NCBI GenBank assembly: GCA_965644265.1
Contig: OZ286462.1
Location: forward strand, 50,530,001 to 50,594,000
Reading direction: 5' to 3'
Length of the DNA stretch: 64,000 nt
Source: Glycera tridactyla
Lineage: Eukaryota
Shown here: piece after piece, positions 1 to 64,000 of the stretch
Layout: each line of letters begins with the position of its first letter
Numbering within the stretch: position 1 is the stretch's first letter
Translations under genes and position numbers: made by a program
Notes under the pieces: generated by a model
Seen by the model: only the letters and a program-made list of their open reading frames with translations
What the model was told of the DNA's origin: nothing
Databases searched by the model: none

Positions 1-16
1 GATCTCGTCAGGTGAA

Positions 17-2065
17 ATGGAGGGCGATAATCAAGCCACCCCTGCTCCATCAAGAAAGGACATTGCTGCGCGAAATTTCTCGGCGTTATCCCCAGATACA
101 GACACAGAAGACATGGAGGATAAGAAACGAAAGCAAGATGAATATACGCCAATTCGTGAATGTGGGAGGGTTTCTGATAGTATCGCGGAGGGTGAAACGT
201 CACCAGAAGGTATAGTAACCTCCACTCAAACTAATATACTGTCCCATCAAGATGACCAAGCAACCAACAGCCATTTTGAATCATTGGATTCTCTTGATAT
301 AGTAGACAGGTCTGACCTTACTACGAGCGGTCTGTCTGCTATATATGAAAGTGTCAACGGTGAGGATTCGACCAATCAAGAAAGCGTGGAATCGATTTCG
401 GGGAATATTGACATACCAGTTGAGCAGTCATCTGCGACCGAACTTAACCCACCACGCTGTTCGACGGATAGCCTCAATAGATCCGTAATGACGACAACAT
501 TAGATGAAATGCAGGCACCATATAACCATCAATCTGATCCAATGATAACACATGCCAGTGTATATAAGGTGATGGATGGTACTGAACTGGGTGGTAATGA
601 AATGGATGCTAAAAAATATACTGCGCCAGAAATGTTACGTTCATCCGAAGTTCAACAAGATGATACCAAAAATCTGACCACGCGTCATACACTTGAGAAA
701 CTAATTGATGACAAAATTAAAATGGCTATGGCATCGAACATAAGTCATATAGGAATTGACGAAAGTGAGATTGATAGAGTAGTCTCTGAGAAGATGCATG
801 CATTTGCAAAGCAATATGTAGACTCGAGTATTACGCGAGGCTTAGAACAATCAAAAAGAACATGGCGAAGGGATATGGAGCAGTATGTAGAAGCATCCGT
901 AGAAGACAGCACCAGAGTATGCAAGAGGGATATACTGCTATTACATCAGCGACTAGCTACAAGTGTACAAGCACAACAAGAGCAGATAAAGAATATTGAT
1001 GCTGAACTGAAATTGTTATCACAGGAAGTTGAAAAAGAGCTGGAATCGTTAAAAAATCATGTTGGCAATCAGAATGGTGGTTCTTGCATACACGCAGATG
1101 TACTGGAGGATATTAAAGAGGCACTGGGTCAAATTACCTGTCTTGTGGGAGAGCATCATGAGCGAATTGATAAAACTGAATTTGATGTGGATCAACTGCA
1201 AAAATTGGAAAGATTGAGTGTGGTGGTGCTAGATGGTTTACCTGTGGATAGGGATTTGGCCCTACATGAGCAAGTTTTAAGGCTGTTGAACATGAAAACA
1301 TCCCTGAAGTTGAATCAATCTGACATATGCCAAGTCATACGTTTTGGGCCGGTAAGGGAAAATAGACCTAGATCAGTTAGAATGAAATTATGTAACCCTG
1401 ATCTTAGAAGACAACTCCTGAAACAAAAGGGGAAACTGAGGGGCACAGATTACTACCTTAGGGAATCCTTGACACCCTGGGAAAGTGATCTATTCCATGA
1501 TGCCAAGGATGCCCAAAAAGAGGGACTGATAAGCCATGTGTGGACCCAGGATGGTAGGGTCTTTGTGTCACATGGAAGAGAGAAACCAAAATTCCTTCTA
1601 AGTAACCAAAAATCATTAGAGGATGCAATAACTAAAGCAGGAAAATATAGACCAACCCCTCTTAGTTCGAGTGTGGTAGAAACTGGTGGGCCTCTAAATA
1701 TATCAGGGGATCAGATGGTTCAGAATGGAAAGAAATCCAAGGAGACTTTCCCCCCTGCATCATTTCGTGAAATGCCAGCTAGGGAGGAGACTACTGCACG
1801 AACAGAGGAAATTCATACTGTTACAGAAAATCACTCTGGAATTGCACAAAAATTACAAGATGTCCGAAAAGAGATAGAAAACAAGGAAAGATCAATCATG
1901 GAGCAATGGCAAAGTAATCGTGAGACTAAATCAACTTATGTGCCCAAAATCAAAGATTTCCCATTGTTTAATATGAATCGAACAGTACCGGTTGGAACCA
2001 CCGATCCGACTGCGCGGGATAATAGTAGAAGACGGAATCGAACCGGCCGCGGGAACCGGAAATAA
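17..2065 (+). CDS. LINE ORF1p-like protein (682 aa): acidic disordered N-terminus, coiled coil, RRM + CTD, basic tail
   Basis: Heptad-rich segment (QQEQIKNIDAELKLLSQEVEKELESLK), then VVLDGLP...ICQVIRFG...RPRSVRMKL...LRGTDYYLRESLTP...VWTQDGRVFV, matching the RRM/CTD type of LINE ORF1. Arg-rich C-terminus. The frame is open to the window edge, so the true start may be upstream. Confidence 0.85.
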   Translation: MEGDNQATPAPSRKDIAARNFSALSPDTDTEDMEDKKRKQDEYTPIRECGRVSDSIAEGETSPEGIVTSTQTNILSHQDDQATNSHFESLDSLDIVDRSDLTTSGLSAIYESVNGEDSTNQESVESISGNIDIPVEQSSATELNPPRCSTDSLNRSVMTTTLDEMQAPYNHQSDPMITHASVYKVMDGTELGGNEMDAKKYTAPEMLRSSEVQQDDTKNLTTRHTLEKLIDDKIKMAMASNISHIGIDESEIDRVVSEKMHAFAKQYVDSSITRGLEQSKRTWRRDMEQYVEASVEDSTRVCKRDILLLHQRLATSVQAQQEQIKNIDAELKLLSQEVEKELESLKNHVGNQNGGSCIHADVLEDIKEALGQITCLVGEHHERIDKTEFDVDQLQKLERLSVVVLDGLPVDRDLALHEQVLRLLNMKTSLKLNQSDICQVIRFGPVRENRPRSVRMKLCNPDLRRQLLKQKGKLRGTDYYLRESLTPWESDLFHDAKDAQKEGLISHVWTQDGRVFVSHGREKPKFLLSNQKSLEDAITKAGKYRPTPLSSSVVETGGPLNISGDQMVQNGKKSKETFPPASFREMPAREETTARTEEIHTVTENHSGIAQKLQDVRKEIENKERSIMEQWQSNRETKSTYVPKIKDFPLFNMNRTVPVGTTDPTARDNSRRRNRTGRGNRK

Positions 2066-2152
2066 CTCAGCGAGCTGTATAAACACGTGTTTCGAGACAA
2101 GTCGCTTTCTCACAACTATATTCACCTAAATTTCACCTTTTGAAAGGCACGT

Positions 2153-2221
2153 ATGGCATCATATACGAATGTCATTATCGCACGACGAATTCAAGATCGT
2201 AAAGAAGGATTTAAAAACGTG
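2153..2221 (+). CDS. Putative first coding exon of the esterase gene (MASYTNVIIARRIQDRKEGFKNV)
   Basis: ATGG at 2153, 23 open codons, ending exactly at a G|GTGAGT donor (phase 0) that matches the phase-0 acceptor at 2591/2592. Inferred; no transcript evidence. Confidence 0.55.
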
Positions 2222-2591
2222 GTGAGTGCTTCCCTTACAGTATATATTGTATCGCGCACAATACAATGGATGTGGGATTCGGCATTTTGGATGTGCGAAC
2301 CGGTGTCATGATTGCCGAGTATAACGACATGGCGAATATAGGCCTAATATTTCATACATTAATATTGAAGAGGATTATATTGAGTAAAAATATACAGTAG
2401 TGATTTATTATTTTAATGTAAAATAAAAGGGCACAAAATCAGAAAAGTTTGGAAACTAAAAAGATTTTTTGAAATAAAATACTATGAATTAAACCTGATG
2501 ATAATTGAAGAGAAAATTGAGTACTTAAGTGAGAATCATGTAGATATTTCTGCTATTCTTGTCTATGAAAGTTTATAATTTTTGTTTGTAG
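2222..2591 (+). other. Putative 370-nt GT-AG intron
   Basis: Starts GTGAGT, largely AT-rich interior, ends TTTTTGTTTGTAG. The esterase frame opens right after this AG (the acceptor TAG is itself the upstream in-frame stop). Confidence 0.55.
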
Positions 2592-3479
2592 AAAACTCCT
2601 TGGCTGGCAGAAAGAATTGCAGAATGCAGAATGGGTTACATCAAAGAAACATGTCCTGTCTTTAGACGCAGACATTATATAGAAAGATATGAACCACCTG
2701 ACGTCTTGGTTACTGGAAGCAGCCATGTTTGGAGAATGGGAAAAGCTGTAAATGGAGACCTGGGTGAACATCACGATTTGAAAATGCTACTACAGAACTG
2801 GCATTTTAGAGGTATAAGTGGAGGAAAGTGGGCTACTTTTGAGCAGGAATTCCAGGGCCAGTTCCCTGATACCAGATTGGGCAGAAAGAAATACCGGCTC
2901 CACGGAAATACTCTGCAAAACATTATGGATGATGGATTAGCCCCAAATTATGTAATCCTGATCCTGGGTTCTAATGATGTAGATGGGATGAACAGAAGGG
3001 AACATACACTCAATGATAATATAAGAGACCCGAGAGTAAGAAGGAGACAATTGGATAACATTAGAAGATGTGAATATGTTAGAATCACTACAAAAATCAG
3101 ATCTACCATGTTGTTTATGAGAAAATGTTTCCCATACTCTAATTTCTATCATCTTCCAATCATGTGGAGACCTGGATGGGGGGACGAAACTAGAGCATTG
3201 GCAGTGTGGATTGATTCATTTATCAGGATGCAGTTAAACCCACCATGTACACCCGAAAGAATTAGATTCATTAATATTCACTGTCTGCTTGTGAAACAAT
3301 ACAGGACCTGTCATGATATGGATACATCACAGAAACCAAAGAAAAGGCCCTGCAGGCAAGGGGACCTACTCACAGGTGTATTTGACAAAGACAGAGTGCA
3401 TCTCAACAAATATGGAAACATAGGTCTTTGTAAATCTGTGGTCAGCCCAGTTTTGGATGAATGGTACAATAACAACTAG
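2592..3479 (+). CDS. SGNH/GDSL-family hydrolase (esterase); ATG-only ORF is 2631-3479 (282 aa), spliced form would be 318 aa
   Basis: Block I VLVTGSSHV, block II FRGISGG, block III VILILGSND and block V FDKDRVHLN (DxxH) are all present in order, so the Ser-Asp-His triad appears intact. Confidence 0.85.
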   Translation, partial: KTPWLAERIAECRMGYIKETCPVFRRRHYIERYEPPDVLVTGSSHVWRMGKAVNGDLGEHHDLKMLLQNWHFRGISGGKWATFEQEFQGQFPDTRLGRKKYRLHGNTLQNIMDDGLAPNYVILILGSNDVDGMNRREHTLNDNIRDPRVRRRQLDNIRRCEYVRITTKIRSTMLFMRKCFPYSNFYHLPIMWRPGWGDETRALAVWIDSFIRMQLNPPCTPERIRFINIHCLLVKQYRTCHDMDTSQKPKKRPCRQGDLLTGVFDKDRVHLNKYGNIGLCKSVVSPVLDEWYNNN

Positions 3480-4934
3480 GATTAAGGATTATTGGATAAA
3501 ATGAGGCAATGAAAGGAGAATTATCCAATTCAGTATTCTACCATTTTTGAAATATTATTACAACATGACCATACAGAATGAGAATCAGATTTGGGAAATA
3601 TATTCAATCAGAGGGGTGTATCAGGCCGCTACTATTGCAGAGTGCCCTAGTTATACCTCTCTTTTTGAAATAAAAACCCGGATATGCTTCTATCACTGTG
3701 AGGTTTATTTCTATGCTAGGCCTAAATCCAGGGCTTGTAAGTAAGCCTTGTACTCACAATTGATGGGGAACTCGGTTTCTGATAATGCCTGGTAATGGCC
3801 TATATCAAAACAGGGAAAGGAAATTTAAATTTAAATTTAATTGAATTGAACTCGTAACATGTTATATGCTGTAATATGGTTAACAGAATAGATCATGGTG
3901 ATGTAAACTGAGTAAGGTCAATCCAAGGTGGTGGCTACTGTTTATTGTTTATTGTTTAATTTTGATATCTGAATTACCTTGAGATTGCTCATCTCCTTAT
4001 TACTGATTTCAGAGTCCCAGTTGGTATATATAGGATAAAGACCAGTGCAAATGATATGATATAATATTACAAGAATGTAACCTGTCAAATTTATACAAAA
4101 GCTCTTCCTGTGAAATTCTTTTATTGGATAACAGTGCTGTAGGAGTACCCAGAGGAATTGTTTATGAGGATTGTCTTCTAGTTAACTGTGGATATCCAAA
4201 TTATTTTGAGACATTCTCACATCCTTATTATTGCCATCTGATTATTGCCATTTGATTTATTTTGAGACTGGTCTATAGATAATGTCGGAAGATTTTCTGT
4301 AAGAGTGCCGGAGGTAGTTTATATGAGCATTGTATTTTAGTAAATTGTGGATATCTGAAATATTCTGAATTATTTTGAGACATTTCTTAAATTTTAATTT
4401 ATTTTCAGTTATATATTTTTGATTAATTGTGTTTTGTTTAGAAGGCCTTTCCAGCTATGAAAGGCTCAAATGGCTTTAAATTAAATTAAATTCAGATGAA
4501 TATTTTTGCTTAGACGTATCCTCTAAGGTTTGGAGGTGAATTTTGAATTTTGTTAAGAGTATGGTAAATTATCCTACTATCTTATTATTCTTCTGGCTTC
4601 TTACTGTTTATTAAACCCAGAAAGTGGTGCGTATATGGATACAAGGTACTCCCTTTTTTCTTATGTCTTCTTATGATTGTGCTTACCACACTATTGGATT
4701 TTAATGATAGAAATGACAACTGAAGAAAATCATTTTAAAAAAAAAAAAAAAAAAAACAGGGAGAGAGTACTGATATGATCAGACATCAGTCATCTACTAT
4801 ACTGACAGTTTTTTTGCAATATCTTATATTATACCGCTTTCTATCTTGCAAAAAGTGTGCTAAGAAATCTTAGCAAAATCAGATTACATACTAACACTTT
4901 CATCTACTTTTCTCATTAACTAACACATCATCAT

Positions 4935-7817
4935 ATGATAGAGTCTATATTGTTTAATACATCAAAGGAATTGAAAACCTTGAAAGGCATTAAGGTTGCT
5001 TACTTAAATGTGAGGAGTGTGATAAATAAAATACATGAAATTGAATTATTATTACTACAATCAAAAATTGATGTTTTAATTTTGGGAGAAACCTTTTTAA
5101 ATCCCAGTATCTCAGATGGAAGTTTACAAGTGCCTGGGTATTATACAATCAGACTCGATCGTACAAAAGGTGGAGAGAAAAAGTCTGGAGGTGGTTTATT
5201 GGTGTATATACGATCAAACAGGGTTGTAGAACTTGTTGATGATCATACTATTTCATGCCCTGATATTGAGGGATTGTGGCTGAAGATGATACTACCAGAT
5301 ACTAGGCCCATTTTTATTGCAGGGATATATAGACCTCCATGTGGCAATCCAAAAGTGTATATAGAGTGGCTTGAAGAGAAAATAATTTCACTGGGTTTAG
5401 ATAGGATGAGTGAGCAAATAATTTTGGGAGATATTAATATTGACTTAAATAATACCAATGGTTCAAGATCCTATAAAAATGCTTTAAAGACATGCAATCT
5501 GACCCAAATCATCTCATGTGATACTAGAATTACAAAGGATACTTCTACTCTAATAGATCATATAGTTGTCAGTAATGTAAGCATGTATCATCAACATGGT
5601 GTCTTGGACATGGGTATTTCGGATCATAGTCTAATAATTACGTCTCGAAAAAAGGAGCATCAGTCTAGGCGTACTGAATTCGTATATTTTAGAGATTATA
5701 AAAGAGCAGATTATAATAAGATAAATGAAGATATTAAAAATCATGATTGGCAAGATTTTTATTCCTGTCCCGATGCAGACATGTGTGCAAGTTTATTTCA
5801 TGAAACTATAAATGACATATTGGACCGGCATGTACCTTTGAAACGTTATAAAGTCAGGGAAAATTGGCCAAAATGGTTAAATGGGGACTATCTGGACTTG
5901 GTTTCTGAGCGCCAAAAGGCAAGTAAGAATTATAGATTAAATAAATCAGAGGAAAATCTCCAATCAAAGAAAGATTTAGAAAAGAAATGTAAAAAATTAA
6001 AAACACAACTGCAACGCCAATATATAGATGACTCTTTTGTACAAAATTCAGAAAATCCTAAAAAATTATGGGAAACAATAAATCAATTTTGGGGACGATC
6101 AAATACAGGAATTGACATCCTAAGGATTGATGATACTACTGAGACAGGGGAAATTGCTCAAAAACTAAATAAATTTTTTAGCGAAATAGGAGTAAATTTG
6201 CAAAATAAAATACAGAGCGATGGCACAGACCCATTAGAGAATTTCCCTGTTACCTTAAAAAATAAGCTATCTCTCTCTGATACAAATATAGAAATTGTTA
6301 AAAGATTTATATCCAAAATAGTCATAAATAAAGCAGGGCGAGATGATGGACTACCAGGAAGAGTTCTTAAACAAACGGTGGATGTAATATCACCAATGTT
6401 GGTTTATTTATTTAATATTAGTACAAAAAATGGGGTTTTCCCAAAATTTTGGAAATCAGCTACTATTATCCCTTTATACAAGGATGGGCCTAGATCATCA
6501 GAGTCCAATTATCGACCAATTAGCTTATTAAGTGCAGTAAGCAAAATTTTCGAAAAAATAGTACATCAACAGGTCTCTACTTATTTTGAAGCACATGGTC
6601 TACTGTGTCGGGAGCAATCTGGGTTCCGGGCAGGTTGCTCCACTGGTACATGCTTGTTAGAATTTCTAGACAAGATCTATCTAAATATTGAAAATAATAC
6701 TACCAGTGGAGTGATCTTCTTGGATCTCAAAAAAGCTTTCGACACGGTGGACCATGGGATTCTTTTGAAAAAACTAGAGAAATATGGCGCAGATGATATT
6801 TGTGTGAAGTGGTTTGAGAGTTACCTGACCGAACGTGATTGTAGAGTCAAAGTGAATGGGGAGTTATCATCTGAATTGCCAGTATGTTGTGGTGTCCCAC
6901 AGGGGTCTATACTGGGTCCCTTACTATTTACAATATATGTAAATGATGTAACCAATTTTATGAAGGGACCCAGTATAAACCTCTACGCAGACGACACAGC
7001 CATCATGGTCTCTGACACTGATCCACTTATTCTACGAGAAAAATTGACAGACTCGCTCATGACAATTAGTAAATGGCTTCAAATGAATAAATTAAGTTTA
7101 AACTTAAAAAAGACCAAAGTAATGTTATTTGGTACTCGACCAAATTTGCGAAGATGTAAGTTTGACATCAGTGTCTTAGGAGACCAAGTAGAGGTTGTGT
7201 CGTCTTTTAAATATTTGGGAGTGATCTTGGATAGCTGTCTCACTTTTGCCTCACATGCAGAGTATATAAGAACGAAAACAATTGGAAGGGTGGGGGTCCT
7301 GGGCAGACTCAGGGGTGTTATTAGTAAATCAACGTCCCTGATGCTGTACAGGTCCCTCATCCTTCCTTTGTTTGATTATTGTGATATTGTGTATGACAGC
7401 TTAAATTTGAGTGATATTTCAAAATTACAGAGAGTGCAGAATAAGGCATTAAAGATAATAGCTAAGAAACCTCGCTTGACAAGCACAGATGATGTTCATT
7501 GCGAATTGAAAATGCCTCTGCTAAAAAGTCGTAGAAAGGATCATACCCTGATTCATGTTAATAAAATATTAGAAAAGAAAGTACATTCCCAATATACTCC
7601 ATTATGCTGTATTGCTGCCCCGAGTCACGGTTATCATACAAGATCCATAGATAAGCCATATCTTGAGTTACATGTTCCGCATAGAAGGTTGAGTGAGGGC
7701 TCTTTTAAATATAGAGGGCCAAAATTGTGGAATTCATATGTTGAACGATTTGAGGGTTGGAATCATTGTGAGCATGAACTATTTTTACAACAGCTACAAG
7801 CAACTGAGCCAATCTAA
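4935..7817 (+). CDS. LINE ORF2p: APE endonuclease + reverse transcriptase (960 aa), intact
   Basis: APE motifs YLNVRS, LGETFL, GDINID, IDHI, SDHS. RT motifs NYRPISLL, FLDLKKAFDTVDH, GVPQGSILGPLLF, LYADDT, FKYLGV. CR1-type C-terminus HGYHTRS...SFKYRGPKLWNS. Confidence 0.97.
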   Translation: MIESILFNTSKELKTLKGIKVAYLNVRSVINKIHEIELLLLQSKIDVLILGETFLNPSISDGSLQVPGYYTIRLDRTKGGEKKSGGGLLVYIRSNRVVELVDDHTISCPDIEGLWLKMILPDTRPIFIAGIYRPPCGNPKVYIEWLEEKIISLGLDRMSEQIILGDINIDLNNTNGSRSYKNALKTCNLTQIISCDTRITKDTSTLIDHIVVSNVSMYHQHGVLDMGISDHSLIITSRKKEHQSRRTEFVYFRDYKRADYNKINEDIKNHDWQDFYSCPDADMCASLFHETINDILDRHVPLKRYKVRENWPKWLNGDYLDLVSERQKASKNYRLNKSEENLQSKKDLEKKCKKLKTQLQRQYIDDSFVQNSENPKKLWETINQFWGRSNTGIDILRIDDTTETGEIAQKLNKFFSEIGVNLQNKIQSDGTDPLENFPVTLKNKLSLSDTNIEIVKRFISKIVINKAGRDDGLPGRVLKQTVDVISPMLVYLFNISTKNGVFPKFWKSATIIPLYKDGPRSSESNYRPISLLSAVSKIFEKIVHQQVSTYFEAHGLLCREQSGFRAGCSTGTCLLEFLDKIYLNIENNTTSGVIFLDLKKAFDTVDHGILLKKLEKYGADDICVKWFESYLTERDCRVKVNGELSSELPVCCGVPQGSILGPLLFTIYVNDVTNFMKGPSINLYADDTAIMVSDTDPLILREKLTDSLMTISKWLQMNKLSLNLKKTKVMLFGTRPNLRRCKFDISVLGDQVEVVSSFKYLGVILDSCLTFASHAEYIRTKTIGRVGVLGRLRGVISKSTSLMLYRSLILPLFDYCDIVYDSLNLSDISKLQRVQNKALKIIAKKPRLTSTDDVHCELKMPLLKSRRKDHTLIHVNKILEKKVHSQYTPLCCIAAPSHGYHTRSIDKPYLELHVPHRRLSEGSFKYRGPKLWNSYVERFEGWNHCEHELFLQQLQATEPI

Positions 7818-7960
7818 ATGACAACAATGTATTGAGTACTATTCATATTTTTATTTACATAATTGTACAATCATGGATTAATACTAAACACATCATTCAT
7901 CCTCTCTACTAACCTTTCTTCGACTGCTATCATTATCATAGAAATTGTTATAGGTGGAAA

Positions 7961-8050
7961 AGTATTTTTCGTCCTCATGGAAAAGCCCCAGGTTGTTTGG
8001 GGTAACTTGCTGTTTGACGAATCAAAATAAAGTCATATCTATCTATCTAT
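7961..8050 (+). other. LINE 3' terminus: stem-loop, AATAAA and (TATC)n tail
   Basis: GCCCCA-ggttgtt-TGGGGT hairpin (7985-8003), AATAAA 8026-8031, tandem TATC repeats. Confidence 0.75.
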
Positions 8051-8543
8051 AGCTGTGGCTGCTTTACTGTTCATTTGGAAATCGATTGTGAATACATTAA
8101 CTCAATCCCAAAAATGATTTGCACATCTACCACGGGACATTCTGTCTTATGTTTTGTCATGTTTTCTCCCACAACTGTGCATTTTTATCATTTCCTATGG
8201 CTGTTGGCCCATTTGTTTCCAGGAAATTATTCTGGGCACCATACTGCAGTTTTGTTCCATTTCTTCTCACATGATTTGTGAAGCTCATGAGACTAAAACT
8301 CTTGTCCAAGACATTTGTCCCAATAATAACTTTTCCTTTGTTGTGTCGATCCATGGAATATGAGAGAAGTTGCACTTTCATGTGCTGAAATATTCAGAGC
8401 CTGCATATAATTATGAGTGGAGTATGAGTGCTCTTTTTGTTATGCATCGATAGGTGGTTTCCAATGGTTCCATTGGAAAGCTTAGCAGATGTGATTGTTT
8501 TGACATATCCTCAGAACTCTATGTTTTATATGTTGGAAACAAA

Positions 8544-8704
8544 CATTTCATGCTGATTGTTTTGGCTTTTGGATTATGAAAATCAGACCAGAATTAGTGG
8601 AGATAGAGCATGAAGTTGGTATTGAGGTATGATAGCCGTTAGGCAGCATTTCTTTAGGGTTTCTATCCACCTCCGGCAGGTTTTGAGAGGTTTCTGTTGT
8701 GAGA
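8544..8704 (+). repeat. Dispersed repeat, probably a DNA-transposon fragment; second copy at 57584-57765
   Basis: Shared CATTT(C/T)ATGCTGATT..TTTTGG..TTT.GAT.ATGAAAATCAGACCAG..T.AGTGGAGATAGA and CACCTCCGG.CAGGTTTT..G. Confidence 0.6.
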
Positions 8705-9683
8705 AAATACCTGTAGTTTTATACCATTATAATGTATTGTCAATATCACCCATGAGATCTGTCCACCAGCTTCACACAGATCTGGCCAATCCTGGTCACA
8801 ATCAAAACAAATCGTTGGAAAATCATTCAAACCATGAACATTCGCTTCATTTCCTCAAAAGAAGGCTGATTTATATGAGATTATTATTTTTATGTCTGCC
8901 ATCTTTGACAAAACTTGAGCCTTCCATCTTGTGTCTGCAGTGATTGAGGCTAGAGTGTGACCCCATCATCCGGGCCATACACTGCGCAGAAGATTCACTA
9001 ACCAACCTATATAAAAACACATTATGCTATGGAAAATGCATTCAATTTTTTCAAACAATATTTTCTGGCTCAGTTGACTTTTTTGGAATCCAGTCGATAA
9101 TAAATGTTACCCTATACATCCAAGTACCACAGTTGGTGGGTTAAAGTGGAACTGGGGAAACTGGAATTTTTAAGGGTTGAGGAGAGCAGAGGTGTTATTA
9201 GTAGCCAAGCCCCTCAGGAAAACACACACTGACCCTGATGTGAATGAGTGCTTCCATACCAGAACTGATGTGATTATAACTCAAAATATCACGGCCAAGT
9301 AAAACATTTAGTATCTGCCAGCCTACCAACTGCGATGTGGTTATGTGTTGGTGGTTGCTCCTGCTCGAGGGAGACTTCCCCCACAGGCTTACTGCTTACA
9401 CTATGGCCACCACCACCAACAGCACAGCCACCACCCCCAGCATCTCTTGGTCCAATGTGATTACACGACATGATTGTTTAGGTTGGAGGCCGTTAGTATA
9501 ACTGCTGCTGACAATACGCACTGTTTATAAGTCATTCACCAGCCTTACTCTACATTCCCAGGATTGATTTGCTTGAATAGATAATAGACATTAGATAAAA
9601 GACAATTTCTTCAGAAGCATATCACCTGTCAGTCATCCTGAATGCTAATGGTGAACTGCTCCAAACATCACCCTTTACACAGA

Positions 9684-9850
9684 TACACTTCAACCTGTCT
9701 AGAAAGACCAGGGTTGGTTGCATCAAGAAGTGGTCTTTATAGGCAGGTGGTTTAAAGAGAGACATGATTCAATGTTGAGAAAATAATATCACGGTCACAG
9801 CTCAGGGTTGTCTTTATAGGCAGGTGGTCTTTAGAGCAGGTTGGACTGTA
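9684..9850. mobile_element. TA-flanked palindromic MITE (Tc1/mariner/pogo-like), GACCACC/GGTGGTC family
   Basis: Degenerate TACA..CAACCTG / CAGGTTGGACTGTA ends, internal AGGTGGTC repeats; similar to 16604, 29133, 52387. Confidence 0.75.
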
Positions 9851-10331
9851 CCTATATTGCTCTCAACATTGCCCTGCTCATAGTGTATCGCCCCTGAAGA
9901 CACTGTATCACACTTAATTTAGACGTATTTGAATCCTTTCTAGGTTGTTCAGAAGGGGTATTCATATAAATGACACCACTGTAGTCCTAATGTGGCAGGA
10001 CAAGATAGCATTAATGATTGTTTTTTGATCATCAAAATATCTGATTCGATTGACTGTCCACAATACTCCAGGAATCTATATGGTTATTGAAATTTAGAAA
10101 TCACACAAAATGCCGGCGAGATATTTGAACTTATGGAGTGATTCTTACTTGCTCTCCTATTGTCATATGCAGACATACATCTCTGGAACCATGATATGCC
10201 TTAACGGAGAGAAGGGTTTATTTGGGTTTATTCTCTGGACTCACAGTTAAAAGTTTCTTATGTAGTAGCTTTCAAATTGCATCCGCAATTCTTCTTCAGC
10301 TACTGGCTACTGCGTTGTTTGCTGTTGCTGA

Positions 10332-10348
10332 TCACGTGACCCGGAAGT
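10332..10348. promoter_or_regulatory. Adjacent E-box (TCACGTGAC) and ETS (CCGGAAGT) motifs; candidate host promoter
   Basis: Exact motifs abut at 10332-10348 in a locally CpG-containing patch. Motif-only support. Confidence 0.45.
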
Positions 10349-11593
10349 CAATGTAGGATCACATGATCTGATGATGATCTCCCTATATATACTAGGGAGT
10401 GTGTGCCGGCCCCGGTCCCTGTTTATTTGGTCTTTCCCACATTTCATGTGAGCTTGGTGCCTTCATCAGAAAGCTGATGGCATCTTATTCAGTTTTGAAG
10501 TTACATTTTCTCCTTGTATTGTCCTTTTAGGGATTTTCCTTACTACTGGAAATGACGATCTGAGTTAGATCATTTATCAAATGCTGTGATGTTCAAGAAA
10601 ATTATTGAGTTTGATGACACCTCAGGGTATCTTGAAAATTGCATGCCATCTTGAGATTGCAGGAGCTTGGAAAATTGGCTCTTACTCAGGTTTTGTGCTA
10701 CCTAGTTTGCGAAAATTAATAACGAAAATCAAATGTGGGTAAGGAATGGAAAGGAATGACAAGTGAGGCCTTGTCTGAATTTTTCTCTCTAGATGGCAGT
10801 TTCTGCTGACATTGCAATCGATGGCAGAAAGCCAGCTGCTGCAAGCATGGATAGAGATCCCGAGAAAAAGATATGAGAAATACATGCAGGATGAGGTCCT
10901 AGAATGGATACTTGGGCCTGGGTCAGCATCCATCCCTCCATCTCCTCAGCCTCCTCATCATTGTTGCGCTCATCTCTGTCTCATCCTTGGTGTAGGGAAT
11001 ATACCTTCCACATGCTACTCCATCCTATTTCGGCCGATTAGGGATAATCTATTACTGCCTACGCCATATTTCTCATTGGATTTCTTTTCGACACCAATAA
11101 TGGTGAGTGCTGAAAAAAGTTCCATACATGTATCCTGTATTGGGAATCAAAAACTGTCTTTATCATCCTTATCTCAGTGCAACTGCTGTCAATATTTCAC
11201 CTTTCATTCACATATCGGTCTTTGAATCTATATTTGATAAGATGAGTTCCCCTAGCTAGCCTCATACATATCTTTGTTGTATTGTGTGTATGTAGGAGAA
11301 TGCCCTAAAGTTTCAGCCAGCTACCAGCCAGGTACAGTACACGTTGGCTCATCTGTATTGAACAGTGTTGGTAGAGGTGTGTATGAAATTTGGCTTGACA
11401 AAAGTTCTTGCTCTCCTTCATTGTGTGTTTGTATTTGGGGGGGGGGGGGGGGGGGGGTGCAGGTGTGTGTGCAGGTGTGTCTGTGACTGTATCAGGATTA
11501 GTTGAGAATAGGGGTGGACCTGTAGTTCTCATAAAGTTATACACTGTGAAATCAAAATTTGAGATGAGTCAAAGCACAAAAAAACGTTTCATA

Positions 11594-11683
11594 TACAGAT
11601 GAACCTTTCCTTAGCAGCCACCTGCCCTAAGCAGCCACTTTTTGCCTACCGGAGGGTGGCTGCTTAGAACAAGTTCAAGTGTA
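11594..11683. mobile_element. Short (~90 bp) palindromic MITE variant (GCAGCCAC/GTGGCTGC)
   Basis: TACAGATGAAC...GTTCAAGTGTA ends, internal inverted CTTAGCAGCCAC / GTGGCTGCTTAG. Confidence 0.6.
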
Positions 11684-11714
11684 TTTCGGTTCATGACACA
11701 AACACCAAGAATAC

Positions 11715-12850
11715 TCTATCACTTCCTGGCTCCCAGTCCCCTACCCAGAAACCGACCTGTGGTGTCCCTCAAGGATCTGTCCTTGGCCCCAACCTATTCA
11801 CCATTTACACTCTACCTCTCGGCGACATAGTGAGAAAACACAAATTAAACTTCCATCTTTATGCCGATGACACTCAGCTTTACCTAACCTTTGATGGTCA
11901 TGACCAGCTCTCAAAATCCAAAACAATAGACACCCTTGAACGATGCATTGCTGAAATCAGGGCATGGATGCTGGCCAACAAACTCAAGCTTGATGATTCT
12001 AAGACTGAGTTTCTCCTTTTCGCCAACCACAACAACCTCAATCCATCATCAACTGCGAAGATCAAGATTGGGGATGACACCATCAGCCCTGGCAGCTCTG
12101 CGAAGAATCTCGGAGTCATTTTTTATGACCACCTCAACCTCACCCCTCAAGTATCTGCTATCTGTAAGTCTGCTTTCTTTCAGCTTCACCGAATCAGCTG
12201 CATCCGCAAATACCTGACACCAGAAGCCACAAAGACCCTGGTCTACTCTCTGATCACATCCAAGCTTGACTACTGCAATAGCGCACTCTTCGGCCTTCCC
12301 AAGTTTCAGATCAGCAAGATCCAACATGTGATGAACTGCGCTGCTCGATTAACAGTATCCTGTAGTCGCCATCAGCATATCAGCCCTATCCTGAACAAAC
12401 TTCACTGGCTCCCTATTGAACACCGGATAACATTTAAAATCCTATCCCTCACCTACAAAGCCCTCCATGGCTTAGCCCCTAGCCACCTGTCACAACTCCT
12501 ACATCATTACAACCCTTCCCGCTCTCTTCGCTCCTCATCGCAACACCTCCTTATAGTTCCAAAAACTCACTATTGCAAACTGGGAAATCGTGCCTTCACC
12601 TATGCCGCTCCAACCCTATATAACTCTCTCCCTTTGGAAATCAAACTTGCACCTTCTTTTAGCACCTTCAAGTCCAGACTCAAGACCCACTTGTTCACTC
12701 TCGCATTCCCAACATAACCATATGATCCAAGGTCTCTCTGCATGCTCACTCCTGTTCTTTTGTTTTTTCTTTCAGGTACATACCTATGTAAAGCGCCCTT
12801 GAGCTCTATGAGGAAAAGGCGCTATATAAATGCTCATTATTATTATTAAT
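11715..12850 (+). mobile_element. 5'-truncated L2-clade LINE copy
   Basis: RT C-terminal half, open from [11 protein letters not shown] (11758) through [28 protein letters not shown] to the stop at 12717. Typical L2 3' end TGTAAAGCGCC...AAGGCGCTATATAAAT followed by (ATT)n. Confidence 0.93.
11758..12717 (+). pseudogene. Truncated L2 reverse transcriptase reading frame (no frameshifts or stops)
   Basis: The ORF-track entry 11830-12717 continues in frame upstream to the GVPQG motif; the endonuclease and RT N-terminus are absent. Confidence 0.85.
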
Positions 12851-12950
12851 ACTAACAATACATGATGTTCAACTCCATCCAACCAATCAATCCATCATAA
12901 ATATGAGTATCACCAGATCAGCTTTGATATTTTGAACTTGCATATGTACT

Positions 12951-12952
<2 letters not shown>

Positions 12953-12998
<46 letters not shown>
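12953..12998. repeat. (GA)n microsatellite
   Basis: Directly visible. Confidence 0.98.
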
Positions 12999-13002
<4 letters not shown>

Positions 13003-13895
13003 AGAATGGTGCTGCTGTGTGATGAGCACATAAACATGTGAGATTCTGTCATCAGTGGTAAGCCAATAGCAATTAGTGCAAGAGTAAAGCAGTGGATCAA
13101 GGTTTTCAGGGAGACAGATTTTCATGCTCTCACGACATTTTATGTTCAAACATATCGAAATGTCGGAGAAAAAACGAAAAAAGCGAGATGATCCAGTTTT
13201 ACTCACCGCAATGAAGTTGGGGGTGGGGGGGGGGATTGCAGTTGACCCTTCGTTGACCAAGGCATCAGCATCTGCAGCTGTATTAAGTTGATGTGATGCT
13301 AATTTCCCTTTGGTCAGCAGCTAGGGGACCTGTATGCTTCAATACATTCACTTATGTATTCAGTCATCATCAGGGCCACATCTTTACATTTTGTTTGATT
13401 AATTTGAGGGCAAAAACCTTTTCTTTAAGGTATTTGCGATCCGAGTGATTCATATTCATTTTGCGGTTGACTTTATACTTTGTTATTGTATTCTCTCAGT
13501 GAAAGACTATTGTATGCCAGATAGGGGAAAATGACTGTACGTACAATGTATCTGGTGAGTTTTTCAGTACGGAGCCACACCGAACTTGACACAGATGCAA
13601 ATCATAGCATTCCCTGATGGTTGTCAGTCATGGATGGGGTCTTCCAACAAGTCTGATCAATTTGAGGGACAAAAGAATTTTTGCAGGAATGGATTTTTCA
13701 TGAAGATGGTACCTAGCCACACCAAACTTAATCCAGATGCATTTTATAGCATACACTGATGAATTCTGGCCAGGGATGAGGTCCTTGAACAAGTCTGATT
13801 GATTTGGAGGTCTGACAGGGCGTTTGTAAACAAAGTCTGATTGATTTTGGGGACTAAAAAGGCATTTGTAGAAAAGATTCCTCACTAGACCTGAT

Positions 13896-14023
13896 NNNNN
13901 NNNNNNNNNNNNNNNNNNNNNNNNNNNNNNNNNNNNNNNNNNNNNNNNNNNNNNNNNNNNNNNNNNNNNNNNNNNNNNNNNNNNNNNNNNNNNNNNNNNN
14001 NNNNNNNNNNNNNNNNNNNNNNN
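13896..14023. other. Assembly gap (N run)
   Basis: N run. Confidence 1.
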
Positions 14024-15282
14024 GTTACATTGTGACTTGTACTCTGTTAGATAGATACAGTCCTCAGAACCTCCATGTATGGAGACAAAATAAAGTTTAA
14101 ATATTGTGGTTGTAATGGTGGTTAATTCGATAACATATTTTGTATCTTTTTTTTGGTTGTAGGTGAGCTGACTTGAATGTCTTGTTTTGAGTGATTGTAT
14201 GGTGAGTTATGTTATTCATGAACTATTTGTGAAGCTATTTCAGCCCATTGAATTAACATTTGGATATCATTGGACATGAACCTCAATAGATGGACCCCAT
14301 GAGTTCATTGCATATCATTCTGATGATCTATTGGGTCTTTTGGTGGGAAGAGAAGTGTGCTCTTATTTGTACATCACAGTGGTGTATCGTGAAATATAAT
14401 TTCAATATGAAAATATAATTTTTGTGAAAGTGTTCATCTTAGCATCACTGGAGGATGGGTACTGTGTTCGGGGTGATTCTTTGATAGCTATCCATAGTAT
14501 CTGGTTGAAGGTACATATTCAATCATGTCAAATAGACTAGCATCTGTGAAGAAATGGTCTCGTTCAGAGGTGGTCCCATCAGGGGATCTCACCACAGGTT
14601 ATACAGAGCCTGAAGAACAGCATCCCTGAAAAAATGGTCTTCCCTCAGAGGTTTCTCATCGGAGGGGGGGGGGGGGGGGGGGGTCTGGCCACAGGCCTCA
14701 CTAAATACGAACCAACATGTAACTGGTAACTCTGGCTGAAAAGTACATTGGCTCAAAACTGAAATCAGTTTTGTCAGATGCTGTGAGTTGGGGTGTACCT
14801 TCTGCACATTGAGAAACATGCAGACTTGCAACAATGGCTGGTTTTTGAGGCTGCTGTGTGGGTGGTTGCCTACAGTGCCATTTTAATGTCAGTGCCAGAC
14901 ATTTAGATGAAATGTATTGCCTCTCTCCTACGCATGTCATGATATGTCTCCTTAGACAAGAGATTTAGTTCAGTACTGTCAAGCAATGAACAGTTTCACA
15001 ATGCTCAAAATGTCAACTCAACCTGAATGGATTGAATTCTGCTGGGAATGAGCATGAAATAGTGTAAGAAAAGTCTAGAGAATTCTTTCAATAATAGGCC
15101 ATGTGGCGCCACTTTGGTATTGGCATTTAATTGGTATAATGGTCCTGTACTCGGCTGATGCTGGTAGAATCTATGATCAGTAAACTCAGCTGAGAATTTG
15201 GTCTTAAATGAACGAATTACAGATCATGTATCTACAGTGCAACCTGTATTAATCATCCATCAGTGATCGTGATAACAGTTTT

Positions 15283-15375
15283 TACAGTAAACAACTTTTT
15301 CATAAATGATCACTCGTCTACCAAGACAACGTTTTTATGTGACCAAGGTTGGTCTTTGTAGACAGGTTTGACTAT
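15283..15375. mobile_element. Short degenerate TA-type MITE
   Basis: TACAGTAAA... to ...GGTCTTTGTAGACAGGTTTGACTAT; resembles 55185-55283 and 15761-15827. Confidence 0.55.
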
Positions 15376-15599
15376 CAGCTGTTTCTTGGTAGACAGATGC
15401 TACATAATTTATCATTGGGATAAGGTGAATTCTGGGAGCCATCTGGCTCCTCAAGTTGAAATATTTCTTAATTATTTATTCAATGATAGATCAATAAATT
15501 TCAGATTTGGCTCCTAGGGTTGGAAGTCTGTATGATTTCTGAGTATTTCAGCCAAGGATAGAACCCTGTGATTTCAAAAGTGTATCATGTACGGTCACA

Positions 15600-15760
15600 C
15601 CTGCACATGAGACCACCTCTCTGCCATCATCTTGTGTTCAGGGTTTGTAAGAGAAATGTCTGCAGGGGAGAGAACATCTAGCTTTCATTAACCAAGAACA
15701 CATGGCATACACATAACCCAAGGGTTGATACATGCAATCTAACCTCAAACAAACAAACAA
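15600..15760 (+). mobile_element. SINE-like repeat, 3' part with (CAAA)n tail
   Basis: CATCATCTTGTGTTCAGGGTTTGT...TCTAGCTTTCAT..ACCA.GAACAC...GGGTTGATACATGC...AACCTCAAACAAACAAAC, shared with 21860, 29560, 33470. No clear tRNA head seen. Confidence 0.55.
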
Positions 15761-16603
15761 ACCACCTGTCAATAAAACCACTTCCTGGTGTGACAGAATG
15801 TGGTCTTTGTAGACAGGTTTATCTGTATGTTTCGTTCAGAGAGGCTAGGTGTCAGAAGAGTGAGACTATGATGTTCATACCCTCAACAGTGTAAATGCTT
15901 GAAGTGACTGCTCTAATGCATGTAACATGTTTCTGTCTATCCTATCATACCGTTCTGCTTGTTTTCATACACTCTCTGCATAAACTCACCTCCCTCGGGT
16001 GTGGATAGATAAATAAATAAATAGAACACGTTCTGGCTTTCAGACATATGGTTCTGGCAGACTCTAACCTCAGTTCATCATCAAAATCATATTTTGATGT
16101 TCAGTTTGGCAGTTCACTTCGGCCCCTTCTGATCCAGTGTTGGTACAATATTAGAAGTTAATTGATACCAACATTTGAGTGAGCTCAAAAATATGTTGGA
16201 TGTCGCCAGTGTGGTGTCTGTCTTGGCACGAATCTAAAAGCGGGATGTGCCAGCATGAAATGAATGTATACAAAAATAGTTATATTATGCTATGCAGTTC
16301 CTCTAGCTTGTGATTCACGTCCAGCACAATGCTTCTCAGATATTCTCATCAACTGTGGTTGAAATCCATCTCCATTGTCAAATTATTCATTCCAATCTAT
16401 AATGGTTATAAATCCAGAGGTGGTATCAAGGTATTGAACTGCAAGGAATGGAAATGATGAACTGATGTTGAGGAAACGGTAGAAGAAACCCAACTCTTAT
16501 ACTCGGGTTTTCATGTTCAAATGAATAACTAGTGCTCTGTTGAATGTTCAAAAAGATGTATGCATGTGTATGCACAGTTTTGTACATCACGGTTCACCCA
16601 ATG

Positions 16604-16783
16604 TAGAGTCAAACCTCTCTATAAAGACCACCTTCGGTTGCATCAAAAAGGGGTCTGTATAGGGAGATGGTCTTTATAGAGGTCATTTACTGTTGAAAAT
16701 ACTGCCACGGTCGCAACTCAGGGTGGTCTTTATAGGGAGGTGGTCTTTATAGAGAGGTGGTCTTTAGAGGAGGTTCGACTGTA
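16604..16783. mobile_element. 180-bp TA-flanked MITE
   Basis: TAGAGTCAAACCTCTCT / GAGGAGGTTCGACTGTA ends, arrays of GGTGGTCTTTATAG; a close reverse-complement relative of 58981-59161. Confidence 0.85.
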
Positions 16784-16929
16784 TCTTGAGTTGAGTTGAG
16801 AAACTTACTTCCATAACATGACCATGCTCATAATACATCAGAATATTAGAATATCCAACATGGTCATGACGTGAAACCTATCTACAGTCTTTCAAATCTT
16901 ATGCATGCTAGTGAAACCAGATTGTTAGG

Positions 16930-17135
16930 CAGGGCTGTACAGTGGCAAAAATATTTAGGAGCCAGCTGGCGCCTCAGTTGAATTTTTTGGTAGCCAGTGC
17001 AAAATTTTTGTCGCTATTCAGTACATCACCAATTACAACCCCTCAAAATTTTAGGGGCAGCTGGCTCCTAAGTTTCGAAATATGGTAGCCAAAGGGTAGC
17101 TTTTGGCTACCCACATGTAGCAATTTAGAGCATTG
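16930..17135 (+). mobile_element. hAT-like MITE (CAGGGCT... termini); relative at 18600-18813
   Basis: Shared ATTTAGGAGCCAGCTGG, GGTAGCCA, GGCTACCC..A.GTAGCAA..TAGAGC. TSD not recognisable. Confidence 0.55.
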
Positions 17136-18599
17136 TTTAGTATTCATGAGGTTGAGAAGTGGGAAATATCACTTTTAACTGAAAAGATTCATAGGAAAGT
17201 CAACAGTGCCAAGCTAAAGAAGGTATGGAGGGGTGTGCATGTGTAACCTGGAGGTAGAGGCTGGATGAAGTCAAGCTCAGAAACGTCGGCGTCAAACCCA
17301 GTCTCACACTTGTCTTTTCCCTCATTACAGTTGAACCTGTCCTGAGCAGCCATGCATTATGTACTCAAATCATGACTGCTAGAACAAGTGAATGTTAATG
17401 AAAATACCCAGTACTTGCTCAGAACTGGTCGTTATTAAGTGGTTGTTTTTCTCTTCAAATTTAGCCACTCTCTTGAATTCCAGGGAGAGTAGTCTGATTT
17501 TGCAGAGTGATTCTTCCAGTTGGAATTCCCATGAGGAGAATGGCTATTGAGTTGTTTCATGAAGTCTACAGTTAGACCTCAGTCAAATTTGTCCGGAACA
17601 AAACTTGTATTAAGTAAGAACTTGCTCTAAGCAACAGGTTTCTGTTCATCCAACCAGTCTACTTTTTTCTATAATCACCCTGTTCTAAGCATGATTTGCC
17701 CGAAGCACACATTTTTTCACACTCCTTGGCTTCACGCTCAGGACAAGTTTATCATCAGGCAGGATATATTGGGTATACAGCTCAGTAGCTGCACTTAAAT
17801 TCTGTATTACAACTGGCGGTGAAGTGAAATAGAAGTAGGTGATGAATGCCCGAGGGTGCCATCCAATATATGGCTGGTACACAGTGCAGTCTGTACAGGT
17901 GTTTGTGTAGAGAGCCGGCTCGCTCTAGGAAGCAACCAATCTGTTCATACAATAGACAAAACGGCCTGTTACTCCCATTTATACACACCATAGCTCTGCT
18001 CATTTTTCATGGGATATTTACTCTTATCTCTCTAACTACCAGCGGTGTTCTACCTAGGTTCTTGTTAGGGATATACCGAGGATGTCTCTAACTGATCAGG
18101 AGATACAGTGCACATTGAGGTGAAATTAATTTGATCCGACTTTGGTATTTCTGCTTTTCAGAAGAAAGATAATGTAAGATCAGATGTGAAGAGGTTTTTT
18201 GAAAACCCTCCACCGGTCACTTCAGATTGTCAGCCATATCTGCCTGAATACCACTTTCTTGTTAACAACCTATTTTGGAGAACATTTGAGAATGATCCTG
18301 CATGAATTAGTCACACTGTGGTCAGAAACTTGGTGATCATGAGATATTCTCCAGTGAGTAAGATATTTCAGCCAGGTTGAATTGGCATTTTGAAATAATT
18401 TTACCTTCACCAAATATTATTCTCAGTTAATTTTGGATTGTGATCTAGTATGGTTTTGTTTTCATACAAAATTATTTCCGTACAGTGGCTACTGTCAGTT
18501 CATGTTCGAGAATGACACGAGTTGCTTGGATGGTTGGTCCATTGTTTTAACATCTCATGACCACCAGCCCATGCAATTTCATATTCTGGACTTTCCTAT

Positions 18600-18813
18600 C
18601 ATGGGGTTCTATATTGGCCCAAGAATTTAGGAGCCAGCTGGACCCCATATTGATATTTTGAGTAGCCATTGTCAAATATTGGTAGCCTGTCAGTACATTG
18701 GCAATTATGACCTCTCATGATATTGGGGTCAATAGACTTATAAATTATGGTAGGGTGATTTAGGGTGATTTTGGTATCCAATGGCTACCCAAAAGTAGCA
18801 ACATAGAGCCCTG
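18600..18813 (+). mobile_element. hAT-like MITE, same family as 16930-17135
   Basis: Ends in TAGAGCCCTG; internal matches as above. Confidence 0.55.
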
Positions 18814-19024
18814 CATCATGATTTTGGGATTTCTGCAGTATGCCAAACATTTATTTCATTGACTCAGGAATATGTTCCTTCATAATATTAAACTGGATGG
18901 AAATGATACGAAGCTAGTTACTTTGATCATATCAGGTAGCCTAAACAGTCCATGTGCATATGGAGTGTAGCTGTGAGCTCCATTACTTTTTTAGGGTGAA
19001 TAGCCTATCTGAATTATTGCGATG

Positions 19025-19206
19025 TACAGTCAAACTTGTTCTGAGCATGAAGTCAGGGGACGGGAAAAAACTGTGTGCCTACGATGAGTTCATGCTTAAA
19101 ACATGTGAAATATAATGAAAAACACTCTGACAGGATGAACAGAGACATGTTGCATAGAGACAGTTCTTGCATAGTACATGTCTGGCATAGGACAAGTTTT
19201 ACTGTA
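19025..19206. mobile_element. 182-bp TA-flanked MITE, distinct interior (GCATAG/CATGCT repeats)
   Basis: TACAGTCAAACTTGTTCT / AGGACAAGTTTTACTGTA inverted ends. Confidence 0.8.
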
Positions 19207-21484
19207 CTCCATTAGTTATACGGCCTCTATCTCTGTCCAAATTTATTTCATATCGTACCTTGACCAAGTTGTCAATCATTCTTTCATCAATGTTGAGGTC
19301 GCAGCCGCCAAAACAACATGATTGAGACAGTGCAAAATAGATTGTTGCTTTTTGAGTAAAAATCCAGTCCTCATTTCAACCAGACTGTAAACACATTTTT
19401 CTCGAGTTGGTCAATGTCAGGGCAGTCCTATAGACGTCCAGTGATTTTTCTTTATGTTCTATTCGATTGCTTATTGATTTGTTCTTGATGAATGCACCTG
19501 GGTTCAGGGTGGTGTATTTCAGGATCAGGATGAGTATAGATTCATTTATAGAATGAGGGTGAAAAATGTTGTGTTTAGTTGATGTATGGCATACTGTTGT
19601 AGATATTGTTTAGAAAATATAAGGAAATGAAGAACTATCTTAGAAATTAGATGGTTAGAGTAATGTTGCTTGATATGGCAAGAATATATGGCTGTGAAGT
19701 AAAAATGCAATACCAAACAAGGTGTGAATTTTCCAATCGAATTTGGTATTGCATTTTTACCTCACTTTTATCAAAAAGTAGTTCTTACCCATCTGTGAAG
19801 TATCACTTACAATACTCAATGCCTGATACTTCACTGAAAATGTCACCTCCGTGTAATAAAAGTGATTTTGAATCATTCCATCCCCTTCAGCAAATTTCCT
19901 CAATACCGTCTTTTAAAATGACATGAGGTTGTGTTGAACTCCATGGGCAGAAAATTTTATTTGAATTTTTATGAAGACAAGTAGTAGTGTATCCAATGGA
20001 CCTATTGGGTATTGTTTTGCATCATTATCTAATGGAAACATACAACAAATACAGCATGCAATCCCAGTCGTGCAATCACTCACACACCCACACACATGCA
20101 TGCACACTCAACCCCCCCCCCCCACACACACACAAACACTCACGACCACATACACTATGGACAAGCCAGTGCCACACCCAGTAAAGATTACAAAGGTAAA
20201 AATGTTGAACAAGTTGAGCTGATTCATTGGGAAGTTCATACCATTTCGGCAGTTTGATGGGCTTTTTTTTTAAAGTATCACCTAACGGTGATTATTGACC
20301 TGACAGAGAAGGTAGTATGCATGCTTGCATGCATGCACATGTATCTATTGCATCTACCTTATTCTCCTAAACAGATATACAATGTACCTTCTCTATTATC
20401 AATATAGCCCACATGGTGCTCACAGAGCGTAAAATAAAGAACGATCATCTCTGTTAGGTGCACCTTTCCTGCATGAATCGACACTGCAAAAACTGATCTG
20501 AGTAGATATATCCCTATTTCTTGCCAAAAAATCAATACAGGCATATCACCAGATGTATCACAAGATCTCCATTGAAATTAAACATAGTATTCAATGATTT
20601 GTCCCGATTGAAGTTATCAATATGCACATTCTCTCTCGCAAACAGAATAATTAAATCATTCCCTCAACATGTGTCCTTCCCAATATGCATGCCATCAGTT
20701 TCCATACCTGTTTTGAGTATTCTTGGCTTTGTAACAAATAGTGTGGTCACTGAAATGTAGTGTTCTCTGTATGTCTCTAATGACTCGCGAGGACACATGA
20801 ACACATGCACACCACTCCAAAAAGCAACAGAATGAAAAGTAATTTTTCAAATACACACATACATACAGGAATCAAATTCTCCCACTGCATTGTTATGCAT
20901 TGGTCAGTAGAGTTCCATTCCAGATGAAATGACCGGTATTGAAATGGTTGATACTTCGATACCAGTGCAGAGAACAGCAGAATCCAAGTGAATGGAAACC
21001 TACATCAATGAGTGTGTGTTTGTGTGTGTGGGGGTTGATTGTGGCTTCATGTGAGGTGATAACTGGGTGGACCCTCTTCCACTCCACTACACCCAGGTGT
21101 AAATAGCTGCTTGGTTATGCTCTTGATGGTGGTTGTGGAATGCTCGTGTCTTGTAGTTTGAATCTCTATTGCTGGCACTATGCCTTACTACATATTTTAT
21201 ATGCAGTGTTGTCCAGACCTACCCTTGATGACATCAGAAAATCACATGTTGCAATACTCATTATGATTCTCAAGTGTAGAACAAACATTTTTGCTTGTGT
21301 CATTCAAGTAGAATAAATTGGCATTGGTTGCCAGTCGGCCAGCTGGGGCCTGGATGGCTATTATGTTATATGAATTATTCAGATATTTCTTAATCTGTGT
21401 CAGCAATGATTGGCTGTGTTTTTATAGCCCATGAAGCTTGTCATGCTGATGAGGGAACAAAGATTTTCTAATGAACAAACGCAG

Positions 21485-21735
21485 ACTCAGAGGCCTATGT
21501 TACTGTCATGTCTACAGCCCCTTGAGTTAATAATACTTGAGCTGAGAGTTATCAGTTTTATTTTATGTGGGTGAAGATGTGTCTGAAGTGACAGCTCACT
21601 TAACAGTATTGATGTCCCTTCCCAACATTTTGTGTTAAGGGTTATTGGGAGTGATGGTTGCAATGGACAGAGCATCCAAATTTTATACATCTAGAACACA
21701 CAGCATACATAATCGATCCCTCATGATGCCTCTGA
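21485..21735 (+). mobile_element. SINE-like repeat, degenerate copy
   Basis: GTGGGTGAAGATGTGTCTGAAGTGACAGCT and TGTGTTAAGGGTT...CTAGAACACACAGCATACAT match 29690-29860. Confidence 0.45.
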
Positions 21736-21859
21736 TTTTACTCAAAATGCTGAACAGATCACATTCCATTTTACAAACATGATTTTATTTCTTATAAAGA
21801 ATTTGACTTTTTAAGTTGGATAAACTTAATGATAATCACAGTGTGTTTGAAGACTCGAC

Positions 21860-22020
21860 TTTTCTCATCCTGGTTCATTAAATCCCATATCTTCAAAGAG
21901 ACACATTCGTGGGGAGAGAAGATCTAGCTTATTAACCAGAAACACATGGCATACATGATCATATGGGTTGATATATGCTGTTAAACCTCAAACAAACAAA
22001 CAAACAAACAAACAAACACA
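21860..22020 (+). mobile_element. SINE-like repeat 3' end with (CAAA)n tail
   Basis: GGGGAGAGAAGATCTAGCTT...GGGTTGATATATGCTGTTAAACCTC(AAAC)n. Confidence 0.55.
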
Positions 22021-24578
22021 CACAAATACCACCCTAAGCATGAAATGAGATGATGGATAAAATCGTTCTTGATATTGTTTTGGATATTATATCATGAAAC
22101 CTTTTACTTGAGATATTCTTCTCCTAGAAAAGCATAATGCATTTCAGCAATTATGAATCTACAAATAATCAGCAGGAAAGGATCCAGTGCGAGTATGTGG
22201 TTGATATCACATGGTTGATCACAGATCACAGAAACTATCGCAGTAATGGAGGAAATATTGGTCACCATTATACATATCCTCCTGACCCTTTTCTATCATA
22301 TATGGCAAAAGACTTCCATTTATATCTTGTACTGTGATGCAATTCTGCTACTTTGGTTGGGTAGATATTAGGGGAGATTTGCTAGCAGTCAAGATGGATT
22401 GTAGCCATGTGGCAGGCAATTCAGTCAGTTCATAGCTTGCATTGATGAGCTGTAGATGATGACCAGATATAAAAGAGATGTGAGGTGTGAAGGGTTATCG
22501 GAGGATGCCACTAATGATGATCTGTGCCGTATTGGTAGAGTGAGAGAGCATTAAGGCAGTTGAGAGAGAGAGAGACGGCCATCCTTCATTTGATGGAAAG
22601 GTTGAGGCTATCCACCGAATCATTCACTTGCCAGGTCGAAATCATTTGGCAATGTGTTTGCCTCGCTGCCTTCCATATACACCAGTCCAAACGTGGCCGA
22701 ATGAGAAACCATAGAATTTGCGTCAACTGGACAGGCATCATCAGCTGGTGTGCAGTGAAGCGCGTGAATGACACTGATCGGCACAAATCAGTCCCCCAGC
22801 AGCGGTTGGACTGGCGTTTGCTGATCTACTTCAAGCTTGGATGCCACCGGCCAAGTTACCTCTCGTAGTCAGACCTTCATCTGCTCACAAAGGCAACTCA
22901 GGACATTGACCATTGTGGCATTTATAACACTATACACACTTCATTTCCTTCCTATGGCAAGATATCTGGGATCATTTCGATGAAATGACATGTGCTAAAA
23001 TGAAAATGATGAAATGGTAGGGTACATAAAACCAAAAATCAGTGCCAACTAGGCACATTTGAGTCAGCATACTTTTATAAGAATACAAAATTGTTGCATA
23101 TGGACATATGAAATAGTATATTGAAACTGAATCAATATGTCTGAATAGCCCATCCAGCTTCTTTAGTCAGCTCCCTACCCGAGGGTTACTTCTACAGAAC
23201 TGTGAAGAACATCTCGGGTATTACAGCTGCTCCCAAGAAATGATTAGTGGCCAGTTTTGTCCCGGATTTGGAAGTTGTAGGGGCCTAATATTGACATCCT
23301 CTCATGGTCTTGGCTGAGCTTGGTGTATAAATTGGTTTGATGTTGGCTGGGGTCATCATGTTCCAGACTGCCCTAGTCAGGCAAGTTCTAAGAGTCAAAT
23401 ATTGATTTTAGTAGCCTGTCATGATTGGAAATAACCAAGATTCCAGGAGCCAGTCGGCCCAAAACTTTATCAGTATTCAGTGAAGTTGCCAATAAAATTG
23501 CTTCATAGGGGCCTACCTATCAGTGTAATCCTTGGAAATGTATGGCGGGCATGACAAGGGTGCCACAGCAGAATACAAGCAATGCTGCTAGAATTTCCCA
23601 ATCTGAATGATCATTTCTGAAGTACATGTACACGTATGCAATCATGTGATCTCACCTCCACCACAAGGTCACATGACCACAACATCTAGTCGCATTTGCC
23701 ATGGGTCGACAAAGGGGTTTGGATGAATCTTGAAAGCTCCCGAGCTTCCAAGCTTACTGTGAGTTCCGTGAATTTATCATTCATGATATCACTATGCTCT
23801 TGCTCTTTGTGGTTTGATCATTTGACTCACGTTTTTGCTGGTTTGACCCATCAATACAGAATGATCGTACATTTGATTCGTAGGATAAACACTCATGATT
23901 GTCTATGGCCCATTATCCTCAGCCATGACCCATACTTTGGCCAGTTATTGGGCCGCATGAGCCGCCTTTGTTCCAGATAATCTGCTGCACTAATGAAATA
24001 AGACACAATGGGAATGGTGGACTCCCGATCAGTCGCAGTCAACAGGTGCAGGATGGGATGGTTCAAATTAATCACTCGGCCGCAATCACGCCCCTGGGAT
24101 GCTACTCCCTCACAGAATGCACTGACAAGAATGCCGTATCAGCCACCACTTGCTGGCACATCGTTTTTATCTCACATTCAATTCAATTTATAATTTAGAA
24201 AGATTTGGTTTCGATTGTCAGATTTTTGTCACGATTTGTTCAAAGCATCCTATTCTGGTATTGATAACATCAATCAAATCTGCATTGATGATTTTGTCTA
24301 TCCGTTTTCCTGTGATAAGATGATTTGATATGCCCAGCAGTCGAATATACAGTGTACCGCAGGAAAAAATTAAGAAACCAGGAGATAGCATCCTCAAGGA
24401 GATTGATTGTTGTAACTTGTGCTTTGTGAAGCCGGATCTCGCAGATGTCTTGACCTCTATGGTCATTAATTATACCGTGTATAATAGAATGTGACTACAA
24501 ATCAGTCTGACTTGAACTTCTGATGAGAGTCAATTCATCAGAAATCGCATGTTTTAGAGGGTCTTTCAGTGGTTGGAT

Positions 24579-24808
24579 CGGACGGACGGACAGAGGGACG
24601 GACGGAGGGACGGACGGACGGAGGGACGGACGGACGGAGGGAGGGCAGACTGAGGGACGGAGGGAGGGACGGCCGTTGGGACGGACGTTGGGACGGACGG
24701 ACGGACGTTGGGACGGACGGACGGAGGGACGGACGGAGGGATGGACGGAGGGAGGGACGGACGGACGGAGGGACGGACGGAGGGACGGACGGAGGGACGG
24801 ACGGAGGG
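24579..24808. repeat. (GGAC/GGAG)n compound microsatellite running into a gap; possibly part of a reverse-oriented HINE-like element
   Basis: Directly visible; same motif class as 40512-40616. Confidence 0.9.
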
Positions 24809-25259
24809 NNNNNNNNNNNNNNNNNNNNNNNNNNNNNNNNNNNNNNNNNNNNNNNNNNNNNNNNNNNNNNNNNNNNNNNNNNNNNNNNNNNNNNNNNNNN
24901 NNNNNNNNNNNNNNNNNNNNNNNNNNNNNNNNNNNNNNNNNNNNNNNNNNNNNNNNNNNNNNNNNNNNNNNNNNNNNNNNNNNNNNNNNNNNNNNNNNNN
25001 NNNNNNNNNNNNNNNNNNNNNNNNNNNNNNNNNNNNNNNNNNNNNNNNNNNNNNNNNNNNNNNNNNNNNNNNNNNNNNNNNNNNNNNNNNNNNNNNNNNN
25101 NNNNNNNNNNNNNNNNNNNNNNNNNNNNNNNNNNNNNNNNNNNNNNNNNNNNNNNNNNNNNNNNNNNNNNNNNNNNNNNNNNNNNNNNNNNNNNNNNNNN
25201 NNNNNNNNNNNNNNNNNNNNNNNNNNNNNNNNNNNNNNNNNNNNNNNNNNNNNNNNNNN
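24809..25259. other. Assembly gap
   Basis: N run. Confidence 1.
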
Positions 25260-25762
25260 ACATGCGCATGTACTTGTGCATGACAGACTCATGCGTTGAG
25301 TATGGATGGGTGTTCCTGCTCACAAGAGGAGCACTGATTCCTAATAGGTGTGAGGTGGAATGTCATTGTCAAGTCTGACACCATTAACTCAGCAGCAACA
25401 ACCATAAGTTGGCCGACAGTGAAGTAGAGCGATAGATGGGACATTGGTGCCAGTGTGTCAGCAAGTTCGTGAGCTGCCTGCGGATGACTTCTGATTGGTC
25501 AATGAGCCTTCGTTGACTCATTCATTCTTCGGAAGCTAATGACTTCACCATTATACCAGAGAACCTGCCAGATGCAGCAGATATTCTGCCATCCGATACT
25601 GTCTGTAATTCCCATCCGCTTTGCAATAGTTCTTGGATATCATTTTCAAATGGTTCCTTTGTGGTACAAAAGCAACAACTCAAGGTATCAGACATATGGT
25701 AGTTCATTCAGTAGCCATAGTCAGTGACTTGGGTTGTAAATTTTATGTTTGGTTCAGGCACC

Positions 25763-25953
25763 NNNNNNNNNNNNNNNNNNNNNNNNNNNNNNNNNNNNNN
25801 NNNNNNNNNNNNNNNNNNNNNNNNNNNNNNNNNNNNNNNNNNNNNNNNNNNNNNNNNNNNNNNNNNNNNNNNNNNNNNNNNNNNNNNNNNNNNNNNNNNN
25901 NNNNNNNNNNNNNNNNNNNNNNNNNNNNNNNNNNNNNNNNNNNNNNNNNNNNN
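25763..25953. other. Assembly gap
   Basis: N run. Confidence 1.
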
Positions 25954-26005
25954 CAGCCTTTGAAATTCAACAGGTGTCAGGCCAAAATGATAACCACTGT
26001 GTGCG

Positions 26006-26155
26006 NNNNNNNNNNNNNNNNNNNNNNNNNNNNNNNNNNNNNNNNNNNNNNNNNNNNNNNNNNNNNNNNNNNNNNNNNNNNNNNNNNNNNNNNNNNNNNN
26101 NNNNNNNNNNNNNNNNNNNNNNNNNNNNNNNNNNNNNNNNNNNNNNNNNNNNNNN
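26006..26155. other. Assembly gap
   Basis: N run. Confidence 1.
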
Positions 26156-27031
26156 TGTTTGATGTGATCGTTGCTTTCAACTGTTCAAAATAATTGAAGC
26201 CCCAAAAAAGAGGTAATTGTCAGAGACCAATGACCCAGCAACCATCTACTCTGTATTTATGCCACTTTCATCACACATATCACACAGACTTGTCTGCAGC
26301 AACCACTTAGAGAGGTGCTCGGCCCTTTCACTGTCATCGTCACACCTCTACACTTTGTGTCATTTCTTCTCTACTCAATAATCTCTCCTGCCATTTGTCC
26401 TCATTGCTGACTTCTTTCCAGACTTATGGCGCTTATGCTTTATGAATAACGGAAGTAACTGTCTGCGGTAAGGTGGCTGCACTCTCTCCAACTACTACCG
26501 CTATTCCAGCGGTATGCCATGTTGCTTCTCCAGAGATATTCCAGAACATTTTTAGGTAGAAATACTGCATATGTGAGAAAATCTTCATGCAATGAGCAAA
26601 ATTCATGTGCCCTGTGAGTGAATTCCAAATGCCTTAAGGGAGAGCGTTGTTTCTTTTGTTAAACATATTTTGATGATGTTGAATTACATTTCAAAAATGT
26701 GTTTGACTGGGCACATTACCATGTGAACTGTGCTCCAATAGTTCATTTGATGTGGCTAAGGGACAAGGACACACAGCCAAGGGACTGTAGTGTATATGAA
26801 CTTGTCTTAAGTGCATCTTCAAGAAAAAATGTTAATCAGTCCGTTTTTCTGATGATGAATAGAAGGTCTAATAGAGCATGATCGGCTGATCACTCTTGTA
26901 GTCAATGTGCGGAAATTGGACCAAAACTAATGAAATTATATTGAAAGTTCAGTTCAGTTCAGTTTGACTCTCATACCTTTCTATGAGAGTGTTTCATTAT
27001 ACATGATTTTTGGAATGCTACAATCTCACTG

Positions 27032-27234
27032 CAGGGTTCTACATTAACTGTTTTTGTCAGCTGTCCTTTAGGCAGGTGAAATGTGTCATTCACACCTGCC
27101 CTCCTGCATATATGCATAGCCTAAATAATGGTAGAGTACCTGCTCTTAGAGCAGGCAGACTTGATAAAATCACCTGCCCTACCAACAAATTTGCCGGCCT
27201 GTGCCAGTAGGGCAATCCTTAGCGTAGAGCCCTG
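27032..27234 (+). mobile_element. hAT-like MITE (203 bp); degenerate relative at ~61455-61645
   Basis: TIR CAGGGTTCTAC / GTAGAGCCCTG, repeated ACCTGCCC. Flanked by a 5-bp direct repeat CACTG; no 8-bp TSD visible. Confidence 0.7.
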
Positions 27235-28029
27235 CACTGTGATATCATTGACCTGTAATCTTAAGTCAAATTGATGAGAAGAATTGAATCGGTGGTAATG
27301 GAGATTTTAATTGTATTATTGTGTCTGTAGCGAATTTTCATATATTTAGGCATGATAATTTGGGGGCATTCATGGGTGTAATCATTTGGAATATAGAGAC
27401 CACCGACTAGCGGCTCCAGTCATCAGTGGTGTGTCTCACAGCATTTACAAGAAGACCCCATGTATTTCTCATGATGATATATCGCTCAGAAATCCATGCT
27501 TGTTTTATGCTGAGGTTTTTCTACTTTCATAGCTACCTGGATATCAGGGTTTGGCTGCCTCTGCTCAAGAAGTCTTGGTGGTATGCGAATGGTACATAGA
27601 TGCTTACAGAGAACAAATACACACATATGTTTCTTACAACATACACTTACTGCCAACTTTTCCCTGACTCCCACTTTATTTATTTGTCAAATCTACTACT
27701 CCCAACAACCTACCATATGTTCTTACAACAATGTAGTTGACAACATTCATTTTTCTATCACAGAATGAGATGGAAATTTTACTAACTTCTTTCTAATGGG
27801 GTCAGATTTCCCTACAATGCTGTAGCTCGCATGGCTGTGATTCCCCATGTGTTTATCCATGCCGTGTGAGAGGGTAAAAGCTAGAAGGCTAATGCAATGT
27901 GTTTATGTAAACAACCAGATAATATGTGAATGCGGAAGAAAGAGAGCTAATTCAGTTCTGATTGTTGGGAAAGTTTTTGGATTAACCCTTCATCATATTG
28001 TGTCCTTTAAATGTGACTTAATGTGGTTT

Positions 28030-28230
28030 GTTGGTTGTTTGGCTGTTGGTTGGTTGGTTGGTTGGTTGGTTGGTTGGTTGGTTGGTTGAGGTTGGAATGA
28101 CTCAACCCATAGAATGATGTATGCCATGTAAGATTTGGATGCTTCCACTCCTGTGAGCATCACCTTCAGAGCCCCTGGACACTGATGATGGGGAGTCAGA
28201 TGGGTTACCCATTAGAAATCCATGGATCAA
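28030..28230 (-). mobile_element. SINE-like repeat in reverse, with (CCAA)n tail (TTGG microsatellite 28045-28088)
   Basis: Reverse complement reads CATGGCATACATCATTCTATGGGTTGAGTCATTCCAACCTCAACCAACC. Confidence 0.55.
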
Positions 28231-29132
28231 TAGTTTCAACTAGTATCACAGAAGTTATGACACTGTTTTTGTAACATTCATGCCAAATTTGCACTGAAAT
28301 GACAAGATGTTTATGCAGCATTAAAACCAATCAACGGTACTATACTGTGAGTGAACTGTCCCAATAGGGTAGATGGTCACCTATTTGTTTTACTAAATTT
28401 GCCACCATTTACTTGTGTCATAATGAAATGACATACCCTGATGAAGGAATTTTTGAAAATTTTCAAAAACATAATCATCATTATTATGGCCATTTTGCTA
28501 TATGTTTCTGTAAAGAAGAGGGTTCAGTTGTTGCTTTTTTTTTCAGTAAGACAGTTTTCTTTCTTGCATAGAACATTATCCAATATCAGACTGCTGGTGC
28601 ATGACACTAGACAATTATTTGTTGCAAGGCAGATATTCATATTTTTGTAATCTCCTTATGCATTTTGAATTTGAAAGGGTAAAAGCTGGATTGCTAATCC
28701 AATGTATTCTTATAACCAGCCAGATAATATGCGAATGAGGAAGAAAGAGCTAATTCACTTCTGATTGTTGGAAAAGTTTGCGGATTGACCCTTTTCATGT
28801 TGTGTGCTTTAAGTATAAGTTGAATGGATTGCTGGTATGCCATGTGATAGATGGATGCTTTGTCTCTTCTGATCATCACTCTCACAAACCCTGAACACAG
28901 ATAAGGTGGAGCCAGGTTGGTCACCTTTTAGACATCAATGAATCAATAGATTGAAATCATGAAGTTTGGAGAAATATGGCATATTCTAGTCAAGTTGACA
29001 CTGGTAGGCATTGAGACATCGGGTCTTTTCAGATATACATTGTGTCAATACATATTGTTCAGATTGGCTGGACATGAATATAAGCTCATGCTAGCTGCTG
29101 GTGTTGCTAAATCGTCCAAAGGACATTTTTGA

Positions 29133-29314
29133 AATAGTCAAACCTGTCGATGAAGACTACCTTCGCTTGCATCTCAAAGCGGCCTTCATAGGCAGGTGGT
29201 CATTATAAAGAGCTCATTTCCTGTTGAAAATACTACCACGGTCACGGCTCAGGGTGGATTTTATAGAGAGGTGGTCTTCATAGTAAGGTGATCTTTTAAG
29301 CAGGTCCAACTGTA
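29133..29314. mobile_element. ~182-bp TA-type MITE
   Basis: (A)TAGTCAAACCTG / CAGGTCCAACTGTA ends; interior matches 16604 (GTTGAAAATACT.CCACGGTC.C..CTCAGGGTGG). Confidence 0.8.
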
Positions 29315-29559
29315 TTGCAAACTTTGTCATCATTAGCATTGTCATTTTGCTATATGTCTGCAGAGAAAAGGGTTCAGAAGCTTTTTGATAACACGACAGT
29401 TGACCCTTCCCTGCATGGAAAATTAATCAACATCATGCTGCTGGTGCAGCCTACTAAAAACCATATGATATAAGCCAAAAAAAATTATTTGTTGTATTGA
29501 CCTTGTGACTTTTGAATTTAGGTGACAATATTCCAATAAGCTGTTACTGTGGCAGTGTT

Positions 29560-29902
29560 GTACCATTCCAGCTTCAGGTCTGAGTAGTTTCAGTTACTGT
29601 GTGCGAGGATTATTGTTATCAGGCTTGAGTGTCAGCTTCCAGCCAGTTACATAGTTACATATGCCATCATAGGTTTACTATGTTTATGTAGAGTAGGAAG
29701 AGGTGTGTCTGAACTGTCAGCTATCTCCACTTGACAACCTCTCATCTTCCCCATCATCTTGTGTTCAGGGTTTGTTGGAGAGATGTCTGGGACATAATGT
29801 TGAACCAGAACCAACCAATCTAGCTTTCATCGACCAGGAACACACCACATACATAAGCCTAGGGTTGATACATGCCTTAAACCTCAAACAAACCAACAAA
29901 TC
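29560..29902 (+). mobile_element. SINE-like repeat, longest copy
   Basis: GAGGTGTGTCTGAACTGTCAGCTA...CCATCATCTTGTGTTCAGGGTTTG...AAACCTCAAACAAACCAACAAA. Confidence 0.55.
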
Positions 29903-30535
29903 CAAGCTTATCAGGGTGATATTATGTTAAATATATGCATGTCAAACATTTGTTATCACTAGAGATCAAAGGGTACTATCACACACTCATACTGGCCATA
30001 CATGAATTAACATAATCTGTAACTCATGCCCCCCCCCCCCCCCCAAAAAAAAGAGGTAAACATAATGCCATCTGAATTGCAAAACATGGGTTTGCTTGTA
30101 ATTCTTTCAATTCCAAAATAAACTGACAACATTTTGTCAGAGACGCAGCGATTCAGATTTCCTACAAAACCAGGACAAAATAGATGACAATCTGAGCCAA
30201 GGAGACCACTTTGTTATTTTCATCCTGCCCGCTAATCAGCTGTATTTCTCCTCAGTTTCACTCCAGACAGTTTTGTTATCAGAAACATGGGGTCCAATCA
30301 TACTAACAGCGAGTTTGGTAATTCATTTGTTATTCCACTTGCAAACACAAGAAACCTCATCCATGCTATCCACTTTTTTGTTTTGAGCATCATGATCAAT
30401 TGTATCTGATGATCAGATCAAACAAAAGGAAGAGTCGCAAGTTATTGTTCCCCTTCCCATCTACATATGTATCTGAAAATATCCCCAACTGCTGCCCCAA
30501 AGATAGACAATGCCTAACAAACCAACCAAGAAACC

Positions 30536-30651
30536 AGTCAATTGTACAATAGCTCAGCAGAGGAAACAATTCATGCTCTTTTGATATTTTGAGCTCAAAA
30601 TATAAAAAGAGCATGAATTGTTTTCTCTGCTGAGCTATTGTACATTTGACT
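30536..30651. repeat. 116-bp near-perfect palindrome with no spacer
   Basis: Two 58-bp arms, 55/58 complementary, centred on GAG|CTC (30593/30594). Confidence 0.95.
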
Positions 30652-33064
30652 ATTCACGAAAGGAAGGAATCAATGTCTGTCAATAACTGTTACACCAGGA
30701 AAGGGATTTACCTATAATGAACTTGAAAATTTGTAACTATTCGACATATCTTCATGCATTTTCACCAGCATAGTTTTCTGCCTCCCATCTTTAAATTGAG
30801 TGTCATCTTTGAAATAATGTCAAGAATTTGCAGCATGGCACTACCTTTGATAAACATCAACATGCCAGGCTGGAGTCTGTGAAGAATGAAATTTCAAAGG
30901 TCAAACGAATCTAGAGGAAACTGTTGAATGTCATGTAGGAGACATAAAGGATGGGTGTCTTGCTGATGTCAACTCTGGGGCCATAAAGAGTATACCTACA
31001 TTAAACACAGGCCATACGCCAGTTTGTGTCAATCGATGTTTTGTCCATTAAGAATGTGTTTTCTCACTACTCCCTCTGCCTGACCCTGCATTGAGATAAT
31101 CATTTATCTCCACTCCCGACTCTTTCATCGCCTCATTCTTCTGAATTGCCCACTGATATATTGTCATCAAAACATGCTGAACTCAATGACAATATCAGAA
31201 ATTGATCTTAGGGTGGAATGTCAGGATGATGCTAGATTCCTTCAGCATCTGAATCCATTTCAGAACTAACCTTCTCAGTCCTTACACTCTGTTCATCATG
31301 TAACCTCATCCAGATGATTTGTTCACTTAGATATCAGACATCAAATATGATGAACAATTTTATGTAGAACTTCACAGAATTTGACATCAACTTGCAAAAT
31401 CCACATTGTTTGTCATCCATTCAGAAGAATATAGACCTTAGCCCATTGTTGGTGAAGGAGAAAATTAATGAAGAAATGGACAGATTAATCGTTGGTATTA
31501 ATTGTCTGGCACATAGACTTAGAACAGACAAATTAGGTATTACATATTGAGGTGTTGATTGGATATGGATTACATAATCTTCATCATTAGTGAGCAGGGC
31601 AACTACTGTGAAAGCTAAAGTATATGTGGATGTTTGTAAGGTTGATGCAATGATGTGCATGCTTTCATGTTCATGTTTGCCAAAAATATCCATGACTACC
31701 AAATGTGAGGGATAATCCGCCACCAATGAAACCTATTCAGCTTCACACATGCCTGCATGTGTATGATTCTGACAAAAAACGCAGGCATAACTTGGTTGGT
31801 GGGACATAGGTGGTCACATGGCATTGATGAATTAAAGTCTGGAATATGCATTTATTCAGCCCCAAGATTTTTCATATGGTTCACCTTTTATAACTTGTAT
31901 GAAAATCTGGAGAGTGTGTTGTTTTCGAGAGAGTGGATGCTTTCAATCTGCCCTTCTGAATAGAGAGTGGCTGTCAAAGTGTATCCTGAAGGCTGCAACA
32001 TATGTACACAGTTGGATGAAGGAATAGATGGATGGTGCAATTGGTGAGATGATAATGATGTGGGAGTGAAAGGGTCACTGCTTCATCAATAATGGCACAG
32101 CAGCTTCCATCTTCCATCACCTTTCTACTTCAATGGACCATCAATAAGTCATCACATGAATACCGTGCTGACCAATCAACATGGCCTATAGCATAGGTCA
32201 CATGCTCACTGATTGGCCAATCAACAGGAGGTGATAGATCACATGCTCTCTCATTGGCCGGTACAAAGCTGATGCAGTGGTCAGGCACCTTGCTCCTTGT
32301 GATTGAAAGGCATTTCAAATTATTCACTCAGTGCCACAGCTGCTATTGTTGAAAGGTCAAGCCCTGGCGCCTAATCCCCATTCTATGTTGATTCTGAGAT
32401 GCAGTGATTCATGCTATTGCTCGTTATCCCAACTTGAATTGATCATCACAAAGCATCGTCTTTGTTGTTGGAGGTCCTGAAACAATATAGCTACTTAACA
32501 ATTTGCTTATGTTCATCCCAATATCTTAAGTATTAGAGAATTGATAGATTTTGCTTTCTTCACAATAAGTGGAATTGTCATGCCGATTTCATGACATTGG
32601 CTTCTCATGTAGTCTAAAACATTCACACAAAAATGCAGCTCCTTCATCAAATGGCAAATAATCGCAACTCAGATTGGTGCATGAAATTGTACCTATGTAT
32701 TGATTATTTGTTGATGTATTCGATGAGGTCACTGAGAAAGAAATTTTGTTGATATATTGAATACAGTCAATGAGAAGAAAAATTGTGTTGGATATTGCTC
32801 ACAGATACATGGCATTATTACCTTGTTCATGAAAGGATACAGTTTTCGAAGACCATACATTTTGGTTTCGATACATATGAATATGGTTTTGTTTGGAGGT
32901 ATTCAGATTTATCACAGGCGTAATGTATATATGAGGAGTATGCAGGTAGTATTACATTTCAGTCAGTCTGAATGTATAAAGGAAATGCACCATATTGTTG
33001 CATTCTGCCAGTGACAATAACTTCAGTATCACATTTCATTGGCCATACACAGGCAAACAGAGTC

Positions 33065-33070
<6 letters not shown>

Positions 33071-33133
<63 letters not shown>
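33071..33133. repeat. (GT)n microsatellite
   Basis: Directly visible. Confidence 0.98.
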
Positions 33134-33134
<1 letters not shown>

Positions 33135-33343
33135 ACCACACTGAAGGGGAGGGTGTGGTTCTTTCTTTAAATTTGTCGATATGTGCATATAACAGGAACA
33201 TTGAACCATTAGAATCAAATAGAATTTCATTCAAACTGATGAGAGAACAGTGTGTAAGAGATATCATCCAAACTATTGCTGGATCAAATTCAAATGTGAC
33301 AGATTTGGGGGAGGTTGAGCACACATGCTTGATACCATCAAAT

Positions 33344-33450
33344 TAGATAAAATAAGATAAGATAAGATAACTTTATTTAACTTTGTCAAACAAAAAAACA
33401 CACAATTGCTCTATAACTAGAGCTTTTCCGGTGCAGACGAAAAATACAGG
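33344..33450 (-). mobile_element. 3'-end-only fragment of a CR1-type LINE related to the element at 1-8050
   Basis: Reverse complement GTATTTTTCGTC-tgcacc-GGAAAAGC...GTTTGAC..A...AAATAAAGT-(TATCT)n parallels 7962-8050. Confidence 0.7.
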
Positions 33451-33469
33451 AAAACTTAAAAATAACCAG

Positions 33470-33692
33470 CTTTGGTTGATTGGTATCAGTGTCTATGGGA
33501 CTAGGTAGAGGTGTGTCTGAACTGTCAGCTACTTCCACTTGGCAACCTTTCAGGTACCCCATCATCTCTAGTTCCGGATGTGTGATATCTGCAGGGGAGA
33601 GAATATGTAGCTTTCATTGACCATGAATACACAGCATACATAATACTCTGGGTTGATTCATGCTGTTAAACAGCAAACCAAACAGACAACCA
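33470..33692 (+). mobile_element. SINE-like repeat copy
   Basis: GGTAGAGGTGTGTCTGAACTGTCAGCTA...GCAGGGGAGAGAA...TAGCTTTCATTGACCA...GGGTTGATTCATGCTGTTAAAC. Confidence 0.55.
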
Positions 33693-34379
33693 TCAATGAC
33701 CTAACCATAACCTGAACTATTGTTCCAGCATCCAGCAAATGTGTATTCGTTTTCCTTATGATGCATGATAAGCATGAAGTAGGGGCAGTTGAGTGGGTTA
33801 GCATTTCAGTGGATATTAACCCCAGAGCAGAATGTATGAGAAGCGGCTGCTGATCCTTTGCTTCTATACATCAGGCGCTATGAATAGCAATGTCTCGGTG
33901 GCAAGCCTTCTCAGATAAAATACTAGCAAGACGCATAAATACGTCCAACAGGAGATCCTCGAACCATTGTTGCCGACCGCCAGACCAACTATTTCAGAAT
34001 CATAAATGTTCATCGGAGTGAGAAAGCACTTCTGTGAATGGGTGGAGTATATATATATGTCAGGGGAGGATGCATGCCAATGCATCGATGTTCCAGAATC
34101 TATCTGATATACTGTACATTCCAGGCTCAATTACTATATTTTTAAGTGAGAAAGCAAGTTTAATTCAATCAAGTTCTCTCCTGAAAATGATCTGAATTAA
34201 TAGAGATGGATAAAGGGCATTACAAAGGATGTCAGAATGTTACATGGATTTTGCCATAGAGGGATATTTGAGATATGGTGGTGTGGAATCTGGGCAGAGT
34301 GGCTAAGCTTTGAATGCATCGAAAACAATGTAGGTATTACCAGCAGACTGATTTATAAGTTAATCACTTTTGATAGAAT

Positions 34380-34559
34380 TACAGTAAAACCTGCTATAGT
34401 GCGATCCTGTCCACAGTGAAATCCTGTCTACAGTGAAAAGAAAAATCTGGCCCGAACGTTTTTTTTTTCACTAAATACGACCTGTATATAGTGAAAACCT
34501 GTCTACAGTGAAAAAAAAATCTGGCCTGTGACTTTTCACTATAGACAGGTTTTACTGTA
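34380..34559. mobile_element. 180-bp TA-flanked MITE, distinct interior (CTACAGTGAAA repeats)
   Basis: Perfect TACAGTAAAACCTG / CAGGTTTTACTGTA ends. Confidence 0.9.
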
Positions 34560-35690
34560 CCATGATTCGAAGATATCATGGGACTGCTCACATTGTCGTT
34601 AGAAATGGTCTACCAAATGAGGTGGTATATCATCAGAGGCATATTCAACTAAGATGGAAACCTGCCATCCAAAAATGGTCTCCCATCAGAGGTGGTTTTC
34701 ATCAGGGTCATCGCTGGTTTTGCTATATTGGAACAGTGTGGGACCAATGACAACAACCTGAATGTCAATTATGAGTTTTCCGATACAGATGACAATTAAT
34801 GGAAACGCAGGGATATACTATGCTAGAAGGTGATTATCTTCGAGTCATAATTTCAACCAGTATTTGAGAATTCCTCACCTTAATTCGTAAAATTGAGTTG
34901 CCCAAAATAGGAGCAACCTGCGTATTCTTTTGACCTTGAGTGTCTCCCATCAAACAAGTGAAACATTAATAAAACTGCTGAATGATTCAAGATATTTTTA
35001 ACTTGTAATATAGTGGATTGAAGGTCATTGTGGTCTGTGTGGAGTTGGGGTTCTCGTCTACACAAGTTGAACCTGGTGCCAGCGTGGTAGGCTTGATTGA
35101 AAGCTTTCTTTGAGAGTAATGTTTTCTCTAATCCATTCTGTTTATCATGGACTGCCTTTGTCCGTAATAGGAAGTGCTCGCCGCCAACCACATCCGCCAC
35201 CAACACAATGCTATTCATTTTATTTTCACTATCAGGAGTGGGAATTTTCTACCATCATCATCCTGTATCTTGGCAGAGAAATGTAGCAAAAAATGATGAT
35301 GAATCATTGCAACTTCAATCCCTGAATGATGAGCATATGCACAGTTGAACCTGCTCAAGAGACCACCTGAATACAGAGGCCAGCTTGAGTGGTGTCTGTG
35401 TTGATATTTTCTACCATAAACAATATCCCTACCTAGCCCTACAATGGCTGGCAGTGCAGTCAACACTTTCAATAATAAGAGAGATGACACCTTGAGTGTA
35501 TGTGAATATCATAAATTTTTGTTTGCTGTTGAGGCCCCCCCCCCCCCTCCCCCAGAAGGAGTCTTGAATAATCTCACCCATTCCTATTATATATATAGCT
35601 CATATGGCACTAACCAGAACCAACCAACCAACAATATCAAACCCACCTGTCTACATATCCCACTTCTTGATTGACCATGGTGAACATTGT

Positions 35691-35878
35691 NNNNNNNNNN
35701 NNNNNNNNNNNNNNNNNNNNNNNNNNNNNNNNNNNNNNNNNNNNNNNNNNNNNNNNNNNNNNNNNNNNNNNNNNNNNNNNNNNNNNNNNNNNNNNNNNNN
35801 NNNNNNNNNNNNNNNNNNNNNNNNNNNNNNNNNNNNNNNNNNNNNNNNNNNNNNNNNNNNNNNNNNNNNNNNNNNNNN
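35691..35878. other. Assembly gap
   Basis: N run. Confidence 1.
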
Positions 35879-37287
35879 TGGAAATATACAAATTACAAAG
35901 AATGCAATCAATATATTCGTAATTGCAGATGGTTCCACACAGAAACATGATACTCTTCTACCAGCTCAAAATTGGCTTGTTTCCTTATAGATATCAATGA
36001 GACTGCCCAGCATGGGAACACCTGAATATTTTCTGGATGTATACATTCAGGCAGTCATTTCTTAATGTATTTTATATTTGCCTTTGCAAGAGTAACACTG
36101 TAACACAACCAAGATAAACATTAGCTGTCCAGTTTATGCCTTTGAAGATGGAAACCTTGCAAAACCTGTTACAAAGTACACCATCTATACAACTTCTGTT
36201 TTGCTTACCATAGTTTAGCTCACCAGCCTGAGAAGTTCAGATTTCCAATAAGTGGATGGATTTGACTTTATTTCTTGGTATTCATCTCAACAAAACCCAA
36301 ATATCATTGATTGTCCAACAAATGTGGGTGGGACCACTTTGATAGATAATGATGATGTTGACACATTCTCATCTTCAAGGTCAAAGCAATCATCTCAACA
36401 AATAAATAGATCAGCAATGCCATTAATTGTAGACACTGTTTAGATTACACAGCTTGTAGTAATTTCTTGACTTTCCATTTTGCAGACTGGAATAGTATAC
36501 CCTACAATAGGATTACATTTATTGATAATAGGAAGATTGTGAATTAATACTCCAACCTAGATTAAGAATGAAATCTGTCCATAAACAGGAATGATTGCTT
36601 GTAAGCTCAGGATATGCAAAGAACTCCAATTACTTGTAGGTGAAGCTCAAAATACATGAGGAACATCAGATTGCGAAGCATGAAAATTTCTCTCCGATGA
36701 GTTCCTTCTAGATAGCAACCAGAAATATAGGATGACATTCTGGGTTGTTAATGCATATCATGTATAATTTCCATATTGGAAAAAATGGAAGAAATCAGAG
36801 ATTATAACAGCTGATGACAAATTCCTTATTAACGATGAGACAGCTCCAATTTCCAATTCAGGAGTACTATTTTTGTCTATCTTACTGACAGAAACCGTCT
36901 TGTGATAGACCTCATTCATGAGGTGAAATTTCATGAGATGAAATGTAACTTTCACCCATCTGAACGGCATGGAGTACAATTACAGGTATAGTCAGAACCT
37001 GCATGAGAGACCACCTCCACACAAAGGCCAGCTGCCTACAAAGAAAAGGCTAGCTCAACCTGTAACCAGGATAGTCTTTTGGGTTACCTTGGCATCACCG
37101 GTGACAGTGAAATTTCAGATTTCACCTCGCTGACATGCAAGATGAATGTGTGTTCAGGGCATCCAACGTTTTTCTTGGATGGTCTTTCTCTACAACGAAT
37201 AGGCTTTTCAAAGACCACACGACTCAGGTCATTTCTCAATGTGACCAAGAGAGGTCTTTGTGGACAGGTTTGACTGCACGGTATCAA

Positions 37288-37469
37288 TACAGTGAAACCT
37301 GTCTTGGGAGACCCCTCTTTTGGGAGACCACCCTCTAATGGGAGACCGCTCTTCATCGGCTCTACTCTATTTGACATAGTCAAATATACCTCCAATGAGA
37401 GACCACCTGTCTTGAAAGACCACTTTTCGATAGCATTTGGGGCGGTCTCCCAAGACAGGTTTTACTGTA
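37288..37469 (+). mobile_element. 182-bp TA-flanked MITE (GAGACC subfamily)
   Basis: TACAGTGAAACCTGTCTTGGGAGACC / GGTCTCCCAAGACAGGTTTTACTGTA; central TATTTGAC-ata-GTCAAATA. Preceded by a partial MITE ending at ~37278. Confidence 0.92.
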
Positions 37470-37990
37470 CCTAGATGTCAATGTGAGAAATGGCTAGAGA
37501 TATTGTGGAATCTGCTGTAGAGACCTGGCCCCTCAGGTCTGTGATCTCGTCAACATAATGAATGTCATTTGAGATGGCCACCTGAACCTGGTGATATTTT
37601 CTGCCTATTTCACCTTGCTGTAATGATACACCCCATACTGCATCTAATTGCATGATTATCAGTTCCCAGCACACATGTCAGCCTTGATACGATGCTCATA
37701 TTTGCTCAGGTTTGACATGGAGATGATTGGCGGTTCACCCACAACACCTCAAATAGAAATATTTGCATTGCTTCTTCTCCATGTCGCGATGGGCTAATTG
37801 AAAATCATGATAGACCAAGGTATAATGGTTATATGTTTATTTCTTCCAAGTAAATTCATCACATTTAGAGCAAAAATGGGGGCCATCGACCATGCATATA
37901 GAATTGACTTTTTGGCACTTCGAGATTGAATAGCAACTTCCAAAGTCTTTGTCACCATTTATCACTGTATTTGCTGTTGTCAGTCTCACA

Positions 37991-39744
37991 TACTGTATAT
38001 GGCCAATTCTCCCAAATTGGGGCCAAAAAATGGCAGATAGGGTCACTTTTTCAAACAATCCTGTTTGATAAACCATTATTGCCATACAGTTCCACCACTT
38101 GTTGGGTCTTTATACCAAAAAAGTCGGGGAGATCTGCTGAGCCAAAAAATAATTATCACTGTTTTCATGAGTGGGGGTCATCAGCCGTTGCGTATGTTAC
38201 TTTTTTATAAGAATCTCTCAAAAACACTCATAAATTGCTCAGAATTAACATTTATCATTATAAATCAATAAACTTTGTTCCAGGATGTCATTCTACACTA
38301 CTTATTTCCTTCTCAAGGTCAGTCATTCAAAAAGATTTGAGCCAGAAATACAATGTCCGTCCTCAATCCTCAGGCGCTGTCTCTAAGTTTTTTTTTCTAA
38401 GCAATTACAATAAGCATAAGTACCAAACTCATTATTCAAATTGAATACATATTGATGAGATGATGGGAACAGGGTTTTGTCATTCTCTGGAAAAGTTGAG
38501 AAGTAATGAACATCATCTTATATGTATGTTATTTTATGTGACGTATGTTACTGCTGACGCCATTTTTTTACACCTGAGTTATCTCATGTAAATTTCATTC
38601 AGTAATTGCCACCAAAAGTAGCTAGTAGCTACATTTATCTTCACAGTAACCCAAATTTACATAATATCATTGAATAGGCTTGAAAACATTTGGACTTTCC
38701 AAGTTATCTGATTTTATATGACCACTCTCAAGAAAAAAAGTTAAGGATAACATACATATTGGGTTGTAGCTCGTGCAGATCATGTCAAAATAACATACAT
38801 ATGCTCACATCATCCATATTCCTATACCACAGTGATCATTTGTGACTATCAGTGGATGAAAAAGCATGGATCATCCAAATGTTGAGCAACCGTCCAACAA
38901 GGTCAACTTTATCCTGAGATCCCTTGGCTTAGTATCACCTAGTATATATATGTATGTTATGCAAAGTTTGCATGTTACTATAATTTTTCAATTGACATTC
39001 ATGCACTTTTTTATCAACTATAAACCAAATTATGAACTAAACCGGAAAAATATATAGTGTCATGAATGCATGGGGATCACATTTAAAGGAGTGATCAATC
39101 CAAGATGGCACCTGTTGCTTGTAAACATGCTAAAACTCTGACCATAGGTATGTTATCCATTGACGGAAATGTCACCCTTTAAGTGCCAAATCATTTTTTA
39201 GAGGTTTTTTATCACCTTGTTGATTCTTTTGAGCACTGGGTTGGTCATTGTAACCATATTTTCAAATGATCTGATGGTGATACACGAGTTGATTCATAGC
39301 AGAAATCAGTGGGATTGAATGGTGAACTTGCACTCAAAAATTGACGGAATGGTAGTAACATACTGTGACGCAGTTCAGAGATATCAGGGAGCTATTTATC
39401 TCTAACATTTGACATGTCCCAAGGTTGTAAAATGGAGCCCTGCTATCGATTGTCAAGACTGAGTATGTTTGAGATCTTGGGATTATCTCAATTTGATATA
39501 GCACATCACCAAAGTAGGGTGGGGTCTGGTGTTACGTCTTGTGCGGTCAAAAATGGCCAATTTTGGCCATTAAATTGCCTCTAACTTCACCAAAATTAGA
39601 GATATTCCTATCAAAATTGGACCAACTATTGTTTGAATCACATTACATCAGTCACCATGTCCAAATTCTGGTTAAAAGCTGCTGAATTTACATAAGATAC
39701 ATTTTTCGGTAGCTGGCCCCAATTTCGGAGAATTGGCCATATAC
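37991..39744. mobile_element. ~1.75-kb non-autonomous TIR DNA element (element X)
   Basis: 31-bp inverted repeats 37995-38025 and 39714-39744 (30/31 match); the left end begins TA|CTGTATA. No transposase ORF. Confidence 0.6.
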
Positions 39745-40609
39745 TCTCACATAAGCCTTCTCCACATATAAGCCGGGGGTACGATTTCGCCTTCAAAAGT
39801 CGGGATTTAGTCAATTATTCGAATATAAGCCGGAGTGTCATGATACATCAAAGACAACTGTGTAGAGAAGCCATTCGCGGCTTACCCTGACTACTGTTCA
39901 TTCTTTCGCGCCTTCATACTTCACTGATTCATGGATACAATCCATGTTGAGGTGATCTCCGCCACTGAAAACACATGTCTAGGCCAAGTGAGCATGTATT
40001 TCGCAATAAAAACGAAAGGCTGGCTTCTCCAACATCGATTTGGGTGCCATTGTTGAGTCATGTGACCAGGCTGGCATTGCCGGAAATACGTCATATGTAC
40101 TTGATAAATTATGCAAATTGTTTTTTTTCTCCTGCTTGGCCATATTTGGTCATCATCGATCATGTGACACAATGATTGATCGAAATGGTGGAACACAATT
40201 GGATTGTTATACAGGCATTGTTTTCATCACATTTATGGCAAATTTGTCGGGATTTCCTACCAAACGATCACTAAACATGCCAGAAGAGTTGATATATGTG
40301 CTTTTGGGACACCCGGCAAGTATACCCTGATACGTCTGTACTCTTGTTAGATTCCGTGTTATAAAATTATTAATTTCTCAATAACCACACCACAAATCGA
40401 CTAAAGTCTTATGGCATGCGGAATATAACAATATTGCTGACAAATGTTCTGTATCGATAAGCTTTTTTGTCCCCCGCCGGAACACCGGAAGGGGGACTAT
40501 AAAATAGTGGGCGTCTGTCCGTCTGTCCGTCTGTCCGTCCGTCCGTCCGTCCGTCCGTCCGTCCGTCCGTCCGTCCGTCCCTTGTCCGTCCGGTGTCCGT
40601 CCGTCCGCC

Positions 40610-43290
40610 AACTTTGCGGAACCAGTATCTCTGGAACCGCTGCACCGATTTACACCAAATCAAGTTTCCTGGAAGCATCTTGATGTGTAGATGTGCACTG
40701 GCACGTTTATTCTGGATTTGGGCATGTGATTGCCTGCCCCACGGGCAGGTGAAATGTGAGAAACTTCAGGATGTCATCAGGATTTTGCGGAACTCATATC
40801 TCCACTATGGCTGCACCAATTCACACCAAATCAAGTTTCCTGGAAGCGTCTTGATGTGTAGGTGTGCACTGGCATGTTTATTCTGGATTTGGGCATGTGA
40901 TTGCCTGCCCACGGGCAGGTGAAATGTGAAAAACTTCAGGATGTCATCAGGATTTTGCGGAACTCATATCTCCACTATGGCTGCACCAATTCACACCAAA
41001 TCAAGTTTCCTGGAAGCGTCTTGATGTGTAGGTGTGCACTGGCATGTTTATTCTGGATTTGGGCATGTGATTGCCTGCCCACGGGCAGGTGAAATGTGAG
41101 AAACTTCAGGATGTCATCAGGATTTTGCGGAACTCATATCTCCACTATGGCTGCACCAATTCACACCAAATCAAGTTTCCTGGAAGCGTCTTGATGTGTA
41201 GGTGTGCACTGGCATGTTTATTCTGGATTTGGGCATGTGATTGCCTGCCCACGGGCAGGTGAAATGTGAGAAACTTCAGGATGTCATCAGGATTTTGCGG
41301 AACTCATATCTCCACTATGGCTGCACCAATTCACACCAAATCAAGTTTCCTGGAAGCGTCTTGATGTGTAGGTGTGCACTGGCATGTTTATTCTGGATTT
41401 GGGCATGTGATTGCCTGCCCACGGGCAGGTGAAATGTGAAAAACTTCAGGATGTCATCAGGATTTTGCGGAACTCATATCTCCACTATGGCTGCACCAAT
41501 TCACACCAAATCAAGTTTCCTGGAAGCGTCTTGATGTGTAGGTGTGCACTGGCATGTTTATTCTGGATTTGGGCATGTGATTGCCTGCCCACGGGCAGGT
41601 GAAATGTGAAAAACTTCAGTATGTCATCAGGATTTTGCGGAACTCATATCTCCACAATGGCTGAACCATTTCACACCAAATCAAGTTTCCTGGAAGCGTC
41701 TTGATGTGTAGGTGTGCACTGGCATGTTTATTCTGGATTTGGGCATGTGATTGCCTGCCCAAGGGCAGGTTAAATGTGAAAAACTTCTGGATGTCATCAG
41801 GATTTTGCGGAACTCATATCTCCACAATGGCTGCACCGATTCACACCTAATCAAGTTTCCTGGAAGCGTCTTGATGTGTAGGTGTGGACTGGCCTTTTTT
41901 TTCGGGATTTGGGCATGTGATTGCCTGCCCCACGGGCAGGTGAAATGTGAAAAACTTCAGGATGTCATCAGGATTTTGCGGAACTCATATCTCCACTATG
42001 GCTGCACCAATTCACACCAAATCAAGTTTCCTGGAAGCGTCTTGATGTGCAGGTGTGCACTGGCATGTTTATTCTGGATTTGGGCATGTGATTGCCTGCC
42101 CACGGGCAGGTGAAATGTGAAAAACTTCAGGATGTCATCAGGATTTTGCGGAACTCATATCTCCACTATGGCTGCACCAATTCACACCAAATCAAGTTTC
42201 CTGGAAGCGTCTTGATGTGTAGGTGTGCACTGGCATGTTTATTCTGGATTTGGGCATGTGATTGCCTGCCCAAGGGCAGGTTAAATGTGAAAAACTTCAG
42301 GATGTCATCAGGATTTTGCGGAACTCATATCTCCACTATGGCTGCACCAATTCACACCAAATCAAGTTTCCTGGAAGCGTCTTGATGTGCAGGTGTGCAC
42401 TGGCATGTTTATTCTGGATTTGGGCATGTGATTGCCTGCCCAAGGGCAGGTTAAATGTGAAAAACTTCTGGATGTCATCAGGATTTTGCGGAACTCATAT
42501 CTCCACTATGGCTGCACCGATTCACACCTAATCAAGTTTCCTGGAAGCGTCTTGATGTGTAGGTGTGCACTGGCCTTTTTTTTCGGGATTTGGGCATGTG
42601 ATTGCCTGCCCCACGGGCAGGTGAAATGTGAAAAACTTCAGGATGTCATCAGGATTTTGCGGAACTCATATCTCCACTATGGCTGCACCAATTCACACCA
42701 AATCAAGTTTCCTGGAAGCGTCTTGATGTGCAGGTGTGCACTGGCATGTTTATTCTGGATTTGGGCATGTGATTGCCTGCCCAAGGGCAGGTTAAATGTG
42801 AAAAACTTCTGGATGTCATCAGGATTTTGCGGAACTCATATCTCCACTATGGCTGCACCGATTCACACCTAATCAAGTTTCCTGGAAGCGTCTTGATGTG
42901 TAGGTGTGCACTGGCCTTTTTTTTCGGGATTTGGGCATGTGATTGCCTGCCCCACGGGCAGGTGAAATGTGAAAAACTTCAGGATGTCATCAGGATTTTG
43001 CGGAACTCATATCTCCACTATGGCTGCACCAATTCACACCAAATCAAGTTTCCTGGAAGCGTCTTGATGTGCAGGTGTGCACTGGCATGTTTATTCTGGA
43101 TTTGGGCATGTGATTGCCTGCCCACGGGCAGGTGAAATGTGAAAAACTTCAGGATGTCATCAGGATTTTGCGGAATTCATATCTCCACAATGGCTGCACC
43201 AATTCACACCAAATCAAGTTTCCTGGAAGCATCTTGATGTGTAGGTGTGCACTGGCATGTTTATTCTGGATTTGGGCATGTGATTGCCTG
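40610..43290 (+). repeat. 170/171-bp tandem satellite, ~16 well-conserved copies, degenerating to ~44720
   Basis: Unit starts recur at 170-171-bp spacing (e.g. 40901, 41071, 41241, 41411); internal hairpin CCTGCCC-AC-GGGCAGG. Confidence 0.97.
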
Positions 43291-44043
43291 CCCACGCTAG
43301 CATGCTTATTATGGTTTTTGGCCTTTAATTGGCTGCAGCAGGTGAAATATCTGAAAAACTTCAGGATAGTACATGCTTCCATCAAGCTTATGCGGAACTC
43401 ATATCTCCATACCTGCTGCCCCGATCAACACCGATCAACACCCAATCAAGTTTCCTGGAAGCGTCTTGATGTGTAGGTGTGCACTGGCACATTTATTCTG
43501 GATTTGGGCATGTGATGGGTTGCCCATGGACAGTTGAAATGTCTGAAAAACTTCAGCATGGTATACACTCTCATCAAGATTTTGCGGAACTCATATCTCC
43601 ACAATGGCTGCACCGATTCACACCAAATCAAGTTTCCTAGAAGTGCCGTGATGTGTGGGTGTGCACTGGCCCATTTATTCTGGTGTCGGCCATTTGATGG
43701 GCTGCCCTTGGGCAGGTGAAATGTCTGAATGCTAGGCACTCCCATCCACACTTTGCAGAACTCATATCTCCTCAACCGCTCCACCGATTCACACAAAATG
43801 AAGTTTTCCTGAAGCGTCCTGATGTGTAGGTGTGCACTGGCAGATTTATTACAGATTTGTACATGCAATGGGCTGCCCATGGGCAGTTGGAATATCTGAA
43901 GGACTTCAATATGGCATGCACTCTTATTCAGACTTAATGGAACGCATCTCTCTAAAACGGCTTCACCGATCCACATTGAATGAACTTTCCCTGAAGTGCC
44001 TTGATGTGTAGCTGTGCACTGACATCTTTATCATGGGTGTGGG

Positions 44044-44455
44044 TAGTAGTGGGCCGATGATTGGACAATAACCGATGATTGATTGGAATCAGTACCAATT
44101 CTGATGATTGGTTGGAAAAATTTGCAATCGATTACAATCGGTTCAGTACATATGAGATCACTCTTCATGCATGCAAATGCTAGAAAATTGGATATTCTGC
44201 TAAATTACAATGTGCCTGGCTGCATTCAGGCTCATCTCTTTGATACATTCAGTATTGGGAGCACTAGTATGGGCAAATGTGCACAAACTAAGTGTTGCAT
44301 TTTTCTTCCACTCAAGTAAGGATCACCAGAACCATGTCTCCAATCCCCCCAGTGACTGACAGAATGCAGGATGGCCGAACCGATTGCAACCAATCATCGA
44401 TTGGTTCTGTCCAACCAATCATCAATTGTGAATTTGCAACCGATTCCCAACACTA
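44044..44455. mobile_element. 412-bp hAT-like MITE inserted into a degenerate satellite monomer
   Basis: Ends TAGTAGTGGG / CCCAACACTA (8/10 inverted match); 8-bp TSD GGTGTGGG (44036-44043) / GGTTTGGG (44456-44463); subterminal GATGATTGGTTG / CAACCAATCATC repeats. Confidence 0.75.
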
Positions 44456-46405
44456 GGTTTGGGCAAGTAATGGGTAGCATCGGCTGCTGCACCAATCCAC
44501 ACTGAATCAAACTTTCTGGAAACATCTTTTTGAAGAGCCTCAAACACTTCAGGATGGTATGCGCTGTGCAGAACCTATGTATTCAAAACAAATGCGCTGA
44601 TTCATACCAAATCATATCTTATTGATCTTTCTCATTGGTCATATGTGCACTGGCACATTTATTCTGGGTTTGGGCAAGTGCTGGGCTGCCCATGGGCATA
44701 CTTTAAACACTCCATAATGGCATGCACATTGTAGACCCCATATGAAGAAAACCAACACATTTTTTCTGCACAGTTCAGGAAGCAGAGGTGCTCACTGTAA
44801 TAGTCCCACATTGGCGGGGGACCCCGCATCACTGATGCCTTGTTTCAGCCTGTAACCTTGTAGAATTTGATGACATTTGCATGTGTTTTTGTTGGTATGA
44901 GCACCGGTTCTTTCGCCATCCAAGATGGCGGCGGCCGCTAGCGAAACCCCACCAAAGCTCTTCGTTCACGTTTTGCTCTGACCAAATTTATACTCGCATA
45001 TAAGCCTCCTCCCTCCTTTTCCCCTGATATTTTGGTCTCAAAAAATGGGCTCATATGCGAGTATACAGTAAGTTGAAACCAATGTCTCAATTTGGTTTAA
45101 CATACACTGTGCAGGGATGACCATGTTATGATTTATGGATTATAGCCTTCGTCAGAAGATTCAACTGCCTATAGACAAAGCATAGGTCAAAAGGCCTAAA
45201 TATATGACTGTAAGCTGTCCGTATGATATGACCAACATGGACTCGGTAGTTTTTATACCCCGCTAGAATACATCTGGAACAAGACTTCTGGATACATGTG
45301 GAGTGATGATTTTGTGATGAATTATTTGAAATCAGCAGCATTTTCTTGATGTGTCTAGTTGGAATTTCATGTCCTGATCATCATGGGTGACATACATACT
45401 TACATACCAAACACCCAATAGTCAAAATCTCAGAAGTCTTCCCAAAAAACTTTTTCAGCCACTTTCCCATCGGGAGGGCAGACGGGGAGAACTCTCTTAA
45501 GATGAATTCCCTATCCCAAATTTGTTTGAAAAATCTAAAAAGAAACCAACTAGGCAATCTTGAGAGCATGATATTTATGTGAGTGAACACTTTATCAAGA
45601 TATGCATTCGAAACTTATCTGTAATGCCAGTGAGTGCCTAAGTACCACTAACCCCATATTTGCTGAGGTTACAGAATCAAACTTGTGCACACATTTTCAG
45701 TCATCTCATAGAGCATATAATAGTTTTTTTGTTGGTGGGGGTCTAAAACTGCAGTATTCTGTCATCACAATGAATTCATCAATTTCTGATCAACTAAGAA
45801 ATTCACACACTACAATCGGGAGTGAGTTTGCTTTTTTAACACTCCTGAGACCAAATTCACTCTCCCTTGGTTTGGGAGAGTGGCTAACTTCAAAGATTGG
45901 TAAAGGTAAAAATACTATGAGCAAACAGAGGCCAGATGATATGTTCTCATGAGATAATTGGTATTCTCTTATCACATCTCGTTCGCTGTCGAGATGTGAC
46001 GTGAAACCTCTGAAGCAGTGAAAACCTTTTTTTTGTATTTTTATATACATAAGCTCCATCAACTTTTTTTTTTTGTATTTTCATTTACATAAGCTCCAAT
46101 ACCTTATCTGTATACACAAGCTCAAATCTGAATTTGGGATTTCACTTCTATATTATTGCATATGGAGATTTATGCACCATATGCAATGATTTCATTGAAT
46201 AGTTAGTGCACACCAATGTAATGAATGAAACCAGGACGTGTGCACGATAGATAAAAGTGACTGCTAAATATTGATCAATATTGGGCAAAAAAAATCCAGT
46301 TGGAATCGCAAAACTGTCTGCTCACAACAGATCTGAAGATGATCTGATGTGGGAAACAGGGATGGGCGGTAGGATGGATAGAGAGCAACGGTTGGATAGA
46401 TGGAT

Positions 46406-46446
46406 GCAGGCAGGCAGGCAAGCAGGCAAGCAGGCAGGCAGGCAGG
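46406..46446. repeat. (GCAG)n microsatellite
   Basis: Directly visible. Confidence 0.9.
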
Positions 46447-46548
46447 AAGGGAAAATCCAGTTTGAATTGCAATAGTGACTGTTTGAGACAGATATAGTAT
46501 CTAGATAGTACTGTGGCTGTTTGAGCAATTTAACTACATTTCCTTCTC

Positions 46549-46691
46549 NNNNNNNNNNNNNNNNNNNNNNNNNNNNNNNNNNNNNNNNNNNNNNNNNNNN
46601 NNNNNNNNNNNNNNNNNNNNNNNNNNNNNNNNNNNNNNNNNNNNNNNNNNNNNNNNNNNNNNNNNNNNNNNNNNNNNNNNNNNNNNNNNNN
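46549..46691. other. Assembly gap
   Basis: N run. Confidence 1.
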
Positions 46692-48484
46692 AGGCTAGAG
46701 AGCAGTATATTTCTATGTAAACATAATGATACATGAAGTGACTATACATATAATGGGCTAGCATATTTGAGTGCCATCCCTATCATCATAATCATCATAT
46801 ATTTGGGGATGGGGCCCGACTGGTGGGCAGATGCTTTTTGCTCATCCCCCATAACATGCTCGTTTATCACCTTATGACCACTTCTCTGATGCTTTCCTAA
46901 TGGAGCCTAATCGCCCTCACATTCCCGCAGGGGACCGATTTCACACAGGCATAATCCGAGCATCTTATCGGAATAATTAATGTGACAGCAAGGATCATCT
47001 CTCTATCTTTATAGACCAATATGTGATGACTAGATGCATCTGCTCAGGGGAATACATCAACGTTCAGTTCTCAGCTATTTTGCTCCCCCGTGGAAGTGAA
47101 GGAAGAAGATAAATTGCAGTATTTGTTGGGAAAAAATATCCAGAAGAATACCGCTGAACTTTAGTTGTGTATACATCAGTGAAGATAGCTGACAATGTAC
47201 AGTACTTAACCTCAGAATATGGGAATCTGCGGATCCGAGGAACAATCACATCCCTGCATGATTCAGGTTCAGAAGTTACAGTGTAGTGTCAACAAGACTG
47301 GCTCAAATATGCCTCCACTTTAACCATCATGGCAGACCATTCCTTGACATCATTAAAAGACTATCTTTATGCAAAGGCCAACCATTTGTACAGTCTACCT
47401 GAGTCATGATCTTGATGGTATTTTCCGCAGTGAACAACCACTTGGAAGACCAAATGCAACCCTCTAGGAAGACCTATTTTTATGCTGTGGACAATAAACA
47501 AACATTTCTATTCCACAACCAGTGTAATATTTCTCACCAGTAACTTTGAGATTTGTTACATCTTCATGAAATGTGTTGAATGACGATGGCTTATTATGTG
47601 GTTTCTATAAGGCTCAAAGTGAAGACCTCATAGTTGGTTATCACTACATGCAACATTCTGCCAGCAGTTTCGAACGATGCACACCTGCAACATGCATGCA
47701 TGCACAGATGAATGTAGGCACATGTATGCACACAATATCATGTACAGGATGAAAATGCTGTGATTGCTCACGACAGATTCAACCATGATACCATGTACAG
47801 AAACAGGGATGGATAGTTGAATGGATGAGAGCGGTATGGATGTGAGCTTGCCAAGAATTCATTGTTCTACCGGATTGCCGCCCTATGAGTTTGAGCCCAA
47901 AGGACGGTCAACAAACAGGCATCGACATTTGTATGCAGTCTTCGCAAACCATTGTTCTACCTTTCCTAGAAAATGAGATATTCATGAGAAAAATGTGGCA
48001 GCCCACTCATCCAACACTGCCCACCTCGGCAGAGCCACTAGCAGTCAACAGCGAAGTTAGCCAGGTCTTGAGTGAAATACCAGGTGGTGGGGGTTGCAAA
48101 CATATCAAATATTCATCTGGAGAATGTACTGTGCTTGCCATTTTCAGCTGATGACAACTGGTACATGTATATGTTCGACACTATTAACTCAAGACTCATG
48201 GATACATCATTCTAAGGGTTGCTTTGCTAAATAGCATCATTGATGATATTCGATTAAGGAAACGAGAAGAACTTTATGCTAGGCATCAAAGTTTGCCCAC
48301 AAAGATGGTGTAGAATTGCTCGGAACTACCCCAACAGCGGTAGTGGCTAGAACTAGTAGTGTGCAATATATCCACAAGGTGGCTGCCAGTATACACATGT
48401 GTCATGGCACAGCCCATGAGTTATAGCACTTCCCATATGCAAGAATCAATCATGCATCAATATATGAAACTGTGTTCCACAACA

Positions 48485-48754
48485 CACCATAGAAATGTAC
48501 AAATTACATTTTGAGAAGTCGTCCGATTTCTTGTGGAATTGAACCTGGGACCTCCAGCATGGCACCAACCGCCTAGCCTGTGGAGAAGCTCGCTGACTCA
48601 CACGCTGAGCGATGGGGACCACCTCAATAAAAGTGGCCACACAGCATAGCCAAGTGCATGCTACACTCCCCACACAGACACCCAGAGAACCCAGTTGACC
48701 ATCCGGTCATAATCATGTTCAAGCTGTTTTTGTGAAATTTCACTCAATGGGAGA
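48485..48754 (-). repeat. ~270-bp repeat with an embedded tRNA-like A/B box on the minus strand; second copy 50309-50552
   Basis: Shared GAAATGTACAAATTACATTTT, GAACCTGGGA, GCATGCTACACTCCCCACACAGACACCCAGAG..CCAGTTGACCAT. Reverse complement shows TCGCTCAGCGTG ... GGTTCAATTCC. Confidence 0.75.
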
Positions 48755-49727
48755 TGATTATATGAAACTGTGAAAAGGAGAGGGTATTGGTAATTATCCA
48801 TCAAAATGGATTACTCAGGGATATGATCGTTTCACAAATCTGTCAATTTTTATGTCCCTGAAGGAATCAGCACCTTGCACCATGAATGGTGGAAGGAGAC
48901 ACTGTGTGCTGAGTATTTTGGTGGAGATCAAGCAAGCCATATGCAGGTGATTTGACTTGCCTTTTCATCTCCTTTGAATAGTTCATAGTTTCCTTTTGTT
49001 GATGGATGTGAATTGGCTGGTTGATAAACTTAGTGAAAATGGGTATCAACTACATTTTGCGATATTTTTCTTGTTGTGGACCAGTTGCATCCCTGATGAT
49101 CATTATCATTGTTTTTGTTATTGCAAAAGTAAATTGAAAAATATGATGGAATATCTCTCTAGTGGAGAGAGATGGGCTTCTTATACGGGGCAATAGGGAG
49201 CTTCATGAGCAAGTTGAAAATGAACATAAATTTGCATGATGTGGATGTAAACAGTTATTCAAGAGCAAGGGAGAGTAAGCAGCTATGAATAAAGAGTGGA
49301 CAGTTTGCATGAGAATCATGCATACATATACTGCAGAATACACTGTAAGAATTTATTCCCCATTCACTCCATGGATGCAAATGTGTATATATCCCGTATG
49401 CGCCCTAATTAATGCCCATGCTGCAACTCCTTTTACTCAGACGCCTTGTATATATAATGCTGTTGTGATGTTCTTCAATACAACAGAGCATATTTGAATT
49501 TAATTTAATTGAACCCCTCTCAACCCTCCGCCTTGGTGACACAGAAAGAGTGAGAAATTCGAAAACTCGGGGCTATCAAAGCTGTTTGCCACCCCCAGTC
49601 TCCCTCGGGAGGTTGGGAGGAGGCACTAATGAGGGTCAGGGCACTAATTAGGAATAATACAGTACATGTACAGAAATGATAGATGTATCATGCTTGAATA
49701 GCCTCGAACACCACATTCGGTTAAAAT

Positions 49728-49920
49728 NNNNNNNNNNNNNNNNNNNNNNNNNNNNNNNNNNNNNNNNNNNNNNNNNNNNNNNNNNNNNNNNNNNNNNNNN
49801 NNNNNNNNNNNNNNNNNNNNNNNNNNNNNNNNNNNNNNNNNNNNNNNNNNNNNNNNNNNNNNNNNNNNNNNNNNNNNNNNNNNNNNNNNNNNNNNNNNNN
49901 NNNNNNNNNNNNNNNNNNNN
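49728..49920. other. Assembly gap
   Basis: N run. Confidence 1.
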
Positions 49921-50308
49921 TGACTGCTGACAATGATTCGGAGACCCTGGTAGATAGAGGAGATGGATGTATAGACATGCATGTTGCATGAGGGCCATGG
50001 CATACATCACCCAGCAGTTAAATTAGGCAGACTCCAGTCAGTGTTTATTGAATGATGGCATCCTATTGGCAGCTTCACTCGACTGAAAGAGATTCTAGAC
50101 GTTTTTTCTCCGGCTATCATTCCATGTTATCTCGACTGTGACATGCACCAACTCATTAAATTATAACTGCTATTCTGGTGATATTCCTATCACTAATCTA
50201 GTAATACACTCTCAACCAAATGGCGGTTATCACTCGGCCTAATTCAAAACATCAATCGATATTGCAATAGATTTATATCTGGTTAGAATGAATCCATGTT
50301 TCATGATA

Positions 50309-50552
50309 CACCATTGAAATGTACAAATTACATTTTCTGGAAATCATCCGATTTGAACCTGGGATCACCATCAGGCTGTGAAGAAGCATGCTGGCTTGTG
50401 TGCTGAGCTATGTGGACCACTCCAATAATGTAGCGACAAACCATAGCCCGGAGCATGCTACACTCCCCACACAGACACCCAGAGACCCAGTTGACCATTT
50501 GGTCATACTCGTGTTCAAGCCGTTTTTTGTGAAATTTTTATGCAATGGGAGA
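50309..50552 (-). repeat. Second copy of the 48485-48754 repeat
   Basis: See above; shorter in the tRNA-like part. Confidence 0.75.
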
Positions 50553-51117
50553 AACGGATTTTAATCTGTTTTTCAATGTGCAAATATAAATTTCACCCCT
50601 CTGCAAGATATACCAAATTGCTGGAGATGTCTGTCAACTTTTTCTGTCTGAAGTTGCATATGTAGATTTTTTTTGTGTTCTGGCATATGTTATGAGGATG
50701 GCCAAGAAATAATGGTAGGAGAAAGGTGGGTCAACTGCAAGATATCCAGAATGAAAGTTTTCTAATGCTGTATAACTTGTGTTGGAAGCAAGGTTGAGTT
50801 TCCAAAGCTGAATGATTATTCATGTTTTTAATCATCCATTTATCTACTTGTTTATCTATCTTTATTTCTATCTTTTCATCTATCATCTCTCTATGTTGTA
50901 GGTGATTATACTAAAGGGACTAAATGTTTGAATATTTTCGCACAGAAACTGAGGTAAGTATCTCGGGAATAATAATTGCAGATGATATTATATCCGCCAT
51001 CATATACACTGGTAGCTGCCTCTCCTGCTGCTGGCCACACCAAGAGCATTTAAGATAACAAAAAGGCCATTGCACTTGATCAAGCTTCTCATTGCCACCA
51101 TATGTCATCATATGGAA

Positions 51118-51186
51118 TTTTGTAATGATTTTATCAAGGAATGGTCTGCGGGATTTTGTGATGATTTCATCAAGGAATGGTCTGCG
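51118..51186. repeat. 36-bp tandem duplication
   Basis: TTTTGT.ATGATTT.ATCAAGGAATGGTCTGCG occurs twice. Confidence 0.85.
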
Positions 51187-51401
51187 TGTGCCATGACAGT
51201 TTAAGTGGAGGCATATTTGGTCCAGTATTGTTGACAATGCGCTGTATAGTAAGTTCTGAACCTGAATCATGTACATTGTAGGTTATATACCATACTACTG
51301 AAAATACACAGTCTTATGATGTAGGAATTAATTTGACAAAGACTTTGTAACGTGTGGAAGCAGACATGCTCATAATTGATCATGACCTGTGAATTCTAGA
51401 A

Positions 51402-51490
51402 TGGCAACATTTTCCCTGAAATGACTTATTTGATAGTAGAAAGAATTCACACACAATTGGCAATAAGTCATTTCAGGGAAAATTTTGCCA
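51402..51490. repeat. 89-nt inverted repeat (29-bp arms, 1 mismatch, 31-nt loop)
   Basis: TGGCAACATTTTCCCTGAAATGACTTATT / AATAAGTCATTTCAGGGAAAATTTTGCCA. Confidence 0.9.
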
Positions 51491-51890
51491 GTCTCAAATC
51501 TTTGACAACAGAAGAACTCACACGCAATTGGCTATATTTGTTGACATGTGACTTCTGTCTTTGTCTTTGCTTCATGACGCGAATTTTTTCTTTTGATTAG
51601 CTGTATCCATGGTTATTTCCTTCATCATTTTTTGATGATTTGAATGTGTCCCTTGATTGGCTGTGTCATGAACTCTCTTCTTTGTTCACCACGCTTCAGA
51701 TCTATCATAAACGACCTTGTAGACATGCAACCTTTGAATGGTGTTTACTGTAAAAAAAATATCTTTATGGCTACTGCTCAGTTTGCCTGTATGTACATTG
51801 AAATGATTTACAGTCGATCATGCCATAAGCATGAATTGTACTGAGCACGAACCTTCCCTGATCAATGATGCTGAATTCATCCCGCCAGAG

Positions 51891-52072
51891 TACAGTAAAA
51901 CCTGTCTTGGGAGATCGCCCCAAACTCCAACGAAGAGTGGTGTCTCAAGACAGGTGATCTCTCATTAGAGGCATATTTGACTATGTCAAATAGAGAAGAG
52001 CCGATAAAGAGCGGTCTCCCATTAGAGGGTGGTCTTTCAAAAGAGGGGTCTCCCAAGACAGGTTTCACTGTA
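51891..52072 (-). mobile_element. 182-bp MITE, reverse copy of 37288-37469
   Basis: Colinear reverse-complement match along the whole length, TA ends, central TATTTGAC-tat-GTCAAATA. Confidence 0.92.
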
Positions 52073-52386
52073 TTTTCATTTTGATTCACCTGTAATACGC
52101 ATGCAATTATTGTAGGCATGCACTCTTGTATCTTCCATTGACTGCATTCTCAGGACAGGTTTTACTGGATATGGTTATGATATCCATATGGTCACTGACA
52201 GAAAGGGAGTCCTTGATGCCACTTATAGTGATGTTCAGGAGCTTCCAGAAAAAATATCTGATCCCCGTTGTCAGCTAGTGGAAAATACATTCATCTCTGC
52301 AATGGACAGATTTCTATGTTCCACCAACTGTTTGGCTACTTTGTAGGTTAAAATGAAGATAAACGTAAGGAGCTACTAGTCCCAGG

Positions 52387-52532
52387 TACAGTCAAACCTG
52401 TTTACAAAGACCACCTTTGGTTGCATCAAAAAGTGGTCTCTACATGCAGGTGTTTCTGTTGAAAATACTATCACGGTTGCAGCTCAGGGTGGTCTTTATA
52501 GAGAGGTGGTCTTCAGAGCAGGTTTGATTGTA
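52387..52532. mobile_element. 146-bp internally deleted MITE of the 16604 subfamily
   Basis: TACAGTCAAACCTG / CAGGTTTGATTGTA ends. Confidence 0.85.
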
Positions 52533-53410
52533 TATGGTTGGTTAAGACAGATGATGCTCCATATGCATGACAGGTGCTGGTTTTAAGAGTTTACTAGTGC
52601 TAGACTCAAGTATATTGATATTGCTGGTATTTTTCAGCATTTAATATGGAGAATCAGAGGAAACTATTACTTGTGTGCGGATTATGTTTGGTAGAGACAG
52701 ATGGATGGTGGGGATGATAGTGGTGGGTTTAATGAGTACACCAGTTCTAGGCTGGAGTAGATCAGAGAAGGCTGGTGTATTTTATCGCCCCTGCTCATCC
52801 CGCCTCCCACCCTTCATCATGCTCAGCTGATGAGCAGGCTCATTAACATCAGGGCAGGTGGTCGGCTATTTATAGCTCAGGAGATGTTTTCCAGACACAG
52901 GAACAAAGTGGCTATGAGTGGATGTCTACTTGGTCTGCTTTCCTCTATCCTAACCGTGAATTTGTGAAAAAAAATAATTTTTGGTCACATACTGATACCA
53001 AACAGAGGTCAGTGCTTGCTTCCACACAGGCAGCTAGCTGATTGCTGCCATAATTATTCAGACGATTTCTGAGAATGTGATATGTATGTATATATTCCAA
53101 TATTGTATTGTGCAATTTAGTTTCATCCCACATCAAAGATATGTACCTGCTTGATATAAAATCAGCGGTAAAAAACAGCGGTAAAAACAGCTTTCAGATT
53201 TGCTCTGAAAAAAAAACAAAGAGCATGCCATCTGCATAATAACTATCCCAGTGTATGAAGAACCTCCAAATTCTCATTTAGAAAATTCAATTTAGTTGAA
53301 GTCTCACTTCATCCATCAACCCTGATAGGGAGAAAACTTTGTCCCTGAATCTGGTTTGCCTTTCAGCACTCTTTCAACTATGATTATCATCCCCCTTTGG
53401 GTTTTCACAT

Positions 53411-53550
53411 TGATCGCAGCACAATAGCCACTGAGTCAATGAAAGAAAGCTGAAATACTTCTGAAATACTTTGATCGCAGCACAAAAGCCACTGAGCCAA
53501 TGAAAGAACCCTGAAATACTTCTGGAATACTTCTGAAATACTTCTGAAAG
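53411..53550. repeat. 61-bp tandem duplication ending in 11-bp CTGAAATACTT repeats
   Basis: TGATCGCAGCACAA.AGCCACTGAG.CAATGAAAGAA at 53411 and 53472. Confidence 0.85.
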
Positions 53551-54733
53551 TTTGTTGAAAGATTACCTCACTGTGAGTACTGTGGAGTATTACGAACTAA
53601 CCAACTTCTTGGAATAATTTGGCTTCTCCCTGCCTTCAAATAGTCTGAGTTGGTACCACCTTGAATTCACCGTGTGTGTAGGACAAATGACAATCTCATT
53701 ACTTTAGAGCACAGTAGAAATACACAATTGGCACTTGGTGGTGTGTCTTGTGTGTTTAGGAATGAATCCCCTTGTTACCATTGTATTGGTACCCCTTCCA
53801 GAGTGAGATGGACTGATGAGCCAGTGCACACCTACACATTAAGACACCTCAGGAAAACTTTATTTCATGTAAATCGGTGCAGCAGTTGCAGAGATACAGG
53901 TTCCGCAGAGTTGGCGTGCACGGATGGACGGACGTATTCTACTTTGGTCAGTGAACCAACCTACCAACCAACCAACCAACTAACCCCCTACTACTGATGA
54001 GGGTTTTCATAGCAATGATCAGAAATAGGGCAAAGTGGATGAATCAACTTTACCTGCATGTTTGATAGAATCCTGCAAGAACTATACTTTGAAATTACCC
54101 AGAATCTATGTCCTGCTGAACATTGTTTATTCCAGGATATGCTGTGAAAGGTGTCAACTTCATCGGTATGTATGGAGAAAATTTTGTGCCACCCAAGAGT
54201 GGGATAATTTGTCATATATTCCCTATGTTGCTGGATGGCACCAGCCTGGCAAAGATCATTAGTCATGATGTCATTGCATGCATGTCGTGTATGGTGATCA
54301 TGGGCGATTGAATGGTGATTGAACGCTCGATATTGCACTATCAGATTATTACCATCGTATTGGATTTCTGCCATTGATACTATCTGTCTAGATGTCACTA
54401 TACCGTGAACGATCTGCCTACCGAGGCCGCTCAATTAGCTCAAATCCTATTGTATGCGGAGCCTTTTTTATTGTCATCCAACATCTTGGTCTCAAATGGG
54501 CCCAAGATCCAGATGAGAGCAGCCAGCAGTGATAGTCAAGATGTGCTATTCAGTTGTCAAACCTGAAGCTTTCCATCTCCTTTATGTCCATGACAGGATA
54601 CAAGTTTGAATAGCTGGATAGCCACATGTAAAAGCTTGTCTCCCTCCGATCATTGCAATCGTCACAATTCATTCTAGATATATTGAGTCACTGATACTTG
54701 CTACGGTCGTCGTACATGAGTGCAGCCAGATGG

Positions 54734-54914
54734 TACAGTGAAACCTGCGATGAGTGACCCCATGACGAGAGACCACCTCCAATGGGAGACTGCTTTTGCA
54801 GTGCTGCTTTTCTATTCGTCATATTCAAATATACCTCTGACGAGAGACCACCTCTTTTGAGAGACCACTTTTCTGAGACATTTAAGGCGGTCTCTCGCCA
54901 CAGGTTTCACTGTA
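54734..54914 (+). mobile_element. 181-bp MITE (GAGACC subfamily)
   Basis: TACAGTGAAACCTG / CAGGTTTCACTGTA ends; colinear with 37288. Confidence 0.88.
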
Positions 54915-55184
54915 TATAATATTCTGTCATTCACCTTGCTGCCGAATGTGTCAGTTCCCAATTTAGTGCGTGAGCCTACACCAGAACTTATATAAATAAT
55001 GTAAATCTTTTGAATTGAAATTGGGTTATTCCAACTGCATTTATCTGCCAGCCTCAATGTAGCCATTGCAATGCCCATTATTGGAAGATTCATATTTTCC
55101 TATTTCAGACTTGACGAGGTTGTACTCATGCAGCTGATTTCCTTCCTTGACCGTGATTTCTTAGCGATGATTATATTCACATCC

Positions 55185-55283
55185 TGCTAAATCAGTAAAT
55201 GACCTCTCCATGAATACCACCTGTCTATGAAGACCACTCCCTGATGTGACCAAAGGTGGTCTTTATAGACAGGTTTGACTGTA
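55185..55283. mobile_element. Partial/short MITE
   Basis: ACCACCTGTCTATGAAGACCAC...GGTGGTCTTTATAGACAGGTTTGACTGTA. Confidence 0.7.
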
Positions 55284-55662
55284 TCTAATCAACTGTAACT
55301 TGACACCACCTCCAGGTTAGAAAGTAAAGTAATATATCACTGGTACTTTCAACACTTGTTGGTGAGTGATGTGTCCATTAGATTCTGCCTGCAGTTCAGA
55401 TGAGATTGAAATATCCATTTTTAAGGATGCACAGCTGGTAATTAATGTGAGTTCATCTTTTTCTGTCAAGTGATTTTTTGGTTGATTAAGCATGGGAGGA
55501 TTAGTGTTGTAAATCCAGTGAAATATCGATGAAGATAAGTCAGCACGATTCTCCCTGAAGAAGCTTGCACACTGCTACCTAGTGGTATTCATCAAATGGT
55601 GTAGTCATCATCAAGATGAAAACATCAGATCATGAATTATGTCATGTTTCACTCTTTGCTGA

Positions 55663-55770
55663 TACAGTGAAACCTGTGATGAGAGACCACTCTAAATGTC
55701 ACCAAAAGTGGTCTCTCCAAAGAGGTGGTCTCTTGTCCAAGGTATATTTGACTACGTCAAATAGAAAAGT
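55663..55770 (-). mobile_element. Half MITE (GAGACC subfamily)
   Basis: TACAGTGAAACCTGTGATGAGAGACCAC up to the central TATTTGACTACGTCAAATA. Confidence 0.7.
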
Positions 55771-57583
55771 TGCCTTGCAAAAGCTGGAGTCAAGCAGGAC
55801 AGTGCCACAATTGTCACCTTGTTTTCCTGAAGTTGAGTGGCCTAACTTCGGACATACTTCTCTCTGTCATATTGGGACTGTAATATGTTAGTTTGGTTTG
55901 TTTCAAATGCAGATACAATTGAATCTGCTCTAAAGACCACCTCTCTATAAAGACCACCCTGAGCTGTGTCCATGACGGGGGGGGGGGGGGGGGGGGGGGG
56001 GGGCTACTCACACTATCAATGATGATAGGATGTATGCGGAACAGGGGAACCTGCAACCAGATGAGGGTGACTGTCATAAATAGGTCAGATAGCTTTTTCC
56101 TGGACAGTAAGTCTTTACAACACTGGCTTTCCTCACATGCTCCTCTCTAGTCTTAGAGGTGTAAATGAGTTGCGATAATACTAGTTCCGCCAATGAGGAT
56201 GATAGCCACAAACAAAAAATTAACTGCATAGGCTAACCACTCTCATGACCATCACTGCCTGTAGCTAATTCTGTTTAACACCTGGGTGAAGTAGAGTGGT
56301 GGAGTAGAGAGTGAAAATACTCAGATCAAGTGGAGTTTATATTGGTATCATAGCTGCATGAAATGATTGATCAGCACAGTGAAGTTGCATGACTGGCATG
56401 TTTCTGGGCCTCAGTATTTCTTCATTCCAGACATGTTAGTGCCACATGCTTGATTCATAATCATGCTCTGCCAGGCAGGCAAACATGTATAATAGCATAC
56501 AGACCATGTACTGGGAATGACGGGGACAGGCACAGTTTCCCTAAGCTGTATGCTCTTTCTGGGATAAGTGGAGAGCACATATCTGTATCATTGTTATCTT
56601 TCACCTGTCCAAATTAATTTATCACATGATCGGATGCATTCTCCACTCTGCCACAGTGTGGTATGGCTCATTTTCGGGAGTGTGGTACGCTGGAATTGCC
56701 CAGATGAAAGTAGCCCTCTCAAAAATTTTGGATCTTGTAATTAAGCGGTCAATTTGGAAGTTGGTCAAATTCACAAATTATTTACCTCATTTTACAATTC
56801 ATGTCACCATTGATTCTATGCATACCTAAGTGAAACGGACCCGATCAGGAGATTTCTATGTGTGGAGGATGCTGAAGTGAAGAAGGATCCAAAGTATATT
56901 GTGCGTCTTATTGCTGTGCGATCAAAATTTTGACTTTGGGTGAAGATTTGTGGGAAAAACCCACATGGATGAAATCAAGTAAAGAGCATGCTGAGTTGAA
57001 ATTGATGAGTGAGGTAAAGTGTGTGAAGTGAAAAGTGAGTCGCCGTACCAGCTGAGCCCCGCCGCCGCCGCCGCCACACAGCCACATCCCCCTGATTGCT
57101 TCCACCAACTTTCGCTCTCTTCGCCGACTTCACTGAGATTGAATTTAACATCAGAGCATGATATATAACAAGATTATAGGAATAAAATACATGTGAGGTA
57201 TCCATGCGGAAGGAAATCTATGGGAGGCTTGCAGTGTGCAGTGAAGCGCGTAGAGTGTGTATTGTTGGGATTGTAATGTGATGAGATGCAGGATGGTGTG
57301 TATTCAGGCGTGTATTCACTTGTGTTATTCATTGAAAACACAAACTATTGTCATCAGTATACAGCGGATGGTATTCAAGATTGATTAATTGAGTAGGGTC
57401 TAATGTCTCTTCAAACTCAGGCAGGATTGTTTGAGACCAGTATTGTGGGAGACCCCTCAACTTCATGCATGTAACTGCCTGCTCTAGTTGACCTGTCATT
57501 CCCAGTGTCAGGGATGTGATTGTTCCGCGAATTTCCGGGTTTTTGCTCACAAATGCACAATCCATGTGTATGACAGAAGAGAG

Positions 57584-57765
57584 CATTTTATGCTGATTAT
57601 TTTGGATTTTAGATCATGAAAATCAGACCAGTATCAGTGGAGATAGAACAAAGAGTTAATATTGGGTTATAGTACCCCTTCGTTTGCAGTTGTGGGGGTT
57701 TCTTGGTCCACAAAATATTGATGAAAAGCACCTCCGGTCAGGTTTTCAGGGTTTTTGGTTGTGAG
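57584..57765 (+). repeat. Second copy of the dispersed repeat at 8544-8704
   Basis: See 8544. Confidence 0.6.
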
Positions 57766-57944
57766 CCAATCACATCCCTGCAGTGTGAACTTCCCCTTTT
57801 CCCTAAACATTCAGGCCTAGCACAAGAGAGAGAAAGAGAGGGATGGAAGGAGGGTGGGAGAGAAAGAGGGAGGATCCACAATTCCCAGCATTACATCATG
57901 GCTGACTCAATCATGTCTTTAGAGACAGGTAATTCACTGCTAAA

Positions 57945-58030
57945 ATTACTATCCCAGTCCCAGCTCAAGGTGGTCTTTATAAGCAGGTGGTCTTTATAGA
58001 GAGGTGGTCTATCAAGCAGGTTGGACTGCA
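57945..58030. mobile_element. Half MITE (16604 subfamily)
   Basis: CAGCTCAAGGTGGTCTTTATAAGCAGGTGGTCTTTATAGAGAGGTGGTC...CAGGTTGGACTGCA. Confidence 0.7.
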
Positions 58031-58816
58031 GCTGGATAATATAGGGGTCTTCTATTGAGCTCGAAATACGTTCATATGCAATTATTCAACACATATTTTT
58101 CTAATTCAATATCACAGGCTACAAATATTTCCTTCATGCCAGACAATGAAGGAATGAACTTTAACCATGCATGGTTTTGGACATATTCCTGGAACAAATA
58201 GGAAGATGGGATACAATGTTTAAATGAAAAAAGTAAATCAAAGATAACTGATAGGATGAATTCAAGACTAATAATGTATGAATATAGCTTATAATTCAGG
58301 ATGAATATGGCATATTCCAAATGCTTCTTGTATTTCTTGTATTGTTAGATGTGATGTGTTGTGTCAGGTCGTACCTTGTGATTCTTTTTCTGTCATGTCT
58401 TGCCATTCCCATCTTATGCCTTGTACTGCTCTGAATTTGTAAGAAAAAATCATCAGAAGTTTTCATGCTGTTTCAAATGAGTGTATTTTTGACAAATTTC
58501 TTGATTTTTGACAATCCAGTTGCTTTTCCATTGACTTACTAGGAAGTTGGTCTTGTATAATCAGAAAAGTGTTTCCAATCAGTATTACACTCAAAGGGGA
58601 GGCTTTTTGACTACATTGTAGCCTCTTGCTAGTACTCGTCTATCCATTCTTGATAGAGGCTCCCCTGAATTTATCTCTCACCTGTGACCTGATATTTATG
58701 AACAATTTATTTGTATTATTCATTGCAATGACCAAAAATCTGATTATTGGTCATTGTAAGTGTCAAACATTAGATTATTGGTCCTTATGGTATTGATGTT
58801 TGTGGCTGTATTGCAG

Positions 58817-58980
58817 TACAGTGAAACCTACAATAAGAGACCACTTCCAACATGAGACTGCTTCCACTGAGCAGTTTTCCTATTTGTGATAGTCAAATAT
58901 ATATAAAGTCCAGAGAGCACCTCTTTTAAGAGACCAATTTTTGTGACATTAGAGGTTATCTCTCATTGCTGGTTTCTGTG
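58817..58980 (+). mobile_element. Degenerate GAGACC-subfamily MITE abutting the next MITE
   Basis: TACAGTGAAACCTAC..GAGACCAC, central TATTTGTGATAGTCAAATA. Confidence 0.7.
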
Positions 58981-59161
58981 TACAGTCGAACCTCCTCTAA
59001 AAGACCACCTCTCTATAAAGACCAACTCCCTATAAAGGCCACCCTTAGCTGTGAACGTGGTAGTATTTTCAACAGTAGATGACCTCTATATAGACCACCT
59101 CCTTATGAAGGCCACTTTTTGATGGGACCTAAGGCAGATTTAATAGAGAGGTTTGACTGTA
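58981..59161 (-). mobile_element. 181-bp MITE, reverse relative of 16604-16783
   Basis: TACAGTCGAACCTCCTCT / AGAGAGGTTTGACTGTA ends; iterated AAAGACCAC units. Confidence 0.88.
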
Positions 59162-60028
59162 TCATTCTCTTGAATCAAGAAGCTGCATGAGATGTCCGAA
59201 TTTTTGCTTCACACATGCCTGAAGGCAGGTCTGAGCAGGATAAATGGGGATGTATTATGCACTGGATAACACTATAAATGAGAGTTCATCTAAGTCAGAT
59301 TGAGTAAAGGATGGCAAAGAAAATCTGTGGGGGAATTTAAATGGGTTTATGAAAGACGCTGCTGCTAGCTATAGTGGTAGCTCACCACAGGAGAAGAAGC
59401 AGGAGAAGAAGCCACTGCTCTCTGCGTCTAAGCAGGGTCAAACATCCCCATGGCGACTGACCACCGCCCATCCCTCACCGAGTATTATCACGCTCAAAAT
59501 GACATGTTTCGGTGGTGGGGAGTCTCGAGATTCATTAAGTTGCATTGAACCTCTGGCCCTCAATTTGGGATAAAATTGATCCAAATATGGTTATCCATTA
59601 TTTGAACGTTCTCAGCTTGCATGTGGCACGAGATGCATGAATAGCAATAGCGGAGATGAACTGACGAGAAGTGACGCCGCTGACAGTCGGTTGTCCGTGG
59701 TTACAAGATGCTGCATTGATGAAGATGACCATGGCTTGCAACGTGTAATCCACCAGAAATTGTCATGACATATTGCAATCATGCAAAGCATGCCATTTGC
59801 CAGTTTCGATCATGCAGTTTTTCTTCACGATTTTTGTTTGACCAATATGCCAGATCTTTTCAGTCAACTGCGTGATGAAATTACAATTACCAAATCAGTG
59901 ATCAGAATCTGATCATGGTGTGATGGCGATAGTTAGAATTATCAGTGTTGATTTCATATTCATATGGAACATAAGCAATGATATAGAATGACAATGGAAG
60001 AAGCATGCCCATCTCTTCTCCTTCCTCC

Positions 60029-60031
<3 letters not shown>

Positions 60032-60077
<46 letters not shown>
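60032..60077. repeat. (TC)n microsatellite
   Basis: Directly visible. Confidence 0.98.
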
Positions 60078-60079
<2 letters not shown>

Positions 60080-62829
60080 ACTCCCTTTCTTTTCCCCTCT
60101 CTACCTTTTTCCCCCTTCTTCCCCCGACTGGGATATCAAAGGCCGGCTGTGTATATAGAAGTCTTTTCCTGTATGCACGTAAAAGAACTGCTGTCTTTCA
60201 CAAAGTTGGGATGCCCCCCGCCCCCCCCCCCCCCCCAGCAGTGGTGTCTCTTTACTTCAGCATTTAAAGTTTATCAATCTGATGTAACCAAATGTGATTG
60301 AAAGTATGTTAAATCCAAACAAACAAACAAACAAACAACATCACATGATAAGACCATTTCAGAAAGATGAGTGCCACATTAGCAACTCTTATGAGCCAGG
60401 TTTTCATTTGATAATGATAACAATGAGCAGCTCTGACCCGAATGTAGCTGCATTCAGGTCCAACATCTCCAGGGCATGTAAGATGAAACCTAGGAGCCAT
60501 GGCCCCAGCATCATTATCACATCCAGGACTGCTCTGGCTCAGCTTCTAACTAGTCATGTCTATTCTGTATGCTGTAATTGACATAATAAGCACCATAAGG
60601 CATTCATCAGTATCAGGCAACAGTGAGAGATGGCAGGAATGGGCAATTGATTGCGGGCATCAATGGAACCAACTACAAAAAAGCATCGTAAGTTCCTCAA
60701 AATTTTGATTCCTCAAGATGGGCTCATTGGTTGCTGGCATATTGGTAAAGGAATTGTTAAGAGGTTTTCAGCAAAGGTTCATGCATGCTTATCTCATTCA
60801 ATTCATATCATACTTGCAATATGTGACTTCTGTGACTCATTGTAATGAGTGATATAATCAAGAAACTTATGAAATCAAGGTAGAAAATAATCAGCCTTTG
60901 TATTTCCTATATCCCAAATGAGGATGGAAGATTGGAAATATGATGGGGATTTTACAAAATATTATAATTTCATAGGGTGGCATATCATCATCCTGCCATC
61001 TAGGCCCAATTAATCGAGAATTAATCTGCTCTGTTGACTTGATTGCACAGAAACTGTGAAAATGGTTGGTTCCGCATGTGACTTGCTCGATCTATTTTTC
61101 GATCGCACAAACAACTAGGAGGCCCAGGTTCCACTATCAGACATTGTGTGTTGGTTATCTCAATATTCAAGAGTGGAACCATCTGCAAATAGGAATCGGT
61201 GACATATGTCATGTTTTTGAGTGGTCTCTTCAGAAGATGGGCATCAAACACTAGATAACAGGACCTTTGATCGATTGCACACAATGCACACAAGGTAAGG
61301 GCATCCTGCAGTTCACCATGCTGTTGGTAGTTGACTTGCTCATTGATATATGGGCCATTGCTTTAGCTATGAATAACTTGCAGCTACATTCAAGAATATG
61401 CTGCATCTATGTTTGTGAATATCCATTAGCTATATCGATGTCATACATATGCAAGGACTCTACATTAACTTTTACCTTCAGCGGCTCTGAAGTGGGATTT
61501 TAACCTGCCCTTCCTGTCATTTTCACTTGCCCTCCTGCATGTAATCATAGACTGAATAGGGATGAGCTACCTGCCCAATAGGTAGACAGGCTGATAAAAT
61601 CATCTGTTCTAACATCAAATCTGCCTGCTTATGCCAGTACGTCCTGTGCGCTTGTGTACCCTCAAAACATGATCTCATACCTGGATAAATATCCCAAAAT
61701 GTACCCCCTTAGTGGCTCCAGTATTGAGATTTGGAGCAGTAAAATTTGCATTGCATCTCCATTTAGTTATATTGATGTCTTGGCTAGTTCATTTGTGGGA
61801 CTATCTTTCTGCATGATTACAAAGATAGGCGGGCCACCCAGGCTTGAGACACTGAGACTAATTGACCTTCTCAGCTGGTTCAGCCACAAATGGGGGCAGT
61901 TGATCCGAGACACTTGTCTGTAGACAGGAATGTGACAAATTGTTTGAGCTATTGAGAAGCCCAAATCCTTCCTATTCATGGCAGCTAGAGATATCTGATA
62001 TGATGCTGATGTAGGTCAATTTCCATGTGCTGGCACATTTTTCAAGGCATTTTTCTGAAAGAAAAATTTCCCAGGGATCCATTCCTTGAATAAGATGAAT
62101 AGGTACTGATTCCTAACACACTGCATGAGCACCAACACAAATCTTTGATATCTCATTCGGCAGCTCCTAATACTCAGAACCTGTGACAAATGACCTCACT
62201 AAATGCCAAGAAAGATATATTCAACTATGCCAAAAAGAAAGGGGCCTGTCAAAGCATTCTTTCTAAGGACAGTTGGTCTCTCATTTGGGCATAATTTTTC
62301 ACAGGTTTCCCTGCCCATACGAATACCTGAATCCCAGAACCTACTGCTCACATAAGAGTCTATGATTGCATTGGAGCCCATTCTAATTATGAGTTGAGTT
62401 GAGATACATTTATTTACTTTCACGAAAAACATTCACATACAATATGGTACATGATATTCAATGTTGCCGTGACAGAAATGATCAGTAGACAGCATGTATA
62501 ATAGTAATCCTTGGAGTTACTAATAGGTGACAAAATTTTCAGTAGGCAGCATATATAATAGAAATCCTATGAATTTCTTACAAGTGTATATTCCTGAGAT
62601 TTCAACCAATGTTTTCACTGTTTCTAGGTGAGGACTCAGGAAAGAAGTGGAGTGAAACAAATTATCTCATACACCAGTCATCTCTTCCCATAAATCATAC
62701 TGGAACCAACATGTCAAAAATCACTTTCTCTGTATACATATCTTCATGAAAGATCAAATTCAGCCATCATTGTTTTGTTCTCACAAAATGCCCATTTTTA
62801 CGATGGGGTCATAGATATTACACACATGT

Positions 62830-63252
62830 CAAAGGGTTAATAATTTTAGGCCCAATATAAGAAAATGCCTTCTGACCTGTTGACGTTCTGAGAAGGGGTA
62901 TTTCCATATTCCCTTGGGAAGCACTTCGAGTATGGTGATCATGAGTCAAACCTAATGGTTTGATGAGATCCTGTAGATAAGGTGGTAGCTCATTTCTTAC
63001 AAATTTTCTCATAAGTTCATAAATGTGCACATCTCTCACATGCTCTAGACAAAGAATAGAGAGCTGAGAGTGCATCTCACATGTACTTGCCCAACGGTTT
63101 TTCAGGAGTATTGTGCGTAGAGCCTTGTTTTGTATTCTCTGCAGACTCAAGGAGTCTTTTGCGGAGATACCATGAAACACTGTGTCGCAATACGTAAGTA
63201 AAGGTAGTGCCAGAGAAATATACAGATTCTTAGCCGATTGTCTATCAATGAA
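62830..63252 (-). pseudogene. CR1-type LINE ORF2 C-terminal fragment
   Basis: Frame reads FIDRQSAKNLYISLALPLLTYCDTVF...LQRIQNKALR...HDHHTRS...RTSTGQKAFSYIGPK, homologous to the C-terminus of 4935-7817. Confidence 0.88.
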
Positions 63253-63360
63253 TTCCCTTGCCCTTGTTTGGAAGGGGGTATACTGGAGTCACTGTGTTGG
63301 TTGGTCGGTCGGTCTGCTGGTCGGTCGGTTGGTCGGTCCGCAAAGGTTTGTCCGGTGAAT
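63253..63360 (+). mobile_element. 5' end of a HINE-like element
   Basis: TT-CCCTT...AAGGGGGTATACTGGAGTCAC followed by a (GGTC)n microsatellite; same layout as 40463-40616. Confidence 0.6.
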
Positions 63361-64000
63361 TAGACAATAGACAATAGACAATAGACATAACTTTATTTAT
63401 GACAGGCGAATACAGTACAGTCATGCGGCATACATAATAGGTATAGTATATCTAATAATGATGTTTAGGCCAGGCGGCCTAATCTAACACTGTAACCTGT
63501 GTTCACAATTGGCTAGAGTGATATATACAGTATGAGGTATACTCAGATTTTTCACGTTGTACTTTCGGGATTCAGAACTATTTTGGGATGTATGGTGATA
63601 CAACTGCAAACCAACATTTAACCAGATATGCTCAAGATGGTCATTTAGTACTCTCCATAGTATATACAATGGCAGTCATTTCATGTAGCCATTTTTGCTC
63701 AAGATGATACAGAATTATAATTCAATGTGCTTGTGAAGGAGATGTATTTCAGAAAGAGGGGGTAGTTTGCTTAAGATATTTTCTTGTATATTCATTTTTG
63801 AACCTATTCACAGATGGTAGGTTTCTAATTTCAGGATCAATATCGTTCCAGAGCTTCGCTCCTGAGTAAGATAAAGCCTTTTTCCCTTGCAAGGTTCTCA
63901 TTTTCTCAAGAAACAGATTATTACTGGTATTTGCCCTGGTCTGTATCCCATGGGTATAATCAATGGTTCTCATATTATGACAGAAATACAAGGATTCAAT
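63361..64000 (-). mobile_element. 3' end of a CR1-type LINE (continues beyond the window)
   Basis: ORF2 C-terminus THGIQTR...MRTLQGKKALSYSGAKLWNDI...SVNRFK ending at 63749; 3' UTR; AATAAA (63397-63392); (TTGTCTA)n tail 63361-63390. Confidence 0.88.

What the first reader, a model, noticed from the sequence alone, without database searches (positions are those of the whole stretch)
2153..3479. In-phase spliceosomal intron predicted in the LINE-borne esterase
Seen: ATGG at 2153 opens 23 codons that end exactly at G|GTGAGT (2221/2222). 370 nt later, TTTTTGTTTGTAG| (2591) is followed immediately by the start of the open esterase frame (KTPWLAERIAECR-MGY...). Both sites are phase 0, giving a 318-aa product. 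Established: introns are removed from RNA used for retrotransposition. Inference: if the intron is real and shared by copies, the element must mobilise unspliced RNA while expressing the esterase from a spliced sub-genomic RNA, like retroviral env. That would be a highly unusual expression strategy for a LINE.
Basis: partly seen in the sequence, partly recalled or inferred. Interest (0 to 1): 0.9.

Follow-up and report, generated by a model that had tools for sequence, protein, structure and literature searches.

The report
Conserved intron in a LINE's esterase gene
A jumping gene of the LINE type carries a separate esterase gene split by a real-looking intron. Distant relatives have an intron at the same spot, which is unusual because copying through RNA normally erases introns.

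Summary

On its own this is weak. A comparable start-plus-donor arises in about 4% of shuffles. The acceptor phase is automatic, because the TAG is also the stop that opens the frame.

Relatives make the case. At 22-29% esterase identity, at least five independent relatives have the same layout: a short ATG-led exon, a GT...YAG intron of 118-521 nt, and a compatible phase. The acceptor lies exactly 43 residues before the catalytic serine in six sequences, the window included. Other lineages are precisely intron-less at that point.

The gene order ORF1, esterase, spacer, APE/RT ORF2 recurs in relatives, so the esterase is LINE-borne.

The intron is therefore probably real and old, which implies that unspliced RNA is the copied template. 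The "env-like sub-genomic RNA" picture does not fit. The intron is small, lies downstream of ORF1, and the exon-1 ATG sits at or near the ORF1 stop. That suggests translation by re-initiation on a spliced full-length RNA.

No transcript data and no second copy from the same genome were available. The window's own exon 1 shows no detectable homology to the relatives' exon 1.

The parts
2..2065 (+). ORF1. The frame is open from the window's first bases, so it may be cut by the window edge. First ATG at 17, stop at 2063-2065. It has a coiled-coil-like middle and a C-terminal domain that looks like an RRM followed by a CTD.
   Evidence: Homologous to the ORF upstream of the esterase in L009 (tblastn E 1.6e-17) and L005 (BLASTP E 9e-6). 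Pfam gives only a sub-threshold Baculo_FP_2nd hit. The single-sequence structure model was too poor to use (pLDDT 58.6).
2066..2152 (+). Gap of 87 nt between the ORF1 stop and the esterase start. It contains no ATG.
2153..2221 (+). Predicted esterase exon 1: ATG plus 22 codons, phase 0.
   Evidence: Relatives have an analogous short ATG-led exon. This exon's own peptide shows no detectable homology to theirs.
2222..2591 (+). Predicted spliceosomal intron of 370 nt, GTGAGT...TTTGTAG, 30% G+C.
   Evidence: The acceptor lies at the same place as in L001, L008, L009, L014 and L015, 43 residues before the catalytic Ser.
2592..3479 (+). Esterase exon 2: 295 codons plus the stop. SGNH/GDSL hydrolase with Ser44, Gly77, Asn128 and a DxxH block near residue 270.
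   Evidence: Alignment A1. AlphaFold model pLDDT 86.9. Best PDB fold matches are a GDSL-like lipase (3p94) and PAF-AH alpha subunits. Pfam Lipase_GDSL_2 scores below its cut-off.
3480..4934 (+). AT-rich spacer with no long ORF. It holds imperfect 160-230 nt repeats (about 3968-4389), (AAATTT)3 at 3821-3840 and an A20 run at 4737-4756.
   Evidence: A comparable repeat-bearing spacer of about 810 nt separates the esterase from ORF2 in L012. No target-site duplication was found around the A-run.
4935..7817 (+). ORF2, 960 aa, intact: apurinic-type endonuclease plus reverse transcriptase.
   Evidence: Pfam Exo_endo_phos E 7e-9 and RVT_1 E 1e-37. Its best match anywhere is the ORF downstream of the esterase in L012, at 35% identity over 493 aa, E 1e-95.
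7818..8050 (+). 3' untranslated region ending in (ATCT)3AT after an AATAAA.

Best explanation
The window holds the larger part of an intact three-gene LINE (non-LTR retrotransposon).

Genes:
- ORF1 encodes a coiled-coil protein with an RRM-like domain.
- A separate SGNH-type esterase gene follows.
- ORF2 encodes an endonuclease plus reverse transcriptase.

The esterase gene is split by a U2-type GT-AG intron (2222-2591), 43 codons upstream of the catalytic serine. The intron is old. It occupies the same position, within one nucleotide, in distantly related elements, and has been lost precisely in some lineages.

Proposed mechanism:
1. The element is transcribed as one long RNA (inferred).
2. 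Molecules that keep the intron are the ones copied back into DNA, so the intron is inherited (inferred from the intron's persistence).
3. On those molecules the esterase start yields only a 52-codon dead-end peptide (shown).
4. Spliced molecules encode the full 318-aa esterase (shown as a reading frame; splicing itself not shown).
5. The esterase is probably translated by re-initiation after ORF1, because its ATG lies at or just after the ORF1 stop (inferred).
6. When a spliced molecule is occasionally copied back, an intron-less lineage arises (inferred from the intron-less relatives).

Splicing would thus act as a switch between template RNA and esterase messenger. It would not produce an env-style sub-genomic RNA.
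For: Sequence signals in the window.

Same architecture in relatives at 22-29% esterase identity. All have compatible phases and in-frame stops in the intron.
- L002: 21-codon exon 1, GTAAGA...CAG, 198 nt.
- L008: 24 codons, GTATTG...CAG, 328 nt.
- L009: 15 codons, GTAAGT...CAG, 521 nt.
- L012: 37 codons + 2 nt, GTACTC...CAG, 130 nt.
- L015: 31 codons, GTAAAT...CAG, 118 nt.
- L001 and L014: acceptor only.

Position of the acceptor: the catalytic Ser is residue 44 counted from the acceptor in six sequences including the window. Ala at position 10 is present in 6 of 6.

Precisely intron-less relatives:
- In L004/L016/L018 the N-terminal peptide runs straight into the exon-2 sequence.
- That peptide matches exactly the predicted exon 1 of L002 (10 of 500 shuffles reach the score) and of L008 (45 of 500).
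- L005, L006 and L007 are also continuous across the junction.

Tree: in a rough neighbour-joining tree, intron-bearing forms lie on both sides of the root. The intron-less P0023 sits beside the intron-bearing P0001.

LINE context:
- ORF1 homologues lie upstream of the esterase in L009 and L005.
- An APE ORF 35% identical to the window's ORF2 lies downstream of the esterase in L012/L013.

ORF1 stop relative to the exon-1 ATG: -14, 7, 87 and 148 nt, and 1-2 nt in L008 and L002 by reading.

The decayed copy L019 still carries the intron signals.
Against: - No RNA evidence of splicing could be reached.
- No second copy from the window's own genome is available, none in the window. No close relatives turned up in any collection.
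- The window's exon-1 peptide has no detectable similarity to the relatives' exon 1.
- Homology of exon 2 upstream of Met 2631 rests on few positions. Only positions 10 and 13 are shared with two or more others.
- The donor-plus-ATG configuration arises by chance in 4-8% of trials, and the acceptor phase is automatic.
- All intron-bearing relatives come from short contigs of essentially one host-associated metagenome sample. No single contig shows ORF1, esterase and ORF2 together apart from the window.
- The A20 run inside the spacer is unexplained and could mark an element boundary.
- The neighbour-joining tree has very long branches.
Confidence: 0.68

Rival explanations
1. There is no functional intron in this copy. 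The esterase is a 282-aa protein starting at Met 2631, and the ATG/GTGAGT/TAG signals are chance features of an AT-rich inter-ORF spacer.
For: - The chance estimate is 4-8% for the start-plus-donor.
- The acceptor phase is automatic, because TAG is the stop that opens the frame.
- The window's exon-1 peptide is not detectably homologous to the relatives' exon 1.
- Gene callers start most relatives at internal Mets.
Against: - The frame opens exactly at the position of the acceptors in five other lineages, with Ser at residue 44 and no gaps.
- In relatives the sequence between the acceptor and the first Met is coding, as the intron-less forms and tblastn alignments starting at residue 10 show.
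- 2153 is the first ATG after the ORF1 stop, and 2222 is one of only two GTRAG sites in the spacer.
Confidence: 0.15
2. The ORF1-esterase unit and the APE/RT ORF are two separate elements lying side by side. The first would end at the A20 run (4737-4756). The second would be an ORF1-less LINE with a repeat-bearing 5' UTR. On this reading the esterase gene is not LINE-borne, and its intron says nothing about LINE biology.
For: - An A20 run lies directly before the last 178 nt upstream of ORF2.
- ORF1-less CR1-group elements are reported to have 100-500 bp repeated subunits near the 5' UTR (PMC13343379).
- The closest database relatives of ORF2 (L010, L011) have their own classical coiled-coil-plus-esterase ORF1 overlapping ORF2. 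That esterase is not BLASTP-similar to the window's.
Against: - L012/L013 show the same order, homologous esterase then repeat-bearing spacer then APE ORF. That ORF is the best match of the window's ORF2 anywhere.
- No target-site duplication was found around the A-run.
- No trace of another ORF1 lies upstream of ORF2.
- Even on this reading, the ORF1-esterase unit behaves as a repeated, diverging, sometimes 5'-truncated and decayed family (L005, L019).
Confidence: 0.12
3. The intron-bearing module belongs to, or was borrowed from, a Penelope-like element. That is the one retroelement class known to keep introns, and some of its members carry esterases.
For: - PLEs retain introns after retrotransposition and can have coiled-coil ORF1s (PMC8557442).
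- Esterases occur in Penelope-clade elements (PMC3905857).
Against: - The only reverse transcriptases next to the esterase, in the window and in L012, are of the APE-LINE type.
- No GIY-YIG or PLE-type RT turned up near it.
Confidence: 0.05

Closest known systems
Esterase-type (type IV) ORF1p of CR1/L2/RTEX LINEs, e.g. zebrafish ZfL2-1 (PDB 4c1b; PMC3905857, PMC4120745)
   Same: An SGNH-fold hydrolase with an intact catalytic set, encoded upstream of an APE/RT ORF2 in a LINE. The window's nearest ORF2 relatives in the database (L010, L011) have exactly this classical type.
   Different: - Here the esterase is a separate gene downstream of an ORF1 with an RRM-like domain. Schneider et al. state that no esterase ORF1p in Repbase included an RRM.
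- It is split by an intron.
- It lies 1.45 kb upstream of ORF2 instead of abutting it.
- It is not BLASTP-similar to the L010 esterase.
- 4c1b was not among the top 50 fold matches.
Penelope-like elements that retain introns (Arkhipova et al. 2003, as cited in PMC8557442)
   Same: A retroelement that passes a spliceosomal intron on to its copies, with conserved intron positions among diverged members.
   Different: - The RT here is a LINE-type APE/RT, not a PLE RT with GIY-YIG.
- The PLE introns described in that paper are mostly in the 5' UTR and overlap the promoter. Here the intron splits a coding gene.
Human LINE-1 splicing and SpIREs (PMC5860796)
   Same: LINE RNA contains working splice sites. 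Spliced RNA is occasionally copied back and gives precisely intron-less copies, as the intron-less lineages here suggest.
   Different: In L1, splicing is reported as damaging and SpIREs as evolutionary dead ends. Here splicing would be needed to make one of the element's own proteins, and intron-less lineages look viable.
Retroviral env and LTR-retrotransposon sub-genomic splicing
   Same: Unspliced RNA serves as the genome and spliced RNA as messenger for an accessory protein.
   Different: The env intron removes gag-pol. Here the intron is 118-521 nt, lies after ORF1 and removes no gene.
GDSL esterase ORF3 of bdelloid LTR retrotransposons and Terminons (PMC5408684)
   Same: A stand-alone GDSL esterase gene used as an extra module of a retroelement.
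   Different: A different element class and a different position (downstream of pol). That paper mentions no intron.

Membership tests
U2-type spliceosomal intron | GT donor close to the GTRAGT consensus and an AG acceptor preceded by a pyrimidine tract | tested here: met
   G|GTGAGT at 2221/2222. The 12 nt before the AG contain 9 pyrimidines, followed by TAG|. A YTNAY-type branch candidate lies about 17 nt upstream of the AG, found by eye, which is weak evidence.
U2-type spliceosomal intron | Removal restores one continuous reading frame that cannot be read through | tested here: met
   Phase 0 on both sides. There are 8 in-frame stops if the intron is read through, and its length is 370 nt, not a multiple of 3. 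The joined product was not sent to any search tool.
U2-type spliceosomal intron | Same position in homologous genes, and precisely intron-less homologues | tested here: met
   The acceptor lies 43 residues before the catalytic Ser in 6 sequences. Five relatives have complete exon 1/GT...AG models. L004/L016/L018, L005, L006 and L007 are continuous across the junction.
U2-type spliceosomal intron | Spliced transcripts observed | not testable with these tools
   No transcriptome of the source organism could be reached. None of the relatives' contigs is known to be cDNA.
SGNH/GDSL hydrolase | Catalytic Ser (block I), Gly (II), Asn (III) and His (V) | tested here: met
   S44, G77 and N128 are invariant in 18 sequences, and the DxxH block is conserved.
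SGNH/GDSL hydrolase | SGNH fold | tested here: met
   Model pLDDT 86.9. Foldseek top hits are 3p94 (a GDSL-like lipase) and PAF-AH alpha subunits, probability 1.00.
SGNH/GDSL hydrolase | Pfam family score above the curated cut-off | tested here: not met
   Lipase_GDSL_2 scores 16.8 bits against a cut-off of 32.9. This is a divergent subfamily.
APE-type LINE (non-LTR retrotransposon) | An ORF2 with an AP-endonuclease domain followed by a reverse transcriptase | tested here: met
   Exo_endo_phos and RVT_1 both score above their cut-offs. There are 121 homologues with E <= 1e-20.
APE-type LINE (non-LTR retrotransposon) | The esterase gene is part of the same element as ORF2 | tested here: met
   The collinear order esterase - spacer - APE ORF is found in L012/L013, with homologous proteins on both sides. 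This rests on two independent instances only.
APE-type LINE (non-LTR retrotransposon) | Element ends, target-site duplication, and 5'-truncated copies in the same genome | not testable with these tools
   The 5' end lies outside the window, and no other copy of this genome is available. L005 has a truncated ORF1 next to an unrelated ORF, which is only suggestive.
Type IV esterase ORF1p (ZfL2-1-like) | Coiled coil and esterase in one ORF1 that abuts or overlaps ORF2, with no RNA-binding domain | tested here: not met
   The esterase is a separate two-exon gene after an ORF1 with an RRM-like domain, and lies 1455 nt from ORF2. It shows no BLASTP similarity to the type IV ORF1 of L010.
Penelope-like element | PLE-type RT, usually with a GIY-YIG nuclease | tested here: not met
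   The neighbouring RT is APE-type in both the window and L012.
env-like sub-genomic splicing | The splice removes the upstream genes, so the accessory ORF becomes 5'-proximal | tested here: not met
   The donor lies 157 nt downstream of the ORF1 stop, and the intron contains no gene.

The most novel reading that the evidence does not exclude
A lineage of APE-type LINEs has kept a coding spliceosomal intron throughout its diversification and uses splicing as a switch. Unspliced RNA is the copied template. Spliced RNA is the only messenger for an element-encoded lipid or acetyl esterase, which is translated by re-initiation after ORF1. That would mean these LINEs select or protect intron-containing RNA for reverse transcription, a property so far ascribed to Penelope-like elements and retroviruses rather than LINEs.
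Probability: 0.5. Interest if true: 0.8.

Novelty: new variant of a known kind. Interest (0 to 1): 0.7.

Why it matters
LINEs are taken to copy mature RNA, so a coding intron should be lost at the first jump. In human L1, splicing is described as a dead end.

A LINE family that keeps an intron across lineages only about 25% identical, and needs splicing to make one of its own proteins, raises two questions:
- How does the element keep unspliced RNA available for copying?
- Why is the esterase dose tied to splicing?

It also adds a gene layout not described in the papers I could read: an ORF1 with an RRM-like domain together with a separate esterase gene. Finally, it gives a clean natural marker, intron present or absent, for which RNA form was copied.

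Tried and rejected
Searches that found nothing close:
- Word-index protein searches with the esterase and with ORF1 found nothing.
- An exact look-up of the 282-aa ORF found nothing.
- The window holds no second copy.
- Scans of metagenome and viral contigs with the window's esterase found no relative.

- The PDB sequence search gave no meaningful hit for the esterase or ORF1.
I did not send it to any other tool.
- The single-sequence ORF1 model was too poor (pLDDT 58.6), so no fold search was run on it.

Negative or inconclusive tests:
- Rfam found nothing relevant in 1-9000.
- No residual classical esterase ORF1 lies upstream of ORF2.
- No target-site duplication lies around the A-run.
- L014's upstream part could not be aligned to L015's exon 1. 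The idea that L014 is a copy truncated inside the intron remains open.
- A reading of L005 as intron-bearing was dropped, because its frame is continuous across the junction.

Step left out: I sent no joined-exon sequence to any search tool. Exons were searched and aligned apart, by reference. The only joining was one split codon of L012 translated in a script.

Possible slip: one search printed open-frame coordinates for relatives, some of them decayed, which implicitly shows where their frames end.

Full report
**1. The observation**

The coordinates are exact.
- ATG at 2153.
- 23 codons ending at 2221.
- GTGAGT at 2222-2227.
- A 370-nt, 30% G+C stretch ending in TTTTGTTTGTAG at 2591.
- An open frame from 2592 to the stop at 3477-3479.
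- Product: 23 + 295 = 318 aa.

Read without splicing, the exon-1 frame ends after 52 codons.

Two caveats apply. The TAG at 2589-2591 is itself the stop that opens the esterase frame, so the acceptor's position and phase are automatic. An ATG-led frame ending in phase 0 at GTRAGT appears in 4.2% of 5000 dinucleotide-preserving shuffles of the spacer, and the base rate across the window gives 0.084 expected sites. The window alone is suggestive, not convincing.

**2. What the protein is**

Pfam gives only sub-threshold GDSL hits. An exhaustive HMMER search found 31 distant relatives, the best at 29% identity. In the alignment with these, Ser44, Gly77 and Asn128 are invariant and the DxxH block is conserved. 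The AlphaFold model built on that alignment is confident (pLDDT 86.9). Its best PDB matches are a GDSL-like lipase (3p94) and PAF-acetylhydrolase alpha subunits. It is therefore a divergent but probably active SGNH hydrolase. The ZfL2-1 esterase (4c1b, named in PMC3905857) was not among the top 50 fold matches.

**3. The intron in relatives**

DNA around the relatives was fetched by exact look-up and by one metagenome scan. Five independent lineages show the complete architecture:

| Locus | Exon 1 | Donor...acceptor | Intron | Phase |
|---|---|---|---|---|
| L002 | 21 codons | GTAAGA...CAG | 198 nt | 0 |
| L008 | 24 codons | GTATTG...CAG | 328 nt | 0 |
| L009 | 15 codons | GTAAGT...CAG | 521 nt | 0 |
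| L015 | 31 codons | GTAAAT...CAG | 118 nt | 0 |
| L012 | 37 codons + 2 nt | GTACTC...CAG | 130 nt | 2, on both sides |

L001 and L014 show the acceptor only.

Counted from the acceptor, the catalytic serine is residue 44 in the window, L001, L008, L009, L014 and L015. It is residue 45-46 in L012 and L002. Alanine at position 10 is shared by all six of the first group. The window's frame thus opens exactly where five other lineages have their acceptor. That is hard to explain if the window had no intron.

Three of the six donors depart from the consensus at +4/+5. This would fit incomplete splicing, but that is an inference.

**4. Intron-less relatives**

In L004/L016/L018 the protein begins with a peptide that runs straight into the exon-2 sequence. 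When that peptide is searched against the upstream regions of intron-bearing loci, its best match is exactly the predicted exon 1 of L002 (10 of 500 shuffled queries reach the score) and of L008 (45 of 500). L005, L006 and L007 are also continuous across the junction.

In a rough neighbour-joining tree, intron-bearing forms lie on both sides of the midpoint root. The intron-less P0023 sits beside the intron-bearing P0001. This suggests an old intron with several precise losses. The branches are long and the tree is only indicative.

State of the copies:
- L019: the esterase frame changes at least three times, yet it still has the GTAAAT...CAG signals at the homologous place.
- L018: one stop and one frame change.
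- L014: one frame change.
- The P0023 lineage ends prematurely once.
- In the window's element all three genes are unbroken.

**5. Weak point for the window itself**

Its exon-1 peptide is not detectably similar to the others. Upstream of Met 2631, only positions 10 and 13 are shared with two or more relatives. Support for exon 1 in the window rests on three things: the splice signals, the analogy of layout, and the fact that 2153 is the first ATG after the ORF1 stop. In addition, 2222 is one of only two GTRAG sites in the spacer.

**6. Is it LINE-borne?**

- ORF1 of the window is homologous to the ORF upstream of the esterase in L009 (E 1.6e-17) and in L005.
- L012/L013 have, about 810 nt downstream of the esterase, an endonuclease ORF that is 35% identical over 493 aa to the window's ORF2. 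This is the best match found anywhere.
- Both spacers carry imperfect internal repeats.

The order ORF1 - esterase - spacer - ORF2 is therefore a conserved element plan.

ORF2 has APE and RT domains, and the element ends in (ATCT)3AT. The nearest database relatives of ORF2 (L010, L011, 32% identity) are LINEs with a classical coiled-coil-plus-esterase ORF1 that overlaps ORF2. That esterase is not BLASTP-similar to the window's.

An A20 run at 4737-4756 inside the spacer is unexplained, and no flanking duplication was found. The rival reading, two adjacent elements, keeps about 12% of my confidence.

**7. How it most likely works**

Shown:
- Unspliced RNA cannot encode the esterase.
- The intron persists in diverged and decayed copies.
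- Intron-less lineages exist.
- The exon-1 ATG lies between 14 nt inside the ORF1 end and 148 nt past it, and 1-2 nt past it in L008 and L002 by reading.

Inferred:
- Intron-containing RNA is the template that gets copied.
- A spliced fraction serves as esterase messenger.
- The esterase is translated by termination and re-initiation after ORF1.
- Rare copying of spliced RNA founds intron-less lineages.

The env analogy fails because the intron removes no gene.

**8. Comparison with what is known**

- Esterase ORF1 proteins of CR1/L2/RTEX LINEs are well known (PMC3905857, PMC4120745, PMC13343379). They are described as a single ORF1 without an RNA-binding domain, and without introns in the papers I could read.
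- Intron retention is described as a peculiarity of Penelope-like elements (PMC8557442).
- L1 splicing gives dead-end SpIREs (PMC5860796).
- TART has introns in antisense transcripts (PMC1636488).

My literature searches turned up no LINE with a conserved coding intron. The library is incomplete, however. Kapitonov and Jurka 2003 was not held, and Repbase could not be consulted.

**9. Verdict**

The intron is probably real and old, and it sits in a LINE. I class this as a new variant of a known kind. My confidence is about 0.68 for the whole model. It is higher for 'the family has a conserved intron here' and lower for the details of exon 1 in this copy and for the translation mechanism.

Process notes:
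- N stretches were left alone.
- No contig looked human.

Noticed in passing
window 3480-4934; L012 1365-2174: The spacer between the esterase and ORF2 carries imperfect 160-230 nt repeats, (AAATTT)3 and an A20 run (4737-4756). The L012 spacer also has about three imperfect repeats and a doubled AATTGGTTGAATTT just before ORF2. This might be an internal promoter or a translation element for ORF2. The A-run could instead be the tail of a nested insertion.
   Followed up: partly
window 11758-12717 (+) and 62836-63249 (-): Two 3' fragments of reverse transcriptases from other LINE families, 29% and 36% identical to the C-terminal part of ORF2. They look like 5'-truncated copies.
   Followed up: partly
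window 24495-25378: A short-period G/C-rich repeat, translating as GRTDGR-type runs on one strand and PSVRPS-type runs on the other, flanks a masked N stretch. The N runs were left untouched.
   Followed up: no
window 42432-43976: ORF-like segments with an internal two-fold repeat on both strands, probably a tandemly duplicated repeat unit.
   Followed up: no
L010 1825-2448 and 4345-6057: Upstream of the classical esterase-ORF1 LINE, this contig holds a second GDSL-type ORF and an ORF with a weak RT hit from another retroelement. Esterase genes seem to recur around retroelements in that genome.
   Followed up: no
L014 1780-2038 versus L015 542-659: The 3' parts of the two introns share a TGCTAATA motif, a branch-point-like CTAAT, about 25-30 nt before the acceptor. 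Upstream of that, L014 no longer aligns and is preceded by a fragment of another LINE. It could be a copy truncated inside the intron.
   Followed up: partly
L018 about 330-352; L004 about 140-160: In the intron-less lineage, ORF1 ends with a peptide (..IPRYR / ..IPRYH). It resembles the PRYR motif that ends exon 1 in L008 and L009. This may be chance or a trace of rearrangement.
   Followed up: no
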